DNA of 64,000 nucleotides, taken from Bacteroidetes bacterium 43-16 (lineage in GTDB: Bacteria; Bacteroidota; Bacteroidia; Chitinophagales; Chitinophagaceae). The notes under the pieces are model-generated. The model had not been told where the DNA came from and did not search any database. It worked only from the letters and a program-made list of their open reading frames with translations. Of the stretch, positions 1-64,000 are shown in pieces. The position numbers were made by a program, and so were the translations under genes. Location of the stretch: NCBI GenBank assembly GCA_001897525.1, contig MKTB01000024.1:1480-65479 (forward strand), in the 5' to 3' direction. Every line of letters starts with the position of its first letter. Positions within the stretch are counted from its first letter, which is position 1.

Positions 1-1891
1 ATATATAGATAACATCTCCTTTAAGAAATAGCTTACGCTCGCTGATGAGTTCCTGTAAAAGCTTCAGGATATTATGCCTGGGATAATGGGCAAAAGTTTC
101 GATGATCGCAACAACAGGCAGTTCTTTTTCCTGCTGCAAAAGCGAGAGTATCTGAAGAGTTACGCTCCCGGGCACAGCTTTCAGAGAATGCTTCAGACAA
201 TTATCGCAATGCCCGCAGGGCGCAGCAGCATCTCCTTGTCCGAAGTACTTTGACAGCAACTGGTTCCGGCAATGCACACCGTCTTCCACAAAGGCAATCA
301 GGGCCTGGATCTTGGCAATAAATTCCGCCTTTCTCATCTTTAAGGCCTGTTTATTGATATTTAAGTAAGGCAGTGCCAGTCTTTTTTCCAGGAGTACCAT
401 AAAGCTGCCCACGATTGCAGGTGTGTATTCCAGGATACCCATATCCTGTAAGCGATACAGCCGGTCTTCAAATTCAGATTTATCAATCCGCAGTTCCTTG
501 CTCAAGTCAAAGATCTGTATGGCCGTTTCAAAATAAAATACGCTGCCGTAATGCCGGAGCAATACCTCCGCCACTTCATACAGCTTTTTAAAATTCTTCT
601 CCAGGTACTCCAGGTTGGTTCTTGTTGTCGTGAACCGTGCCGTGTACTTAGTACGGGCATCCTCGGACCAGATCAGGAAACCTTCCTGCTCCAGTATTCT
701 TAAAGCACTGATGGTCTCTAATACAGGTAACTCAAACTTTTGGGTAAAGTTCACCAGGTCAAAGGCTTTCGCCCAACCGGCCCCTTCCCCCAGGCCCACC
801 TGCAGGTAGTTCATTAATTTCTCATAAACCTCATAGATCTTTTCTAAGGGAGGATACTGCAGGTCCGGCAATCGCATCAGGCGGTTGAGATCGCCATTAT
901 GAAACAGCAGAATACCCCTGGCCGGAGCCTGGTCCCGGCCTGCACGCCCCACTTCCTGGTAATACTGCTCAAGGCTCGTGGGCAGGTCCAGGTGGAACAC
1001 CGTTCTCACATCTGCTTTATCGATCCCCATACCAAAAGCACTGGTTGCACAAATGATAGCATTTTCCTGCGTGCTCCATTGCCGGTAAGCAAAATCCTTC
1101 TCCTTTTTATGCAATCCTGCATGGTAGCTAAAAACCGGCACCGGCAATAATTGAGACAGCTCTGCTGCGGCCTCCGTTGTTTTCCTTCTTGTGCCACAGT
1201 AAGCAATAGCAGTGCCACTATTTTGGGCTAATATATGCGCCAGTTCAGGCACTTTACTTTCTTCGTATTGAACATGGTAAGATAAATTGGGCCTGATGAC
1301 AGAAAGTTCGAAGATCTTCGGTGCCTTAAGGTTCAGCTGCGCCATAATATCTTTTTTCACTACAGAGGTTGCAGAAGCTGTTACAGCCAAAGTAACGATA
1401 TCCGGGTAGAGCTTTTTAAACTCATTTATGGCCCTGTAGGAAGGCCTGAAATCATGTCCCCACTGGGAAATACAGTGCGCTTCGTCTATGGCCAGGAAGT
1501 CAATATTAAGAGATTCGGTCTGTTCCAGGAATAATTCATTCTGAAGACGTTCCGGTGAAACATAGAATAATTTATAAGCCCCGGAAAGCAGGCTGTCCAT
1601 AGTATTAGAGGCGGTAACCCGGTCCATACCGGAATGCAGGTAGCCCACCGGAATGCCCCTCCCTGTAAGCTGTCGCACCTGGTCTTCTATCAAAGCGATC
1701 AAAGGGCTTACAACAATGGTCACCCCATCAAAAAGAAGTGCCGGAACCTGGTAGCACAGCGACTTGCCGCCACCGGTAGGCAGCATGGCAAATACATCCT
1801 GCCCGGCCATTACAGCCTGTATAATTTCTTCCTGGGGATGCCTGAAATCAGTAAATCCCCAATACCGTAGCAGCACCTCTTTTATATTCAT
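1..1891 (-). CDS. recQ: RecQ family ATP-dependent DNA helicase (3' end runs off window; absent from ORF track)
   Basis: Manual translation from ATG at 1891: MNIKEVLLRYWGFTDFRHPQEEII...MLPTGGGKSLCYQVP (motif I), LAIDEAHCISQWGHDFRPSY (motif II), C-terminal CGHCDNC zinc/RQC site. No stop in the segments translated (1-300, ~1140-1260 and the motif regions). Confidence 0.95.
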   Translation of the reverse strand, partial: MNIKEVLLRYWGFTDFRHPQEEIIQAVMAGQDVFAMLPTGGGKSLCYQVPALLFDGVTIVVSPLIALIEDQVRQLTGRGIPVGYLHSGMDRVTASNTMDSLLSGAYKLFYVSPERLQNELFLEQTESLNIDFLAIDEAHCISQWGHDFRPSYRAINEFKKLYPDIVTLAVTASATSVVKKDIMAQLNLKAPKIFELSVIRPNLSYHVQYEESKVPELAHILAQNSGTAIAYCGTRRKTTEAAAELSQLLPVPVFSYHAGLHKKEKDFAYRQWSTQENAIICATSAFGMGIDKADVRTVFHLDLPTSLEQYYQEVGRAGRDQAPARGILLFHNGDLNRLMRLPDLQYPPLEKIYEVYEKLMNYLQVGLGEGAGWAKAFDLVNFTQKFELPVLETISALRILEQEGFLIWSEDARTKYTARFTTTRTNLEYLEKNFKKLYEVAEVLLRHYGSVFYFETAIQIFDLSKELRIDKSEFEDRLYRLQDMGILEYTPAIVGSFMVLLEKRLALPYLNINKQALKMRKAEFIAKIQALIAFVEDGVHCRNQLLSKYFGQGDAAAPCGHCDNCLKHSLKAVPGSVTLQILSLLQQEKELPVVAIIETFAHYPRHNILKLLQELISERKLFLKGDVIYI

Positions 1892-2641
1892 ACGTTCTTG
1901 GTCCGATATATAGCGCTAAGTGCACAGCTTCAATTAAAACATCGTATTAAAAGGCAAAAATATTACTATTCCCAGAAATGCAGATGTTCTTATTCTGTTT
2001 TACCTGCGACAGTAAATTGTTACCGGTTCGTTAATATAAATTATTCTACGAATATCCTTTATATTAGTCGTAACTTACAGTCAGAAACGATCCTGGAGAT
2101 TATTACACTATTAAAGGTAGCAATAATCCCACTGATATTTCCCGACCATCAACCTTGAGATTATTAAAACAACGCACTCTTATCCTGATTCTGAGTAGTT
2201 CCTTTTACAAAAGCGCCTCTTATTGAGCAAGAGCAACATACTCTGGCAATCGCATAACACATACTGATGTGTTCAAATTGTAAGCAACCGATGTAAGCTG
2301 CACAGAGATTTTCCCCATTCCTCCTTAGGATCCTTGTATGAAAGTATGAAATAAAAACAGTATACCCCTATTTACTGCCTTACGTTTAATATTGTTAACC
2401 TCCTGTAAATACCCTGACAACTGGTACTGAACGTACCGGTAAGCGGCTTATATCCTTAATCTCACACTTTACAAATTTGTTTTGAAGTAGCGTATATATG
2501 CGCATACATTGCCCTGTGTTACTTCGGGTAGCATGGCAGATCTTTTATGCCTGAACCAAGCGCTTCATAACAAATTTGTGACCTGTATATAACATGATCC
2601 AGCGTGCATTATCAATCACTTCATTTTCAAATGTACAAATC

Positions 2642-4183
2642 ATGAAAAATTTCACCATATTATCATCGCTGCTTGGAGCGTTCATCAGCCTGATGCCAAG
2701 TCAACAAACATATGCGCAAACCAGCGCCTGTACTTTCGTAAGCCCTGCTGTAGAACTTAACTACACTACTACCAATATTAATGGAGACTGTATGGTCAAT
2801 GTAGACCTTAGCTTCACCATTAATATCAATAATGGCAATAAATACACTGTATTGCATTTGTGGCCGGAGGCAAGTTACCCTTCCCCTTCCTTTCTTTATT
2901 CAGTGAATAATGCGCCGCAATCCAGCCAGGGTGGCGGTAACGGTGCGCTGGACAATGCCATCGCCACCATCATCATCAACCGGAACTCCAACCCGGCAAG
3001 CCTGCTCTCCGGCTATTCGATTGATCCTACGATTGATGATAACACCTTACCTTGTGTCAACCAGGTGAAAGATGCTTCTGATGGCCTTGTCCTGCAGGTA
3101 ACTGATGTAGGTAACGGCAATGTGTTCTACCTCATCAAAAACCTGAGCCTCCCCTATCCCGGCGGCTGTAATCAACCCATTAAATTCAAAGGAGATGCCT
3201 GGTCTTCCAACGCCTCTTCCCTGAATGTCCAATGTACGATGCTCGGCTTCACCTACCTGTCTAATGTACCCACTATGACTGCCCTGCAGATCTGCCAACG
3301 CCCCTCTTCTCCTGCGCAGTATCAATTTACAGTATCTACCGCACTGCCCAACTACTCGGTAGATTACAGTGTAGATATTTATGCCGATGTGGACAAGAAC
3401 GGTGAGTTCAATCCTTTTGTGGACAACCAGCATATAGCCAGCTATCCCGCTGCCTCGCTCCCCGATGTCAGCTCCACCTCCCCTTACAGTATAGCCCCAA
3501 CATCCTTTTCCTGGTCGGCCACCCAAAACAACAATTCACTCTTCTTCATCCTGGGCAATATCACGGTGACCAATACCGTAAGCAACCAGGTGACTCAATA
3601 CCTGAATACGATCATCAGTACAACTACCCCTGACTGCAATACGCCTTTACCATTGAACAACCTGGTTATCAGTGGTACAAAAGAAGGCATGGTCAACAGG
3701 TTGTCCTGGAAAGTGCCCGTAGATGAGACCCGCTATGCGGTGGAGAAAATGCCTGCAGGCAGTACCCAGTGGCGGCAGGTAGGGGTTGAAAAAATGAAAG
3801 AAAACACTTCCGGCGGTGCTTATGAAACGTATATCTATACCGACCTGGAATCTAAGGATTGCCTGTATCGCGTCAGGGCCTTTAACCCGGACGGGGCCTT
3901 TGCTTATTCCAACACGATAAAACTGGAAAGCAGCCATGCCCCGATAGATGTGCAGATCTTTCCCAATCCTGCTACATCGTCGACCGTAAAACTCATTGCT
4001 GAGCTGCCTGATGAGCAGACCGCAACTATATTGGTGGTAAACCCGCTGGGACAAGTGGTCCGTGAATATACCCATGTTAATGGTGGTGAGCTTACGGTAG
4101 GCAACCTGAGCAGCGGCATTTACTACATTCTTATGTACAGTGACCATAAAGAACAGGTGATGAAAACCCTGGCCATTAAATAA
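2642..4183 (+). CDS. T9SS type A sorting domain-containing secreted protein of unknown function
   Basis: Signal peptide MKNFTILSSLLGAFISLMPSQQTYAQ (ATG 2642 preferred over 2594); PLPL junction, then an Ig/FN3-like module and CTD IFPNPATS...GIYYI...LAIK. Confidence 0.85.
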   Translation: MKNFTILSSLLGAFISLMPSQQTYAQTSACTFVSPAVELNYTTTNINGDCMVNVDLSFTININNGNKYTVLHLWPEASYPSPSFLYSVNNAPQSSQGGGNGALDNAIATIIINRNSNPASLLSGYSIDPTIDDNTLPCVNQVKDASDGLVLQVTDVGNGNVFYLIKNLSLPYPGGCNQPIKFKGDAWSSNASSLNVQCTMLGFTYLSNVPTMTALQICQRPSSPAQYQFTVSTALPNYSVDYSVDIYADVDKNGEFNPFVDNQHIASYPAASLPDVSSTSPYSIAPTSFSWSATQNNNSLFFILGNITVTNTVSNQVTQYLNTIISTTTPDCNTPLPLNNLVISGTKEGMVNRLSWKVPVDETRYAVEKMPAGSTQWRQVGVEKMKENTSGGAYETYIYTDLESKDCLYRVRAFNPDGAFAYSNTIKLESSHAPIDVQIFPNPATSSTVKLIAELPDEQTATILVVNPLGQVVREYTHVNGGELTVGNLSSGIYYILMYSDHKEQVMKTLAIK

Positions 4184-4275
4184 AGCCGGAGCTGACACCT
4201 GAAAAAACAATCACATAAAAACATTAAACTATACATAACAAATTCATTTTCTAAAATAAAAAACAAGTATTTAAC

Positions 4276-4320
4276 AATAATGGTGCAGGTGGAACTATTT
4301 TCACCTGCACTATTATTTTA
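4276..4320 (+). terminator. Intrinsic terminator
   Basis: aataatggtgcaggtgga / ttcacctgcactattatt inverted repeat followed by T-rich tail. Confidence 0.75.
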
Positions 4321-4342
4321 TCCTTACATTTAGGGCTTGCAA

Positions 4343-4374
4343 TTTGAAATATCACTAAAAAAACTATAACTTTG
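4343..4374 (+). promoter_or_regulatory. Bacteroidota sigma-A promoter of ileS
   Basis: TTTG (4343-4346), 20-nt spacer, TAACTTTG (4367-4374). Confidence 0.8.
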
Positions 4375-4410
4375 CACACAATTTTTTAGCGTAATTGCGT
4401 AGATCAGATA

Positions 4411-7400
4411 ATGAGTAATAAGTATCCGGAATATAAGCAGCTTAATATGCCTGCCATCGAGCAGGAGCAACATCAGAAGTGGGAAGCAGGCCAGTTTTTT
4501 CAAAAAAGTGTGGATCTGAGAGCAGGGAGCCCTGCCTTTGTTTTTTATGAAGGTCCTCCGAGTGCCAACGGTATGCCTGGTATTCACCACGTCATTTCCC
4601 GTACCCTGAAGGATATGGTATGCCGCTACAAGACTATGCAAGGTTTCCAGGTAAAGCGTAAAGCCGGATGGGACACGCATGGCTTACCGGTAGAGCTGGG
4701 CGTGGAGAAGATGCTGGGTATTACAAAAGAAGATATTGGTAAAAAGATCTCTGTAGCAGACTATAATGATGCCTGCCGCAAGGAGGTGATGAAATACAAG
4801 GACAAGTGGGACGAGTTAACCCAGAAAATGGGTTATTGGGTAGACCTTAATGATCCTTATATCACTTTTGACAGCAAGTATATTGAAAGTCTTTGGTGGG
4901 CACTCAGTGAACTGTACAAGAAGGGTTATTTATATAAAAGTGTCAGCATACAACCGTATTCTCCTGCTGCCGGTACGGGTTTAAGTTCTCATGAGCTGAA
5001 CCAGCCCGGCACTTACAAGGATGTGAAAGATACTTCCGCAACGGTGATGTTCCGCCTGGAGGCAGACTCCAGAAAGGCTTTAGGCCTGGACGAGCACGAC
5101 AGCGAAGTGTACTTTATGGCCTGGACCACTACGCCATGGACCTTACCTTCCAATGCGGGCCTGACGGTAGGACCTAATATAGATTATGTCCTGATCAACA
5201 CCCTGAATCCTTATACCCACCAGGTACAGTCTGTGATCATAGCACAGGCCCTGGTACATAAATATTTCAAAGCAGAAGGAGAAAACCAGGATATAGACAA
5301 CTGGGACAGCAACAATAAAATTCTTCCCTGGAAAGTATTAAAGACCTTTAAAGGTAAAGATTTTGAGGGCCTGCGTTACGAGCAATTATTACCTTTTGAC
5401 AGCAACAAGGCTGAACTGAGTGGTGGAGATCCCTTCCGTGTGATCACCGGTGATTTCGTGACCACAGAAGATGGTACCGGTATCGTACATACCGCTCCTG
5501 CTTTTGGTGCGGATGACTATAAAGTAGGTCAGAAAAATAATATAGGTATCTTCAACCTGGTAGACCGCGAAGGTAAATTCGTGGAAGGTACCGGTGAATA
5601 TGCCGGCCGCTTTGTGAAGAATTACAAGGATGATCCTGCCTACGAGGATGTAAACGTGGATATTTCTGTGTTCTTAAAACAAGCAGGACAAGCATTTAAA
5701 GTAGAAAAATACGAGCACAGCTATCCACATTGCTGGCGTACCGATAAACCGATCATCTATTATCCTTTAGATGCCTGGTTCATCAAAACCACTGCCATGA
5801 AAGACCGTATGGTGGCCCTGAACAAGACGATCAACTGGAAGCCGAAGGCTACCGGTGAAGGCCGTTTTGGCAACTGGCTGGAGAATATGGTGGACTGGAA
5901 CCTGAGCCGTAGCCGCTATTGGGGCACGCCGCTGCCTATCTGGGTAGCAGAGTCCGGCGAGCAGAAATGTATCGGTTCGGTGGCAGAGCTGGAAGCGGAG
6001 ATCCGCAAAGCACAGGCAGCAGGCTTTAGCCAGGCAATCGAATTGCCATTGACTGATCTGCACAAACCTGTTGTGGACGATATCGTATTGGTGGATGATC
6101 ACAATCAACCGATGTATCGTGAACCGGACCTTATCGATGTATGGTTTGATTCCGGTGCCATGCCTTATGCACAATGGCATTTCCCTTTCGAAAATCATGA
6201 AACTTTTGCCAACAACTACCCTGCCGACTTTATTGCGGAAGGCGTAGACCAGACCCGTGGCTGGTTCTATACCTTGCACGCCCTGGGTGCTTTACTGAAA
6301 GAAAGCGTACAGAAAGAATTGAAGAAAGCAGGCATCGAGGTGTCTGAGGATAAATATCCCGGAGTAGCCTACAAAACGGTTATTGCCAACGGACTTGTAT
6401 TGGACAAGGATGGTAATAAGATGAGTAAGCGCCTGGGCAATGTGATCAATCCTTTTGAGACCATTGAGAAATATAGTGCAGATGCCACTCGTTGGTACCT
6501 GATCACGAATGCCTCTCCCTGGGATAGCTTAAAATTTGACATCAAAGGTATCGAGGAAGTTCAACGTAAATTCTTCGGCACGCTGTACAATACGTACCAG
6601 TTTTTTGCTTTGTATGCTAATGTAGACGGCTTTGCCTTTAATGAAGATTATATCCCTGTAGACCAGAGACCGGAGATCGATCGCTGGATCTTATCTTCTT
6701 TGAATACGTTGATCGGCACCGTGGAGCAATTCATGAACGACTATGAGCCTACACAGGCCGGCCGTGCCATAGAATCTTTTGTCGATGAAGAGCTAAGTAA
6801 CTGGTATGTACGCCTTTGTCGTCGCCGTTTCTGGAAGGGAGAATATGAATTTGACAAAATTTGTGCCTATCAAACTTTGTTTGAATGCTTAGAAACCTTA
6901 AGTTTGTTAATTGCTCCGGTGAGCCCTTTCTTTGCCGATTGGTTGTTTAACAACTTAAACCAGGTAAGCAGGAAAGTTGAAGCGGCATCTGTTCACCATG
7001 CTTTATTCCCTAAAGCGAATAAAGAAGTAATAGATGTAGCCCTGGAAAACAGGATGAAGAAGGCGCAGGACATCTGTTCACTGGTATTATCTATTCGTAA
7101 GAAAGTAAATATAAAAGTACGTCAGCCCCTGCAAAAGATACTGGTCCCTGTACTGACGAAGACAGACCAGGAGCAACTGGCATTGGTCAAAGACCTGATT
7201 CTTTCAGAGGTAAACGTGAAAGAGCTGGATATGTTAACGGATGATAGTTTCTTCAAGAAAAGTATCAAACCTAACTTTAAGACCTTAGGAAAAAAAGTGG
7301 GCGCGAAGATGAAGGCAGTAGCGGCTCATATCACCAGTATGGAAGCTGCTGAGATAGAAAAGCTGGAACACGATAAGGTGTTGCACATTTCTATAGAAGG

Positions 7401-7779
7401 CACTGAAGTGAGTATAGATTTAGAAGATGTTGAAATTATTGTGGAAGATATCCCGGGCTGGTCTGTAGCAAGTAAAGACAATACAACCGTGGCTCTGGAC
7501 GTATCTTTAAATGATACCTTACTGGAAGAAGGAAACGCCAGGGAACTGGTGAACAGGATTCAGAAGATAAGAAAAGATCAGGCCTTTGACCTGACTGATC
7601 GTATCAGAGTACAAATTGAAAATAAAGACGGTATTGCGCAAGCGATCCAGAATAATGAAGCTTATATCTCGAATGAGATATTGGCCGATAAAATTGAAAT
7701 TGTAAACAATATTTCGGATGGCATAGTCATTGAAGTTAACGACCAGGAACTTGCCGTCTTCATAACTAAAATATCGTAA
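4411..7779 (+). CDS. ileS: Isoleucine--tRNA ligase (type 2, long form)
   Basis: GPPSANGMPGIHH (HIGH-like), AWTTTPWTLP, GTGIVH editing motifs, WNLSRSRYWG, KMSKR. Confidence 0.98.
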   Translation: MSNKYPEYKQLNMPAIEQEQHQKWEAGQFFQKSVDLRAGSPAFVFYEGPPSANGMPGIHHVISRTLKDMVCRYKTMQGFQVKRKAGWDTHGLPVELGVEKMLGITKEDIGKKISVADYNDACRKEVMKYKDKWDELTQKMGYWVDLNDPYITFDSKYIESLWWALSELYKKGYLYKSVSIQPYSPAAGTGLSSHELNQPGTYKDVKDTSATVMFRLEADSRKALGLDEHDSEVYFMAWTTTPWTLPSNAGLTVGPNIDYVLINTLNPYTHQVQSVIIAQALVHKYFKAEGENQDIDNWDSNNKILPWKVLKTFKGKDFEGLRYEQLLPFDSNKAELSGGDPFRVITGDFVTTEDGTGIVHTAPAFGADDYKVGQKNNIGIFNLVDREGKFVEGTGEYAGRFVKNYKDDPAYEDVNVDISVFLKQAGQAFKVEKYEHSYPHCWRTDKPIIYYPLDAWFIKTTAMKDRMVALNKTINWKPKATGEGRFGNWLENMVDWNLSRSRYWGTPLPIWVAESGEQKCIGSVAELEAEIRKAQAAGFSQAIELPLTDLHKPVVDDIVLVDDHNQPMYREPDLIDVWFDSGAMPYAQWHFPFENHETFANNYPADFIAEGVDQTRGWFYTLHALGALLKESVQKELKKAGIEVSEDKYPGVAYKTVIANGLVLDKDGNKMSKRLGNVINPFETIEKYSADATRWYLITNASPWDSLKFDIKGIEEVQRKFFGTLYNTYQFFALYANVDGFAFNEDYIPVDQRPEIDRWILSSLNTLIGTVEQFMNDYEPTQAGRAIESFVDEELSNWYVRLCRRRFWKGEYEFDKICAYQTLFECLETLSLLIAPVSPFFADWLFNNLNQVSRKVEAASVHHALFPKANKEVIDVALENRMKKAQDICSLVLSIRKKVNIKVRQPLQKILVPVLTKTDQEQLALVKDLILSEVNVKELDMLTDDSFFKKSIKPNFKTLGKKVGAKMKAVAAHITSMEAAEIEKLEHDKVLHISIEGTEVSIDLEDVEIIVEDIPGWSVASKDNTTVALDVSLNDTLLEEGNARELVNRIQKIRKDQAFDLTDRIRVQIENKDGIAQAIQNNEAYISNEILADKIEIVNNISDGIVIEVNDQELAVFITKIS

Positions 7780-7781
7780 TT

Positions 7782-8798
7782 ATGGCCACAAAAAAAACAA
7801 CAACTCCGAAAAAAGCTGTTAAGGCGGCACCTGCAAAAAAGGCTACAGTTACTAAAAAAGCAGCAGCGCCGGCCAAAAAAGCAGCACCCGCAGCAAAGGT
7901 TGCAGCTCCTGCTAAAAAGGCTGTTGCCGCTAAGAAAGCAGTAACACCGGCTAAAAAAGCGGTAGCTCCTCCGGCTAAGAAAACGGTAGTTGCGAAAAAA
8001 GCGGCTCCGGTAGCAGCTAAGAAGACTGCAGCCCCGGCTAAAAAAGCAGTAGCAGCACCTAAAAAGGCGGCCCCTGTAAAAAAAGTGGCAGCACCACCTG
8101 CTAAGAAAGCAGTAGTTGCTGAGCAAAAAGCAGCACCTGTAAAAAAAGCAGTCGTGCCGGCAAAAAAGGTAGAGGTCGCGCCTAAGAAAGCAGCAGCACC
8201 TGTAAAAGCAGCACCGGCTCCAAAACCAATTGCCAAAGTTGAACCTAAAAAGGCTGCAGCACCTAGCCCGGCAAGGTCAACCGTTAAAAAAGAAGATAAA
8301 CCTTTACCAATAATTGCTCACCGTAAAATACAAAAGGCTGCTCCTAAAGAGAAACCAGGAAGTGTAATGAAAGAGTTCAGCCCGCAAACCAGATCAGTTT
8401 TAGATATGCCAGAACAACAAACAGGACCAATCTACCGTTATAGCGACGAAGACTTAAATGAATTTAAAGAATTAATTCTGAAAAGAATTGAAGCAGCAAG
8501 AGACAATCTTACTTACTATCAAAACCTGATTTCGAGAAAAGATGAGATCGGTGATGATTCTGACAACCGTTTAAACAGTATGGAAGATGGTAGTGGTGCC
8601 ATGGAAAAAGAACAATTGTCTATGATGGCTGCCCGCCAGGTACAATTTATCAATAACCTGGAAAAGGCACTGGTGCGTATCGAAAACAAGACTTACGGTA
8701 TCTGTCGTGAAACCGGCAAATTAATTGACAAAGCCCGCCTGCGTGCCGTACCACATGCGACACTCAGCATTGAAGCTAAAAATTCAATGAAAAAATAA
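7782..8798 (+). CDS. dksA: TraR/DksA family transcription factor with long Ala/Lys/Pro-rich N-terminal extension
   Basis: C-terminal RQVQFINNLEKALVRIENKTYGICRETGKLIDKARLRAVPHATLSIEAK; N-terminal ~165 aa of PAKK repeats; starts 2 nt after the ileS stop. Confidence 0.9.
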   Translation: MATKKTTTPKKAVKAAPAKKATVTKKAAAPAKKAAPAAKVAAPAKKAVAAKKAVTPAKKAVAPPAKKTVVAKKAAPVAAKKTAAPAKKAVAAPKKAAPVKKVAAPPAKKAVVAEQKAAPVKKAVVPAKKVEVAPKKAAAPVKAAPAPKPIAKVEPKKAAAPSPARSTVKKEDKPLPIIAHRKIQKAAPKEKPGSVMKEFSPQTRSVLDMPEQQTGPIYRYSDEDLNEFKELILKRIEAARDNLTYYQNLISRKDEIGDDSDNRLNSMEDGSGAMEKEQLSMMAARQVQFINNLEKALVRIENKTYGICRETGKLIDKARLRAVPHATLSIEAKNSMKK

Positions 8799-8818
8799 TC
8801 ATTCAAAAACTATGCTAC

Positions 8819-8910
8819 AAAAGAAGGATACCGGAATGGTATCCTTCTTTTGTATTTACAGCTATTACGCCATACAAATGGCCACCCTTGAAGGGTAGCC
8901 ATTTGTTATT
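8819..8910. terminator. Two back-to-back hairpin terminators between convergent dksA and hom
   Basis: aaaagaaggatacc/ggtatccttctttt (8819-8851) and acaaatggc.accc/gggt.gccatttgt (8874-8906). Confidence 0.8.
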
Positions 8911-8991
8911 TATAAAATATTGTAAGTTGAAAAAGGTGCAGGTGTTTAGTTAACCAAGACAAATCTTACAATCTCTTTAGTACTCAGCAAA

Positions 8992-10236
8992 TCAGATATA
9001 CAATACTTCCTCTTTTGTACTCAGGTTGCTTACCTTATGTGCCACATTTGCTTCAACTAATATGACAGAAACCTGTTTATCATAAAACCATTCTGTATTG
9101 AAGAGTACACTTACATCTATAACTCCTACAATGTAGTTTTTCCCGTTGCTTTTATACACCTCATCTATACTGGCAAACTGGGCCTGATCAATGGCATCGC
9201 GGGAATCAAAACTTACATAGACCTTCAGGAAAGTATTATTTTTCAAAGCCAGTTTTACAGATGATTTTGATTTTTTATACTCATAACGGTAATCATATCT
9301 TAAAGCGGCAATATCACTCAATACGGCAGAGGATGTGGGGAAGCGACCGGCCCCCTTTCCATACAGAAATTGTTCATCGGCAAGTTTACTGCCGATCAGC
9401 ACGCCATTGAACTCATTATTCACATTGTACAGCTGGCTTTCCTTGCCTACAAAAGTCGGTAATACAAAGGCTACTACTGCTTCGTCTTCGCCCTGTATGG
9501 TTTGTGCCACCAGTCTTATGTGATAGCCTTTTTCTTTGGCATACTGGATATCGGATGGCTTGATCTGCGTAATACCGCAATAAGGGATATCATCCGGTAC
9601 TTCATCAATACCATAGGCATGTTTCAATATAATGGTCAGTTTATTAACCGCATCAATACCTTCAACGTCCAGGGTAGGATCGCTTTCTGCAAAACCCAAT
9701 TCCTGGGCCTGTTTTAAGGCCTCCTGGTAATCCTGCCCTTCCGCAGCCATCTTGGTCAATATATAATTGGTAGATCCGTTGACAATCCCTGATACGGAAG
9801 ACAAAAGATCATTATCATAATATTCTTCCAGGTTCCTGATCACCGGAATAGAGCCACAAACGGCAGCTTCATACAGCAAAGAAACGTTATGCGCATCTCT
9901 TAATCCGATGAGTTCGGTCAAATGATTGGCCAGCATTTTCTTGTTTGCGGTAACCACAGATTTACCGCCCCTGATGGCTTTACTCACGATATTGTAGGCG
10001 GCATCTGCATCATCAATCAGCTCCACGATCACATTGATTGCAGGATCGTTCAGCAGCTCATCTGCATCGGTAGTAAATAATTCCGCAGGGGCATTCCTGG
10101 ACTTTTCAGGATTTTTAATACAGATCTTCTGCAGGCTTGCATTAAGTGATTTGGTATCTTTCAATACTTTGTAAATACCCTCTCCTACTACGCCAAAGCC
10201 AAACAGGCCGATGACTAATTGTTTATGATTATCCAT
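8992..10236 (-). CDS. hom: Homoserine dehydrogenase
   Basis: GLFGFGVVG Rossmann motif, VVTANK, YEAAVCGSIPVI, GIVNGSTNYIL, GFAESDPTLDVEG, GKGAG. Confidence 0.95.
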   Translation of the reverse strand: MDNHKQLVIGLFGFGVVGEGIYKVLKDTKSLNASLQKICIKNPEKSRNAPAELFTTDADELLNDPAINVIVELIDDADAAYNIVSKAIRGGKSVVTANKKMLANHLTELIGLRDAHNVSLLYEAAVCGSIPVIRNLEEYYDNDLLSSVSGIVNGSTNYILTKMAAEGQDYQEALKQAQELGFAESDPTLDVEGIDAVNKLTIILKHAYGIDEVPDDIPYCGITQIKPSDIQYAKEKGYHIRLVAQTIQGEDEAVVAFVLPTFVGKESQLYNVNNEFNGVLIGSKLADEQFLYGKGAGRFPTSSAVLSDIAALRYDYRYEYKKSKSSVKLALKNNTFLKVYVSFDSRDAIDQAQFASIDEVYKSNGKNYIVGVIDVSVLFNTEWFYDKQVSVILVEANVAHKVSNLSTKEEVLYI

Positions 10237-10280
10237 TGATTGTTTTAAATTTTATTGATTAAGTATATGGTTTTAGTTAT

Positions 10281-11471
10281 TTAAGCGATTGCTACTGCTT
10301 CTTGTAATGCTAGTACACCTGTATTCAATCCGGTTGCGATGGCCTGTTCCAGGTCTGCGGCCTCTTCGATGCCAATGCTGATCCTGATCAGGGAGTCTTT
10401 GACTCCGGCCTGTAAACGTTTTTCGCGCGGAATTGATTTATGGGTCATCTGTGGCGGGCTGCAGATCAGGCTCTTTACGCCTCCCAGGCTTTCTGCCAGC
10501 TTGAAGTAACGGGTACTACAGACTATTTTATCTGCAAGCTCAACGGAATCATTTTTTAAGGTGAAGGATAAGACACCGCCGAAAAGCCCGTTTTGTTGCT
10601 GCGCTGCGATTTCATGATTGGGATGTGTACTTAAACCGGGATAATAAACCTCCTCTATTTCCGGATGAGTTTCCAGGAATTTTGCTACCTGCAGCGCTGT
10701 TGCAGATTGATGCCTGAACCGGAGATTCAGGGTCTCTATGCCCCTGACCAGAAGCCAGCAATCATTTGGCCCAAGGATTGCGCCGGTGGCATTCTGTATA
10801 AACTTAACCCGTTCTGCCAGGCGCTCTTCTTTGACTACAACCAGGCCTGCTACCAGGTCTGAGTGGCCGCTTAAATACTTGGTACCGCTATGGATAATGA
10901 TGTCTGCACCCAGGTTTAAGGGCTGCTGTGCGATGGGGGTAGCGAAGGTATTATCCACCACTAATTGTATGCCACTATCTTTGATGAGCCCGGCAATAGC
11001 CGCTATATCAGAGACTTTCAGGGTAGGATTAGTAGGTGATTCCAGCCAGATGAAACGCGTCTTGTCATTAATGTGTTGTACGATGGCCTCAAGATCGGAA
11101 GTATCTACATAATGTACTTTGATCCCGAATTTTTCATAGACCTGGGTAAACAGGCGGTAGGCCCCGCCATAGATATCGTCGACGGCAATGATCTCATCTC
11201 CGGCGGACAGTAATTTCACTACGGCATCTATAGCTGCCAGCCCGGTTGCAAAGGCATAGGCATGTGTACCGTCTTCCAGGCTTGCTACCAGCTCTTCCAG
11301 CGCCTTACGGGTGGGATTTCCGGAGCGGCCATAGTCATAACCTTTGTTGACACCCGGAGCGTCTTGTACAAAAGTGGCGGTCTGATAAATGGGCACGGAG
11401 ATGGAGCCGGTGAGCGGATCTACAGGGATCGCATGAATGATGTGGGTGTTTGATGTGTTGTTTGTACTCAT
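10281..11471 (-). CDS. metB: PLP-dependent trans-sulfuration enzyme (cystathionine gamma-synthase/lyase, MetB/MetC family)
   Basis: YGRSGNPTR, WLESPTNPTLK, VDNTFATP, HSGTKYLSGHSD (PLP Lys), LAESLGGVKSL; under a SAM riboswitch. Exact reaction specificity uncertain. Confidence 0.88.
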   Translation of the reverse strand: MSTNNTSNTHIIHAIPVDPLTGSISVPIYQTATFVQDAPGVNKGYDYGRSGNPTRKALEELVASLEDGTHAYAFATGLAAIDAVVKLLSAGDEIIAVDDIYGGAYRLFTQVYEKFGIKVHYVDTSDLEAIVQHINDKTRFIWLESPTNPTLKVSDIAAIAGLIKDSGIQLVVDNTFATPIAQQPLNLGADIIIHSGTKYLSGHSDLVAGLVVVKEERLAERVKFIQNATGAILGPNDCWLLVRGIETLNLRFRHQSATALQVAKFLETHPEIEEVYYPGLSTHPNHEIAAQQQNGLFGGVLSFTLKNDSVELADKIVCSTRYFKLAESLGGVKSLICSPPQMTHKSIPREKRLQAGVKDSLIRISIGIEEAADLEQAIATGLNTGVLALQEAVAIA

Positions 11472-11540
11472 CGTGATTAAATTTTTTATTGATCAAAAAA
11501 TGAAATCACTTATGCAGTTCACTCACAGCAGAGCTTAAAT

Positions 11541-11574
11541 AAAAAAAGCTCTCCTGATAGTCAGAAGAGCTTTT
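11541..11574 (-). terminator. Riboswitch expression-platform terminator
   Basis: Minus strand AAAAGCTCTTCTGA-CTA-TCAGGAGAGCTTTT followed by a T run, between aptamer and metB. Confidence 0.85.
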
Positions 11575-11612
11575 CAATATTTTAAAGAAAAAAGAAAGGC
11601 TATTTATCTGAA

Positions 11613-11724
11613 CTTATCTTTCTCCGTGTTACCGGAGTTGGAGTTGACACCTTACCACCATCTTCCGATGCCAGCAGGTTGTCAAGGTTTCACAGGGCCA
11701 TATCCCTCCACCTTTCTGAATAAG
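11613..11724 (-). ncRNA. SAM-I (S-box) riboswitch
   Basis: Minus strand CTTATTCAGAAAGGTGGAGGGATATGGCCCTGTGAAACCTTGACAACC...AAGGTGTCAACTCC...AAAGATAAG follows the S-box pattern; P1 CUUAUU/GAUAAG; upstream of Met biosynthesis genes. Confidence 0.93.
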
Positions 11725-11743
11725 TAATCTTAAAGAACTGATG

Positions 11744-11776
11744 CAAATTTAATACAAGAAAAATCAAACCGCCAAA
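11744..11776 (-). promoter_or_regulatory. Sigma-A promoter of the SAM leader/metB-hom operon
   Basis: Minus strand TTTG (11776-11773), 21-nt spacer, TAAATTTG (11751-11744). Confidence 0.75.
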
Positions 11777-11854
11777 TTTTTTTTCCGGGAACAAAGAAAC
11801 AGAACATGATCCAAAATGCTAAAACACAGTCCCACAAAGAGATACAGGAGACTA

Positions 11855-12514
11855 TTATTTTTTAAAAATCCGGAACCAAATGCTATATAACAGGATGCAA
11901 AGCAAGGTGCCCAGGATACTGCCGACATATACATCTTCAAAAAAATGCTGGCCCAGGTACATCCTGGAATATGCTACCAGGAATGCCAACAGGAAAAGCA
12001 GTATGCCCCAAAAAGCTTTTTTTGCCGGCAGCAAAATGCTCATTAAGGTGAAGCAGGCGAAGGCTCCTGCCGTGTGTCCTGAGGGAAAGGAAAGCTGCTG
12101 GTGCAAGTTCAAACCCTCTATACGGTGAAACCATGGTGCCGCTCCGAAAACCACGGATGGCCTTGGCGCATTGATCAATAGTTTAATGCCCTGGACGGCC
12201 AGGAAAGGAAATAATTGGGTGAACAAGAGCAGGAGAAAGAAATGCCAGGTCCTGTTAGCTGCAGGCAACAGCCAGACCAGGAGCAGCAAAGGACCGATCA
12301 CAACAAAGTCACCTACGTAGGTGTAATAGTAAAAGATATAGTCCCAAAAGGGTGTATGTGCGCTATGTACTGCCTGGAACAAGGCATGATTGCCCACAAA
12401 GATATAAGCTAGCCCCCCGATCAGAAACCAGAGCAGAAACAACAGAAAAAAAGAACGGAATCCGCTATTTTCCTTCAATGCTGCCCAGGCGTTTTTCTGT
12501 GTCATCTGCCTCAT
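11855..12514 (-). CDS. PAP2 family membrane phosphatase
   Basis: KLLINAPRP (C1), SFPSGH (C2), SRMYLGQHFFED (C3); multiple hydrophobic segments; TAATG overlap with upstream lptF/G. Confidence 0.92.
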   Translation of the reverse strand: MRQMTQKNAWAALKENSGFRSFFLLFLLWFLIGGLAYIFVGNHALFQAVHSAHTPFWDYIFYYYTYVGDFVVIGPLLLLVWLLPAANRTWHFFLLLLFTQLFPFLAVQGIKLLINAPRPSVVFGAAPWFHRIEGLNLHQQLSFPSGHTAGAFACFTLMSILLPAKKAFWGILLFLLAFLVAYSRMYLGQHFFEDVYVGSILGTLLCILLYSIWFRIFKK

Positions 12515-13989
12515 TACTTTGCTACAGTCTTTTTCCGGTTAAACAATCGGGAAAAGAATAATTTCACTTTATTCCAAAACAACAGGTAAGCTTCTTTTCT
12601 AAATACGGAAGAATCATTCCTGGCCTGTATCAATACGATCACTGCGATAGGCATCAAAGCGACCGTGGCCAGCCACATTCCCTCCATAGGGCTTAGTTTA
12701 GCCTGCTTGGCCAGCTTTTCCCCGGTAGAGGAAAGCACAAAATAGATCACGAAAAAGGAGATAGAAATCACTGCAGGCATCCCTAAACCGCCCTTGCGCA
12801 CAATGGCTCCCATAGGCGCACCTATGAGGAACAAAACCAGGCAGGCAAAGGAAAGGGTAAACTTCTTATGCCATTCCATATCAAAATCGTTCATCTTTTT
12901 TTGATTGATCTCGAAATTGGTTTGAAATATATTGGCATAACGTTGCAGGCTTTGTACATCGGCCACCAGACGTTCGGAAATATCACCTTTTACTGAATCC
13001 GGGAAACTACTGATCAGTGTTTTCTTATAGGAAACGGTATCGGCCAGCTTATCCCGGTATTGACCGATACGCTCTGTAAGCTCTTTATAGCTATTGTCTG
13101 ATTTTACCAGGGATATAAAATGGCCTGAATTTCTTCTTAATTCCTTGAGGTCGCTATTGGTCACTTTCCGCAGGCTATCTGTATTTTTTCCCAGCATACG
13201 GATATCCATCATTTCTTCATTGGTCCGGAAGAGGTCTTCCTGGGTGCGGTTGAATTCAAAAGAGGATACATCCACGACTTTGGTCCAATGTTTAAAGTAC
13301 ATTCTTTGCTGTTCATAAGTGCCTGAATCGTCTTTTTTGAATTCATAGCGCCAGCCTTTACTCAATTCAAAGACCAGGAAACGCTTATCGTTGCTGAGGT
13401 ACATTTTACCGGTCTCTGCCGCGATCACATTATTATTGGCCTGTGTGTTGGTATGGTCATAGATCAGTACATCATCAATGTTCACCCCGTCTTTGCTCTT
13501 ACTGCCGATACGTATGGCAAAGCTGCCGATGCCTTTATTAAATATACCGGGCTTGATGCTCATGGTAGGCTTTTTATTGCGCATATCGTACAATAAAGAA
13601 AAGGCCTTAAGGTTGGCTTTGGGAATGACATAATTGCTAAAGAAGAACATACCGGCCACGATACCCAGGATGAAAACAATGAGGGGCCGCATGAAGCGGA
13701 ACAGGGATATGCCGGATGATTTAACGGCCACCAACTCGTAACTCTCGCCCAGGTTACCGAAAGTCATGATAGAGGCCAGCAGGATACCCAGGGGCATAGC
13801 CATAGGCACCAGCGTAGCGGACATATACATCATCATTTCCAGGATGAGGTTAATAGCCAACCCCTTCCCGATGAGGTCGTCCATGTACAACCAGAAGAAC
13901 TGCATTAAAAAGATAAAGAGCACAATGAAAAATGTGACCACGAATGGCCCCATGAAGCTTTTCAATACCAGTTTATCTAATTTCCGCAT
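12514..13989 (-). CDS. lptF: LptF/LptG family LPS export permease
   Basis: MRKLDKLVLKSFMGPF, LVPMAMPLGILLAS, GNLGESYELVAVKSSGISL, HKKFTLSFACLVLFLIGAPMG; 3+3 TM layout. LptF versus LptG not certain. Confidence 0.9.
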   Translation of the reverse strand: MRKLDKLVLKSFMGPFVVTFFIVLFIFLMQFFWLYMDDLIGKGLAINLILEMMMYMSATLVPMAMPLGILLASIMTFGNLGESYELVAVKSSGISLFRFMRPLIVFILGIVAGMFFFSNYVIPKANLKAFSLLYDMRNKKPTMSIKPGIFNKGIGSFAIRIGSKSKDGVNIDDVLIYDHTNTQANNNVIAAETGKMYLSNDKRFLVFELSKGWRYEFKKDDSGTYEQQRMYFKHWTKVVDVSSFEFNRTQEDLFRTNEEMMDIRMLGKNTDSLRKVTNSDLKELRRNSGHFISLVKSDNSYKELTERIGQYRDKLADTVSYKKTLISSFPDSVKGDISERLVADVQSLQRYANIFQTNFEINQKKMNDFDMEWHKKFTLSFACLVLFLIGAPMGAIVRKGGLGMPAVISISFFVIYFVLSSTGEKLAKQAKLSPMEGMWLATVALMPIAVIVLIQARNDSSVFRKEAYLLFWNKVKLFFSRLFNRKKTVAK

Positions 13990-14151
13990 ACTTAGCTTGG
14001 TCGTTCTCTTGAATTTCAGCTTGCAAATATACTATGCTAAATGCTAGCGGTATTTAAATTCTTTAAACTTTAAATATACTTACACAACAATGCCACTAAA
14101 CTACATAAACGTATTTCAGTGGCACTTATTACAATTTCAATCAATCTTTAC

Positions 14152-14532
14152 TTAGCTACCGATCCTGTGCTTCAGATCATTGATCTGCCTGCTCCACAAT
14201 TGTTGCTGGTCTTTGATCTCGGCTTTATCGGCAAAATCAGACACCTGCAGGATGGTTTCATTAGTTACGTCACTTTGCGCGATCCTCAGCTCAAAATACT
14301 CATCATCATTATAGTAATCCCATCTGAACTTCACAAAAACATTTTCTTCCGATTCCAATAGTTCTGCTTCATCTGTAGATCCGTCCCAGGAGAAATAAAA
14401 TGTTTCGTCTCTTTGATCCACCTCATCTGCAAACCATTCCTGTAAACCGGAAGGAGTGGACAAAAACTCAAACAGGATACTGGGGCTGCATCTTACAGGT
14501 ACCTCTACTGTAAATAAATTTTTCTTACTCAT
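14152..14532 (-). CDS. START-like (SRPBCC) domain protein
   Basis: SPSILFEFLSTPSGLQEWFADEV...FFSWDGS, a pattern typical of the conserved small Bacteroidota START-like family. Confidence 0.8.
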   Translation of the reverse strand: MSKKNLFTVEVPVRCSPSILFEFLSTPSGLQEWFADEVDQRDETFYFSWDGSTDEAELLESEENVFVKFRWDYYNDDEYFELRIAQSDVTNETILQVSDFADKAEIKDQQQLWSRQINDLKHRIGS

Positions 14533-14660
14533 ATTTTTAATGGTAAAATGCTCTTTCTAATTTTACACCTGCAATAAGGTTATTTTTTCTGACAAAAACA
14601 AACTTTCGTTTCATTTTTTAGAAATGATTTTATCTGAAAAGGATGGCTCGTATAAAAAAA

Positions 14661-14692
14661 TTTGGAATTGTATGTTCATATAGTTAAATTTG
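14661..14692 (+). promoter_or_regulatory. Sigma-A promoter of rpoD
   Basis: TTTG (14661-14664), 20-nt spacer, TAAATTTG (14685-14692). Confidence 0.78.
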
Positions 14693-14764
14693 GTTTCCTA
14701 AATGTTAAAAAATAGTTTACAATCTCTTAAATTATTCTGTTATAGATACTAAATTTATTATATT

Positions 14765-15637
14765 ATGTCAATGCGCCAACTTAAAATCACGAAATCTATT
14801 ACCAATCGTGAAAGCCAATCATTGGAAAAGTATTTACAAGAAATTGGTCGTGTTCAATTAATCAGTGCAGAGGAGGAAGTAGCATTAGCGGTCCGCATCA
14901 AGCTGGGCGACCAGAAGGCACTGGACCGCTTGACAAAAGCAAACCTGAGATTTGTGGTTTCTGTAGCGAAGCAATATCAAAACCAGGGATTGTCTTTAAG
15001 TGACCTTATTAATGAAGGAAATTTAGGATTGATCAAAGCTGCGCAAAGATTTGATGAAACAAAAGGTTTCAAGTTCATTTCTTATGCGGTTTGGTGGATC
15101 CGCCAGTCTATATTACAGGCGCTGGCAGAGCAAAGCAGGATTGTAAGATTACCCCTGAACAAGGTAGGCCTTACCAACAAAATCGGTAAAGCTTACTCTG
15201 CCCTGGAACAGGAGTTTGAAAGAGAACCTTCTGCAGACGAGATCGCATCGCTCCTGGAAATAGAAATTGAAGAGGTGGAAAGCACGCTGGGCATGTCTTC
15301 CCGGCATGTGAGCATGGATGCTCCTTTTTCCGATTCAGAAGACGGGAGTCTTTTAGATGTACTGGCCAATGACAATGCCAGCTCTGTGGACGGAGAGATT
15401 ACGAATAAGCAATCGCTGAAAACAGAAATTGACCGTATCCTTAATGTGCTTACTGATAAACAAAGAACGGTGATCCGTATGTATTTCGGCCTGGGCTATG
15501 AGCATGCGATATCCCTGGAAGATATAGGCGCATCCTTTGACCTGACCCGGGAAAGGGTAAGGCAAATCAAGGATAAAGCCATCTCGCGCTTACAGTCCAA
15601 CAACCAATGTCACCTTCTAAAATATTTCTTAGGGTAA
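14765..15637 (+). CDS. rpoD: RNA polymerase sigma factor, RpoD/SigA family (short Bacteroidota type lacking region 1.1)
   Basis: [60 protein letters not shown]. Confidence 0.95.
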
Positions 15638-15729
15638 GGTTAAATATTATTAAAAATAAGCTACCTTTACTCTTATTAACCCACATAAGATTTGATGGCG
15701 AGATTGGCCATTTATTGCAAACTATTATT

Positions 15730-16287
15730 ATGAAAACGATAAAATCAATTTTATTTTCAGCAATTGGATTTTTCGCTATTGCTGCTACTGTTGTAGGCTT
15801 TTCCTCTTGCGAGCAAGATTCCTGTACGGTATTGCTTTGTAAAAACCAGGGCAAATGTGAAGATGGTCTTTGTCAATGTCCTGCCGGCTACGAAGGCGCA
15901 GAATGTGAAACTACTGTGGCCAGCAAATATGTAGGAAAGTATGGCGGTACTACACGCTGCAATTACAATAATATGCTGTTCCCTATCGTTCCGGATACGG
16001 TAGAGATCACGCCTCTTGCCGGACCAGATAAGGTAGGTATGAAGATCAGAGCAGGTAATACTGTATTAGATGGTGATTTCTATGGTACGGTTCAAGGTAA
16101 TACCATCTTTTTTGAAACCCTGATCTCCAGGGACAACCAGGGTAATGAACTGGCAAGAATTGATGCATTCGTAAAATTTGACGGTAACCTCATCAATGTG
16201 TTCCTGCAAACGATCAATGTAACGACCCAGGAAAAACAAGCTTGTTCTTTTATCGGCAAGTTCCATGTACCGGATGAAGAATTCTAA
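15730..16287 (+). CDS. Lipoprotein with EGF-like domain
   Basis: Signal II MKTIKSILFSAIGFFAIAATVVGFSS-C (ATG 15730); CTVLLCKNQGKCEDGLCQCPAGYEGAEC has six Cys in EGF spacing. Confidence 0.85.
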   Translation: MKTIKSILFSAIGFFAIAATVVGFSSCEQDSCTVLLCKNQGKCEDGLCQCPAGYEGAECETTVASKYVGKYGGTTRCNYNNMLFPIVPDTVEITPLAGPDKVGMKIRAGNTVLDGDFYGTVQGNTIFFETLISRDNQGNELARIDAFVKFDGNLINVFLQTINVTTQEKQACSFIGKFHVPDEEF

Positions 16288-16310
16288 TCATAGCTAAAAT
16301 AATTATATTC

Positions 16311-16349
16311 AATAAGAAGGGCCGCTTTTTCAAAGCGGCCCTTCTTATT
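16311..16349 (+). terminator. Intrinsic terminator (bidirectional-type)
   Basis: aataagaagggccgcttt / aaagcggcccttcttatt perfect inverted repeat. Confidence 0.85.
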
Positions 16350-16415
16350 GTGCGGAATAGTGTTAATCTGGAATTATTATCCGAAATTTGCAGCAGTTTT
16401 TAAACTCCTCAGTAC

Positions 16416-17147
16416 ATGGTACCCGTTCAATACACAGATTTAGGCCATATAGAATACCAGGCGGCATGGGATATACAAGAAGCATTGATGCAGGAAGGCC
16501 TGGCCATAAAAGCAGCGCGCGTCTCAGATCCCGGATCAGCAACCGCACAAAAGGCAATTGCCCAAAGGCTTTTGGTGGTAGAGCATCCTCATGTTTATAC
16601 CCTTGGTAAAAGTGGTGTTATTGAAAATTTACTGATCAACAACCAGTCGATGCAGGAATTGGGCGTTAGTTTTTACAAAACGAACAGGGGCGGAGACATT
16701 ACCTATCATGGCCCCGGCCAGCTGGTAGCTTATCCTGTACTGGACCTGGAAGCTTTTAAACCGGACCTGGGCTGGTATATGCGCTCCCTGGAAGAAGTGA
16801 TTATACAAACCATAGGCGCTTATGGCATTAAGGGAGAACGCTTAGCCGGCAGTACAGGCGTTTGGCTGGATACGCATGACCTCAGCAAAGCCCGGAAAAT
16901 ATGTGCCATGGGGGTAAGGTGCAGCAGGTGGATCACGATACACGGGCTTGCGCTTAATGTAAATACAGATTTAAGTTTCTTCGGGCATATTGTTCCCTGC
17001 GGTATTACCGACAAAGGGGTTACGAGTATGGCAAAAGAATTAAATACTATGGTTGATGAAACTGAAGTGAAAAACGAATTCTTAAAACAGTTCGCTAAAA
17101 TCTTCAATGCTGACATCGTATTTGAACCGGCTACACTTCATGACTGA
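16416..17147 (+). CDS. lipB: Lipoyl(octanoyl) transferase
   Basis: EHPHVYTLGK, NRGGDITYHGPGQLVAYP, KICAMG, HGLALNV, PCGI. Confidence 0.96.
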   Translation: MVPVQYTDLGHIEYQAAWDIQEALMQEGLAIKAARVSDPGSATAQKAIAQRLLVVEHPHVYTLGKSGVIENLLINNQSMQELGVSFYKTNRGGDITYHGPGQLVAYPVLDLEAFKPDLGWYMRSLEEVIIQTIGAYGIKGERLAGSTGVWLDTHDLSKARKICAMGVRCSRWITIHGLALNVNTDLSFFGHIVPCGITDKGVTSMAKELNTMVDETEVKNEFLKQFAKIFNADIVFEPATLHD

Positions 17148-17634
17148 TAATATCGCTTACCTGTTGCTGGGCGGCAATATGGGCGACCGGGCAGCTTTAT
17201 TAGCCCAGGCAGCAACATTGATTACAGAACAGCTCGGCACCGTCATTAAGAAATCGGCGGTGTATGAAACCGCTGCATGGGGCAATGAGGCACTACCCGG
17301 CTACCTCAACCAGGCGCTGATGGTCTCAACAAAACTTTCTGCCCCGGAAACCTTAAAGGTGATCCAGGAAATAGAGCACATCCTGGGCAGGCAACGTATA
17401 GAGAAATGGGGCAGCCGGACCATGGATATAGACATTATTTTCTTCAACGAGGATATTATCACACAGGAAGGTCTGCTTATTCCGCATCCGCATATGCAGG
17501 AGCGAAATTTTGTCCTGGTGCCTTTACAGGAAATAGCGCCAACGTATATCCACCCTGTCTCTGGACTGAGCATTACGGAACTGCAACAACGGAGTAAGGA
17601 CCACCTGAAGGTATATGCTTTACCCGGCAATTAG
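17140..17634 (+). CDS. folK: 2-amino-4-hydroxy-6-hydroxymethyldihydropteridine diphosphokinase
   Basis: YLLLGGNMGDR, YETAAWG, YLNQA, RTMDIDII, IPHP.MQERNFVLVPL; ATG 17140 overlaps the lipB end. Confidence 0.96.
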   Translation: MTDNIAYLLLGGNMGDRAALLAQAATLITEQLGTVIKKSAVYETAAWGNEALPGYLNQALMVSTKLSAPETLKVIQEIEHILGRQRIEKWGSRTMDIDIIFFNEDIITQEGLLIPHPHMQERNFVLVPLQEIAPTYIHPVSGLSITELQQRSKDHLKVYALPGN

Positions 17635-17683
17635 TTGCGGATACCTGCTAAGCACAGCTCTTTAAATTACGTCTTATAGATTA

Positions 17684-20002
17684 ATGAAAAAATACCTGCC
17701 TGCACTTATCTTATGGATCGCATCTGTCAGTTTGAGCATATTTGTGTTCCGGGACTTTGTACTGCATCCTAATTCAGTTATGACAACCATCGTGTATGAT
17801 GGGATGAAAAACTACTTTTCTACTTTATACTATATTGCTTACGATAGCGGCACTCATTTCATCGGCATGAATTATCCATTCGGTGATAATATGCTTTATG
17901 CGGATAATATGCCGCTGTTTTCTTATGTGGTTAAAGGCCTCACAACATGGTTTCCCGGTCTAAAGCCTTATACACTGGGCATGATGCACCTATTCCTGTT
18001 CTCCTCTGTGCCGCTCTCTGCCTATTTTATTTTTAAAATATTGAGACATTTCCGGACAGGAACGGTGTATGCTATCATTGCAGCTCTTTTTATAGCGATC
18101 GCGTCTCCGCAGCTCAACAAACTGACTGCGCACTTCGGCATGGGCCTTGTCTTTTACTGCCCTGCCGTTATTTATTACCTGATACAGTTTTTGGACACCC
18201 GGAAAACAAAATACCTTATTGCTATTTTTTGTGTTGCTGCTTTTGTCACCTTCATTCACTTTTACAATGTGGCTATCATCAGCGTATTTATTGGCTTTAC
18301 AGCTATTGCTTACTTCATTACACATAGAAAAGAAGCGCTGAAGCAAAGACTAAAAGTACCGCTGACCTTGCTCCTCCTGGCCGCACTGAACCTGGTCCCG
18401 GGGCTTGCTTATCTAAAACTCACGGATGCGGTAAAAGACCGGCCCAACTACCCCTGGGGTGTTTTGAGTATGGAGACCGTACCCAATGATCTCCTGGTCA
18501 ATGCCATACCTTTGGGATATGCATTCCAGTTTGCAGCCGGGAAAGCGACGGAGATTGGCGCTACGGATGGTAAAGCTTATATAGGCTTAGTATCTATACT
18601 GGTCTTATTGATCATGACAGGTATATGGATCTATAACAAATTGAGGAAGCGCAACAGTCCTGTTGTGAGCGCTCAACCTATACCGGGATTTGACCTATGG
18701 CTTTGGGCAGCATTTTTCCAATTGATGTTTGCCATGGCGACACCCTTTCACTGGGCAAAGGATTTCTTTGCAGATCATGTCAGCCTGTTCAGGCAGTTCA
18801 GGACCATAGGCCGCTTTGTCTGGCCTTTCTATTACCTGTTCATGATCTACTGTGCCCTGTTTGTGTATCATTATTATAAAGTATTATTGGCAAAAGGTAA
18901 ATCTATACTGGCTCAATCAATGATCACTGTAGTGGTATTGATCTGGTGTGTGCAGGCCACCGGTTATATTAAAATATGGCACAATCTTTCTGCCGGAGCA
19001 AGGTATCATTATGATATAACATTTGATATCAATGCGCCTGACTGGAAAGACTGGCTGGCCCAGAAAGGTTACAAAACCAGTGACTTCCAGGCGGTACTGG
19101 GCTTACCGTACTTTAATACAAATGCCTCAGAAAAAATATGGATCATGGATGTGAATGAGATCTTTAACATAGCCCCTTTCGGGAAATATGCCTTACAGAC
19201 GAATACACCCTTGATCAATAATATGCTGGCCAGGACCTCCTGGTCACAAACTTTTGAAGCGGTACAGCTTATTGATGGTCCTTTGAATGAGAAAAAGATC
19301 ATCAACCGCTATAATGAAAAAAATATCATTGTTTTACTGGACAAAACAACGCCACTTAAAGATAAGGAACGAGAGTGGATAGAGCAGGCTACATTCATAG
19401 GCGACAGGGATGAAAACATTGCAGTGTATACCATCAATCCAAAAGCCTTGCAAAAGCAGGACCGGGAATACAGGCGGCAGCTAACCGATCGTGTCAGCCA
19501 ACTGGATGAGCAGATGGGCTTATTGAACAGCCCAGACACGGGTTTTTACTATGTCAATAATTTTGAAGATCATAATAACAAAAAAGGATTCGGGGACAAA
19601 GGTATGTTTGTGCCGGAAATAGCCAATGCAGCCCCGGTAGACAGTATTAATATCCCGGAACAGGGAAGAGCTAAGGATTATAATATCTCCATCTGGGCGC
19701 AATGCAATATGAGCGATTACCGCACGCCTTATTTTGAAATTTATCAATATGACAAAGACCACCGGCAGATCGCATTTGATGATTTTACGGCCAAACAAAG
19801 TACCAATGTACAGGAAGATTGGTTCCTTGCAGAAAAGAGCTTTACCATTAATGCGCATACTTCCTATATCAAAATACTGGCCTATTCTGCAGGAAAGAAA
19901 ATAAGCTACCAGGGACTGGATCACCTGTTGATACGGCCCCGGAACAGTATTTTTTATTATAAATCTAAGTATAGATCAGTACTTTTGAACAACAGACCTT
20001 AA
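17684..20002 (+). CDS. Polytopic membrane protein, GT-C-like (DUF6311/YfhO-like), paralog 1
   Basis: About 10-12 hydrophobic segments in the N-terminal ~430 aa; loop-1 motif YDGMKNY..GMNYPFG..ADNMP; FRQFRTIGRFVWPFY; large soluble C-terminal part ending LLNNRP. Confidence 0.65.
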   Translation: MKKYLPALILWIASVSLSIFVFRDFVLHPNSVMTTIVYDGMKNYFSTLYYIAYDSGTHFIGMNYPFGDNMLYADNMPLFSYVVKGLTTWFPGLKPYTLGMMHLFLFSSVPLSAYFIFKILRHFRTGTVYAIIAALFIAIASPQLNKLTAHFGMGLVFYCPAVIYYLIQFLDTRKTKYLIAIFCVAAFVTFIHFYNVAIISVFIGFTAIAYFITHRKEALKQRLKVPLTLLLLAALNLVPGLAYLKLTDAVKDRPNYPWGVLSMETVPNDLLVNAIPLGYAFQFAAGKATEIGATDGKAYIGLVSILVLLIMTGIWIYNKLRKRNSPVVSAQPIPGFDLWLWAAFFQLMFAMATPFHWAKDFFADHVSLFRQFRTIGRFVWPFYYLFMIYCALFVYHYYKVLLAKGKSILAQSMITVVVLIWCVQATGYIKIWHNLSAGARYHYDITFDINAPDWKDWLAQKGYKTSDFQAVLGLPYFNTNASEKIWIMDVNEIFNIAPFGKYALQTNTPLINNMLARTSWSQTFEAVQLIDGPLNEKKIINRYNEKNIIVLLDKTTPLKDKEREWIEQATFIGDRDENIAVYTINPKALQKQDREYRRQLTDRVSQLDEQMGLLNSPDTGFYYVNNFEDHNNKKGFGDKGMFVPEIANAAPVDSINIPEQGRAKDYNISIWAQCNMSDYRTPYFEIYQYDKDHRQIAFDDFTAKQSTNVQEDWFLAEKSFTINAHTSYIKILAYSAGKKISYQGLDHLLIRPRNSIFYYKSKYRSVLLNNRP

Positions 20003-20010
20003 GCTCATTC

Positions 20011-22326
20011 ATGAATAAATACTATATCCATTTTTTATTGTGGCTATCAGCTATTGCCTGCATCATACTTGTATTCCCCAATCTGTCTCTGCATCCTAAT
20101 TCCAGTCTAATCAGTGTATGGAATGATGGCATTAAAAACTATTTTACTACTTTATTCTATATAGATTACAATGAGGGCAATCATTTTTCCGGCATGAATT
20201 ACCCTTTTGGGGAGCATATTGTGTTTACAGACAATATGCCCGCTTTTGCCCGCCCCATACAATGGCTGGGACAATATGTTCCATGGGTCAAACAACATAG
20301 TCTCGGTGCGATGAATCTCACCCTCCTGTTCTCCATTGTTTTAGCAGCCCATTTTGTTTTTAAAACACTCAGACATTATAAAGTACCTGGTCTTTTTGCG
20401 ATTATATCCGCCCTATTCATTGTTTTTTGTGCGCCTCAACTCAACCGCATTACGGCACATTATGGTATGTCCATCCTATGGTATCTGCCGGCCATTATTT
20501 ACTTTATCATCCGGTATTTTGAAGGACAACAGTGGAGATACCTCCTCTACATAAGCCTGGTCTCTACCATTGCTGCCCTGTTTCATTTATATAACCTGGC
20601 CATTATCTTAGTGTTCATCGGTTTTGTGACTGCCTCAAATATGCTGTTGCACAGGTTCAGCAAAAAGAGTATCCGGCAATCTATATGGATGCTCTTTTTC
20701 GAATTGATCAGTGTAGGGCTATCTTATAGCTATGTCTTGTCTACCGATACCGTAAAGGACCGGCCTACTTATCCTTATGAAGCATTGGGCAATGAGGCTA
20801 CACTCAATGATATCTTTGTCAATGATACCCCATTAGGGCATATTTTCCAGTTCCTGTTCGGAACAGCAACTCCGGTCATTTCTACAGAAGGCAAATCATA
20901 TATCGGGCTGGTGTCTATCCTTGTGTTCATTTGCCTTACGGTCTTATTTATCAAACGTATTATCCGCTATAAAAGCAAGGCAGTGTCACCCTACGCAATA
21001 GATAAGCCTTTTAAAATACTATTGCTAGCGGCACTTTTCCAGCTATTATTCAGTATGGCGATCCCCTTTATTGTAGACAGGGATTTCTTTATTGATCATA
21101 TTTCCGTATTCCGGCAATTCAGAGCTCTCGGAAGATTCATCTGGCCCTTCTACTTTGTAATCATGATGTTCTGTACCCTCTTTATTGCTGATATATATAA
21201 AAAACTACGTGCAAAGAAAAAGAACATACTGGCGACAGGATTATTAACCACAACCATGCTGATATGGCTCATACAAGCTTACGGATATGTACAGGCATTT
21301 AAACTATATGATAAAGAGGCAAAAGAAAATTACACGGTGCTTTACAGCAAAGCGGAAAAAAGCTGGCCTGAATGGTTAAAGGAAAAAGGATACGAAGTAT
21401 CTGACTTCCAGGCCGTACTCGGTTTACCTTTCTTCCATTATAATTCGGACAAGATCTGGATAGACCTGGGCAATGTAGGACGGAATGAGTATGAGCTCTG
21501 TAAGCTTTCGCTGCAAACCGGTATCCCCATGATCAATACGCTACTGGCAAGAACCTCCTGGGGGCAGACCTTTGCCAATATCCAATTATTAGACGGACCT
21601 TTTAACCCAAAAGAGGTGCTGGATAAATTTGATGACAGGCCTGTTTTGCTGTATGTTGAAAAAATCGATAAACTTAATCCGGATAAGGAAAAAGAATGGA
21701 TGGATAAGGCCAGATTCTTAGGCTCATGGAGCGATGAAATAGATATGTACCTCATCAACCCAAAACAACTGCAGGCAGCCAACCAGAGACTAAGAGATAC
21801 TATAAGACAGATTGCTGAAGCGAGTCCGGAGCAAAGTGGTTTAGCAGGCATTCACAAACAGCAATTTTATTATGCCAATAACTTCAAACAAAACAATACC
21901 CAGCCAGGTTTTGCTGATCCGGGAATGCTACTGGCAACCGACGAAGCATCGATGATTGTAGACCGTATTGAGCTTCCAGCCGATAGATCGGATTCCATAT
22001 ATACGATTTCTATTTGGGCAAAATGCAACATGAAAGACTTCAGAACGCCCTATTTTGAGATTTATCAATTTGACAGTACCGGAAAACAGATCGGGATGGT
22101 TGATTTTCATACAAAAGCGACCACGAATGTCATTCAAGACTGGTTTAAAGCAGAAACCAATTTCAAAATTGAGGCTCCGGCAAAATATATGATCATCAAA
22201 GCCTTTAGAGGATGGAATAAACCCGTATATACGGGTTTAGATAACCTATTGCTCCAGCCTAGCCAAAGTATCCATTTTTATAAATCACCTTTACGCGGAC
22301 TTTTATTGAATAACCGACCGCAATAA
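20011..22326 (+). CDS. Polytopic membrane protein, GT-C-like, paralog 2
   Basis: NDGIKNY..GMNYPFGEHIVFTDNMP; FRQFRALGRFIWPFY; RTSWGQTF; ends LLNNRPQ. Confidence 0.65.
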   Translation: MNKYYIHFLLWLSAIACIILVFPNLSLHPNSSLISVWNDGIKNYFTTLFYIDYNEGNHFSGMNYPFGEHIVFTDNMPAFARPIQWLGQYVPWVKQHSLGAMNLTLLFSIVLAAHFVFKTLRHYKVPGLFAIISALFIVFCAPQLNRITAHYGMSILWYLPAIIYFIIRYFEGQQWRYLLYISLVSTIAALFHLYNLAIILVFIGFVTASNMLLHRFSKKSIRQSIWMLFFELISVGLSYSYVLSTDTVKDRPTYPYEALGNEATLNDIFVNDTPLGHIFQFLFGTATPVISTEGKSYIGLVSILVFICLTVLFIKRIIRYKSKAVSPYAIDKPFKILLLAALFQLLFSMAIPFIVDRDFFIDHISVFRQFRALGRFIWPFYFVIMMFCTLFIADIYKKLRAKKKNILATGLLTTTMLIWLIQAYGYVQAFKLYDKEAKENYTVLYSKAEKSWPEWLKEKGYEVSDFQAVLGLPFFHYNSDKIWIDLGNVGRNEYELCKLSLQTGIPMINTLLARTSWGQTFANIQLLDGPFNPKEVLDKFDDRPVLLYVEKIDKLNPDKEKEWMDKARFLGSWSDEIDMYLINPKQLQAANQRLRDTIRQIAEASPEQSGLAGIHKQQFYYANNFKQNNTQPGFADPGMLLATDEASMIVDRIELPADRSDSIYTISIWAKCNMKDFRTPYFEIYQFDSTGKQIGMVDFHTKATTNVIQDWFKAETNFKIEAPAKYMIIKAFRGWNKPVYTGLDNLLLQPSQSIHFYKSPLRGLLLNNRPQ

Positions 22327-22353
22327 CAACCCTAATGCATCGGCCAATCGTCT

Positions 22354-22384
22354 TTTGTAGAGTTAGGCGATTTGTTTAGTTTTG
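22354..22384 (+). promoter_or_regulatory. Internal sigma-A promoter upstream of the GT2 gene
   Basis: TTTG (22354-22357), 19-nt spacer, TAGTTTTG (22377-22384). Confidence 0.6.
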
Positions 22385-22410
22385 TGCCTTACTATTTTTC
22401 AAACATTAAT

Positions 22411-23124
22411 ATGAGTAAACTGTCTATTGTACTTCCCTGCTTCAATCCTCCAGATGACTGGGAAGTTCATGTCAGTAAATCATATGCTCATATTGCAGCG
22501 CATTTAGGTACAACTCCTGAATTGATTATTGTAAACGATGGCAGCAGCAAAGATATAGAGGCAGATATCCGCATCTTGAAAACAAAGATCCCTCAACTGA
22601 TCTATACAAGCCTGTCCCGGAACAAAGGTAAAGGTGCCGCTTTGCGTAAAGGAGTATCCCTGGCCAGCGGGGCATTGATCATCTATACCGATATTGATTT
22701 CCCCTACACAGAAGAGAGTTTTTTAAACATATTTAATGCCCTGGATGCCGAAGAATATGATGTAGCCATCGGTATTAAAGATGCTACCTACTACGGGCAT
22801 TTACCCAAATACCGGACCTTCATTTCAAAAGCATTGAGGAAAGGGATCGGGTTCTTTTTCAATATGCCAGTGACCGATACCCAATGCGGCCTTAAGGGAT
22901 TTAATCAAAAAGGTAAAGCTATTTTCCTGGACACAACCATAGACCGCTATCTTTTTGACTTGGAATTTGTCTACCAATCCTTCCGCAAGCACCGTAACTT
23001 AAAAGTCAAAGCAGTAGAAGTAAGCTTAAGGCCCAATGTCATCTTCAGGGCCATGAACCTGAAAGTACTGGCGAGTGAAAGCTCCAACTTTTTAAAAATT
23101 CTGCTGAAGCGGAATAAAAAATAA
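22411..23124 (+). CDS. GT2 glycosyltransferase, polyprenyl/dolichyl-phosphate sugar synthase-like
   Basis: SIVLPCFN, IIVNDGS, NKGKGAALRKG, YTDID (DxD), DTQCGLKGF, RYLFDLE; ATG 22411 preferred. Confidence 0.88.
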   Translation: MSKLSIVLPCFNPPDDWEVHVSKSYAHIAAHLGTTPELIIVNDGSSKDIEADIRILKTKIPQLIYTSLSRNKGKGAALRKGVSLASGALIIYTDIDFPYTEESFLNIFNALDAEEYDVAIGIKDATYYGHLPKYRTFISKALRKGIGFFFNMPVTDTQCGLKGFNQKGKAIFLDTTIDRYLFDLEFVYQSFRKHRNLKVKAVEVSLRPNVIFRAMNLKVLASESSNFLKILLKRNKK

Positions 23125-23199
23125 CCTTTATTAATATATTTGACCGATCAGTATAAACAGTTCTGTCAAGGCTTAGCAATTGCTCAATTCAATAAAAAA

Positions 23200-25545
23200 A
23201 TGAACAGACTTATCGGCCCTTCCATACTCTGGCTTTGCGCTATCCTCATCACCCTATTCTGTTTCTCAGAAGTTATATTCCACCCCAATACCACTATCCT
23301 GGGAGCAGGAGGCGACGGGCTGAAAAACTATTACACCTATTTATATTACATCGATAAAGATAGCGGCACTCATTTCAGTGGCATGAATTATCCTTATGGG
23401 GAGCATATGGTCTTTACCGATAATATGCCTTTATTGGCCGGCACTATAGCCTGGCTCAAGAACTGGTTTCCCAATGTGGGCAATTACAGCTTGGCCATCA
23501 TGCATTTATTATTACTGTCTTCCATCAGTTTCGGTGCCTGGTACATCTACAAGATCATCAGGAAATACAATACCAGCCAGGCATGGGCCGTTATCGCTGC
23601 CCTCTTTATTACCTTTTTCTCCCCCCAGATCTTTAAAATTTACGGGCATTATGGTATGGGCTTTTGCTTCTACATACCCTTCGTCATCTACCAGATCATC
23701 TGCTTTAAAGAAAGAAAAAGCTTTAAATTTCCCCTGGCGATTTTCATATGCGCGCTTCTGCTGGCCTTTATCCACCTCTATAATTTAGCCCTGATTGCTA
23801 TATTAGTAGCCTGCTACTGTATTGCCTACCTGCTCACCGAAAAAGGACAATCCCTGAAACAGAAGTTTTGGGCAACCGTTCCCCTCCTTTTTTCCGTGGG
23901 CCTGAGCTTTGTTTTAGTTAAACTATACCTTAAATTCACAGATACCATAAGCGATCGCCCCGAATACCCACATGGTATATTAGGCTACGAAACGCAAGGC
24001 AAAGACCTCTTTGTCACCGACACCCCTCTAGGACATATATTCCAGTTCCTTTTTGGCAAGCCCGACGGCATCTCTGAAAGCGAAGGCAAAGCCTACCTTG
24101 GCGTAGTCACGCTGGCCATCTGTTTCATCCTGGTGTTCAAATTCATCCGCTCATTGTTCAAAAAACACAAAGCAACACGGGGAAGCATACAACCCATACA
24201 AGGCTATAATATATGGTTACTCGTCGGCCTGCTGCACCTCCTGTTTGCTATGGGCGTTCCCGCTATCTGGATGCGCAACTGGATCGCAGATTACATCTCC
24301 GTCTTCCGCCAATTCAGGACCCTCGGCAGGTTCATATGGCCCTTCTACTATATCATTATGATATACGCTTCCCTCTATGTCTACCATTACGCACAATTAT
24401 TAAAAAATAAGCATAAATCAAGACTTAGCTACGGACTACTGAGCCTGGTGGTGATCTTGTGGGCCATACAGCTAAGCGGCTATATAAAGCACAACAGGGA
24501 AGTATCTAAACAAACTCCCGGCAACTATGCCCAAATTTTTGAGACAGCCGATAACAACTGGATTACCTGGCTCAAGCAGAAAGGCTATACCCCGGGTGAT
24601 TTCCAGGCCGTCATCGGCCTGCCTTTTTACCATATAGGTTCAGAAAAAATATGGCTGATGGACGTAGACGAAGCTTCTACCTCCTACGAATTGTTTAAGA
24701 TTTCGCTGCACACCAAACTCCCCCTGATTGATGTGATGATGTCCCGCACCTCCTGGGCCCAGACCTTTGAAATGATCCGGATCATTGATGGTCCTTATAC
24801 ACAAAAAAAATACTTTGACAAGCTCAATGATCAACCAATCCTGGTTTTATGGAACGAGTCCACCGCATTAAAAGCAAAAGAACAGGAGTGGCTTAAAAAT
24901 GCAACATTCATTGGTAAAAAGCCGGAGAACAACCTTTCTGTATACTCACTCCGGGTAAAAGATATACAACAGAGCGATCGCCTGGCCCGGCAGACCGCAT
25001 TATCTGCAGCAACCAATGCACTTCCTTTAAAAGAAGGTCTATTAATGGACAGCAGCGGCCGCTTTACCTATGTGAACCATTTTGATCACACCGGTTTTGA
25101 CCAAAGCTTTATAGGCGCAGGTAGTTTTGCACCCGTTTACGGAGGAGCACATCCGCCTTTAGACACCATTGTAATACCTGCAGGCAGGAAAGACAGTCTT
25201 TACAACCTCTCTTTATGGGTAAAATGCAATATGACGGACTACAGGAGCCCCTATTTTGAAATCGTTCAACTGGATGAAAACAATGAGCAGATCGCCTTTA
25301 CCGATGTCAGTACCAAATACAGTACCCATGTACTGGATGACTGGTTCCTCACAGATAAAGACTTAAAAATAGAAACCCGGACAAGAAAGATAGCCATAAG
25401 GATCAATCCTAATCGCTCCAAAAAAGAATACTACGCCATTGACGAAATCCTGTTAAGGCCACAGGAGGCTACCTATTTCTACTGGTCCGATAAATTTAAA
25501 GGAAAAGAAAATGTACTTTTCCTGAATAACAGGCCCCAATTTTAA
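23200..25545 (+). CDS. Polytopic membrane protein, GT-C-like, paralog 3
   Basis: GDGLKNY..GMNYPYGEHMVFTDNMP; FRQFRTLGRFIWPFY; ends FLNNRPQF. The track's TTG at 23140 lies inside a TATATTTG promoter element, so ATG 23200 is preferred. Confidence 0.65.
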   Translation: MNRLIGPSILWLCAILITLFCFSEVIFHPNTTILGAGGDGLKNYYTYLYYIDKDSGTHFSGMNYPYGEHMVFTDNMPLLAGTIAWLKNWFPNVGNYSLAIMHLLLLSSISFGAWYIYKIIRKYNTSQAWAVIAALFITFFSPQIFKIYGHYGMGFCFYIPFVIYQIICFKERKSFKFPLAIFICALLLAFIHLYNLALIAILVACYCIAYLLTEKGQSLKQKFWATVPLLFSVGLSFVLVKLYLKFTDTISDRPEYPHGILGYETQGKDLFVTDTPLGHIFQFLFGKPDGISESEGKAYLGVVTLAICFILVFKFIRSLFKKHKATRGSIQPIQGYNIWLLVGLLHLLFAMGVPAIWMRNWIADYISVFRQFRTLGRFIWPFYYIIMIYASLYVYHYAQLLKNKHKSRLSYGLLSLVVILWAIQLSGYIKHNREVSKQTPGNYAQIFETADNNWITWLKQKGYTPGDFQAVIGLPFYHIGSEKIWLMDVDEASTSYELFKISLHTKLPLIDVMMSRTSWAQTFEMIRIIDGPYTQKKYFDKLNDQPILVLWNESTALKAKEQEWLKNATFIGKKPENNLSVYSLRVKDIQQSDRLARQTALSAATNALPLKEGLLMDSSGRFTYVNHFDHTGFDQSFIGAGSFAPVYGGAHPPLDTIVIPAGRKDSLYNLSLWVKCNMTDYRSPYFEIVQLDENNEQIAFTDVSTKYSTHVLDDWFLTDKDLKIETRTRKIAIRINPNRSKKEYYAIDEILLRPQEATYFYWSDKFKGKENVLFLNNRPQF

Positions 25546-25560
25546 TATTTTTGCGATACT

Positions 25561-26226
25561 ATGTATTCACTGGCAGAAGAAAATTACCTTAAGGCGCTCT
25601 ACCTACTTTCCGGGAAAGTAGGCGCTGTAAATGTAAATGATTTGAGTAAGCAGCTTAATATTAAGATGCCGACCGTGAACAGTATGATGAAAAAGCTGTT
25701 TGAAAAAGGACTTGTAGTCTATGAAAGCTACAAACCCATCAAGCTTACCACTGAAGGAAAAAAACAGGCCGCACTGATCATCCGGAAACACCGCCTCACC
25801 GAAATGTTCCTGGTGGAAAAAATGGGCTTCGGCTGGGAAGAAGTGCATCCTATAGCCGAGCAGATCGAGCACATTAATGCCCCTGCATTCTTTGACCGTA
25901 TGGATGCCCTGCTGGGATTTCCCAAAACAGACCCTCATGGCTCCCCTATTCCCAATAAAAACGGCGAGATCGAATGGATCGCCTATGTCAACCTGAGCAA
26001 TTGCATCCCGGGAGAGAAAGTGATCCTGTCTGCAGTGACCAATTCTTCAGATGATTTTTTAAAATTCCTGAATTCAAAAGACATTAAACTCGGCGATATC
26101 ATCCGGATCTTAGACATTGAACCCTTTGATGGCAGTATGCAATTATCCGTTTCCAACAGGAACCCCGAGACCTTCAGCAAGTTAGTTTGTGAAAAATTAC
26201 TGGTCGCTCCGGCCAATAATGCTTAG
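25561..26226 (+). CDS. mntR: DtxR/MntR family metal-dependent repressor with C-terminal FeoA domain
   Basis: EENYLKALY, RKHRLTEMFL, EEVHPIAEQIEH, DPHGSPIP. Confidence 0.92.
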   Translation: MYSLAEENYLKALYLLSGKVGAVNVNDLSKQLNIKMPTVNSMMKKLFEKGLVVYESYKPIKLTTEGKKQAALIIRKHRLTEMFLVEKMGFGWEEVHPIAEQIEHINAPAFFDRMDALLGFPKTDPHGSPIPNKNGEIEWIAYVNLSNCIPGEKVILSAVTNSSDDFLKFLNSKDIKLGDIIRILDIEPFDGSMQLSVSNRNPETFSKLVCEKLLVAPANNA

Positions 26227-26303
26227 ATAATTTCTTATCATAGGGCAAATTAGTGTCTCTTTTCGGTTAAATATTAAAAAAAACCGGTGAATGTTAAAAA
26301 AAT

Positions 26304-26336
26304 ATTTGGTTGACATATCAACCAAATCTAATTTTG
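26304..26336 (+). promoter_or_regulatory. Promoter with overlapping palindromic operator (probable MarR site)
   Basis: ATTTGGTTGA-CATA-TCAACCAAAT (26304-26327) covers TTTG (26305-26308) and the 20-nt spacer before TAATTTTG (26329-26336). Confidence 0.8.
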
Positions 26337-26351
26337 CTGCAAACACACAAA

Positions 26352-26819
26352 ATGGAAGAGTTACATGACCCTCACGATACCAGGCTAATGGGATCATTTC
26401 TTGGGCAGGTGCGCAAAATATTTGCCCTGTACCACAAGATGGGCTCTAAACTACTTTCAGAAAAGGGAGTCAATATCCACATCGACCAGCTTCCCGTTAT
26501 CATGACCGCCTTTTACCGGCCCGGTATTTCACAACAGGAAATAGCCAATAGCATTTGTCGCGACAAATCTTCTGTAAACCGGACCGTAAAATACCTGGAA
26601 GCCGCAGGCTACTTAAAAGTATCCTTAAATCTAAAAGACAAAAGACAAAATACCCTACGGGTAACAGCAAAAGGTAAAAAAGAAGTAGAAAAAATTGAGA
26701 TCGCAAGACTGGAAATGGAACAGCTGTTAAAAGAGGCCTGCACCACGGTCAGCTATGAAGCACTAACAGAAACAGTACGCACCATCTCAGATAATCTGGA
26801 AAAAAATTTCAAACTATAA
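26352..26819 (+). CDS. MarR family transcriptional regulator
   Basis: ISQQEIANSICRDKSSVNRTVKYLEAAGYL...DKRQNTLRVTAKG winged HTH; ATG 26352. Confidence 0.92.
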   Translation: MEELHDPHDTRLMGSFLGQVRKIFALYHKMGSKLLSEKGVNIHIDQLPVIMTAFYRPGISQQEIANSICRDKSSVNRTVKYLEAAGYLKVSLNLKDKRQNTLRVTAKGKKEVEKIEIARLEMEQLLKEACTTVSYEALTETVRTISDNLEKNFKL

Positions 26820-26837
26820 ACAATTCAATTATACAAC

Positions 26838-28175
26838 ATGAAACCTGTAATCAGTATCTTACTACTTACTGCACTCGCTGTTACCGGGCGGGCACAGGAG
26901 CAATTCTCGCTTAAAGAGAGCATTGCCTATGGCTTGCAACACAACCGTACCGTAAGTATATATAAGAACAACAGGCTCCAGGCAGTACAAAAGGCACGCC
27001 AGGCAGCTTCCACCTATTTACCCAATGTCAACATCAGTGCAGGGCTTGATGACAACCTGAAACTTCCGGTCACCATCATTCCGGCAGGGACCTTTGGCCC
27101 CGGTACGCCGGAGCAAAGAGTGAGCTTCGGGACAAAGTTCAATTCAACCCATGTTGCACAACTCGATCAGCCTATCTTTGACAAAGCCGCCCTTACCGGT
27201 TTAAAAGCCAGGCAACCCAATATCGACTACGCGACATTAACAGAAACGCAGAATAATGAAAACCTGGTGTACAACATTGCTGTTGCCTATTTCAGGATCA
27301 TAGTAGCACAAAAACAACTCGATCTCTTACTGGACAACAAAACGCGCATGGAAAAGAACCTGGGCATAGCACAGCTCAGGGCACAGCAAGGCGTTGCCAA
27401 AAAGATCGACATCAAGCAGGTGCAGGTTAATATCAACAATATCGAGTCCCAGCTTTCCGTCACCCGCAACAGTCTTGAACTGGCGATCAACACCCTCAAA
27501 TTCAATATGGGCCTTGCTATAGATGAAAACATCCAGCTGAACGATACGGCAAGGTGGCTCAGTCCGGAAGACAAGGCCAAAAAAACAGACTTCTCTTTTG
27601 ATTACAAAAGAACGACCGACTATGCCCTGGACCAGACCCAGATCACCCTCCTGGACATTAACCGCAAAAACATCAGGGACAGCAGATACCCTACCCTGGG
27701 ACTCTATGCCCGGTATGGTGCTAACGGCTTTGGCAATAAACTCGGAGATGCTTACGAGCGCCTTTTCGATTTCGGTACCGTGGGCCTGAAATTCCAATGG
27801 AACATTTTTGCCGGCTTCCGTAAAGATGCCAATTACAAAATCGCCAACTATGATTTTGAAAATGCAAAAACCAATCTTTTACTGAAAGAAGACCAGCAAA
27901 GACTGACCTTCCAGAATGCAGGACTATCCTATTTCAGGGCAGAGAACACCATCACCAATAACAAAGAAAACATGGACCTGGCCAAAGAAGTCTATGATAA
28001 TGTAAGCCTCCAGAACAGGGAAGGCTTAGCTTCTCTCACCGACCTCCTTAATGCCGAAAACTCTTACCAGCAAGCCCAGAGCAACTATGTACAATCATTA
28101 CTGGATTATTACATCGCAGAGATTGAATTACGCAGGGCAAACGGCACCTTAATTGAATTCTACAACAACCTTTAA
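26838..28175 (+). CDS. TolC family outer membrane efflux protein
   Basis: Signal peptide; YLPNVNISA and YPTLGL repeats; helical C-terminus GLASLTDLLNAEN; position within the efflux operon. Confidence 0.93.
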   Translation: MKPVISILLLTALAVTGRAQEQFSLKESIAYGLQHNRTVSIYKNNRLQAVQKARQAASTYLPNVNISAGLDDNLKLPVTIIPAGTFGPGTPEQRVSFGTKFNSTHVAQLDQPIFDKAALTGLKARQPNIDYATLTETQNNENLVYNIAVAYFRIIVAQKQLDLLLDNKTRMEKNLGIAQLRAQQGVAKKIDIKQVQVNINNIESQLSVTRNSLELAINTLKFNMGLAIDENIQLNDTARWLSPEDKAKKTDFSFDYKRTTDYALDQTQITLLDINRKNIRDSRYPTLGLYARYGANGFGNKLGDAYERLFDFGTVGLKFQWNIFAGFRKDANYKIANYDFENAKTNLLLKEDQQRLTFQNAGLSYFRAENTITNNKENMDLAKEVYDNVSLQNREGLASLTDLLNAENSYQQAQSNYVQSLLDYYIAEIELRRANGTLIEFYNNL

Positions 28176-28214
28176 ACAAAAAAACATTCCACACTTTCCA
28201 CACACAACAATCAT

Positions 28215-29285
28215 ATGAACAAGAAATCCATCATTCCGATCATAGTAGTATTAGTACTCGCGGGACTTATTGGCTGGAGACTGGCTTCAAACAAGAAAAA
28301 GATAGACGATAAAAACAAGCCCGCAGTAGTTAAAGATATAGCTATCCCCGTCACCACCGCCACCGTGAAACGTGAAATGGTCAACAGCGAACTGACCAAA
28401 ACAGGAACCCTGACCCCGAATAAAGAAGCAGACATCACTGCAGCCACTGCAGGAAAATTGCTTTCGATTAATTTCAACCTGGGCAGCTATGTAGGCCAGG
28501 GCGGTACCGTAGCAACGGTCGACAGCCGCCAGCAAAGCCTCAACCTGCAACAGGCTAAAGTGACCAAAGCCAAATACGACAAAGACTTTGAGCGCTATAA
28601 AACCCTTTACGAAGGAGAAGCCGCTACGGAGATGAATTTCCAGGATGCCAAACTGCAAAGAGACAATGCATCCAACCAGATCGAACTGCTCAACAAGCAG
28701 ATCGCAGATGCCAGCGTTAAAGCACCGATCAGCGGCCAGGTAGTAAGCAAACTGAAAGAACCCGGAGAATACGTAAGTCCCGGTACCGCACTCGGCCACA
28801 TTGTAGACATTTCCGTCTTAAAAGCCAATGTAATGGTCAACGAAAAAGATGCTTACAATTTAAAAGTAGGAGATAAAGTAACCATAATGACCGATATCTA
28901 CCCTGGCGTAGCCCTTTCCGGCAGCATATCATTCATCAGCAACCAGGGAGATGCCACACACAGCTACCCGGTAGAGATCACTTTATCCAACAGCAAATCC
29001 TATCCGTTAAAAGCCGGAACTACCGTAACCGTAAACTTCAACAAAAAAGGCGGTGGCATGATGATGCTCATCCCGAGAACAGCACTGACACAAGGTATGA
29101 AAGCCCCTAAAGTATTCGTGGTTGAAAACGGTATTGCCCGTCTTAAAGACATTGTTATAGGCATGGAAATGGGTAACAGTGTAGAAGTGGTAAGTGGCAT
29201 AGAAGAAGGTGCACAAGTCATTACCAGTGGCCAGCTTAACATTAAAGACGGTTCAAAAATCAACCTGGTAAACATACAAAACTAA
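28215..29285 (+). CDS. RND efflux periplasmic adaptor subunit
   Basis: N-terminal TM anchor, VKAPISGQV lipoyl motif, LKAGTTV, GIEEGAQVITSGQ. Confidence 0.93.
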   Translation: MNKKSIIPIIVVLVLAGLIGWRLASNKKKIDDKNKPAVVKDIAIPVTTATVKREMVNSELTKTGTLTPNKEADITAATAGKLLSINFNLGSYVGQGGTVATVDSRQQSLNLQQAKVTKAKYDKDFERYKTLYEGEAATEMNFQDAKLQRDNASNQIELLNKQIADASVKAPISGQVVSKLKEPGEYVSPGTALGHIVDISVLKANVMVNEKDAYNLKVGDKVTIMTDIYPGVALSGSISFISNQGDATHSYPVEITLSNSKSYPLKAGTTVTVNFNKKGGGMMMLIPRTALTQGMKAPKVFVVENGIARLKDIVIGMEMGNSVEVVSGIEEGAQVITSGQLNIKDGSKINLVNIQN

Positions 29286-29328
29286 ACGTATTGTAAACAT
29301 ACACGACGCTATTAAAAGCATTTAATTC

Positions 29329-32300
29329 ATGAAAAAGCTAACCGAACTATCCATAAAAAGGCCCCTGTTAATCCTGGTAATTTTCACGGTGCTTATTTTA
29401 TTCGGTATCATCTCATACAAAAGCCTGAACTACAACCTGCTTCCTAAGTTTGATGCAAATGTAGTATCCGTAGTGACTACCTACAGGGGAGCCTCAGCCG
29501 ATGAGATCGAGAATACCGTAACCAAGAAAGTAGAGGATGCATTGTCCTCACTGGAAGGGATTAAAAAGATCACCTCTTCAAGCCAGGAAGGCGCTTCTGT
29601 CGTCACCGTAGAGCTGATCGCAGAGGCTAACGTAGACAAAGCGCAGAATGATGCACAAAGAAAAGTGGACCAGATCGCCTTATTGCTGCCTAAAGATGTA
29701 GACCGTTCTATTGTGAACAAATTCTCTTCCGACAACATCCCCGTAATGAGAATGGGAGTGTCTGCACAGACCGATGACAAAGACCTCTATGACATCATCG
29801 ACCAGCAGATCAAACCTCAACTGGGTAGTATTCCCGGTGTAGGACAGATCAACCTGATCGGGGGTAACGAGCGCCAGATCATCATCTCCGCCAACCCGGA
29901 AAAACTGGAGTCCTATAACATGACCATCGCCCAGTTGGCACAAGTCGTTAACCTGGCCAGCTTATCCACACCCGCCGGTAAGATCGAGACCGCCAGCGAC
30001 CAGTTCACCCTAAAATTCGATGCCAAGTTCAACGATATAGAACAGTTGAAAAGCATGGTCGTTTTAAGAGGAAAAGACGGTGGAGAAGTGCGCCTGAGCG
30101 ATGTGGCAGATGTTATGGACGGACAGACCGAAGTGACCAATATCAACCGCATCAATGGTCTTCCTTCCATCGGTATCCAGGTGATGAAACAATCAGATGC
30201 AAATGCCGTTGAAGTAAGTAAACTGGTGCAGAAAAAAATAACCGAGATCGAGGCCCAGTATGGCAAGCAAAACCTGAAATTCAATATCGCTTCCGATCAG
30301 AGTACCTATACCTTAGAGTCCGCCAATGCCGTAATGTTTGACCTGGCACTGGCCATCATCATTGTATCCTTCGTCATGCTCATGTTCTTACACAGCATAC
30401 GCAGTTCCCTCTTTGTACTCGTAGCCCTCCCGGCATCCATGATCCCGACCTTTATCTTCATGTATGTATTCGGCATGTCCCTTAATCTCATGACCTTAAT
30501 GGCCCTTTCCCTGGTAGTGGGTATCCTTGTGGATGACTCCATCGTAATCCTGGAGAACATCATGCGGCATATGGAAATGGGTAAAAACAAGCGCCAGGCC
30601 ACGATTGACGGGCGTTCCGAGATCGGTTTTACCGCCATGGCCATCACCCTGGTGGATGTTGTGGTATTCTTACCCATGGCATTAACCTCCGGTATGATCG
30701 GCAACATCCTGCGCGAATTTGCCTTAGTAGTGGTATGCTCTACCCTGATGAGCCTTATGGTCTGCTTTACGCTGACCCCGCTACTCGCTTCAAGATTTGC
30801 CAAGATCGTACACCTGGACAAGCGTACCGCCTGGGGCCGGATGAACCTATGGTTTGAAGACCAGATCACTAAAATAAGAGATGCATACACCAGCCTATTA
30901 CAATGGTGCCTGGGTAAAAAAAGATACGTCTTCATCCTGACCATTCTTTTATTAATCGGCTCCTTCACATTAGTAGGTAAAGGATTTATCGGCTTTGCCT
31001 TCATCAGTAAAGGCGACCAGGGCGAGCTGGTGGTGAAAATAGAAATGAGCCCTAACAGCTCCCTATACCAGACCAGCATGGCCACACAAGCCGCAGAACA
31101 GATCATCCTGAGGCAACCGGAAGTCAAAAATATGTTTACCAATATCGGTTATTCCAGTACCGGCGTAGCCACTACCAATAACAATAACCTTTCGGAGATC
31201 AACATAAAACTGGTTGACAAAAAAGACCGCAAGAAAAGTACCGAACAATTCACCAATGATATCTTTGACTCCTTAGCCAATATTACCGGGGCCAAGATCA
31301 CCATCGGCCAGATGGACATCATGGGTAATGCGGCACAGGCAGATATACAATACGTAGTGAAAGGTACCGACAGGGCGCAGGTGAAGAAAGTAGCCGAAGC
31401 CATGAAAAAGATGGTAGAGGAAACTCCGGGTACACAATACGTAGAATTCAGTACCAAGAATCCTAAACCACAGATCGAGATCTCACTGGACCGCCAGAAA
31501 ATGGCGATGTATGGTGTTAACCCAAGCGATGTGGCCAATGCAATCGCCAGCTCATTCCGGGGTAATGATAATGCCAAATTTACCTACAAAGGCAATGAGT
31601 ACGACATCATGGTGCAAAATGATGTATCCGACAGGTCCAGTATAGACAATATCAAAAACCTGAGTTTCCTGAACGCACAAGGGCAAAGCTTTACCCTGAG
31701 CCAGTTTGCAGCAGTAAATGAAGTAATGGGAGAAACCATCCTGCAACGTACCGACAGGCTGACCTCTATCCTCATCAATGCTACCTCAAACGGGCGTTCG
31801 CCGGGAACTATCGGCCAGGAATTGTCCAGAAAATTTGACGCTTATTTTAAGCAAAATAAAGAAGCCGTTGCCGGGGTAATCTATGAACCCTTCGGTAACC
31901 TGGCCAATACAGCCGATTCATTCATCAGCCTGTTGATGGCATTAGGCATCGGTATCGTATTGGTGTACCTCATCATGGTAGCCCTGTACGAAAATGCAAT
32001 CTATCCATTCGTAGTATTGTTTGCACTGCCACTGGCCATGATCGGGGCCTTCCTCGCCCTGGCCTTGACCATGAACGAGCTCACCATCTTTGCCATGATC
32101 GGTCTGATCATGCTCATGGGACTTGTGGCCAAAAACGGTATCCTCCTGGTTGACTTTACCAACCAGCGGAAAGCCGAAGGTGCAGGACTTATAGAAGCAT
32201 TGATCGATGCCGGTAAAGAGCGTTTCCGTCCCATCCTGATGACCACCATCGCCATGATCGTAGGTATGTTGCCTATTGCCCTGGCTACAGGTAGCGGTGC

Positions 32301-32481
32301 AGAAGTTAAAAATGGTATGGCCTGGGTGATCATCGGTGGGCTTACCAGCTCCTTACTGCTGACCCTCATCGTAGTGCCCTGTGTCTATTACCTGGTAGAT
32401 AAAATGCTGGGCAGGTTCAGAAGAAGAAGACGTAAAAAAGCCGTGAGGCTTGTTGTAGAAAGACAAGTGACCGGCCATTAA
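29329..32481 (+). CDS. RND efflux permease (AcrB/AcrD/AcrF family)
   Basis: GILVDDSIVILENI, AKNGILLVDF, RFRPILMTT; 1050 aa. Confidence 0.96.
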   Translation: MKKLTELSIKRPLLILVIFTVLILFGIISYKSLNYNLLPKFDANVVSVVTTYRGASADEIENTVTKKVEDALSSLEGIKKITSSSQEGASVVTVELIAEANVDKAQNDAQRKVDQIALLLPKDVDRSIVNKFSSDNIPVMRMGVSAQTDDKDLYDIIDQQIKPQLGSIPGVGQINLIGGNERQIIISANPEKLESYNMTIAQLAQVVNLASLSTPAGKIETASDQFTLKFDAKFNDIEQLKSMVVLRGKDGGEVRLSDVADVMDGQTEVTNINRINGLPSIGIQVMKQSDANAVEVSKLVQKKITEIEAQYGKQNLKFNIASDQSTYTLESANAVMFDLALAIIIVSFVMLMFLHSIRSSLFVLVALPASMIPTFIFMYVFGMSLNLMTLMALSLVVGILVDDSIVILENIMRHMEMGKNKRQATIDGRSEIGFTAMAITLVDVVVFLPMALTSGMIGNILREFALVVVCSTLMSLMVCFTLTPLLASRFAKIVHLDKRTAWGRMNLWFEDQITKIRDAYTSLLQWCLGKKRYVFILTILLLIGSFTLVGKGFIGFAFISKGDQGELVVKIEMSPNSSLYQTSMATQAAEQIILRQPEVKNMFTNIGYSSTGVATTNNNNLSEINIKLVDKKDRKKSTEQFTNDIFDSLANITGAKITIGQMDIMGNAAQADIQYVVKGTDRAQVKKVAEAMKKMVEETPGTQYVEFSTKNPKPQIEISLDRQKMAMYGVNPSDVANAIASSFRGNDNAKFTYKGNEYDIMVQNDVSDRSSIDNIKNLSFLNAQGQSFTLSQFAAVNEVMGETILQRTDRLTSILINATSNGRSPGTIGQELSRKFDAYFKQNKEAVAGVIYEPFGNLANTADSFISLLMALGIGIVLVYLIMVALYENAIYPFVVLFALPLAMIGAFLALALTMNELTIFAMIGLIMLMGLVAKNGILLVDFTNQRKAEGAGLIEALIDAGKERFRPILMTTIAMIVGMLPIALATGSGAEVKNGMAWVIIGGLTSSLLLTLIVVPCVYYLVDKMLGRFRRRRRKKAVRLVVERQVTGH

Positions 32482-32484
32482 AAT

Positions 32485-32520
32485 AAAAAATGACTGAACG
32501 CTCGTTCAGTCATTTTTTTT
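32485..32520 (+). terminator. Intrinsic terminator of the efflux operon
   Basis: aaaaaatgactgaacg-ct-cgttcagtcatttttttt. Confidence 0.88.
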
Positions 32521-32548
32521 AACTTCGGCACTCAATACAGCAATTACA

Positions 32549-33238
32549 ATGAAACCTAAACTGGTCATCTTATCAGGAGCCGGCATCAGCGCAGAGAGCG
32601 GCATACAAACCTTCCGGGACGGAGACGGCCTCTGGGAGAACCATAGAGTAGAAGATGTGGCCACGCCCGAAGCCTTTGCCCGGAACCCGCAGCTCGTACT
32701 TGACTTTTACAACTTTAGGAGAGCAGGAGTGAGAGAGGCACAACCGAATGCAGCACACCTGGGCCTGGCACAATTAGAAGAAGATTTCGAGGTACATATC
32801 ATTACCCAAAACATCGACGACCTGCACGAAAGAGCAGGCTCCACGAATGTGTACCACCTCCATGGCGAGATCTCAAAAATGCGCAGCGTTAATAATACCG
32901 ATGAACTCTTCCCCGTTGAAGGCGACATAAAACTGGGCGACCTTGCGCCCGATGGCGGCCAGCTTAGGCCACACATTGTATGGTTTGGCGAAGCCGTACC
33001 CATGATCTATGAAGTATTGCACCTGGTAGAAAAAGCAGATTTTTTTGTCGTCATTGGCACTTCATTACAAGTCTACCCCGCAGCAGGCCTGGTGCATGAG
33101 GTAACTCCCGGGACACCGGTATTTGTGATCGATCGTAAAATCCCATCTGTCGGGCACTTAAAAAATGTCACCAAAATTGAAAAGCCCGCGACTGAAGGTA
33201 TTCAAGAGCTGATCTCTAAATTACGCACCCGATTATAA
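32549..33238 (+). CDS. cobB: NAD-dependent protein deacylase (class III sirtuin)
   Basis: GAGISAESGIQTFR, TQNIDDLHERAG, HLHG, RPHIVWFGE, GTSLQVYPAA; FYNFRR carries the YxxR desuccinylase motif. Confidence 0.95.
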   Translation: MKPKLVILSGAGISAESGIQTFRDGDGLWENHRVEDVATPEAFARNPQLVLDFYNFRRAGVREAQPNAAHLGLAQLEEDFEVHIITQNIDDLHERAGSTNVYHLHGEISKMRSVNNTDELFPVEGDIKLGDLAPDGGQLRPHIVWFGEAVPMIYEVLHLVEKADFFVVIGTSLQVYPAAGLVHEVTPGTPVFVIDRKIPSVGHLKNVTKIEKPATEGIQELISKLRTRL

Positions 33239-33255
33239 TTATATATTCAAAGCAA

Positions 33256-33289
33256 AAAAACCGTTATCTCCGACAGGATAACGGTTTTT
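33256..33289 (+). terminator. Intrinsic terminator
   Basis: aaaaaccgttatc / gataacggttttt. Confidence 0.8.
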
Positions 33290-33591
33290 CTATTGAAGTA
33301 TCTCCAACAGGTTTCCTCTTTAACTAATGTTCCGTCCTTTGAATATGCACGAGATCGCAAAACCAAACTGAGGGTAAAGTATATTCAATCCAGGAACATT
33401 AAAAGTGATTAATTATCAATGTTATAGAAAACTTAATCTATTGAATGCCCAGACCATGGACCTATAGTTTTATCAGAAAATCATTAACTTTAATACTGCT
33501 TCCGGTGTGGATTGAATTGTTTGTAAACCCTCACAAGAAGCGATGACACATATCACCATTTTACCTTTTTGCTGGTATTAAAACAAGAAAT

Positions 33592-34746
33592 ATGGATCTG
33601 TTACAAAGATATCAAAAGGTACGTCAGTATTCTGAAACATTGGCCGCTCCCCTTATACCGGAAGACTTTTCCGTGCAACCGGCAGATTTTGTCTCCCCTC
33701 CAAAATGGCACCTGGCACATACCACCTGGTTTTGGGAACAATTTGTCTTGCTCCCCTTTTCAAAAGATTACAAAGTTTATGACGAGGACTTTGCCTACCT
33801 CTTCAACAGCTACTATAATAATGTAGGCAAAAGAGTATTACGTCCGGACAGGGGCAATATGACCCGGCCCGGCGTTGATGCCGTGATGCGCTACCGCGCT
33901 TATGTAGACAAGGCCATGCAGCAATTGCTGCAAACAGAAGTAGCCAGTGAAGTAAACAATATTATAGAAGTTGGCCTGAACCACGAAGAGCAGCACCAGG
34001 AATTATTTCTCTACGATATCAAATACATATTAGGCCATCAGCCTACATTCCCCGTTTATGGCCGCCCAGCAATCCTGCCATCCGAAAAAAAAGAACCCGG
34101 CTTTATAACCCTTAAAGAAGGCATCTACGAAATCGGGCATACAGGTGATGAGTTTTGTTTTGACAATGAACTGGGTCGCCATAAAGTCTATCTGCAGGAG
34201 GTTGCAATAGCCGACCGCCTCGTTACCAATAGCGAATACCTGGACTTCATCCATGCCGGTGGTTATGATGATTTCAATTTATGGCATGACGATGGATGGC
34301 ACTGGAAGCAGGAAAATAACATTGCGGCACCCATGTATTGGCACCTTATCGACAACGAGTGGTATGAGTATGACCTGGATGGCCTGCAACGATTAAACCC
34401 CGAAACTCCGGTAAAGCATATCAGCTTTTATGAAGCCTATGCTTACGCGTCCTGGCGCGGTATGCGCCTGCCTACAGAAGCAGAATGGGAAGCAGCCTCA
34501 GTACACTTTTCCTGGGGCAGTTTATGGGAATGGACCAACAGCGCTTACCTGCCCTATCCGGGTTTCAATAAAGCACCAGGAGCTTTAGGTGAGTACAATG
34601 GAAAATTCATGGTCAACACCATGGTACTGCGCGGGGCATCTGTAGCTACACCCGAAGACCATAGCCGCCGCAGCTACCGCAACTTTTTCTACCCGCACAT
34701 GCGCTGGCAATACGGAGGCATACGCCTGGCAAAAGACAGAATATAA
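33592..34746 (+). CDS. egtB: Ergothioneine biosynthesis sulfoxide synthase
   Basis: SPPKWHLAHTTWFWE, HEEQHQEL (Fe ligands), FGE-like domain with RLPTEAEWE, RRSYRNFFYP; adjacent egtD. Confidence 0.93.
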   Translation: MDLLQRYQKVRQYSETLAAPLIPEDFSVQPADFVSPPKWHLAHTTWFWEQFVLLPFSKDYKVYDEDFAYLFNSYYNNVGKRVLRPDRGNMTRPGVDAVMRYRAYVDKAMQQLLQTEVASEVNNIIEVGLNHEEQHQELFLYDIKYILGHQPTFPVYGRPAILPSEKKEPGFITLKEGIYEIGHTGDEFCFDNELGRHKVYLQEVAIADRLVTNSEYLDFIHAGGYDDFNLWHDDGWHWKQENNIAAPMYWHLIDNEWYEYDLDGLQRLNPETPVKHISFYEAYAYASWRGMRLPTEAEWEAASVHFSWGSLWEWTNSAYLPYPGFNKAPGALGEYNGKFMVNTMVLRGASVATPEDHSRRSYRNFFYPHMRWQYGGIRLAKDRI

Positions 34747-34772
34747 TGGTGAATGGTTAATGGTTAATTGAT
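34745..34772 (+). repeat. Short heptamer tandem repeat
   Basis: aatggtg aatggtt aatggtt aattgat, directly at the egtB stop. Confidence 0.6.
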
Positions 34773-34798
34773 TTTAGAAAGCAAGTAAAATAAAGTTT

Positions 34799-35806
34799 AT
34801 GCGACAAAAGGAAATATCTTCAACAAAAAATAGCAATAACTCAAGTCCAAAGACGAATACAGACAACAAGACTTTTCTGGCAGATGTATTAAAAGGATTG
34901 AGCCATCATCCCCAGAAAACACTATCCTCAAAATATTTTTATGATGAAAAAGGCAGTGCACTGTTCCGCAAGATCATGGCCCTGCCCGAATATTACCTTA
35001 CGCGCGCAGAAATGGATATCTTTCAAAACAAAACTGCTGAGCTCATTACCGCGCTTGAACTCGACAAGGCCATTAATTATGACCTAGTAGAACTGGGACC
35101 TGGCGATGGCACTAAGACCATCCATTTACTCAAAGGGCTGCTGGAACAAGGATACGCCTACAACTACCTGCCTATTGACATCTCTCAACATGCGCTCGAT
35201 GGGCTGGCAGATATGCTGGAAGAGCAAGTACCTGCCTTATCTGTAAAAGCCCTGCAAGGCGATTATTTTGAAAAACTCGGCATCCTCAAGTCTGCTCAGC
35301 GGCCTAAAGTAGTCCTGGTGCTGGGCTCTAATATCGGCAACCTCTCTGATGCAGAAGCCGCAACATTTATCCGGCAATTGAGCGACAACCTGAACCCGGG
35401 AGACAAGATCCTGCTTGGTGTAGATCTCATCAAACCCAAAGAAATAGTACTGCCTGCCTACGACGATAAGCAGGGCATTACAGCAGCCTTCAATATGAAC
35501 CTGCTCGAGCGGATCAACCACGAATTAGGGGCAGATTTTGACCTGTCACAGTTTGAACACCAGGCAGTCTACGAAGAGAAAGAAGGGCTCGCCAGCAGCT
35601 ACCTGGTAAGCAAAACAGCACAAACAGTGACCATAGATGGCCGGTCTTTCCGCTTTGCCCCCGGGGAGAGCATACATATGGAGATCTCCCGCAAATACAA
35701 TGATACCGTCATTAAACAAGTACTGGCCGGCACAGATATCCATATACAGTCCAGGATACTGGACAGCCGGGAATTGTTTGCCGACTACGTTTTAGCCCGG
35801 TCCTGA
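34799..35806 (+). CDS. egtD: L-histidine N-alpha-methyltransferase
   Basis: LSSKYFYDEKGS, PEYYLTRAE, ELGPGDGTK, LGSNIGN, AYDDKQGITAAFN, EISRKY. Confidence 0.95.
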   Translation: MRQKEISSTKNSNNSSPKTNTDNKTFLADVLKGLSHHPQKTLSSKYFYDEKGSALFRKIMALPEYYLTRAEMDIFQNKTAELITALELDKAINYDLVELGPGDGTKTIHLLKGLLEQGYAYNYLPIDISQHALDGLADMLEEQVPALSVKALQGDYFEKLGILKSAQRPKVVLVLGSNIGNLSDAEAATFIRQLSDNLNPGDKILLGVDLIKPKEIVLPAYDDKQGITAAFNMNLLERINHELGADFDLSQFEHQAVYEEKEGLASSYLVSKTAQTVTIDGRSFRFAPGESIHMEISRKYNDTVIKQVLAGTDIHIQSRILDSRELFADYVLARS

Positions 35807-35808
35807 TC

Positions 35809-37305
35809 TCATTTAACGGTGTTTGTTTTTCCTCCTTCTTTGTTCCGTTTCATGATCCGGAATAAAAAAGAAAGGATCTGCCCGCCATAGAAAAAACTGA
35901 AAGGAAGCGACATAATGATCAGCAGGTTACTGATGGCATTAAGTAAGGTATCCGAACCCAGGGCGGTCAAGCCCAATGCAGCAGCCGTGATGATTATACC
36001 CCAGGCCAGTTTATGGTGCTGCCGCGGATTGAGATTGCCCTGGTCAGAGAACATGGCCAGCACAAAAATGGCAGAGTCTACCGAATTAATAATAGACACG
36101 AGGACAAGCAGGGCCGTAATACCTATCGTGATACTGCTAAAAGGAAGCTGGTAAAAGAAATGATAGATAGAGGTAAAAACATCATCATACTCGCCGGAGT
36201 ACTGCCCGGCCTCCTGGATGAGGCTAATCGCTTTATTACTGAATATGCTGAACCAAAGCATCGTAGCCAGAGCCGGGACAATGATGGTGGCCACCAGGAA
36301 CTCCCGTATCGTCCTGCCCCTGGAGATGCGCGCAATAAAGATCCCGGTAAACGGTACCCAGGCAATCCAGAATGCCCAGTAAAAAACAGTCCAGTTATTG
36401 ACAAAGGTTTTACCGGTATGATATTCACCGATCGACAAACTCATTTCCGCAAAGTGGAGTACGTAATTTCCCAATGCACTCAGGGTGGGCCTGGCAAAAG
36501 ACACCCCGGTCAAAAACAAGGCGGTAAAGCACATTAGAGCGATACTCGCCACCATATCAAAATTAGCCAGGTATTTGATCACTTTCTGAATCCCAGTAAG
36601 TGCCGAAAAAGTCGCTATAACACCGATGCAAAGTACCGTAAGCAATAGCCCGGCATTACCCCAGTTCCATTGAAAAAATGTTTTAATACCACCCACAAAT
36701 TGCCCGGCCCCAAGGCCCAGCGAGGCGATCACACCCGTCAAAGTAATCAAGGTGATAAATATATACGTGAGCTGCGCAAACACCTTATTTTTATTACCCA
36801 GCAAAACTGCATGGGCGATGTTATACTCCTTGCGTATGTACATTTGCCAGGCTACCAGTAAGCCAAAGAGGCTGTATAGCGCCCAGGGCGTAAAGCCCCA
36901 GTGAAAAAAGGTATACTGTAATGCCAGTTGCTCCGGGGCTTTGTTATTTACTGGGGGATGCGTATAATAATAAACAGGCTCCTGCACCGCCCGCAGCAAA
37001 AGGCCTGAACCCATACCGGTACTGTACAGCAAAGCTATCCAGCTGAAACGGGAATATTCTGCGCCTTGCGTTCCCAGCCTTTTACGGCTAAAAGGCACTA
37101 CGATCAGCACCAATGACACGAGCACGACTAAGAAACCAAAAAGCAGGTAATAGTTAGCGAATACTTCAAGCACTATAGCATTAATGGCATTTAAACTATG
37201 GGTAATGAATACCGGGAACAAGATTCCGCCCAGCACCATAAGTACGCCAAAAATCGCTGCAGGCAATATCGTTCTGTTTTTTAGTATACTTATGAATCGG
37301 TTCAA
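35809..37305 (-). CDS. BCCT family (betaine/carnitine/choline) transporter
   Basis: YSTGMGSG, FFHWGFTPWALY, WTVFYWAFWIAWVPFTGIFIARISRGRTIREF; ~12 TM; TTG start. Confidence 0.92.
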   Translation of the reverse strand: MNRFISILKNRTILPAAIFGVLMVLGGILFPVFITHSLNAINAIVLEVFANYYLLFGFLVVLVSLVLIVVPFSRKRLGTQGAEYSRFSWIALLYSTGMGSGLLLRAVQEPVYYYTHPPVNNKAPEQLALQYTFFHWGFTPWALYSLFGLLVAWQMYIRKEYNIAHAVLLGNKNKVFAQLTYIFITLITLTGVIASLGLGAGQFVGGIKTFFQWNWGNAGLLLTVLCIGVIATFSALTGIQKVIKYLANFDMVASIALMCFTALFLTGVSFARPTLSALGNYVLHFAEMSLSIGEYHTGKTFVNNWTVFYWAFWIAWVPFTGIFIARISRGRTIREFLVATIIVPALATMLWFSIFSNKAISLIQEAGQYSGEYDDVFTSIYHFFYQLPFSSITIGITALLVLVSIINSVDSAIFVLAMFSDQGNLNPRQHHKLAWGIIITAAALGLTALGSDTLLNAISNLLIIMSLPFSFFYGGQILSFLFRIMKRNKEGGKTNTVK

Positions 37306-37520
37306 GATTAATCGTTTTTAAAACACCATCCTTTTCAATGCCATAGGGGCAGATAATGCCGGGGAATCGGCATTACTGTATCCACCAAATGCTATTCAAA
37401 TATACAGAATATAACAGCAAGGAAAATCAGCGCTACACAATATCCGCAAGTAGTTCTTTTTTTATTAAAAAAATATTACATTTGACTACCCTATTGTTTT
37501 AAGCGAAAAAATCCCTTGTC

Positions 37521-39617
37521 ATGAAGAAGAGAAAATTCATCCTCTACGCTTGCCTTTTATACGTATTCCTGGCCGGCATTTCATGGAAGGCATTTGCCCA
37601 GGGAGTAAATAACAACTGGCATTTCGGCACCTACAACGAGATCAGTTTCAACTCCGGCACACCCGTTTTCACCCAAAATTCTGCCGTCAGTACCTTTGAA
37701 AGCTCCGCTGCCGTAAGCGATGAAAACGGCGAACTGCTCTTCTATACCATGGGTGCACGCATCTGGGACAGGAACGGCACAGAGATGCCCAATGCCAATG
37801 GCCTCTTAGGGAACGGCCCCTTCAACGGTGGCATCGCTGCAGGCTCCGGCAGAAACAATGTACACATAGTACCCCATCCCGGCAACCCGGACCAGTATTT
37901 TGTTTTCTCTGCAGCAGCCATCGAAACACCGGGCGGAAAAGCTTATTACCATGTAGTAGACATGAGCCTGAATGGCGGACTGGGCGATGTAGTGCCCGGC
38001 ATGAAAAATATTGAGATCATAGAAGCACACGGGAGAGAAGCCTATACCGTCACCAGGGGCATCTGTGGCACCTACTGGTTCATTGGCTCTATGATGACCA
38101 GCCCGGTCTCTTATTACGCCTTTAAGATCGATGAAAACGGCGTGCACCAAAACCCCGTCATTACTTATGTACCCTATCACAATATGGCAGATATAGGTCC
38201 CACCGAGATTACCCGAAACGGTATCGCGATCTCTGCCAGCAGCAATAATGTGATGATGGCAGATTTTGATCAACAAAACGGTACGTTCAGCCATTTCCAG
38301 CTCTTTCCTAATGGACATACCGGGCAATACCTCGAGCTCTCTCCTAATCATGAAAAGTTCTACCTGATCCATTACAATAAGATCTGGCAATACGACCTGG
38401 ACCTCTACCCCAACGTAACGGGTATTGCCGCCACAGCATTGAACCTGGCCCCGGCAACATCGCCCCTTAATGTAACTTATGAAGACCTGAGACAAGCCCC
38501 TAACGGAAGCTTATACGCCGTCCGCCTAAACTTCAATAACCAGTTCCTCGAATCCTATTCCATCGACAAGATCAATAACCCGGATGCCTCCATAGCAGGC
38601 TTTAGCCTCAACGCCCTTCCCATACCTCAAAATGCCCGTTTTATTACCTTCGGCTCCTCCGTACTCCCCCGGCAACAGATCAATAAAATAATCCATCCGC
38701 AAGCCCGCCTGGATACCGTTATCTGCAAGGAGACCGCCATAACATTGCGTAGTCCCTACCCTGATTACAGCTACCAGTGGAGCAATGGAAATATATCTCC
38801 CCAGATCCAGGTGAGCCAGAGTGGCACCTATTGGGTCATTTCAAAATCAACTACAGATTGTACCTGGTACATTGACTCTTTCAAAGTAAGAAAGCAAGAG
38901 CCGGTAAATATAGACCTGGGGCCGGATACCACGATCTGCAAAGGAGATACCGCGCATATCAACGTCTATCAAGCAGGCATTGAACATTATTTATGGAATG
39001 ACGGAGACCCCGGTTTTGAAAAAAACATTACAGAAGCCGGTACCTACCACATCACCGTACAGCAAGGCGGATGTAGCTACTCAGATACCCTGAAGCTAAA
39101 AATAATTGACCCTTATTTCAGGATCATACCCGACGATACTGTTTTGTGTAAAGGAGACTTTTTGAGGCTCAATACCGAAAGCAATATGGACAACCAGGTT
39201 CAATGGGACAATGGACACAATGGTCCTTCTATCGAAATAAATGCACCAGGTAAGTACAGCGCCATTGCACAGAACCTATGCGGTCAATTAAGCGACACCG
39301 TAAATATCGACCCTGTAAATTGCCATTGCAAGCCGGAAATACCTACTGCATTTACCCCTAACGGAGATGGCAAAAATGATGTATTTACCCCTCTCTTAAG
39401 GTCAGACTGTGCACTAAAAGATTTTGAATTCAGCATTTTCAACCGGTATGGCACGAAGATCTATTTTTCAAATACAGCCGGGGCAGGCTGGAACGGCACC
39501 TATAGTAACCAAAAATTAGCCGACAATGGGGTCTATTTTTACCTGGTCAAACTGAGCAATAATTATGGCAATACAGAGCCGGTCATTTATAAAGGCCAGG
39601 TGACCCTGATCCGCTAA
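37521..39617 (+). CDS. T9SS type B sorting (gliding motility-associated C-terminal) domain protein
   Basis: Signal peptide; repeated CxGD..L..YxWxxG Ig-like units; IPTAFTPNGDGKND, IFNRYG, GVYFY, ending VTLIR. Confidence 0.92.
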   Translation: MKKRKFILYACLLYVFLAGISWKAFAQGVNNNWHFGTYNEISFNSGTPVFTQNSAVSTFESSAAVSDENGELLFYTMGARIWDRNGTEMPNANGLLGNGPFNGGIAAGSGRNNVHIVPHPGNPDQYFVFSAAAIETPGGKAYYHVVDMSLNGGLGDVVPGMKNIEIIEAHGREAYTVTRGICGTYWFIGSMMTSPVSYYAFKIDENGVHQNPVITYVPYHNMADIGPTEITRNGIAISASSNNVMMADFDQQNGTFSHFQLFPNGHTGQYLELSPNHEKFYLIHYNKIWQYDLDLYPNVTGIAATALNLAPATSPLNVTYEDLRQAPNGSLYAVRLNFNNQFLESYSIDKINNPDASIAGFSLNALPIPQNARFITFGSSVLPRQQINKIIHPQARLDTVICKETAITLRSPYPDYSYQWSNGNISPQIQVSQSGTYWVISKSTTDCTWYIDSFKVRKQEPVNIDLGPDTTICKGDTAHINVYQAGIEHYLWNDGDPGFEKNITEAGTYHITVQQGGCSYSDTLKLKIIDPYFRIIPDDTVLCKGDFLRLNTESNMDNQVQWDNGHNGPSIEINAPGKYSAIAQNLCGQLSDTVNIDPVNCHCKPEIPTAFTPNGDGKNDVFTPLLRSDCALKDFEFSIFNRYGTKIYFSNTAGAGWNGTYSNQKLADNGVYFYLVKLSNNYGNTEPVIYKGQVTLIR

Positions 39618-39679
39618 ACCCGGCTTTTTAACCACTAAAAAAAATAAACTATTATTTAAACAAATTGTTAACAGAAAAA

Positions 39680-39711
39680 TTTGCCTATCAAGAGAATATA
39701 ACCTATATTTG
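39680..39711 (+). promoter_or_regulatory. Consensus sigma-A promoter with no downstream CDS
   Basis: TTTG (39680-39683), 20-nt spacer, TATATTTG (39704-39711). Confidence 0.7.
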
Positions 39712-39714
39712 ATC

Positions 39715-39820
39715 TGTCAAAAGAAATTTTCCTCCACATTCTCCCGTTTGATAGTAATATCATCTGGCATTGTGGAGGAAAAACTATTTTAAGCCCTGCC
39801 TGTTTGAACTAAAAACAGGT
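39715..39820 (+). ncRNA. Candidate small RNA (two hairpins after the orphan promoter)
   Basis: TTTTCCTCCACA/TGTGGAGGAAAA (39727-39782) and GCCTGTTT/AAACAGGT (39798-39820); no ORF. Confidence 0.35.
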
Positions 39821-39870
39821 ATAAATGCTAAGAAAGATACATTCCTGAGATACAATACCCGAAATAACAA

Positions 39871-39911
39871 ATACCGGGAAACAGGAATGAAATTTCCCCG
39901 CTTCCCGGTAT
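39871..39911 (-). terminator. Terminator of the HYC_CC_PP-HMA-TBDR operon
   Basis: ataccgggaa / ttcccggtat stem with inner pairing; T-rich tail on the minus strand. Confidence 0.7.
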
Positions 39912-39930
39912 CCTAAAATAAGGTACTTGA

Positions 39931-42246
39931 TTACTGGTTTTTAGCGCCTATATTCAATTTAAATCCGGCATAAATATTTCTTCCCATCCCGGACCCCCAG
40001 ACTAAAGAAGCATCAAAGTTTTGCCCGTAAGGGTTAGATGCGCCCATAATAAGCGGATGCTGCATTTCATTCAATATATTCTCTACACCGGCATACACAT
40101 TTAAAAAGCCGTCTTTAAAGACTTTGTTGATCTGGGCATTCATCATCCAGTAAGCAGGCGTATTACCGGAAGCCACAAGGCCATTCTGGTGCTCACTATG
40201 GTGCTGTGGCAAACGCTTGGAGCCGATCCACTGAACCGTGTAGTCAAACTTCCATTGGTTCTTGGTACTATAACCCAGGTTGACAAAGGCACGGTGCGCA
40301 GCTACCAAAGGCTTTTCCAGCAAACCGGACTGGTATTCTGTTTTCACATCATAAAAGCGGTAAGCTAATCTCACATCCAGTAAACGGATAGGCTCATAGT
40401 CCAGCTGTGCCTGGAAACTGTGTGAATAGGATTTGCCCTCCAGGTTGTAAAAATTCACCGAATTATAACCCTCAATATCCGCGATCACCTGGTTGGTAAA
40501 ATTGGTGAAATAATAATCCACGCCAAAAGTTCCATCCCTGTAATTGAGCATAAACTTCTTGGTCAGGTTAAGCCCCATATTCCAGGCCACTTCCGGCTTA
40601 AAGAGATAAGATTCATTGGCGGATAAAGCAGTTACCATATCCGTATTATTATAATAAAAATTCCTGCTGCTGGCCATCAACCCCATATTCTCGGCAAACA
40701 TATTGGCCGTTCTTTGCGCGCGGCCTATAGATGCACGGATCGCGGTTTGTTCATCAGGAGCATAGCGCAGGTGTAAACGGGGCGTTACAAAGGCCCCGAA
40801 AATACTGTTATAATCGCCCCTTAAACCCGCTACCACATTGATCTTATCCATCCATTTATAGGCATATTCCACGAAAGCACCAGGCACTACTTCGGTCCGG
40901 GCCATCGCTGCCCCCATAAACCGCTCATCGTATTTATCCATCAGCGCACTCGCGCCGAACTTAATGACATTATTGGTATTGGAAATGATCGTTTGATAAA
41001 TATAATTGGCATATAGGCTGGTTTGCTTGCCGGTATACTCCCGCTTGCCATATTGATTTTCCTGTTCATGGAAGATACCGGACAGTTGCAGCCCCATGCT
41101 CTTATAAGGCTTTGCGGCATACACTTTCCCTATCTTGGCCCAGGTTTCCAGTCGGTTGACCTTATTCTGGTAGCCCCACGGGTTGCCGACGATCTGCTCC
41201 GTTCCCTTCTTGTAATCGGACTGTCCTCCTGCTGTATTCAAAACAATTGCTTTAAATCCACCCTGGATCTCCAGGCCATTATCACCAAAATAGAACCAGC
41301 GGTTAGACCCTACAAAGTTTGTCCCCATAGGATTGTCCAGGAATCCATCCTTATTCATATCTACCTTCATCCAGTCTCCGCGACCATGCAGGAGCACACT
41401 GGTAGAAAGATGCTTATTGAAATTATGGTTGAGGATCAGGTTACCTTCAGACCTTCCCTGAGAACTCTGGTAACCATTCAACACAATACGGGGTGTTTTC
41501 GCTTCAAAAGGCTTAAGCCACTCCACATTGATCTGGCCTGCCGTTCCTTCAAAACCGTTTACCACGCTACCGGCACCTTTGCTCAACTGCATACTTTCCA
41601 CGAAAGTACCCGGCGTGAAGGTCAGGCCCGTAATGGCGGCAAGGCCGCGGATATCCGGCACATTCTCCCGTGTAAAAGAAGTATAAGCCCCGGCAAGGCC
41701 CAGCATCTGGATCTGTTTATAACCACTCACCGCATCGGTAAAACCAACGTCCACAGAAGGCGTGGTCTCAAAGCTCTCGCTCAGGTTACAGCAGGCCGCT
41801 TTCATCAGCTCTCCAGAGCCTATCTTTTCCACTTTAAAAGCACCGGAAGTACTGATGCTCGTGGTTTGTTTCCTGCCCAGCACCTGCACCGACTTAAGTT
41901 CATCGGCACTAAGCCGGTCTTCCGTCAGGCTTATTTCAAGCCCCTGCAGCTGATCTGCAACAGGCACATCACGGGTGGTGTAGCCAGAGTAGCTGATCTC
42001 TAAAACCTGTACCGTATCAGCCACTTCAATAGTGAATGCACCATTGATATCTGTTACCTGGTTAAATTGTTTATCTTTTGAGTGGATAAAAACCCCGATC
42101 AGTGGTTCTTTAGTCTTGGCATCTATAACGACACCACTTATTGTCTTCGCCACTGTCCTTTGCTCTTGCCCCGTTTCCTGCGCAGAAACGGCATATGCAG
42201 GAGCCAACAATGCGGTCAGCACACTGATCTTAATCATATTTTGCAT
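39931..42246 (-). CDS. TonB-dependent receptor with vicinal-Cys plug motif
   Basis: Signal peptide, carboxypeptidase-regulatory-like N-domain (ISGVVIDAKTKEPLIG), plug KAACCNLSESFET, C-terminal GRNIYAGFKLNI. Start moved to ATG 42246, just after the HMA gene stop. Confidence 0.92.
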   Translation of the reverse strand: MQNMIKISVLTALLAPAYAVSAQETGQEQRTVAKTISGVVIDAKTKEPLIGVFIHSKDKQFNQVTDINGAFTIEVADTVQVLEISYSGYTTRDVPVADQLQGLEISLTEDRLSADELKSVQVLGRKQTTSISTSGAFKVEKIGSGELMKAACCNLSESFETTPSVDVGFTDAVSGYKQIQMLGLAGAYTSFTRENVPDIRGLAAITGLTFTPGTFVESMQLSKGAGSVVNGFEGTAGQINVEWLKPFEAKTPRIVLNGYQSSQGRSEGNLILNHNFNKHLSTSVLLHGRGDWMKVDMNKDGFLDNPMGTNFVGSNRWFYFGDNGLEIQGGFKAIVLNTAGGQSDYKKGTEQIVGNPWGYQNKVNRLETWAKIGKVYAAKPYKSMGLQLSGIFHEQENQYGKREYTGKQTSLYANYIYQTIISNTNNVIKFGASALMDKYDERFMGAAMARTEVVPGAFVEYAYKWMDKINVVAGLRGDYNSIFGAFVTPRLHLRYAPDEQTAIRASIGRAQRTANMFAENMGLMASSRNFYYNNTDMVTALSANESYLFKPEVAWNMGLNLTKKFMLNYRDGTFGVDYYFTNFTNQVIADIEGYNSVNFYNLEGKSYSHSFQAQLDYEPIRLLDVRLAYRFYDVKTEYQSGLLEKPLVAAHRAFVNLGYSTKNQWKFDYTVQWIGSKRLPQHHSEHQNGLVASGNTPAYWMMNAQINKVFKDGFLNVYAGVENILNEMQHPLIMGASNPYGQNFDASLVWGSGMGRNIYAGFKLNIGAKNQ

Positions 42247-42256
42247 CAGCAAAAAA

Positions 42257-42610
42257 TTAATGGGCTTCAACTTCCCTGTAAGCGCAGCAATCGGGAAGCT
42301 TGTTATAATCGTCTTCAGTAGTTTTGGTAGCACCGGCATTGTGCCCGGCCTTGGCCACACTTGCTTCTATTTTAGAAAGGCTGGTCTTTTTCGCATTATA
42401 AACAACTTTCAGTTCTTTCGTTGTTTTATCCCATTCGGCACGTTTCACACCGGGAATATAGGCAGCGTTCTCAATACGTTTTTTACACATACCGCAAGAC
42501 CCCTCCACTAAAATGGTTTCTGATGCTGTTGTTTTTGATTTTTCCTGGGCTTTAAGCGAAGATGTTCCCAGGGCGAAAGTAGCCAGGATGGCCAGAAGAA
42601 TATTTTTCAT
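42257..42610 (-). CDS. Exported heavy-metal-associated (HMA, MerP/CopZ-like) protein
   Basis: Signal peptide, GSCGMCKKRIE (CxxC), C-terminal LPDCCAYR. Confidence 0.9.
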   Translation of the reverse strand: MKNILLAILATFALGTSSLKAQEKSKTTASETILVEGSCGMCKKRIENAAYIPGVKRAEWDKTTKELKVVYNAKKTSLSKIEASVAKAGHNAGATKTTEDDYNKLPDCCAYREVEAH

Positions 42611-42672
42611 TGTTTAATTGTATTAATTATGGATCTTTTAAATGTCATGTTTATACTTGGTACATGAGATCT

Positions 42673-43107
42673 TTACCCGTAATACGTTAAACGCTGAAAT
42701 AGTTTATACAGGGGAATACCCTGCCAGTTCCCCTCAGGTGGGGCATTGGCGGGATATACCGCAATTTTAAAAGCTGCAGGTTCCGGCTGTTCAAAAACAG
42801 GCACGATCTCCGGCACCGGCAATAAGCCTACCTGCAATACCTGCAACTGGGGCAGGTTACTGCTGGAAGACTGATCTACCTTTATCTTCAGGGCAACATC
42901 TTTCTGACTGCAGCAGGATTTTTTATCCGGCTGATCCGCATTTTTCTTTGCCGTATCTTTCTTCACCGGGCAGCAGCAAGGCTTTTCCTTAGCTTTATTG
43001 ACACTGAAAGACTTGAAGTTATTGCCACAGAAATGCAGTTGTACTACCGATCCGGAAACGGACAGGCTGTACATAAACAACATGAATATGGCAATTAGTT
43101 TTTTCAT
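42673..43107 (-). CDS. HYC_CC_PP family protein
   Basis: N-terminal hydrophobic segment, HFCG, CCCP, SCCS, NAPP; upstream of HMA and TBDR genes. Confidence 0.85.
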   Translation of the reverse strand: MKKLIAIFMLFMYSLSVSGSVVQLHFCGNNFKSFSVNKAKEKPCCCPVKKDTAKKNADQPDKKSCCSQKDVALKIKVDQSSSSNLPQLQVLQVGLLPVPEIVPVFEQPEPAAFKIAVYPANAPPEGNWQGIPLYKLFQRLTYYG

Positions 43108-43254
43108 TACGAATTACAAAGATAAAAAGTTTTTTTACTCTTCAAACACCAGCCCGGCAGACTGCTTCAATTTTACAAATATTTTCAGAAATTCTATAAA
43201 ACGTCTTTAACCGTTTAAGATACCTTATTTTTGCAACATAAAAAACAAATTATT

Positions 43255-44331
43255 ATGCATACCGAAGCATGGGAAGACGAAGAATTGGATGAAATAGAAG
43301 ACAATAGTGACACCGCCGGCCCGGAACTGGAAGAACGCGCAAGATTCATTGTAGATAAAGGGCAAAGCCCGGAGCGCATGGACAAATATGTCATGACGCA
43401 CGTGGAAGGCGTTACCCGCAACAAAGTGCAGCAGGCTATTGAAGACCAGATGATACTGGTGGACGGCAAACCTACAAAGGCCAATGTAAAAGTGAAACCC
43501 GGCATGGAGATCGTCTTTATCGAAACCCGCAACCCGGAAAGAACGGATATTATTCCTCAATCCATGGACCTGAGCATCGTCTACGAGGACGATGAGGTAC
43601 TGGTGATCAATAAGCCTGCAGGCATGGTGGTGCATCCCGGCTGCGGTAATTATACAGGTACTTTAGTGAATGGCGTAGCCTGGCACCTGAACCCCGAAGA
43701 GGATAAAGAAAGGATCATAGACCTGCCCAGGATAGGACTGGTACACCGTATTGACAAAGATACCAGCGGCCTGGTCTTATTGGGTAAAACACAGGAAGCT
43801 ATAGAGTTCCTGAGTGCACAGTTCAGGAAACATACCATACACAGGAGATATATCGCACTGGCCTGGGGCCATTTTGCATCGCCGGAAGGTACCATTACCG
43901 CTCATATTGGCCGGAACCCGAGATTCAGGAAGAAAATGGAAGCATTCCCTGATGGTGACTTTGGAAAGCACGCGGTAACGCACTATAAAGTACTGGAGCA
44001 GTTCCACTATGTATCCCTGCTGGAATATCGCCTGGAAACAGGCCGCACGCACCAGATCAGGGTGCACAGCAAGCTCATCGGGCATCCCTTGTTCAATGAT
44101 GCTACTTACGGTGGCGACCGGGTAGTAAAAGGAACGGTCTATACCAAGTACAAACAGTTTGTAGAAAATTGCTTTAAAATGCTGCCCCGCCAGGCACTGC
44201 ATGCACGTGAACTGGGCTTCATTCATCCTAAGACCGGAGAAGAAATGCGTTTTGAAGCGCCTATCCCGGAAGATATGCAATCGGTGATTGAAAAGTGGAG
44301 AAAGTACATAGTTAAAAGCACGGAGGACTAA
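43255..44331 (+). CDS. rluD: RluA family pseudouridine synthase (RluD-like) with S4 domain
   Basis: NKPAGMVVHPG, VHRIDKDTSG (catalytic Asp), AVTHY, LETGRTHQIRVH, RQALHA; ATG 43255. Confidence 0.93.
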   Translation: MHTEAWEDEELDEIEDNSDTAGPELEERARFIVDKGQSPERMDKYVMTHVEGVTRNKVQQAIEDQMILVDGKPTKANVKVKPGMEIVFIETRNPERTDIIPQSMDLSIVYEDDEVLVINKPAGMVVHPGCGNYTGTLVNGVAWHLNPEEDKERIIDLPRIGLVHRIDKDTSGLVLLGKTQEAIEFLSAQFRKHTIHRRYIALAWGHFASPEGTITAHIGRNPRFRKKMEAFPDGDFGKHAVTHYKVLEQFHYVSLLEYRLETGRTHQIRVHSKLIGHPLFNDATYGGDRVVKGTVYTKYKQFVENCFKMLPRQALHARELGFIHPKTGEEMRFEAPIPEDMQSVIEKWRKYIVKSTED

Positions 44332-44538
44332 GCCGCGTATAGAATATTGTCAGCTCAAAATATGTCCATGATCAGTTCTGAAAAGTCAAAATGCTTGTTC
44401 CATTGAATTCGTAGAAATGCGGCAAGCATGAAGCATCAGATTATCTATTTTCAACGGAGTTCAACAGGAGAAATTGGCTTAGCTTTCCAGACAACACAAA
44501 AAAATTCCAGTTATTATAAATTGTATCACCCCGGTTTT

Positions 44539-45678
44539 ATGAAGAAAGTCATTTTAAGCAGCCTGATGCTGTCCTTAAGTACAGGTCTGTTACATGCCCA
44601 GGTATCTTATCAGAATGAAAAAAACAACACGGCTACTATCTGGTCCGAGGAAAACGGTCTTTACTTAAACTGGTACAATAATAATTTTTTTAAGAACAAC
44701 GAATATTTCCTGAATACGGCAAGTGGTTATACCCTCTTCGGTACACAGCATATACCTTCACTCCTGTACAAGCCGAACAAGCATCTTTTTGTACAGGGAG
44801 GCGTATATTTAAAAAAGGATTTCGGCACAGAAGGTTTTGCAAAAGTGGCCCCCTATTACCTGGTGAGCTTACATAAAAACGGCTATAGCCTGAGTTTTGG
44901 TAATATCAATGCCAACATCAACCACAGGATGTATGACCCTATTTTTGCCAATGAGCGCCTGATGACCCATCAGCTGGAAGAAGGCCTGAGCCTGAAAGTA
45001 AACCGGCGTAAAATATATTCGGAAACCTGGATCAACTGGGAAAAACAGCAATATTATTTTTCAGATTTCAATGAGCAGTTCACCATTGGTCACCATACCG
45101 ACCTCAAGCTTTACGAACAGCGAAAATTCAGCATAGGCCTGCCGGTACAGGCATTGGCCATACACAGCGGCGGCCAGCTGGACACTACATCCAACCCTAC
45201 CAGTACGATCGTGAACGTATCGGTCGGCATTAAAGCAGACCTGAAAATAAACAGGAGCAAGAGAAGCATCAACCGCATCGGGTTTAATGCCAATTACCTG
45301 CTTTACAAAGACCTTTCGGCCAATTCAGGCTTAGCCTATTCAGAAGGTAATGCCCTCTATGCCAACCTGAATGTAAAAATGTTCCGCCACTTTCATGCAG
45401 CACTCAGCTACTGGAAGAGCGACCGCTTTATTGCACCTAAAGGTGATATCTTATACCAATCCATCAGCAGTAATCCCAAAAACTTAAATTACCTGGAACA
45501 GAACCGGGAATTAATTCAACTCGGCCTGGCTTATGAGAAGCGAGTGGCAAAGGCCGTAAACCTGAGTGTGCGCCTGCAGCCTTTCTATGATTTCAGCAAT
45601 AGCCGTTTAGACTATTCTTATAGTTTATTTTTAACCCTGCAGCCTAATGTAAGGTTGTTGAAGCAACATATTAATTAG
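44539..45678 (+). CDS. Hypothetical exported protein, probably an outer-membrane beta-barrel
   Basis: Signal MKKVILSSLMLSLSTGLLHA (ATG 44539); many alternating aromatic/hydrophobic strand-like segments. Confidence 0.55.
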   Translation: MKKVILSSLMLSLSTGLLHAQVSYQNEKNNTATIWSEENGLYLNWYNNNFFKNNEYFLNTASGYTLFGTQHIPSLLYKPNKHLFVQGGVYLKKDFGTEGFAKVAPYYLVSLHKNGYSLSFGNINANINHRMYDPIFANERLMTHQLEEGLSLKVNRRKIYSETWINWEKQQYYFSDFNEQFTIGHHTDLKLYEQRKFSIGLPVQALAIHSGGQLDTTSNPTSTIVNVSVGIKADLKINRSKRSINRIGFNANYLLYKDLSANSGLAYSEGNALYANLNVKMFRHFHAALSYWKSDRFIAPKGDILYQSISSNPKNLNYLEQNRELIQLGLAYEKRVAKAVNLSVRLQPFYDFSNSRLDYSYSLFLTLQPNVRLLKQHIN

Positions 45679-45714
45679 GCGCAACAAGAAACTGCATAAA
45701 GAACGACCTATAAG

Positions 45715-45752
45715 AAAAGCGGGCATCTGAAATAGTTCAGATGCCCGCTTTT
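45715..45752. terminator. Bidirectional intrinsic terminator
   Basis: aaaagcgggcatctgaa / ttcagatgcccgctttt between convergent genes. Confidence 0.85.
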
Positions 45753-45777
45753 TGTTTTATAATAAGTTCACAACAGA

Positions 45778-47757
45778 TTAAAAAGCCATGAGTTTATCCA
45801 CCGCCTTATCTAACCTGCCTTTGGCCAGGAAATTCTGTTCCAATTCAATGGCAAACGGGATCGGTGTATCCAGGCTGGCACATCTTACGATAGGTGCATC
45901 TAAATACTGGAAACAGTTTTCAGAGATCCAGGCAGAGATCTCGCCGCCAATACCACCCATCAGGGAGTCTTCATGTAACAACAATACTTTACCCGTGCGT
46001 CGTACACTGGCTTCAATCGCCTCATAATCCAGCGGAGCTAAGGTCCTCAGGTCTAAGATATCTATCGATAATTCAGGATGCTTGTCTGCATAATCTTTAG
46101 CCCAATGTACACCGGCACCATAAGTAATGATCGACACATCACTACCTTCACAGATCAGTTTGGCTTTCCCGATCTCTATTGTATAGTATTCGTCCGGCAC
46201 GCTGCCGCTCACAGAGCGGTAAAGGGCTTTATGCTCAAAGAACATCACCGGGTTAGGATCTTCAAAAGCCGCCAGCAGCAAGCCTTTTGCATCTTCGGGG
46301 CTAGAAGGGTAAACTACTTTCAGACCTGGAGTATGTGTAAACCAGGCTTCATTACTCTGGGAGTGAAAAGGCCCTGCCCCTACGCCTGCACCGGTAGGCA
46401 TACGCACGACTACATCTGCATTCTGTCCCCAGCGGTAATGGATCTTGGCCAGGTTATTAATGATCTGGTTGAAGCCAACGGTCACGAAATCGGCAAACTG
46501 CATTTCCATCATGGACTTGAAGCCTTTGATAGAAAGGCCCAATGCGGTCCCTATGATCGCAGATTCGCAAAGCGGCGTATTGCGCACGCGCTCTTTACCA
46601 TACGCATCCATTAAGCCATCAGTTACTTTAAAGGCACCGCCATAGGCTGCTATATCCTGCCCCATCAGTACCAGGTTAGGATGTTTGTCCATCGCCTGGC
46701 GCATACCATCGCTGATGGCCTGTATAAATTTCTTTTCTGTTTTTGGCATAGCCGTAGTATCGGTATTTGCGGCACTATAAGGCACAAATACATCGGCTAC
46801 TTCTTCAGCCGTATCAGGGGTTATGGAAGGCGCTGCAAAACCGATCTCCAGCCCGGATTCTATCTCTTGCTGGATCTCATTTCTGAAAGCCGTGATGAGG
46901 TCATCCGTCAGTACCTTTTCTTTCTTCAGAAAATCTTCATAGTTCTGTACCGGGTCTTTCTTGCCCCATGCTTCAAACAGTTCTTTAGGTACATATTTCA
47001 CACCGCTCGCTTCCTCATGACCGCGCATACGGAAGGTCATGGCTTCGATCAATATCGGTTTTTGCTCGTGGATACAATATTCACGTGCTGCCGCGATCTC
47101 CTGGTAAACTTCCAGGATATTATTACCATCAATTATTTTTGAGGCCATACCATAGCCAATCGCTTTATCGGCCAATTGTTTACAGATGAACTGTTCGCTG
47201 CTGGGCGTACTTAATCCGTAACCATTATTCTCTATCAGGAAGATCACCGGCAATCCCCATACCGCAGCCGTATTCAGCGCTTCGTGGAAGTCCCCTTCAC
47301 TGGTACCGCCATCTCCTGAAAAAGCCAGGGAGATCTTATCTTCTTTTTTCAGTTTGTGCGCTAAAGCTATACCGTCAGCGATCGCCAGTTGCGGCCCCAG
47401 GTGGGAGATCATACCGCAGATATGGTGCTCATTGCTACCGAAGTGGAAAGAACGCTCCCTGCCTTTGGAGTAGCCGTCTTTCTTACCCTGCCATTGTAAA
47501 AAAAGTTTCGAAAAAGGCATTTTACGTGCCGTAAATACACCCAGGTTCCTGTGCAGAGGCATTATATATTCATCTGTATCCAAGGCCATAGTGGCACCTA
47601 CTGCGATGGCTTCCTGGCCTATGCCGCTAAACCATTTACTCACTCTTCCCTGACGCAGTAAAATCAGCATTTTCTCCTCGATCATACGAGGTTTCAAAAT
47701 CTGTTTGTATAAATCTAAAAGCAGCTCTTTACTGTAACCTTTTGCCTTGAATTGCAT
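45778..47757 (-). CDS. Fused alpha/beta E1 of branched-chain 2-oxoacid dehydrogenase
   Basis: GDGGTSEGDFHEALN (TPP motif), RMRGHEEA, GQDIAAYGG, NTPLCESAI, GPFHSQ; ATG 47757 lies just downstream of a TACCTTTG promoter element. Confidence 0.92.
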   Translation of the reverse strand: MQFKAKGYSKELLLDLYKQILKPRMIEEKMLILLRQGRVSKWFSGIGQEAIAVGATMALDTDEYIMPLHRNLGVFTARKMPFSKLFLQWQGKKDGYSKGRERSFHFGSNEHHICGMISHLGPQLAIADGIALAHKLKKEDKISLAFSGDGGTSEGDFHEALNTAAVWGLPVIFLIENNGYGLSTPSSEQFICKQLADKAIGYGMASKIIDGNNILEVYQEIAAAREYCIHEQKPILIEAMTFRMRGHEEASGVKYVPKELFEAWGKKDPVQNYEDFLKKEKVLTDDLITAFRNEIQQEIESGLEIGFAAPSITPDTAEEVADVFVPYSAANTDTTAMPKTEKKFIQAISDGMRQAMDKHPNLVLMGQDIAAYGGAFKVTDGLMDAYGKERVRNTPLCESAIIGTALGLSIKGFKSMMEMQFADFVTVGFNQIINNLAKIHYRWGQNADVVVRMPTGAGVGAGPFHSQSNEAWFTHTPGLKVVYPSSPEDAKGLLLAAFEDPNPVMFFEHKALYRSVSGSVPDEYYTIEIGKAKLICEGSDVSIITYGAGVHWAKDYADKHPELSIDILDLRTLAPLDYEAIEASVRRTGKVLLLHEDSLMGGIGGEISAWISENCFQYLDAPIVRCASLDTPIPFAIELEQNFLAKGRLDKAVDKLMAF

Positions 47758-47917
47758 GATGTATCTATAAAATTTGCGCAAAGGTAATGCTTATCTAAAT
47801 ATTTAATACAGAATTTAAAAGAGCGAAATAAAGCAGATGTTAAGTTTTGAATATTTGATTTCCCTGTTTTGTAAAATGAAATACCTTTGCGTTGATTTTC
47901 ATTCAATTCATTGAACA

Positions 47918-49039
47918 ATGACAAAGTTTTTACTTTCAATTTCCTTGGCTGCTTTAAGTTTGGGAGCTTTTGCCCAGGCACCATCCGGTTATTACACCGA
48001 TACGGCGGGTTTAACCGGTTATGCATTAAAAACCAGGTTGCACAATATCATCAAAACAGGTCATAACGATCGCGGCTACAGCCAGTTGTATGAAGGATAC
48101 AAGACCACAGATAAAGACCGCTATTACGAAAATGACGGTACCCTTTTGGACCTGTATTCGGAAAAACCAAATGGTACAGAATATAGTTATAGCCTGACGG
48201 CTACCAGTGACCGTTGTGGTAATTATGCCAACGAGGGAGACTGCTTCAACAGGGAACATACAGTACCGCAGAGCCTGTTCAACTCTGCTTCCCCGATGAA
48301 GAACGACATTCTTTTCGTGATCCCTACAGATGGAAAGGTAAACGGTCAAAGAGGCAATATACCTTATGGTAAAGTGAGCGCACCCAACTGGACCTCTACA
48401 AACGGGACTAAACGTGGCCCGAATGTGAGCGGCGGATACAGCGGAACGGTATTTGAACCCATTGATGAATTCAAAGGAGATTTCGCCCGTACCGTATTTT
48501 ATTTCGCTACCCGCTACCAGGATAAGATCCCTAACTTTTCACAAGGAAATATACTGGACGGTACTTCTTCCCGGAGTTTGCAACAATGGCAGGTAGACCT
48601 CTTCCTGGAATGGCACCACCAGGACCCGGTAAGCCAGAGAGAGATCGACAGGAACAATGCGGCTTACACCTACCAGGGCAACAGGAACCCGTTTGTAGAT
48701 CATCCGGCCTGGGTGGACTGCATCTGGGCGGGCCAGAATTGTGGCTCCCCGGTGGATACTACGCCTCCTACGGCAATCCATAAGATTGCTTTACAAAACA
48801 GCATTGACCTCTACCCTAACCCGGCAAGTTCTTCCTTCCAGATCTATGTGAAAGAGCACAACAAAATGACCGGTTTAAGTATTATAGCCATAGATGGAAG
48901 ACAAGTATATAGCGAAAGCAATACTTACAACAACCAGGAACCGGTAACTGTAACTATTCAATCCTTAAATACAGGTATGTATTTTGTGCATATCTATACG
49001 GAGCAAGGAACTATTGTGAAGAAACTGTTCAAGCAATAG
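47918..49039 (+). CDS. Secreted endonuclease I family nuclease with T9SS type A CTD
   Basis: NREHTVPQS, FEPIDEFKGDFAR, WHHQDPVSQREIDRNN, QGNRNPFVDHP; CTD LYPNPAS...GMYFV...KKLFKQ. Confidence 0.93.
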   Translation: MTKFLLSISLAALSLGAFAQAPSGYYTDTAGLTGYALKTRLHNIIKTGHNDRGYSQLYEGYKTTDKDRYYENDGTLLDLYSEKPNGTEYSYSLTATSDRCGNYANEGDCFNREHTVPQSLFNSASPMKNDILFVIPTDGKVNGQRGNIPYGKVSAPNWTSTNGTKRGPNVSGGYSGTVFEPIDEFKGDFARTVFYFATRYQDKIPNFSQGNILDGTSSRSLQQWQVDLFLEWHHQDPVSQREIDRNNAAYTYQGNRNPFVDHPAWVDCIWAGQNCGSPVDTTPPTAIHKIALQNSIDLYPNPASSSFQIYVKEHNKMTGLSIIAIDGRQVYSESNTYNNQEPVTVTIQSLNTGMYFVHIYTEQGTIVKKLFKQ

Positions 49040-49142
49040 AGACGTAATACTTTATTTGACCATAGAAAGGGTTGTCGGTTTATATAGCCGGCAACTCTTT
49101 TTCATTAAGGCCATAGTGCACATTGCGCATCATTGAGCAAAT

Positions 49143-49190
49143 GAAATGAGCCGGGTAATCTCTGAAATAATGATGAGATTGCTCCATTTC
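49143..49190. repeat. Degenerate REP-like palindrome
   Basis: GAAATG..GGGTAATCTC-N12-GAGATTGCTC-CATTTC. Confidence 0.5.
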
Positions 49191-49233
49191 GCTGCGCTAC
49201 CGTCGAAAAGTAGAAGGAGTTAATTAAGGGAAT

Positions 49234-49324
49234 AGTGAAGAGTGAAGAGGGAAGAGGGAAGAGTGAGAAGTGAGAAGTGAAGAGTGAAAAGTGATAAGTG
49301 ATAAGTGATAAGTGGGAAGTGATA
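49234..49324 (+). repeat. Heptamer tandem array (13 units, AGTGAWR-like)
   Basis: agtgaag x2, agggaag x2, agtgaga x2, agtgaag, agtgaaa, agtgata x3, agtggga, agtgata. Confidence 0.9.
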
Positions 49325-49445
49325 GGTAAATTAACGCTATCATTAACCATCAATGAATAACTAACCATCAACAATTAACAATTAAAAAAAAGCACAATGG
49401 GCTAACCTTACGGCCAGCCCATTAGTATATCATATAAAGAACAGC

Positions 49446-51074
49446 TTATGCGTTCACTTTATTCAGTTCTTCACGTTGAGCACTTACTCTTTCGTCTGAA
49501 ATATATTCATCAAAAGACATCTCTTTATCCAACAAACCGTTTGGTGAAATTTCAATGATCCTGTCTGCTACAGTTTGCGTCAGTTCATGGTCACGGGAGG
49601 TAAAGATAATGGTACCTTTAAAGTCTCTCATACCATTATTCAAAGCAGTAATAGATTCCAGGTCTAAGTGGTTCGTAGGCTCATCAAACATCAGCAGGTT
49701 GCCTTTGGTCATCATCATACGGCTCAGCATACAACGCACTTTTTCTCCTCCGGAAAGTACATTACATTTCTTCAAAGTCTCTTCACCTGAAAACAACATT
49801 CTACCCAGGAAACCGCGTATAAATGTTTCATCTTTTTCTTCTGAATACTGGCGTAACCAGTCGATCAGGTTCAAGTCAACGCCTTCAAAGTATTCGGTAT
49901 TATCGCCCGGAAGGTAAGCCGGTGTGATGGTTACCCCCCATTTGAATTCGCCTTCAAAATCGGTATCCTCACCGGAAAGAATCTTATAAAATGCAGTTGT
50001 AGCTAAAGAGTTATCAGAAAGTACAGAAAGCTTTTGTCCGCGTTTCATATCAAAAGAAACATCTTTGAACAAATACTCTCCGTTCATTTTTTTACCTAAA
50101 CCTTTCACTTCAAGGATCTGGTCTCCGGCCTCGCGCACCTGGTTATTGAACAGGATAGCCGGGTATTTACGGGTAGAAGCCACCATATCTTCCAGCTTGA
50201 TCTTATCCAGGGCTTTCTTACGGGAAGTTGCCTGTTTGGATTTAGAGGCATTGGCAGAGAAACGGGCAATAAATTCTTTTAATTCCGCAATTTTATCTTC
50301 TGCTTTTTTATTGGAATCGGTACGTTGCTTCAGCAACAATTGGCTGGACTCATACCAGAAGGAGTAGTTACCGGTAAATATGGAGATCTTTCCGAAATCG
50401 ATATCTGCAACGTGGGTACACACGGTATCCAGGAAGTGACGGTCATGCGATACCACCAATACGATCTTATCATAATCGGCCAGGAAGTTTTCCAGCCAGC
50501 CGATCGTTTGCAGATCCAGGTCATTCGTAGGCTCATCGAGCAGGAGAATGTCCGGGTTACCGAATAAAGCCTGTGCCAATAGCACACGTACTTTCTCGTT
50601 ACCGTCTAATTCCTGTACAGTTTTATAGTGCTTATCTTCTGTTACGCCCAGGTTGCTCAACAAGGTAGCTGCATCACTTTCTGCATTCCAGCCGTCCATT
50701 TCAGCAAAAATACCTTCCAGTTCTCCGGCACGCAATCCATCTTCTTCTGTGAAATCTTCTTTGGCATACAAAGCATCTTTCTCATCCATAATACGGAACA
50801 GCTCCTGGTTGCCCATCATTACGGTCTGCAACACCGGGGTTTCATTATATTTATGGTGATCCTGCTTTAACACGCTCATACGCATACCCTTGGAGATATC
50901 TACTTTACCAGAAGTAGGATCGATCTCACCGGATAATATTTTTATAAAAGTAGACTTACCGGCACCGTTGGCACCAATAATTCCATAACAATTCCCTTCT
51001 GTAAATTTAATATTTACGTCTTCAAACAATATACGCTTCCCAAAGCGAAGGGAGAGATTATTTACATTAATCAT
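49446..51074 (-). CDS. ABC-F family ATPase (YbiT/YkpA-like)
   Basis: Two NBDs (GANGAGKS...LLLDEPTNDLD; LSGGE...MFDEPTNHLD), inter-domain linker, no TM segments. Confidence 0.93.
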   Translation of the reverse strand: MINVNNLSLRFGKRILFEDVNIKFTEGNCYGIIGANGAGKSTFIKILSGEIDPTSGKVDISKGMRMSVLKQDHHKYNETPVLQTVMMGNQELFRIMDEKDALYAKEDFTEEDGLRAGELEGIFAEMDGWNAESDAATLLSNLGVTEDKHYKTVQELDGNEKVRVLLAQALFGNPDILLLDEPTNDLDLQTIGWLENFLADYDKIVLVVSHDRHFLDTVCTHVADIDFGKISIFTGNYSFWYESSQLLLKQRTDSNKKAEDKIAELKEFIARFSANASKSKQATSRKKALDKIKLEDMVASTRKYPAILFNNQVREAGDQILEVKGLGKKMNGEYLFKDVSFDMKRGQKLSVLSDNSLATTAFYKILSGEDTDFEGEFKWGVTITPAYLPGDNTEYFEGVDLNLIDWLRQYSEEKDETFIRGFLGRMLFSGEETLKKCNVLSGGEKVRCMLSRMMMTKGNLLMFDEPTNHLDLESITALNNGMRDFKGTIIFTSRDHELTQTVADRIIEISPNGLLDKEMSFDEYISDERVSAQREELNKVNA

Positions 51075-51238
51075 TTTTGGCTGAAAATTTGAGGTGCAAA
51101 GGTACGATTAATATTATGAAGTTTAAAGTATTTAATAGGAATGCATCTCCCGGTTTATGACCGCCTTAAGACATTTATCAAGCCTTAGTTCCACGCTTTT
51201 CGGTACATTTGTACCTGAAAAAATCTAATGCGGCAAAA

Positions 51239-52072
51239 ATGAATAGTCCATATTCGAGAGCGGAGCTTGCAGCTATCATCAGCAAGCGGCTTACAGCAGA
51301 AAAGGAAGCTTTAAAAAGTGAATTCCAGGCCAAAGGAAGGATCAGCACCTGCTATATCGACAACCTGTTTCCCGAGGCGATCGCAAAGGCCATTTACGAG
51401 GCTTTTCCAAGTGCAGAACAAATGGGTGAGCATCGCTCCATCAGGGAGTATAAAAAGGTGGCTGCACAAATGAACCTGTACCACCCGCTGTTAGAGGAAG
51501 CGATCTATGCCTTCCAGCAACCGGAGGTAGTGGCGATCTGTGAAGAGATCACCGGCATTCCCGGCATGAGCCCCGATGAGCATTTATATGCCGGTGGTAT
51601 CAGCCTGATGTCGCAAGGCAATTTCCTCAACCCGCACCTCGACAATTCTCATGATAATCACCAGGAAAAATACAGGGTGCTCAACCTGCTTTATTACGTA
51701 TCCCCGGGATGGAAACTGGAGCATGGCGGCAATCTTGAACTCTGGGACCAGGGGCCGGATAAGCCGCAGCGCACTTTAGTATCGGCCTTTAACCGTTTAG
51801 CCTTAATGGTCACGCATAAAACGTCCATTCACTCGGTAAGTAAGGTTACTGTAGATGCCAGCAGATGTTGTGTGTCCAACTATTACTTCTCAGAAACTCC
51901 TGTCGCTGCACAAGACTATTTTCATGTCACGAGCTTTTATGGAAGACCCGAAGAGCCGGTAAAAAAGATCTTACTGGCACTGGACCGGAACCTGAGAAAT
52001 ATAGTACGCAAGATCAGCGGAAAAAGAGTAGTACCTACCAAGCATATTTACAAAAAAGATAAAGACCAGTAA
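51239..52072 (+). CDS. 2OG-Fe(II) oxygenase
   Basis: LNPHLD (HxD), NLLYY, GGNLELWD, SIH, SRC; ATG 51239 (the track's TTG lies inside a TACATTTG promoter element). Confidence 0.85.
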   Translation: MNSPYSRAELAAIISKRLTAEKEALKSEFQAKGRISTCYIDNLFPEAIAKAIYEAFPSAEQMGEHRSIREYKKVAAQMNLYHPLLEEAIYAFQQPEVVAICEEITGIPGMSPDEHLYAGGISLMSQGNFLNPHLDNSHDNHQEKYRVLNLLYYVSPGWKLEHGGNLELWDQGPDKPQRTLVSAFNRLALMVTHKTSIHSVSKVTVDASRCCVSNYYFSETPVAAQDYFHVTSFYGRPEEPVKKILLALDRNLRNIVRKISGKRVVPTKHIYKKDKDQ

Positions 52073-52085
52073 TACTGGTCTTTAT

Positions 52086-52640
52086 TTATTGCGGCATAGC
52101 CTTAATGACATTATCGATCTGTGCAAAGTGCCGGGTCTGGTGATTGACCACCACCCGGAAGGTATCTCCCAGTCTTAATTTGATCAGTTTTGAAATACTG
52201 ACACTGGTCTTTATTCTGGAAAGATCATAATGCTTTGCTTCCTCTACCAGTTGATGCAGTGAAACAAGCTGCTGTTCAAAGTTTTCCAGTAATACACTAT
52301 CTAAATGGCTGTTCAAAGGATTCATTTCTTTGAAGGTATTCATCTTATTCAGTTTCTCCTTGGGCAGCATGGCATTTGCAAAATAGTTGCCCAGCCAGCC
52401 CGACTTAAAATGAACATTGGGTTTGGCCACAGCAGTACTTATTTTAGTCCTGATCTCCGGGATATAAAAATCATTATACCGTTTAAGGTGTTCTATACAT
52501 TCCAGTACCGACCAGCTTTCGGTACGCTCTCTCCAGTTCAGGGCTTCATAAGATAAACTATTCAGCTCCTGAGTTTGCTTTATCTGCCTGTCTAAATCTG
52601 TCTTTAATTGAGTCAAAAGATGTTCTGTTGCTATTTTCAT
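52086..52640 (-). CDS. DinB family protein
   Basis: WSVLECIEHL, C-terminal VVNHQTRHFAQ (His metal ligands). Confidence 0.9.
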   Translation of the reverse strand: MKIATEHLLTQLKTDLDRQIKQTQELNSLSYEALNWRERTESWSVLECIEHLKRYNDFYIPEIRTKISTAVAKPNVHFKSGWLGNYFANAMLPKEKLNKMNTFKEMNPLNSHLDSVLLENFEQQLVSLHQLVEEAKHYDLSRIKTSVSISKLIKLRLGDTFRVVVNHQTRHFAQIDNVIKAMPQ

Positions 52641-52686
52641 TTGTTGCTATTTCTCTGCAAATTGCTTATAAATATAATCAAAAAAA

Positions 52687-52700
52687 ATGATCGTAATCAA
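52687..52700 (-). promoter_or_regulatory. FNR/Crp-like box overlapping the crp stop codon
   Basis: Minus strand TTGAT-TACG-ATCAT versus consensus TTGAT-N4-ATCAA. Confidence 0.55.
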
Positions 52701-53233
52701 GACTTTTGCAATCTCGATAAAGTCTCGGGGGTCATTCTTAAATAATTAGCGATATACTTTTGGGGGACTTCCTGGAAAAGTTGCGGACTGCGCTCCAGCA
52801 CTCTCTGGTACCGTACTTTAGGCTCTGTGATCAACAGATCAATTTCCCGTTCCATTTGCTGTAATACTAAGGATTCTATGATAGCTTTCCAGAGTTCCTG
52901 CCTTTCTGTACTACTGTTCCAGAAACGCAGCATTGCTGTTTTGGGAATAACGAAAACTGTCGTTTGCCGGATGGCTTCCATACTGTATATTGTAGCTGCC
53001 CCGGTAAGGTAGGCATCCAGCGCTGTGATCAGGCTGCCGGTATAGCCAAAGCGTATGATCTGCCCGGCATCCTGCCCCAGGTCACAACTCACGAGGACAC
53101 AGCCTTCTTTAATAAAATATACCTCCGTAGCCACCGCTCCGGCCCTGAACAGGTAATCGCCACGCTTAAAAACCCGAACAGTCTGAGTAATGCCAAATTC
53201 CTCCAACTGTTGCACAATAAATTGTGTATCCAT
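52697..53233 (-). CDS. Crp/Fnr family transcriptional regulator
   Basis: cNMP-binding fold (VYFIKEG), RYQRVLERSPQLFQEVPQKYIANYLRMTPETLSR HTH. Confidence 0.92.
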   Translation of the reverse strand: MDTQFIVQQLEEFGITQTVRVFKRGDYLFRAGAVATEVYFIKEGCVLVSCDLGQDAGQIIRFGYTGSLITALDAYLTGAATIYSMEAIRQTTVFVIPKTAMLRFWNSSTERQELWKAIIESLVLQQMEREIDLLITEPKVRYQRVLERSPQLFQEVPQKYIANYLRMTPETLSRLQKS

Positions 53234-53257
53234 TGTCTGCCTGAAAAAAATATTTAC

Positions 53258-53539
53258 TTAGAACAATACATCTTTCAGGTCTTCATTTTTATCAAAAACG
53301 CTCTTTGCAAAGGGGCAAAGCGGCATGATGCGGATGCCCTTTTCCCTGGCAAAATCAACCGCAGCTAAAACCATTATTTTACCTACTCCTTTACCACTGA
53401 ACTCAGGGTCTACATCGGTATGATCGATAATGATCTTATCGTCACCCGCCCAGGTATAAGTGATCTCCCCGGCCTTTGTCTCTCCTTCAAATGCTTCAAA
53501 TGCTCCTTTTGCTCCTGATTCAACTTGTGTAACTTCCAT
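53258..53539 (-). CDS. Small GNAT-like acetyltransferase (YjdJ-like)
   Basis: IIDHTDVDPEFSGKGVG, IMPLCPFA. Confidence 0.9.
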   Translation of the reverse strand: MEVTQVESGAKGAFEAFEGETKAGEITYTWAGDDKIIIDHTDVDPEFSGKGVGKIMVLAAVDFAREKGIRIMPLCPFAKSVFDKNEDLKDVLF

Positions 53540-53809
53540 TGCTTTTATTTTGAGGTTAATTTAGGTCTCAAATTTACACAAAAACGGGATGGAATAAAGT
53601 AGTGCACTGTTAAAAAAACAGCCAAAATAATTATAGGCCGGGGCCCCAGAACACATCATTAATTATTTGATTATCAATAAATAAAATTCAATCCAACCCA
53701 GATTTTTAAGTGTAGTAAAACAGGAAGCAGCTCCTTGAAATGGACTTATAAAATAAAAAAGTCGTATCTATTAAAAGATACGACTGTGCGCTGCAATGAG
53801 CCGGTACAA

Positions 53810-54268
53810 CTATTCTCCATTATAAGCTTTACGCTTAAAAATATAGCGGGTAATAAAAATGCCTTTACCGTCATGCTCTCCTGCATCGGATTCTACCCCT
53901 GAAGCAATATGTGATAACTCCCAGCCTTCTTTAGCCAGTTCGTTCATTTTTGTTTGAATAATGGCATCATTAGAGGCAATATTTTGAAAATTGATCCCCA
54001 CTCCACTGTAAAAGTTCAACAAGCGTGTCTCCCCGAAATTATCAATTTTAGCCTCTTTACGCCCACCCTTCAGATTGGAGGTACTGCCATTGGTACGATC
54101 AGCACTGATCAGGTTGGCCTCTTCTTTATTTTCGACCATAATAGACCGTCCCACACCCATAGGTACGATAGATTCTACTGAGGTCAACACCTTGTATTCC
54201 ACTTTTTGTGCAAAAGCCGCCAGGCCCGCCATTAATAAACCTACTGCTGTTAAAGTTACTTTCTTCAT
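53810..54268 (-). CDS. Conserved exported hypothetical protein (DUF4177-like C-terminus)
   Basis: Signal peptide; MNELAKEGWEL...RYIFKR; followed by terminator gtcgtatct/agatacgac (53761-53784). Confidence 0.6.
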   Translation of the reverse strand: MKKVTLTAVGLLMAGLAAFAQKVEYKVLTSVESIVPMGVGRSIMVENKEEANLISADRTNGSTSNLKGGRKEAKIDNFGETRLLNFYSGVGINFQNIASNDAIIQTKMNELAKEGWELSHIASGVESDAGEHDGKGIFITRYIFKRKAYNGE

Positions 54269-54487
54269 AAAAATTGTATTGAATGATTGTTGTGGCCTTT
54301 TGACTGAAATCAGGTAAAAAAGTTAAACAGTACAATAATTTTTTTTTAATAAGCTAAGCGATTCTGTTGCAAAGACCTATAAACTCAAAAGAGCAAAGAA
54401 AGAGCCAGGACTCAGTACCAAAGAATTGTCGCACTGGAATACATTACAAATTATCATAAATTTACACTAACTAAACATTCATTTATT

Positions 54488-56434
54488 ATGAAAAAAGCAC
54501 TACTTACTTTCTTTGCTTTACTGCTGCTTACATGGTCTGGCAAAGTGTACAGCCAGCAAGTTCCGGACAATACCAAAGGCCGACTCTGGGGTTTATGTAA
54601 GGTCTGGGGCTACATGAAGTACTACCACCCGAACACCTGCCAGGTGAACTGGGACAGCCTGATCAGGGAGAATGTGACACTTGTGGCTACTGCTACCAGT
54701 AATACCGATTATAATACATATATGATCAATATGCTGAATTACCTGGGACAGATCACGCCACAGCAGGCTACCGTGCCTCCTCCCCAGGACAGCAATCTTA
54801 ACCTGCAACTGGACTGGATCGCTCAAAGTAATTTCTCACAGTCGGTACAGGATTTTCTTGAAACTTTTAAAAGTCGTGCAGGCACTAATGTGGCACTTGC
54901 CTGCCGTTTACAATTCAATGATTACTCTGATCCGAATTATATCTCTATGGTCGATTTCCGGGATGATATAGCTCATTCAAATTTTAATTTAACCCTACTA
55001 AAAGACCGGCTTACCTTTACTTTTAATTACTGGAATGCCTTTAACTATTTTGGCCCTTACCGCAATCTTACGGATACGCCCTGGGACACCACATTAATGC
55101 ATACTATAGACGACATGATCGCTGCTAACAATACACAAAGCTATCTAATGGCTATGGCGAAAATGCAGTCCAGGATAAACGACTCCCACGGCTCTTTCTA
55201 TGGTCCGGTATATGATTACTACTTAGGTGATGGTGCTGCAGGGATAGAATTCCGCTGGTATGAACAAAAGATTGTCGTGTATAAAATATACACTGGTCAG
55301 ACCGGACTGGCAGTAGGAGATGAACTGGTAGCAGTAGATGGAATACCCATTGCCGACATCGCGCTCCGCTACCGGGATCGTATTGCTGCCTCTAATGAGG
55401 CCGCATTTTACCGTGATTTCTGCCCACATTTGTCGCGGGATATTCTGAATACTAATAAAGTCTTGCAGCTAAGAAACAGTGCCGGGCAATTATACACGCT
55501 ACCGGTATCTTACCATTTGACTTATTCAGACTGGTACTACTGGAGTAAAAGCAAACAAAGCGGGCCGGCCTGGAGTACCGCCTGCAATGGATATGGTTAT
55601 GTGGATATGGACAAATTACTACTCGCTGAATGCGATCAAATGTACCAGGAATTAAAAACAAAACCGGGCATTATTTTTGATTGCCGCAATTATCCCAAAG
55701 GCACTATGTTCAATATTGCCAAATACCTGTTTGCTGAGCCGATTATTGCTGCACGATATTTCATTCCTGACCTAAGTGCTCCCGGACGATTTACCATTGG
55801 TAATGATGGGCAAAACCTGGGCACCTGGAATAATCCCAATCCCTATCCAGGCAAACTATACTTTATTGTAAACCAGGAAACACAGAGTCATGCGGAGTAC
55901 ACGGTACAATACCTGAGTAAAGCTGCTGATGCCACAGTTATTGGCACTCAAACTGCCGGGGCAGACGGAAACGTTAACTTAATTATGGACCCTAAGTTAA
56001 ACTATATGTACTTTACAGGACTAGGCTGGTATGATGAGGACTGGTACCAGTGTCAGCGCAACGGCATTAAAATTGACACCATAGTAGCCCCTACGATACA
56101 GGGCTTACGGGAAGGAAGGGATGAAATGCTGGAGTGGATCACTAAATGTACTACATCAATTAAAGACCCGGCTACCGGAATCGGACCACTGCAAATTATG
56201 CCTAACCCGGCAGGGGTAACGCTCAACATAAAATTCAATTCACCCAATAATTCCAATATTAAAATTACGGTCATAGACCTTGTCGGATCTGTAAAGATCA
56301 CAGCAGAGCAAAAAGCTACACCCGGTGAAAATACATACACACTGGGCTTAAGCAAGCTCGCACAGGGTGTTTACTTATTGAAAGTAAGCAGCAGCGATGG
56401 CAGTACCCGTACGGTAAAATTCGTCAAGCAATAG
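54488..56434 (+). CDS. S41 family peptidase with T9SS type A CTD
   Basis: LCKVWGYMKYYHP, PDZ-like GDELVAVDG, IIFDCRNYP, TQSHAEY, TAGADGN; CTD IMPNPAG...GVYLLKV...KFVKQ. Confidence 0.9.
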   Translation: MKKALLTFFALLLLTWSGKVYSQQVPDNTKGRLWGLCKVWGYMKYYHPNTCQVNWDSLIRENVTLVATATSNTDYNTYMINMLNYLGQITPQQATVPPPQDSNLNLQLDWIAQSNFSQSVQDFLETFKSRAGTNVALACRLQFNDYSDPNYISMVDFRDDIAHSNFNLTLLKDRLTFTFNYWNAFNYFGPYRNLTDTPWDTTLMHTIDDMIAANNTQSYLMAMAKMQSRINDSHGSFYGPVYDYYLGDGAAGIEFRWYEQKIVVYKIYTGQTGLAVGDELVAVDGIPIADIALRYRDRIAASNEAAFYRDFCPHLSRDILNTNKVLQLRNSAGQLYTLPVSYHLTYSDWYYWSKSKQSGPAWSTACNGYGYVDMDKLLLAECDQMYQELKTKPGIIFDCRNYPKGTMFNIAKYLFAEPIIAARYFIPDLSAPGRFTIGNDGQNLGTWNNPNPYPGKLYFIVNQETQSHAEYTVQYLSKAADATVIGTQTAGADGNVNLIMDPKLNYMYFTGLGWYDEDWYQCQRNGIKIDTIVAPTIQGLREGRDEMLEWITKCTTSIKDPATGIGPLQIMPNPAGVTLNIKFNSPNNSNIKITVIDLVGSVKITAEQKATPGENTYTLGLSKLAQGVYLLKVSSSDGSTRTVKFVKQ

Positions 56435-56458
56435 TCCCATTGCATATGCTTTAAAAAC

Positions 56459-56493
56459 AAATAGTCCCCGGCTCTGTAAGCCGGGGACTATTT
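56459..56493. terminator. Bidirectional intrinsic terminator
   Basis: aaatagtccccggct / agccggggactattt. Confidence 0.85.
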
Positions 56494-56579
56494 ATTCTAT
56501 TGCTGTTTCAGAACGAGGCAATGAAGGCTATACTGCTAGCCGCCAATAACAAACAATATACCTTTACGGTGTTTATTTA

Positions 56580-57056
56580 CTAATGATCATCATTTTTCAA
56601 ATAGAACTTAATTCGTTTGCTCTTTTTCCCTCTATTGCTCAGTGGATGCGGTGGTGGCGTATTAGGGCTACATTCCTCACAAAACTCCATATACCTTATC
56701 ATTACATGCCTTTCTTTAAAGGTCCGGCTGTAATCAATAAACATCCTGTCATGGCTAATGCCTTTCGATAAAAAATAAGCTCTTACTGCATTAGCTTCTT
56801 CCCATGCGATTTGCTGTCCCATTTCTGAATTAAAGTGATTACCGCCCATAATATATAACTTACAATATGGATAATGCTCCAATACGGACACGATACTATC
56901 CACAGTGGATTTTCCTTGCTTACTCAATTCAATTTTATCTTTCTTTAAGGCAATGTAACTTGACAAATCGGGGCAAGTGCTGCTCCTCTCTTGCGACCAG
57001 GCATTACTAAAAGTCAAAAACTTGAACAGGATGATTAAAAAAACATAAGGTTTCAT
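56580..57056 (-). CDS. Small exported protein with degenerate OmpA-like C-terminal domain
   Basis: Signal peptide; QQIAWEEANAVRAYFLSKGISHDRM resembles LSxxRAxxVxxYLxxxGIxxxR; ends PPPHPL. Confidence 0.55.
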   Translation of the reverse strand: MKPYVFLIILFKFLTFSNAWSQERSSTCPDLSSYIALKKDKIELSKQGKSTVDSIVSVLEHYPYCKLYIMGGNHFNSEMGQQIAWEEANAVRAYFLSKGISHDRMFIDYSRTFKERHVMIRYMEFCEECSPNTPPPHPLSNRGKKSKRIKFYLKNDDH

Positions 57057-57195
57057 AGTTGCAATAAATTAAAAGTTTTTGCTGTCTTCATCTGCTGATA
57101 ATTGCATCAACAAGAAAGCCATCTAATCATAATATGGTACAGATAATTTTAAATTTCGTCCCCGATACTAAAAATAAAAAGAACATAAATATAAC

Positions 57196-57226
57196 AAAAA
57201 AGTCCGCATCATAAAGATGCGGACTT
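57196..57226 (-). terminator. Terminator directly after atpA
   Basis: Minus strand agtccgcatc-tttat-gatgcggact followed by a T run. Confidence 0.85.
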
Positions 57227-57246
57227 CTGTATATTCAATTAATATA

Positions 57247-58827
57247 TTATCCCTGGAACTGAGGAATCAAACCTTTAGCTAAATCAACCATAGCTTTGAT
57301 ACCATCTTCAGGTAAATTACCTTTTTTGAATTCAGTTAAAACATGAGGCAATTTGCTTTGCATTTCAATCATGAACTGATCTTCAAATGCTTTCATACGA
57401 TTAACCGGAACTTCTCTTAAAAGATTGTTGGTACCTAAGTAGATAATAGCAACTTGCTTCTCTACAGAATACGGGCTGAACTGAGCTTGCTTCAGGATCT
57501 CCACGTTACGGGCACCTTTATCAATTACTGTTTTAGTAGCCGCATCCAGGTCACCACCAAATTTAGAGAAAGCTTCCATCTCACGGTAAAGTGCCTGATC
57601 TAATTTCAAGGTACCGGCAACTTTCTTCATGGATTTGATCTGGGCAGAACCCCCTACACGGCTTACAGAGATACCTACGTTGATCGCCGGACGGATACCG
57701 GATAAGAACAAGTTAGTTTCCAGGAAGATCTGACCATCTGTAATAGAGATCACGTTAGTAGGGATATATGCAGATACGTCACCAGCCTGAGTTTCAATGA
57801 TGGGCAATGCAGTCAAAGAACCACCACCTTTTACCATATGTTTGATAGACTCCGGAAGATCGTTCATGTTCTTAACGATGTTATCATCATTAATTACTTT
57901 CGCAGCTCTTTCCAGTAAACGGGAGTGCAAGTAGAATACGTCACCAGGATAAGCCTCACGACCCGGCGGACGACGTAACAACAAAGACACCTCACGGTAA
58001 GCTACTGCCTGCTTAGACAAATCGTCATAAACAACCAATGCAGGACGGCCAGTATCACGGAAGAACTCACCAATCGCAGCACCTGCGAACGGAGCGTAGA
58101 ACTGTAATGGAGCCGGATCAGCAGCTGTTGCAGATACGATAGTCGTATAAGCCATAGCGCCATTCTCTTCTAATACCTTCATTACAGAAGCTACAGTAGA
58201 AGCTTTTTGCCCGATAGCTACATAGATACAATAAACCGGTTTACCCGCTTCATAAAATTCTTTCTGATTGATGATGGTATCCAGACAGATCGCAGTTTTA
58301 CCTGTTTGACGGTCACCGATTACCAACTCACGTTGACCACGACCGATCGGAATCATTGCATCCACAGCTTTCAAACCTGTTTGCAATGGCTCTTTTACCG
58401 GCTCACGGAACAATACACCAGGAGCTTTACGCTCAATCGGCATTTCGTATAATTCACCTTTCAAAGGACCTTTACCATCGATAGGCTCACCTAAAGTGTT
58501 CACCACACGACCGATCATACCTTCACCTACTTTAATAGATGCGATACTACCGGTACGACGTACTGTAGAACCTTCTTTGATTTTATCACTTTCACCCATC
58601 AATACCACACCCACATTATCTTCTTCAAGATTCAATGCGATAGCTTTAGTGCCATCTTCAAACTCAACCAATTCACCTTGGCGCACACTACCTAAACCAT
58701 AAACACGTGCAATACCATCACCAATCTGTAATACGGTACCCACCTCTTCAAGGTCTGCAGAGCTGTTAAAGTTGCTCAATTGTTGGCGTAAAATCGCCGA
58801 TATTTCATCCGGTTTAATCTCAACCAT
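57247..58827 (-). CDS. atpA: F0F1 ATP synthase subunit alpha
   Basis: [43 protein letters not shown]. Confidence 0.98.
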
Positions 58828-58880
58828 TGTTATAGAAATTTATGAATGATTTAATTAGTTGTCAATTTTTGTTGCAGCGA

Positions 58881-59441
58881 TTAAATATCAGCTACGTAAA
58901 TATTTTTTGTGAATTGATTCCTGATGTCGGACAAATCTCTTGAAATACTCATATCAAAATACTTATCACCGATCTGTAATTTAAAGCCCCCGATAATTGA
59001 CGGATCAACAACCGGCATTGGAATTACATGTTCATTATTCAATTCTTTTTTAACCTTAGCCAGCAATACGTTCAAGGTAGCTTCATCCAAAGGATAAGCA
59101 GTCGTGATCTGCACCGTCTGAATATTGTTCAGGGCCTGGTATTGCGCTTCAAAAGCAGTGGTCATTTCAAGCAACTCTGCTTCTCTGCCTTTTTTTACCA
59201 ATAAACTGATAAATGCAGTAGTAGCCGTGCTGATCTTTCCTTCAAAGATAGCATTTAAAACACTGATCTTTTTATCCGCTTTTACTAAAGGGCTTTTTAA
59301 AAACAATTTAAGCTCTGCTGATCCATTCACAGCAGTCTCAATTGTTTTCATATCACTCAATACCACATCAACATTGTTTTGTTCCTTAGCAAGGTCTAAC
59401 AATGATTTTGCGTATCTGGCAGCGAGACGAGGATTGGGCAT
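58881..59441 (-). CDS. atpH: ATP synthase subunit delta
   Basis: RLAARYAKSL, VDPSIIGGFKLQIGD; operon position. Confidence 0.95.
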   Translation of the reverse strand: MPNPRLAARYAKSLLDLAKEQNNVDVVLSDMKTIETAVNGSAELKLFLKSPLVKADKKISVLNAIFEGKISTATTAFISLLVKKGREAELLEMTTAFEAQYQALNNIQTVQITTAYPLDEATLNVLLAKVKKELNNEHVIPMPVVDPSIIGGFKLQIGDKYFDMSISRDLSDIRNQFTKNIYVADI

Positions 59442-59468
59442 TTATAAAAGATTATACTTGTTCTACAA

Positions 59469-59963
59469 TTAGTTCAACTTGATTTCATTCGCAAGCATAT
59501 TGATATAGTCAGACTGAGCCTGAGCCGGATCTAATTGCTTACGTAAAACTTTCTCAGCAACGGCTACAGCCATATTACCGATTTCGTTTTTCACTTCAGT
59601 TAATGCAGCGTTCTTTTTATTTTCGATTTGCTGACGCGCATCTTCCATAATTTTGTTCGCTTCAACTTTAGCTTGTTCTTTAGCTTCGTTTACGATTCTG
59701 TCTTTAGTTTCTTTTGCTTCTTTCAGCATCAAAGAACGCTCTTCACGTGCATCTTGCAGCAAACGCTCATTTTCAGCTTTCATTTCAGCCATTTCTAATT
59801 TTACCTTTTCAGCAGAAGCGATAGAATTAGCGATACCTGTTTCACGCTCATTCAGCATTTTCAAAATCGGCTTCCAAGCAAATTTTTTCAGAATAAAAAG
59901 AACAATTAGAAATGCTACTAATGTCCAGAAAAAGAGACCTAATGCAGGAGTTATTAAACCCAT
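59469..59963 (-). CDS. atpF: ATP synthase subunit b
   Basis: LFFWTLVAFLIVLFILKKFAWKPIL plus coiled coil. Confidence 0.96.
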   Translation of the reverse strand: MGLITPALGLFFWTLVAFLIVLFILKKFAWKPILKMLNERETGIANSIASAEKVKLEMAEMKAENERLLQDAREERSLMLKEAKETKDRIVNEAKEQAKVEANKIMEDARQQIENKKNAALTEVKNEIGNMAVAVAEKVLRKQLDPAQAQSDYINMLANEIKLN

Positions 59964-60081
59964 ATAATTAAACTTAAATTAATTGCTATATTTTAATGTT
60001 CACTTTTTTAATAATAAGTCACGCCCTCTGCCCTTTGCGTCGGGCGTAACTTAATTTCTTGCGCCTGAGGCAAGTAATGGA

Positions 60082-60342
<261 letters not shown>

Positions 60343-60379
60343 TTAAGTGATTAAAAAAAAGTTTATTAAAAATTTATTA

Positions 60380-61561
60380 TTATAGTACTAATTCATTTTC
60401 GTGATGCGCATGATCAATACCATCGTGATGCGCGTCATGACCATGCTCTTCAACTGCCTGACCAATAAATACTGCTGTTAAGTTGGTAAAGATAAACGCC
60501 TGAATAGCGGCTACCAGTAATTCCAGACAGAACATAAAGATAGAGAAGGCAATGGAAATAGGTGCAAATCCCCAACCTGCAGCTTCATTCATAGCTCCGA
60601 AGATGAAGATCATAGATACAACACTCAGGATAATGATGTGACCGGCAAGAATGTTCGCGAACAAACGTATGGTCAATGCAATTGGTTTAATGAACAGGGA
60701 AATGATCTCGATAATGGTCAAAAGAATGTTAGCCGGGAACGGAACACCTGGAGGATTGAATAAGTGACCCCAGAAATGCTTGTTGGCGCTGAACAGGATA
60801 ACGATGAAAGAAACCAGGGCTAAAGCTGCTGTTACTGCGATATTACCGGTGAAGTTAGCTCCTGAAGGGATCAGACCTAAAAGGTTGTTTACCCAGATGA
60901 AGAAAAACACAGTTAATAATAAAGGCATAAAGCGCATATACTTGCTACCCAGGTTTGGTCTTGCTACTTCGTCTCTTACAAAGATGATCAAAGGCTCGAT
61001 CGCATTTTGCAAACCGGATGGTGCCTGCATTGCTCCTTTTTTCTTGTAGCTCTTCGCTACACTCAGCATAATTAATAATAAGATGGCAATAGACAAAAAC
61101 ATGGAGAACACATTCTTGGTAATAGAGAAATCCTTAATGGCCGCTCCGTCTACCGCAATAATTTTTCCTTTTTGAGCTTCCAGCGCTTTCAACTCTTCTG
61201 CGCTTACATGAGCTGCGTGGTGTTTGATATAATCATCCGTTACCAATTGGTAGCCTTCATAAGCCGCATGACCATGCTCCAGCTTGGAAGACATAAACGC
61301 ACTGATTCCTTTTTCAGGATGATATACAATAACAGGTAAAGGCATAGATACCGGATGTTTTTGACCATCACTACCTGTATAATCTAAAACGTGCCAATCG
61401 TATTGATCTCCAATGTGACCAAAGATAATTTCTTTAATGTCCAACTTTTCTTTTCCATGCTCTTCAGTAGCCGTATGTCCCTCTGCGAAGGCAGCGAAAC
61501 CACTAAAAATCATCAATAAAGTAACAAAAAATAGTTTAGATTTCCTTAACACAATTTTCAA
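60380..61561 (-). CDS. atpB: ATP synthase subunit a
   Basis: NLLGLIP, TGNIAVT, ALTIRLFANILAGH, ELLVAAIQAFIF; start is either TTG 61561 or GTG 61552. Confidence 0.96.
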   Translation of the reverse strand: MKIVLRKSKLFFVTLLMIFSGFAAFAEGHTATEEHGKEKLDIKEIIFGHIGDQYDWHVLDYTGSDGQKHPVSMPLPVIVYHPEKGISAFMSSKLEHGHAAYEGYQLVTDDYIKHHAAHVSAEELKALEAQKGKIIAVDGAAIKDFSITKNVFSMFLSIAILLLIMLSVAKSYKKKGAMQAPSGLQNAIEPLIIFVRDEVARPNLGSKYMRFMPLLLTVFFFIWVNNLLGLIPSGANFTGNIAVTAALALVSFIVILFSANKHFWGHLFNPPGVPFPANILLTIIEIISLFIKPIALTIRLFANILAGHIIILSVVSMIFIFGAMNEAAGWGFAPISIAFSIFMFCLELLVAAIQAFIFTNLTAVFIGQAVEEHGHDAHHDGIDHAHHENELVL

Positions 61562-62072
61562 ATTTTGTGCAAAGATAGTGCATTTGATTGCAAAACAATA
61601 ATTATCTTAGAAAAATATTGCATCAAATTTTCAATTATTTTTAATGAATTGACTAATAAATCATTAAGCAAAAAACGGATCATAAAAAATGTCAAATATT
61701 TAAAGTATTTTAAGATCAAAAACACCTTCATTTAAGTAGTTTCTTTAAAACGACTCTTTACCTGCAATGACGGATCGAATACTTGTCCATTTACTTGCCA
61801 AAAACCAGGAGACTTTATCCCTGTTCATTAGAAATAATAACGATTTATTAATCCCCCGGGAAAATTTGAGCCATCAGCGCTCTTTTCGCTTATTAGCGCC
61901 ACATAAATCGCCCACGGACAGCTAATTAAAAAAGCAGATCGGTTCCTGCTTATATTTGTTACCACAATTATCAAAAAAATTCGTTAATTTAACTATATTT
62001 GGCTTGCCAAACCCTTTTTGTGAACATTTCACGTTCACTTTATCAGGCATTTTCGATTTTATTTTTATCTGA

Positions 62073-64000
62073 ATGAACAGAAAACTTTTAGTCGCATCCG
62101 GTATTTTACTGGCTACTTGTATCAGCACCCATTTGAGTGCTCAAACCAATACGGAACTCTTCGGTCAAAATAGGATCCAGTTAAGAAACTTCGACTGGAA
62201 ATACTACCAATCTGACAATGTAAAAATATACTTTTACGATAGAGCCGGTGTAGAACTTTCCCGTTATATAGCCGAGCAAATGGAAAAAGACCTGGCGCTG
62301 ATCCAAAAGAAAATGGGCGATATCGTACCCAATGGTTTAGACATCATCCTCTATAATTGCTACGATCACTTCCAGCAGACCAATATAGGCCTGGCTTCTA
62401 ATAACAATATCCAGAACAATGGTGCCGGACAGGTAAATATCATCGGTAACAAAATGGTGATCTACTTTACCGGTAAGCATGAAGACATTAAACGCCAGTT
62501 AAGATCGGGCCTGTACAGCATTATTCTGCAAAAAACCTTATTCGGAGAGTCCCTGGGAGATGCCTTGCGCAACTCGCTGGTGCTGGACCTGCCGAAATGG
62601 TTTTCTGAAGGCTACCTGAACTATATGGTCGATGGCTGGGACAGTAAAGCCAACAGCGACTGGAAGGCCCTTTTGCTGGACCCTAAGCAATCCAAAAAAT
62701 TTGAAGAACTGGCAAGGCTCCATCCTACCCTATCTGGGAAGGCATTCTGGAAATACCTGATCGAAAGATACGGGGAACGCAATGTCAAGGATTTTATCTT
62801 TATTGCACAAAATGAATCCAGCTTAAATACTGCGACCAAAGCACTTGCCGGTACAAAAATAGTACCCATGTTCGACTCCCTGGTGACTTACTACAAGGGC
62901 GTTTACGATGTGGATGCGGCCAACCAGCTGGACGTTAATGCAGAAACCCCGTTGATCACCATTGACAACAATGATCCCGAAAGAAGCATTTCTAGTGTAA
63001 AAGTATCCCCGAGAGGGCTTGATGTGGCTTATGTAGCCTCCAAGCATGGAGAATTTAAAGTATTACTTCAAAAATCAGAAAAAGTAGACGGTATTTCTAA
63101 AAATGTGATCTCTACCGTGCTGAGCGGAGGGGTCATTAACCACAATGCCAAAGACGATCCTGACTACCCGGTATTGGCATGGAGCAATACAGGTTACAAA
63201 CTCGGGGTGATCTTCAAAAAATATAATTTAACCTACCTCCGCGTATTTGATGCGGTGAAAGCAAAAATTACCAACTACATTATTTCCGATAGAAAGTTTG
63301 ACCGTATCCTTTCCTTCACCTTTATGGAAGATGATGATATGATCACCTTTTCTGCGATAAAGAACGGGCAAAGCGACATCTTTGAATACAGGATGAAAAG
63401 AAGCCAGGTGAACCAGATCACAGATGATCCTTATGATGACCTGGAGCCCGTGTATGTAAGCGGAGGTTCCCGTAAAGGCATTACCTTTATTTCCAACCGA
63501 CCAGAACCTTATATTAATATCAAACCTTTGCCCAATGAATTGCCTACCGGCAGAATGCGCGGCTACTTTTACAATACCACGACCAAGAGTTATGAACTGA
63601 TGCCTTTGACTCCCGATGTAAAAGGAGATGTGTTCCAGATCATACCTTATGGCCCGGATAACTTCTCTTACCTCACCAATGAGAACGGTGTGGTCAACAG
63701 GAATGTGGTCTTGTTCAAACGGAATGAATGGAATAAAGATGTAGCGGTGAGCATACCGGTGACCAATGGCAACTACGGCATCATGACCCACCAGTATAAC
63801 CCTGCCAGCAAAAGCATTGCAGATGCCATTAAAACCAATAACGGCATTAAAGTTTATTTCAGGAAGGTCGAATTACCTGCACCGTTTGGCGATCTGCAAC
63901 CGGTACAAAGGGTACAGGCCCAATTATCGGAAGAAGCTTTTTTAAACAACTCTAAAAAAGAAGTGCTGATCCAGGAACGCCAGAGCAGTCCTGCCCGGGC
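62073..64000 (+). CDS. Large exported protein with inactive zincin-like domain and PD40/TolB-like repeats (runs off the right edge; absent from ORF track)
   Basis: Manual translation MNRKLLVASGILLATCISTHLSAQ...FGQNRIQLRNFDWKY...LPKWFSEGYLNY...SPRGLDVAY...QITDDPYDDLEP. Confidence 0.75.
   Translation, partial: MNRKLLVASGILLATCISTHLSAQTNTELFGQNRIQLRNFDWKYYQSDNVKIYFYDRAGVELSRYIAEQMEKDLALIQKKMGDIVPNGLDIILYNCYDHFQQTNIGLASNNNIQNNGAGQVNIIGNKMVIYFTGKHEDIKRQLRSGLYSIILQKTLFGESLGDALRNSLVLDLPKWFSEGYLNYMVDGWDSKANSDWKALLLDPKQSKKFEELARLHPTLSGKAFWKYLIERYGERNVKDFIFIAQNESSLNTATKALAGTKIVPMFDSLVTYYKGVYDVDAANQLDVNAETPLITIDNNDPERSISSVKVSPRGLDVAYVASKHGEFKVLLQKSEKVDGISKNVISTVLSGGVINHNAKDDPDYPVLAWSNTGYKLGVIFKKYNLTYLRVFDAVKAKITNYIISDRKFDRILSFTFMEDDDMITFSAIKNGQSDIFEYRMKRSQVNQITDDPYDDLEPVYVSGGSRKGITFISNRPEPYINIKPLPNELPTGRMRGYFYNTTTKSYELMPLTPDVKGDVFQIIPYGPDNFSYLTNENGVVNRNVVLFKRNEWNKDVAVSIPVTNGNYGIMTHQYNPASKSIADAIKTNNGIKVYFRKVELPAPFGDLQPVQRVQAQLSEEAFLNNSKKEVLIQERQSSPAR

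Follow-up and report, generated by a model that had tools for sequence, protein, structure and literature searches.

The question raised by this locus is whether a carrier of the BCCT family, encoded immediately beside the ergothioneine biosynthesis genes egtB and egtD of Bacteroidetes bacterium 43-16, serves the same pathway or adjoins these genes by chance. Ergothioneine and hercynine are histidine betaines, and the BCCT family has a known preference for quaternary-ammonium compounds. To our knowledge, none of the BCCT carriers is yet known to move either molecule, and ergothioneine transport is established only for OCTN1 of animals and the ABC system EgtUV of bacteria; a literature search likewise found no published BCCT-type ergothioneine transporter. 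The original prediction for this locus, made from the letters of the DNA, proposed such a carrier and allowed that its convergent orientation might make the neighborhood coincidental. Here, the locus was reanalyzed by profile searches, alignment to proteins of solved structure and comparative genomics. "The window" below denotes the whole stretch of 64,000 nucleotides that was analyzed.

The egtBD-BCCT locus

The features of the locus, in window coordinates, are as follows.

33592-34746, plus strand: egtB, encoding a short (384 aa) sulfoxide synthase with DinB_2 and FGE-sulfatase domains (TIGR03440)
34799-35806, plus strand: egtD, histidine N-alpha-methyltransferase, product hercynine (TIGR03438, PF10017)
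35807-35808, no strand: 2-nt spacer between the convergent egtD and BCCT stops, read directly from the sequence
35809-37305, minus strand: gene of the BCCT-family carrier, 498 aa counted from the first TTG (PF02028)
36358-36381, minus strand: TM8 box YWAFWIAW, residues 309-316, from the translation and the BetP alignment
36370-36372, minus strand: codon of F312, at BetP W373 in the BetP alignment
37003-37017, minus strand: TM3 glycine stretch GMGSG, residues 97-101, with S100 at BetP I152
36991-36996, minus strand: L104 and R105, aligned with BetP F156 and Y157, clade-specific
37306-37520, no strand: divergent intergenic region, presumed to hold the BCCT promoter and leader
37397-37404, minus strand: TATATTTG box in the intergenic region, read from the sequence, function putative
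37354-37361 / 37368-37375, minus strand: perfect 8-bp inverted repeat, read from the sequence, function putative

In profile searches, EgtB scored 517.8 bits on TIGR03440 (cut-off 360) and 346.8 bits on the SenA model, under the cut-off of 420, and EgtD scored 306.1 bits on TIGR03438 (cut-off 290.9), with E = 1.2e-98 on PF10017. Both genes are on the plus strand and make up a two-gene egtB-egtD cluster, which reads as one operon because egtD starts 52 nt past egtB. The last base of the egtD stop codon, TGA, is 35806, and positions 35809-35811 make up the BCCT stop codon on the opposite strand, so that the two convergent genes are 2 nt apart, as originally noticed. The public protein record for the window BCCT is 485 aa long, compared with 498 aa for the longest open reading frame; a TTG codon at 37264-37266, residue 14 of that frame, fits the shorter form, and judging from the reading frame both translation starts are possible. 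Nothing credible as a riboswitch or other known RNA was found over 32400-37700, and scans for sigma-70 promoters and intrinsic terminators gave sites no more numerous than in shuffled sequence.

Family assignment and binding-region residues

The window BCCT matches PF02028 with 369.8 bits (cut-off 27) over profile positions 3-479 of 485 and has the TM4 aromatics, TM8 Trp box and TM3 glycine stretch by which the family is recognized. It falls under every NCBIfam cut-off tried, with 340.5 bits versus 650 on betaine_BCCT (NCBIfam NF047988) and 307 versus 407.55 on TIGR00842, and it lacks the complete TM8 Trp box (W373, W374, W377) of glycine betaine BCCTs. Residue equivalences, taken from a HMMER alignment to BetP chains, place YWAFWIAW on BetP YWAWWISW, with W371, W374 and W377 kept as W310, W313 and W316 and W373 replaced by F312; W189, W194 and Y197 are kept as W136, W141 and Y144, and G101 lies at BetP G153. 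The alignment thus bears out both the TM8 difference and the GMGxG motif with its Gly at the G153 equivalent, as read from the letters in the original prediction. Beyond the BetP-aligned core, just about 10 residues remain at the N-terminus and about 20 at the C-terminus, so the protein has no long terminal extensions.

F312 is invariant in a 30-sequence clade alignment and in 50 of 50 Bacteroidota clade members examined. According to the papers on BetP and BccT1, the clade substitutions W373F, Y157R, F156L, H192T, I152S and F146Y lie in or beside the substrate pocket, and four pocket changes (I152S, F156L, Y157R and H192T) are specific to the egt-linked BCCT group. Together, the scores below the cut-offs, the absence of terminal extensions and the pocket changes set the window BCCT apart from standard betaine carriers. 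The next sister group (about 40% identity; loci L077, L078, L080 and L081 and the marine contigs L090-L103) has most signature residues in common, yet does not lie beside egt genes.

W373F was also considered as a marker of ergothioneine specificity and rejected: the same Phe occurs in MttB-adjacent Desulfobacterales BCCTs and in two Clostridia sequences, and a residue common to BCCTs adjoining MttB methyltransferases is not diagnostic. Of the altered aromatic cage on which the original prediction had drawn, the substitution itself is therefore real, but it says little about the substrate when taken alone.

The window BCCT is the sole BCCT match in its genome, which is 100% complete and was searched throughout; the OpuAC-type binding domain PF04069 has no match there, and the carrier is the only recognizable quaternary-amine transporter of this genome. 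Relatives are called "glycine betaine transporter" in some source annotations.

Linkage of the BCCT clade to egt genes

A pattern scan of species-representative genomes yielded 52 genes of the BCCT clade, 48 of them in loci with usable flanks, and a metagenome scan was run for contigs encoding BCCT relatives. Within 10 kb of the BCCT gene, egtB and/or egtD was found in 38 of the 48 informative clade loci, with five named Bacteroidota families covered (Flavobacteriaceae, Weeksellaceae, Chitinophagaceae, Saprospiraceae and Cyclobacteriaceae). BCCT immediately precedes egtD in the same orientation in 27 loci, with -7 to 121 bp between the two genes, and in Algoriphagus the BCCT frame and egtB overlap by at least 14 bp; most linked loci consist of co-directional genes with operon-like packing. 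At least seven gene orders occur across the clade loci. The usual operon is egtB-DUF427-flavoprotein reductase-BCCT-egtD, and the orders with a leading egtB are egtB-(DUF427)-reductase-BCCT-egtD, egtB-hydrolase/OsmC-BCCT-egtD and egtB-BCCT-egtD. DUF427 leads in DUF427-BCCT-egtD-egtB and DUF427-BCCT-egtB-egtD; the remaining orders are BCCT-thiolase-egtD and the convergent form of the window. This last form is limited to the lineage of the window, where the trio is kept in three more relatives at 80-86% identity.

In the tree, the core clade (SH-aLRT 100) is egt-linked in 32 of 42 loci and its sister clade in all four; the remaining ten core-clade loci lack any egt gene in the 10-kb range. Genes of ergothioneine catabolism or otherwise informative genes were sought among the neighbors of the egt-unlinked loci L002, L004, L005, L012, L039, L043, L077, L078, L080 and L081, and only unrelated genes were found. 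On the evidence of gene order, the BCCT-egt link is not coincidental, independent rearrangements having preserved it, and the convergent layout of the window reads as a local rearrangement in its lineage. The original prediction had named co-occurrence of this clade with egtBD as its check and the lack of conserved linkage as grounds for giving it up; the check, once run, returned strongly conserved linkage.

The egt-BCCT operons were also observed to sit in a general oxidative-stress island with Msr, peroxiredoxin, BrxC and OsmC. Lipoprotein signal peptides are present on some members of the island (a peroxiredoxin and an MsrAB), which places part of this system outside the cytoplasm.

Co-occurrence and genomes without egt genes

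In a sample of about 113 genomes from the class of the window organism, BCCTs that match the window BCCT at E < 1e-80 were found in 6 of 33 EgtD-positive genomes and in 0 of 80 EgtD-negative ones, counts that ignore kinship and in which five of the six genomes have relatives at just 37-42% identity. Because a phylum-wide sample of 401 genomes held no core-clade BCCT except in the genome of the window, the co-occurrence figure rests on these six genomes. Many EgtD-positive Bacteroidota are without a window-type BCCT. A genome of the same genus retains the upstream RND-Sir2 synteny; the 9.7 kb past Sir2 contain no match to egtB, egtD or BCCT there, and a whole-genome search found neither egtD nor a window-type BCCT.

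The carrier also occurs where the egt genes are decayed or were not found. In one Flavobacterium MAG, the egtB and egtD copies are both decayed and the reductase and BCCT genes are intact, and in three related MAGs (5.1-5.3 Mb, completeness not established) BCCT is present and neither egtB nor egtD was detected. These cases favor uptake as the direction of transport.

A distant second BCCT type (27% identity, YWANW box) adjoins egtB-egtD-DUF427 and a class-V aminotransferase gene in a genome of the family to which the window belongs. It was examined as a possible independent recruitment to egt genes, but its six homologues in 301 genomes of the class (45-48% identity) all lack egt genes within 8 kb, and it was therefore not counted as support.

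Proposed function and alternative explanations

We consider it reasonably likely that the product of the BCCT gene is a secondary carrier of ergothioneine and/or hercynine that belongs to a module with egtBD, most likely acting by ion-coupled uptake; the conserved linkage thus supports the substrate originally proposed. The carrier probably moves these compounds, since its subfamily usually sits inside ergothioneine operons and the BCCT family prefers quaternary-ammonium substrates, and the direction is probably inward, to judge by the known behavior of the family and by the genomes that have the carrier without working egt genes. In such a scheme, egtBD and BCCT would act as one functional module, in which ergothioneine or hercynine would be scavenged from outside and leaked molecules recaptured, a role parallel to that of the EgtUV-type ABC importers in egt operons of other phyla.

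A coincidental adjacency of functionally unrelated genes would accord with the fact that convergent genes cannot share a transcript. The comparative data already contradict it, both through the frequency of egt linkage across the clade and through the convergent trio shared with the three relatives, and it is very improbable. It is unlikely, too, that the carrier is a general importer of betaine-type osmolytes (such as glycine betaine or proline betaine) and simply accompanies egtBD within a stress island, even though W189, W194, Y197, W374, W377 and GMGxG are retained, some relatives are annotated accordingly, and the window BCCT is the only one in a genome that is devoid of an OpuAC-type binding protein. 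The coupling is specific to egtD or egtB through at least seven rearrangements, the score of 340 is far from the betaine-BCCT cut-off of 650, the pocket carries several clade-specific substitutions, BetP-type terminal extensions are absent, and in the class sample the carrier is found in EgtD-positive genomes only. As its genome has no other recognizable quaternary-amine transporter, ordinary betaine uptake may nevertheless also fall to the carrier, and the location of the operons within a general oxidative-stress island means that it could contribute to stress physiology by another route.

As far as is known, the BCCTs characterized to date work either as ion-coupled importers or as substrate/product antiporters, which argues against the opposite direction of transport, namely export of ergothioneine or hercynine as a protectant of the cell envelope or of the surroundings. 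An exporter would, moreover, have no cargo in the genome with decayed egtB and egtD or in the three egt-less MAGs. Export would fit the embedding of the carrier in biosynthetic operons, the extracytoplasmic part of the island system (lipoprotein peroxiredoxin and MsrAB) and the secretion of ergothioneine by mycobacteria, for which the exporter is not known (PMC12689799); on balance, we regard it as quite unlikely. The same 2025 paper (PMC12689799) knows of no ergothioneine exporter and reports a merely marginal effect of BetP deletion in Corynebacterium.

Uptake of ergothioneine and/or hercynine can be placed in a broader joint reading, which we put forward tentatively. The BCCT clade of the window would be the first BCCT ergothioneine/hercynine transporter and, in most Bacteroidota, one component of an operon dedicated to ergothioneine redox chemistry. 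This operon, with the order egtB-DUF427-PRK06370-type flavoprotein disulfide reductase-BCCT-egtD, has methionine-sulfoxide reductases and peroxiredoxins around it, and its flavoprotein reductase would regenerate oxidized ergothioneine. We know of no bacterial enzyme identified so far that regenerates oxidized ergothioneine, and the conserved partners DUF427 and the flavoprotein disulfide reductase are directly testable candidates for ergothioneine recycling. If the proposed function holds, a BCCT subfamily dedicated to ergothioneine or hercynine would extend a well-studied transporter family to a new class of substrates, and Bacteroidota, barely considered in ergothioneine biology, would be seen both to make and to take up ergothioneine. 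Production strains could then be engineered to import or retain ergothioneine with a simple single-gene tool.

Comparison with known systems

The best match of solved structure is BetP, the Na+/glycine betaine symporter of Corynebacterium glutamicum (about 213 bits over query residues 11-478), with an alignment that follows the BetP chain over almost its full length. The two proteins share W189/W194/Y197 in TM4, W371/W374/W377 in TM8 and GMGxG in TM3, and the window BCCT differs by W373F, I152S, F156L, Y157R, H192T, W362F, T250V and T467N; the context is ergothioneine synthesis for the window BCCT and osmoregulation for BetP. Local alignments of the window BCCT with BCCTs from other clades, BetP not among them, give only about 30% identity. 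The MttB-adjacent Desulfobacterales BCCTs (about 31% identity) also have W373F and are nearer to the window clade than to the BetP-like outgroup, but they carry GMGIG or GIGLG instead of GMGSG, retain an aromatic residue at BetP Y157 and His at H192, and belong to a context of anaerobic demethylation of quaternary amines.

The animal OCTN1/SLC22A4 is likewise a secondary carrier for ergothioneine and, according to PMC12689799, weakly transports other betaines as well; it is a eukaryotic member of the major facilitator superfamily without homology to the window BCCT. The same substrate and role as proposed here are found in EgtUV/EgtU of Helicobacter pylori and Streptococcus pneumoniae, of the quaternary-amine ABC family, which PMC12689799 cites as a proven ergothioneine importer. 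EgtUV is ATP-driven, has a binding protein and comes from an unrelated family, whereas the window BCCT is a single-polypeptide ion-coupled carrier that lacks the ABC architecture and OpuAC-type binding domain of EgtUV-type systems; by analogy, it may work like EgtUV, yet it is not a member. Among the non-biosynthetic neighbors of EgtB-type genes, betaine-type ABC transporters are the most frequent (PMC13674229, Table 1), and in the operons of Bacteroidota the BCCT occupies the place that EgtUV-related ABC systems have in the egt operons of many phyla (PMC13674229).

The egt/BCCT locus and its genome

Three ORFs fill positions 33592-37305 of the window:

33592-34746, plus strand: egtB, 384 aa, with DinB_2 and FGE-sulfatase domains (EgtB equivalog model, 517.8 bits; cut-off 360)
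34799-35806, plus strand: egtD, 335 aa (EgtD model, 306.1 bits; cut-off 290.9)
35809-37305, minus strand: BCCT (betaine-type secondary carrier), 498 aa, full length (PF02028, 369.8 bits)

Against the selenoneine-synthase (SenA) model the egtB product scores 346.8, under the cut-off of 420. The observations behind the original prediction, that this carrier may move ergothioneine or hercynine, are correct in all details: direct reading of the sequence places the stop codons of the convergent BCCT and egtD genes 2 nt apart, and the translation contains YWAFWIAW at the BetP box as well as GMGSG, a GMGxG motif with Gly at the position of BetP G153, the assumed equivalences being confirmed by alignment to the BetP chains in the PDB. 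Upstream, the trio is flanked by an RND efflux operon and the gene of a Sir2 deacylase, and downstream by genes that encode a T9SS-sorted protein and a TonB-dependent receptor; these flanks place the locus in Bacteroidota. The presumed leader/promoter region of the BCCT gene contains an 8-bp inverted repeat without mismatches, its arms 6 nt apart (37354-37361 / 37368-37375), and, on the minus strand, a TATATTTG box (37397-37404) similar to the -7 promoter element of Bacteroidota. The genome (100% complete) has a single BCCT gene, and neither an OpuAC-type binding protein, nor DUF427, nor a close homologue of the flavoprotein disulfide reductase encoded between egtB and BCCT in many Bacteroidota operons was found in it.

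Linkage of the carrier to egt genes in Bacteroidota

A protein search returned a large set of relatives of the window BCCT (50-85% identity), and every one has a Bacteroidota-type source. A pattern scan in which each prokaryotic species was represented by one genome yielded 75 loci, 53 of them (52 genes) in the Bacteroidota group, whose flanks were searched with the window EgtB and EgtD proteins and whose flanking ORFs were all clustered. Co-occurrence of this BCCT clade with egt genes, proposed as a check of the prediction, was borne out: flanks were usable at 48 loci, and at 38 of them egtB and/or egtD lies within 10 kb of the carrier gene. At 27 loci egtD comes immediately after BCCT on the same strand, the interval being -7 to 121 bp (calculated from the longest ORFs), and the BCCT ORF of three Algoriphagus genomes overlaps egtB by at least 14 bp. 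The egt-linked loci display at least seven gene orders.

Gene orders at egt-linked BCCT loci
egtB-(DUF427)-reductase-BCCT-egtD(-racemase-like): Flavobacterium, Chitinophagaceae, Saprospiraceae
egtB-hydrolase/OsmC-(two unknowns)-BCCT-egtD
egtB-BCCT-egtD
DUF427-BCCT-egtD-egtB
DUF427-BCCT-egtB-egtD: Algoriphagus and one further genome
two unknowns-BCCT-thiolase-egtD: Kaistella, some Flavobacterium
convergent egtB-egtD / BCCT: window's lineage only

The convergent form, again flanked by Sir2 and T9SS genes, also occurs in an Edaphocola metagenome-assembled genome (MAG; L006 with L053) and on two metagenome contigs, L088 and L089, whose BCCTs are 86% and 81% identical to that of the window. On L088, ~1.5 kb of extra DNA separates the BCCT gene from egtD (L088:7437-9306), and part of the BCCT C-terminus (residues 382-489, 69% identity) is repeated between the two genes. 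It had been allowed that the convergent adjacency might be a coincidence; convergence is confined to the window's lineage, whereas the linkage itself is conserved across the clade, and at such a proportion of linked loci a chance neighborhood appears very improbable.

The Kaistella-type layout (L031:96-7436, L032, L034, L038 and L050) comprises two proteins without a family match (278 and 179 aa), BCCT, thiolase, egtD, a racemase-like protein and an aldehyde dehydrogenase, and no egtB was found within the fetched DNA; sulfur insertion may be encoded elsewhere, or the product may be a different one. A MAG labelled Pyrinomonadaceae (Acidobacteriota; L030) contains a Bacteroidota-type island of MsrA, peroxiredoxin, DUF427, hydrolase-OsmC, UDG-like protein, reductase and BCCT, an occurrence due to horizontal transfer or else to faulty binning.

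In a maximum-likelihood tree of 76 BCCTs (quick search, SH-aLRT support only, BetP-like sequences set as the outgroup), 32 of the 42 sequences of the core clade (support 100) and 4/4 of its sister clade (Algoriphagus and one other genome; support 98) are egt-linked, and the linkage therefore spans a deep node and has outlived many rearrangements, a pattern that would be expected of genes working together. A further sister group (~40% identity) is unlinked to egt (0/4), as are marine metagenome contigs of similar identity (L090-L103), and outside these clades stand two Desulfobacterales clades adjoining MttB-family methyltransferases. A distant BCCT in a genome from the taxonomic family of the window's organism was not counted as further support, because none of the homologues it has in six other genomes adjoins egt; its locus (L117:7312-12309) encodes egtB-egtD-DUF427, a divergent class-V aminotransferase, possibly an EgtE-like C-S lyase, and the carrier (27% identity; TM8 YWANW; no GMGxG).

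Co-occurrence was assessed in 401 genomes of the phylum, ~113 of them in the window's class. EgtD is present in 33/113 class genomes, and all six with a BCCT matching that of the window at E < 1e-80 are EgtD-positive, the chance of such a draw being ~4e-4 before any relatedness correction. Among the ten genomes in which the clade BCCT does not adjoin egt, intact egtD occurs elsewhere in six, only broken copies in one and none in three. A same-genus genome (L116) keeps the OEP-MFP-RND-Sir2 synteny found upstream of egtB in the window (26838-33238; TolC-like, membrane-fusion, RND and Sir2 proteins), and the 9.7 kb beyond Sir2 contain no match to the window egtB, egtD, BCCT, T9SS or TonB-receptor genes, so that the first three are present or absent together; neither egtD nor a window-type BCCT was found in the whole of this genome.

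Operon partners

DUF427 and the reductase lie between egtB and BCCT in most Flavobacterium and Chitinophagaceae operons; the pair (93 and 456 aa) is seen, for instance, at L013:8311-9978 (also L016, L019, L021-L024, L003, L015 and other fetched loci). The reductase is a class-I flavoprotein disulfide reductase related to RclA, the HOSCN reductase MerA and mycothione reductase, and is a candidate for the regeneration of oxidised ergothioneine. At five loci (L011, L017, L027, L031 and L050) the egt/BCCT operon is part of a larger co-directional oxidative-stress island with several MsrA and MsrB genes, an MsrAB fusion, peroxiredoxin, BrxC, a hydrolase-OsmC fusion, a UDG-like protein and an AraC regulator, in which the peroxiredoxin and MsrAB bear lipoprotein signal peptides.

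Substrate pocket of the carrier

The window BCCT keeps W189, W194, Y197, W371, W374 and W377 of BetP and replaces W373 with F312 (PDB BetP alignment); F312 and GMGSG are invariant in an alignment of 30 clade sequences. The BetP-aligned core takes in all but ~10 residues at the N-terminus and ~20 at the C-terminus, and BetP-type terminal extensions are therefore absent. At the positions of the BetP sodium-site residues, the window protein has T188 (BetP T246), V192 (T250), N407 (T467) and S408 (S468). The alteration of the aromatic cage noted at the outset is real, but F312 was rejected as a mark of ergothioneine, since the MttB-linked clades also carry Phe. Desulfobacterales BCCTs with W373F (L054-L072, L104-L113) directly adjoin MttB-family (non-pyrrolysine) methyltransferase genes, with which they constitute a module for quaternary-amine uptake and demethylation.

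When the egt-linked clades were compared with the MttB-linked and BetP-like groups, Y94 (F146), T96 (A148), S100 (I152), L104 (F156), R105 (Y157), Q108 (T160), T139 (H192) and F301 (W362) proved to be fixed in the former and different elsewhere, with a few further egt-clade-specific positions in later helices. In BetP, Trp373, Trp374 and Trp377 form the Trp box, and the key residues around the substrate pocket include Tyr157, His192, Phe146 and Phe156 (10.1101/2022.06.02.493408, a cryo-EM preprint); in the occluded state of Vibrio BccT1, the pocket built by the three TM8 tryptophans is reported to leave too little room for the ectoine ring (10.1101/2020.05.29.123752). Set against these reports, the substitutions indicate that the clade has altered the very region that sets the size and the lining of the pocket: two aromatics are smaller (W373F and F156L), polar or charged side chains (Ser, Thr, Gln and Arg) have been gained, and the residues caging trimethylammonium are retained. 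Such changes would fit a bulkier, more polar betaine, for example a histidine betaine.

Substrate and direction of transport

Within the reach of sequence evidence, the egt linkage and the pocket changes support the ergothioneine/hercynine hypothesis, and the carrier probably handles one or both compounds, with uptake or recapture the likelier direction. That it is instead a general betaine importer travelling with the stress island seems unlikely, given that the window protein scores 340.5 against the glycine-betaine BCCT model (cut-off 650); it falls below all curated NCBIfam cut-offs, including that of the general BCCT subfamily (307 vs 407.55).

Characterised BCCTs are known as ion-coupled importers or, in the case of CaiT, as antiporters. 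In a marine Flavobacterium MAG (L010), egtB and DUF427 survive only as remnants at the operon position (L010:7140-11461), that of egtB covering residues 283-357 at 40% identity, and a second egtB-egtD pair elsewhere in the genome (G005:C46:25405-27412) is full of stop codons and frameshifts; BCCT is intact, and so is the reductase, which shares 72% identity with the Flavobacterium counterpart. Three related MAGs of 5.1-5.3 Mb (L004, L005 and L009) have an intact clade BCCT and no detectable egtB or egtD, an absence that in MAGs may reflect gaps. An importer is the easier explanation for a carrier retained where synthesis has been lost, and these observations, all from MAGs, are suggestive of import. 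Export of ergothioneine or hercynine would accord with the lipoprotein signal peptides on two members of the surrounding island, but the same four MAGs argue against it, and it is an unlikely though live alternative.

Comparison with known systems

Full-text literature searches returned no description of a BCCT-type ergothioneine transporter. In a study of Corynebacterium BCCTs published in December 2025, deletion of betP gave only a marginal effect, and according to the same paper ergothioneine has no known exporter (PMC12689799). Genes located up to 5 kb from EgtB-type enzymes were surveyed in 2026, and the resulting table includes ABC betaine-type transporters (13.6%), DUF427 (5.7%), an 'Lpd/PRK06370' flavoprotein (4.0%) and racemase (0.8%), and no BCCT (PMC13674229 Table 1). 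The operon reductase reaches NCBIfam PRK06370.1-4, barely at the cut-off (629.5 bits; cut-off 629), and is therefore regarded as the same partner as that flavoprotein. The egt-linked ABC transporters and the Bacteroidota BCCT share the operon position and the chemical class of the (predicted) substrate, but belong to unrelated protein families. By this analogy the clade BCCT looks like the Bacteroidota counterpart of the egt-linked ABC systems, and what is new here is a BCCT subfamily for which a new substrate is predicted.
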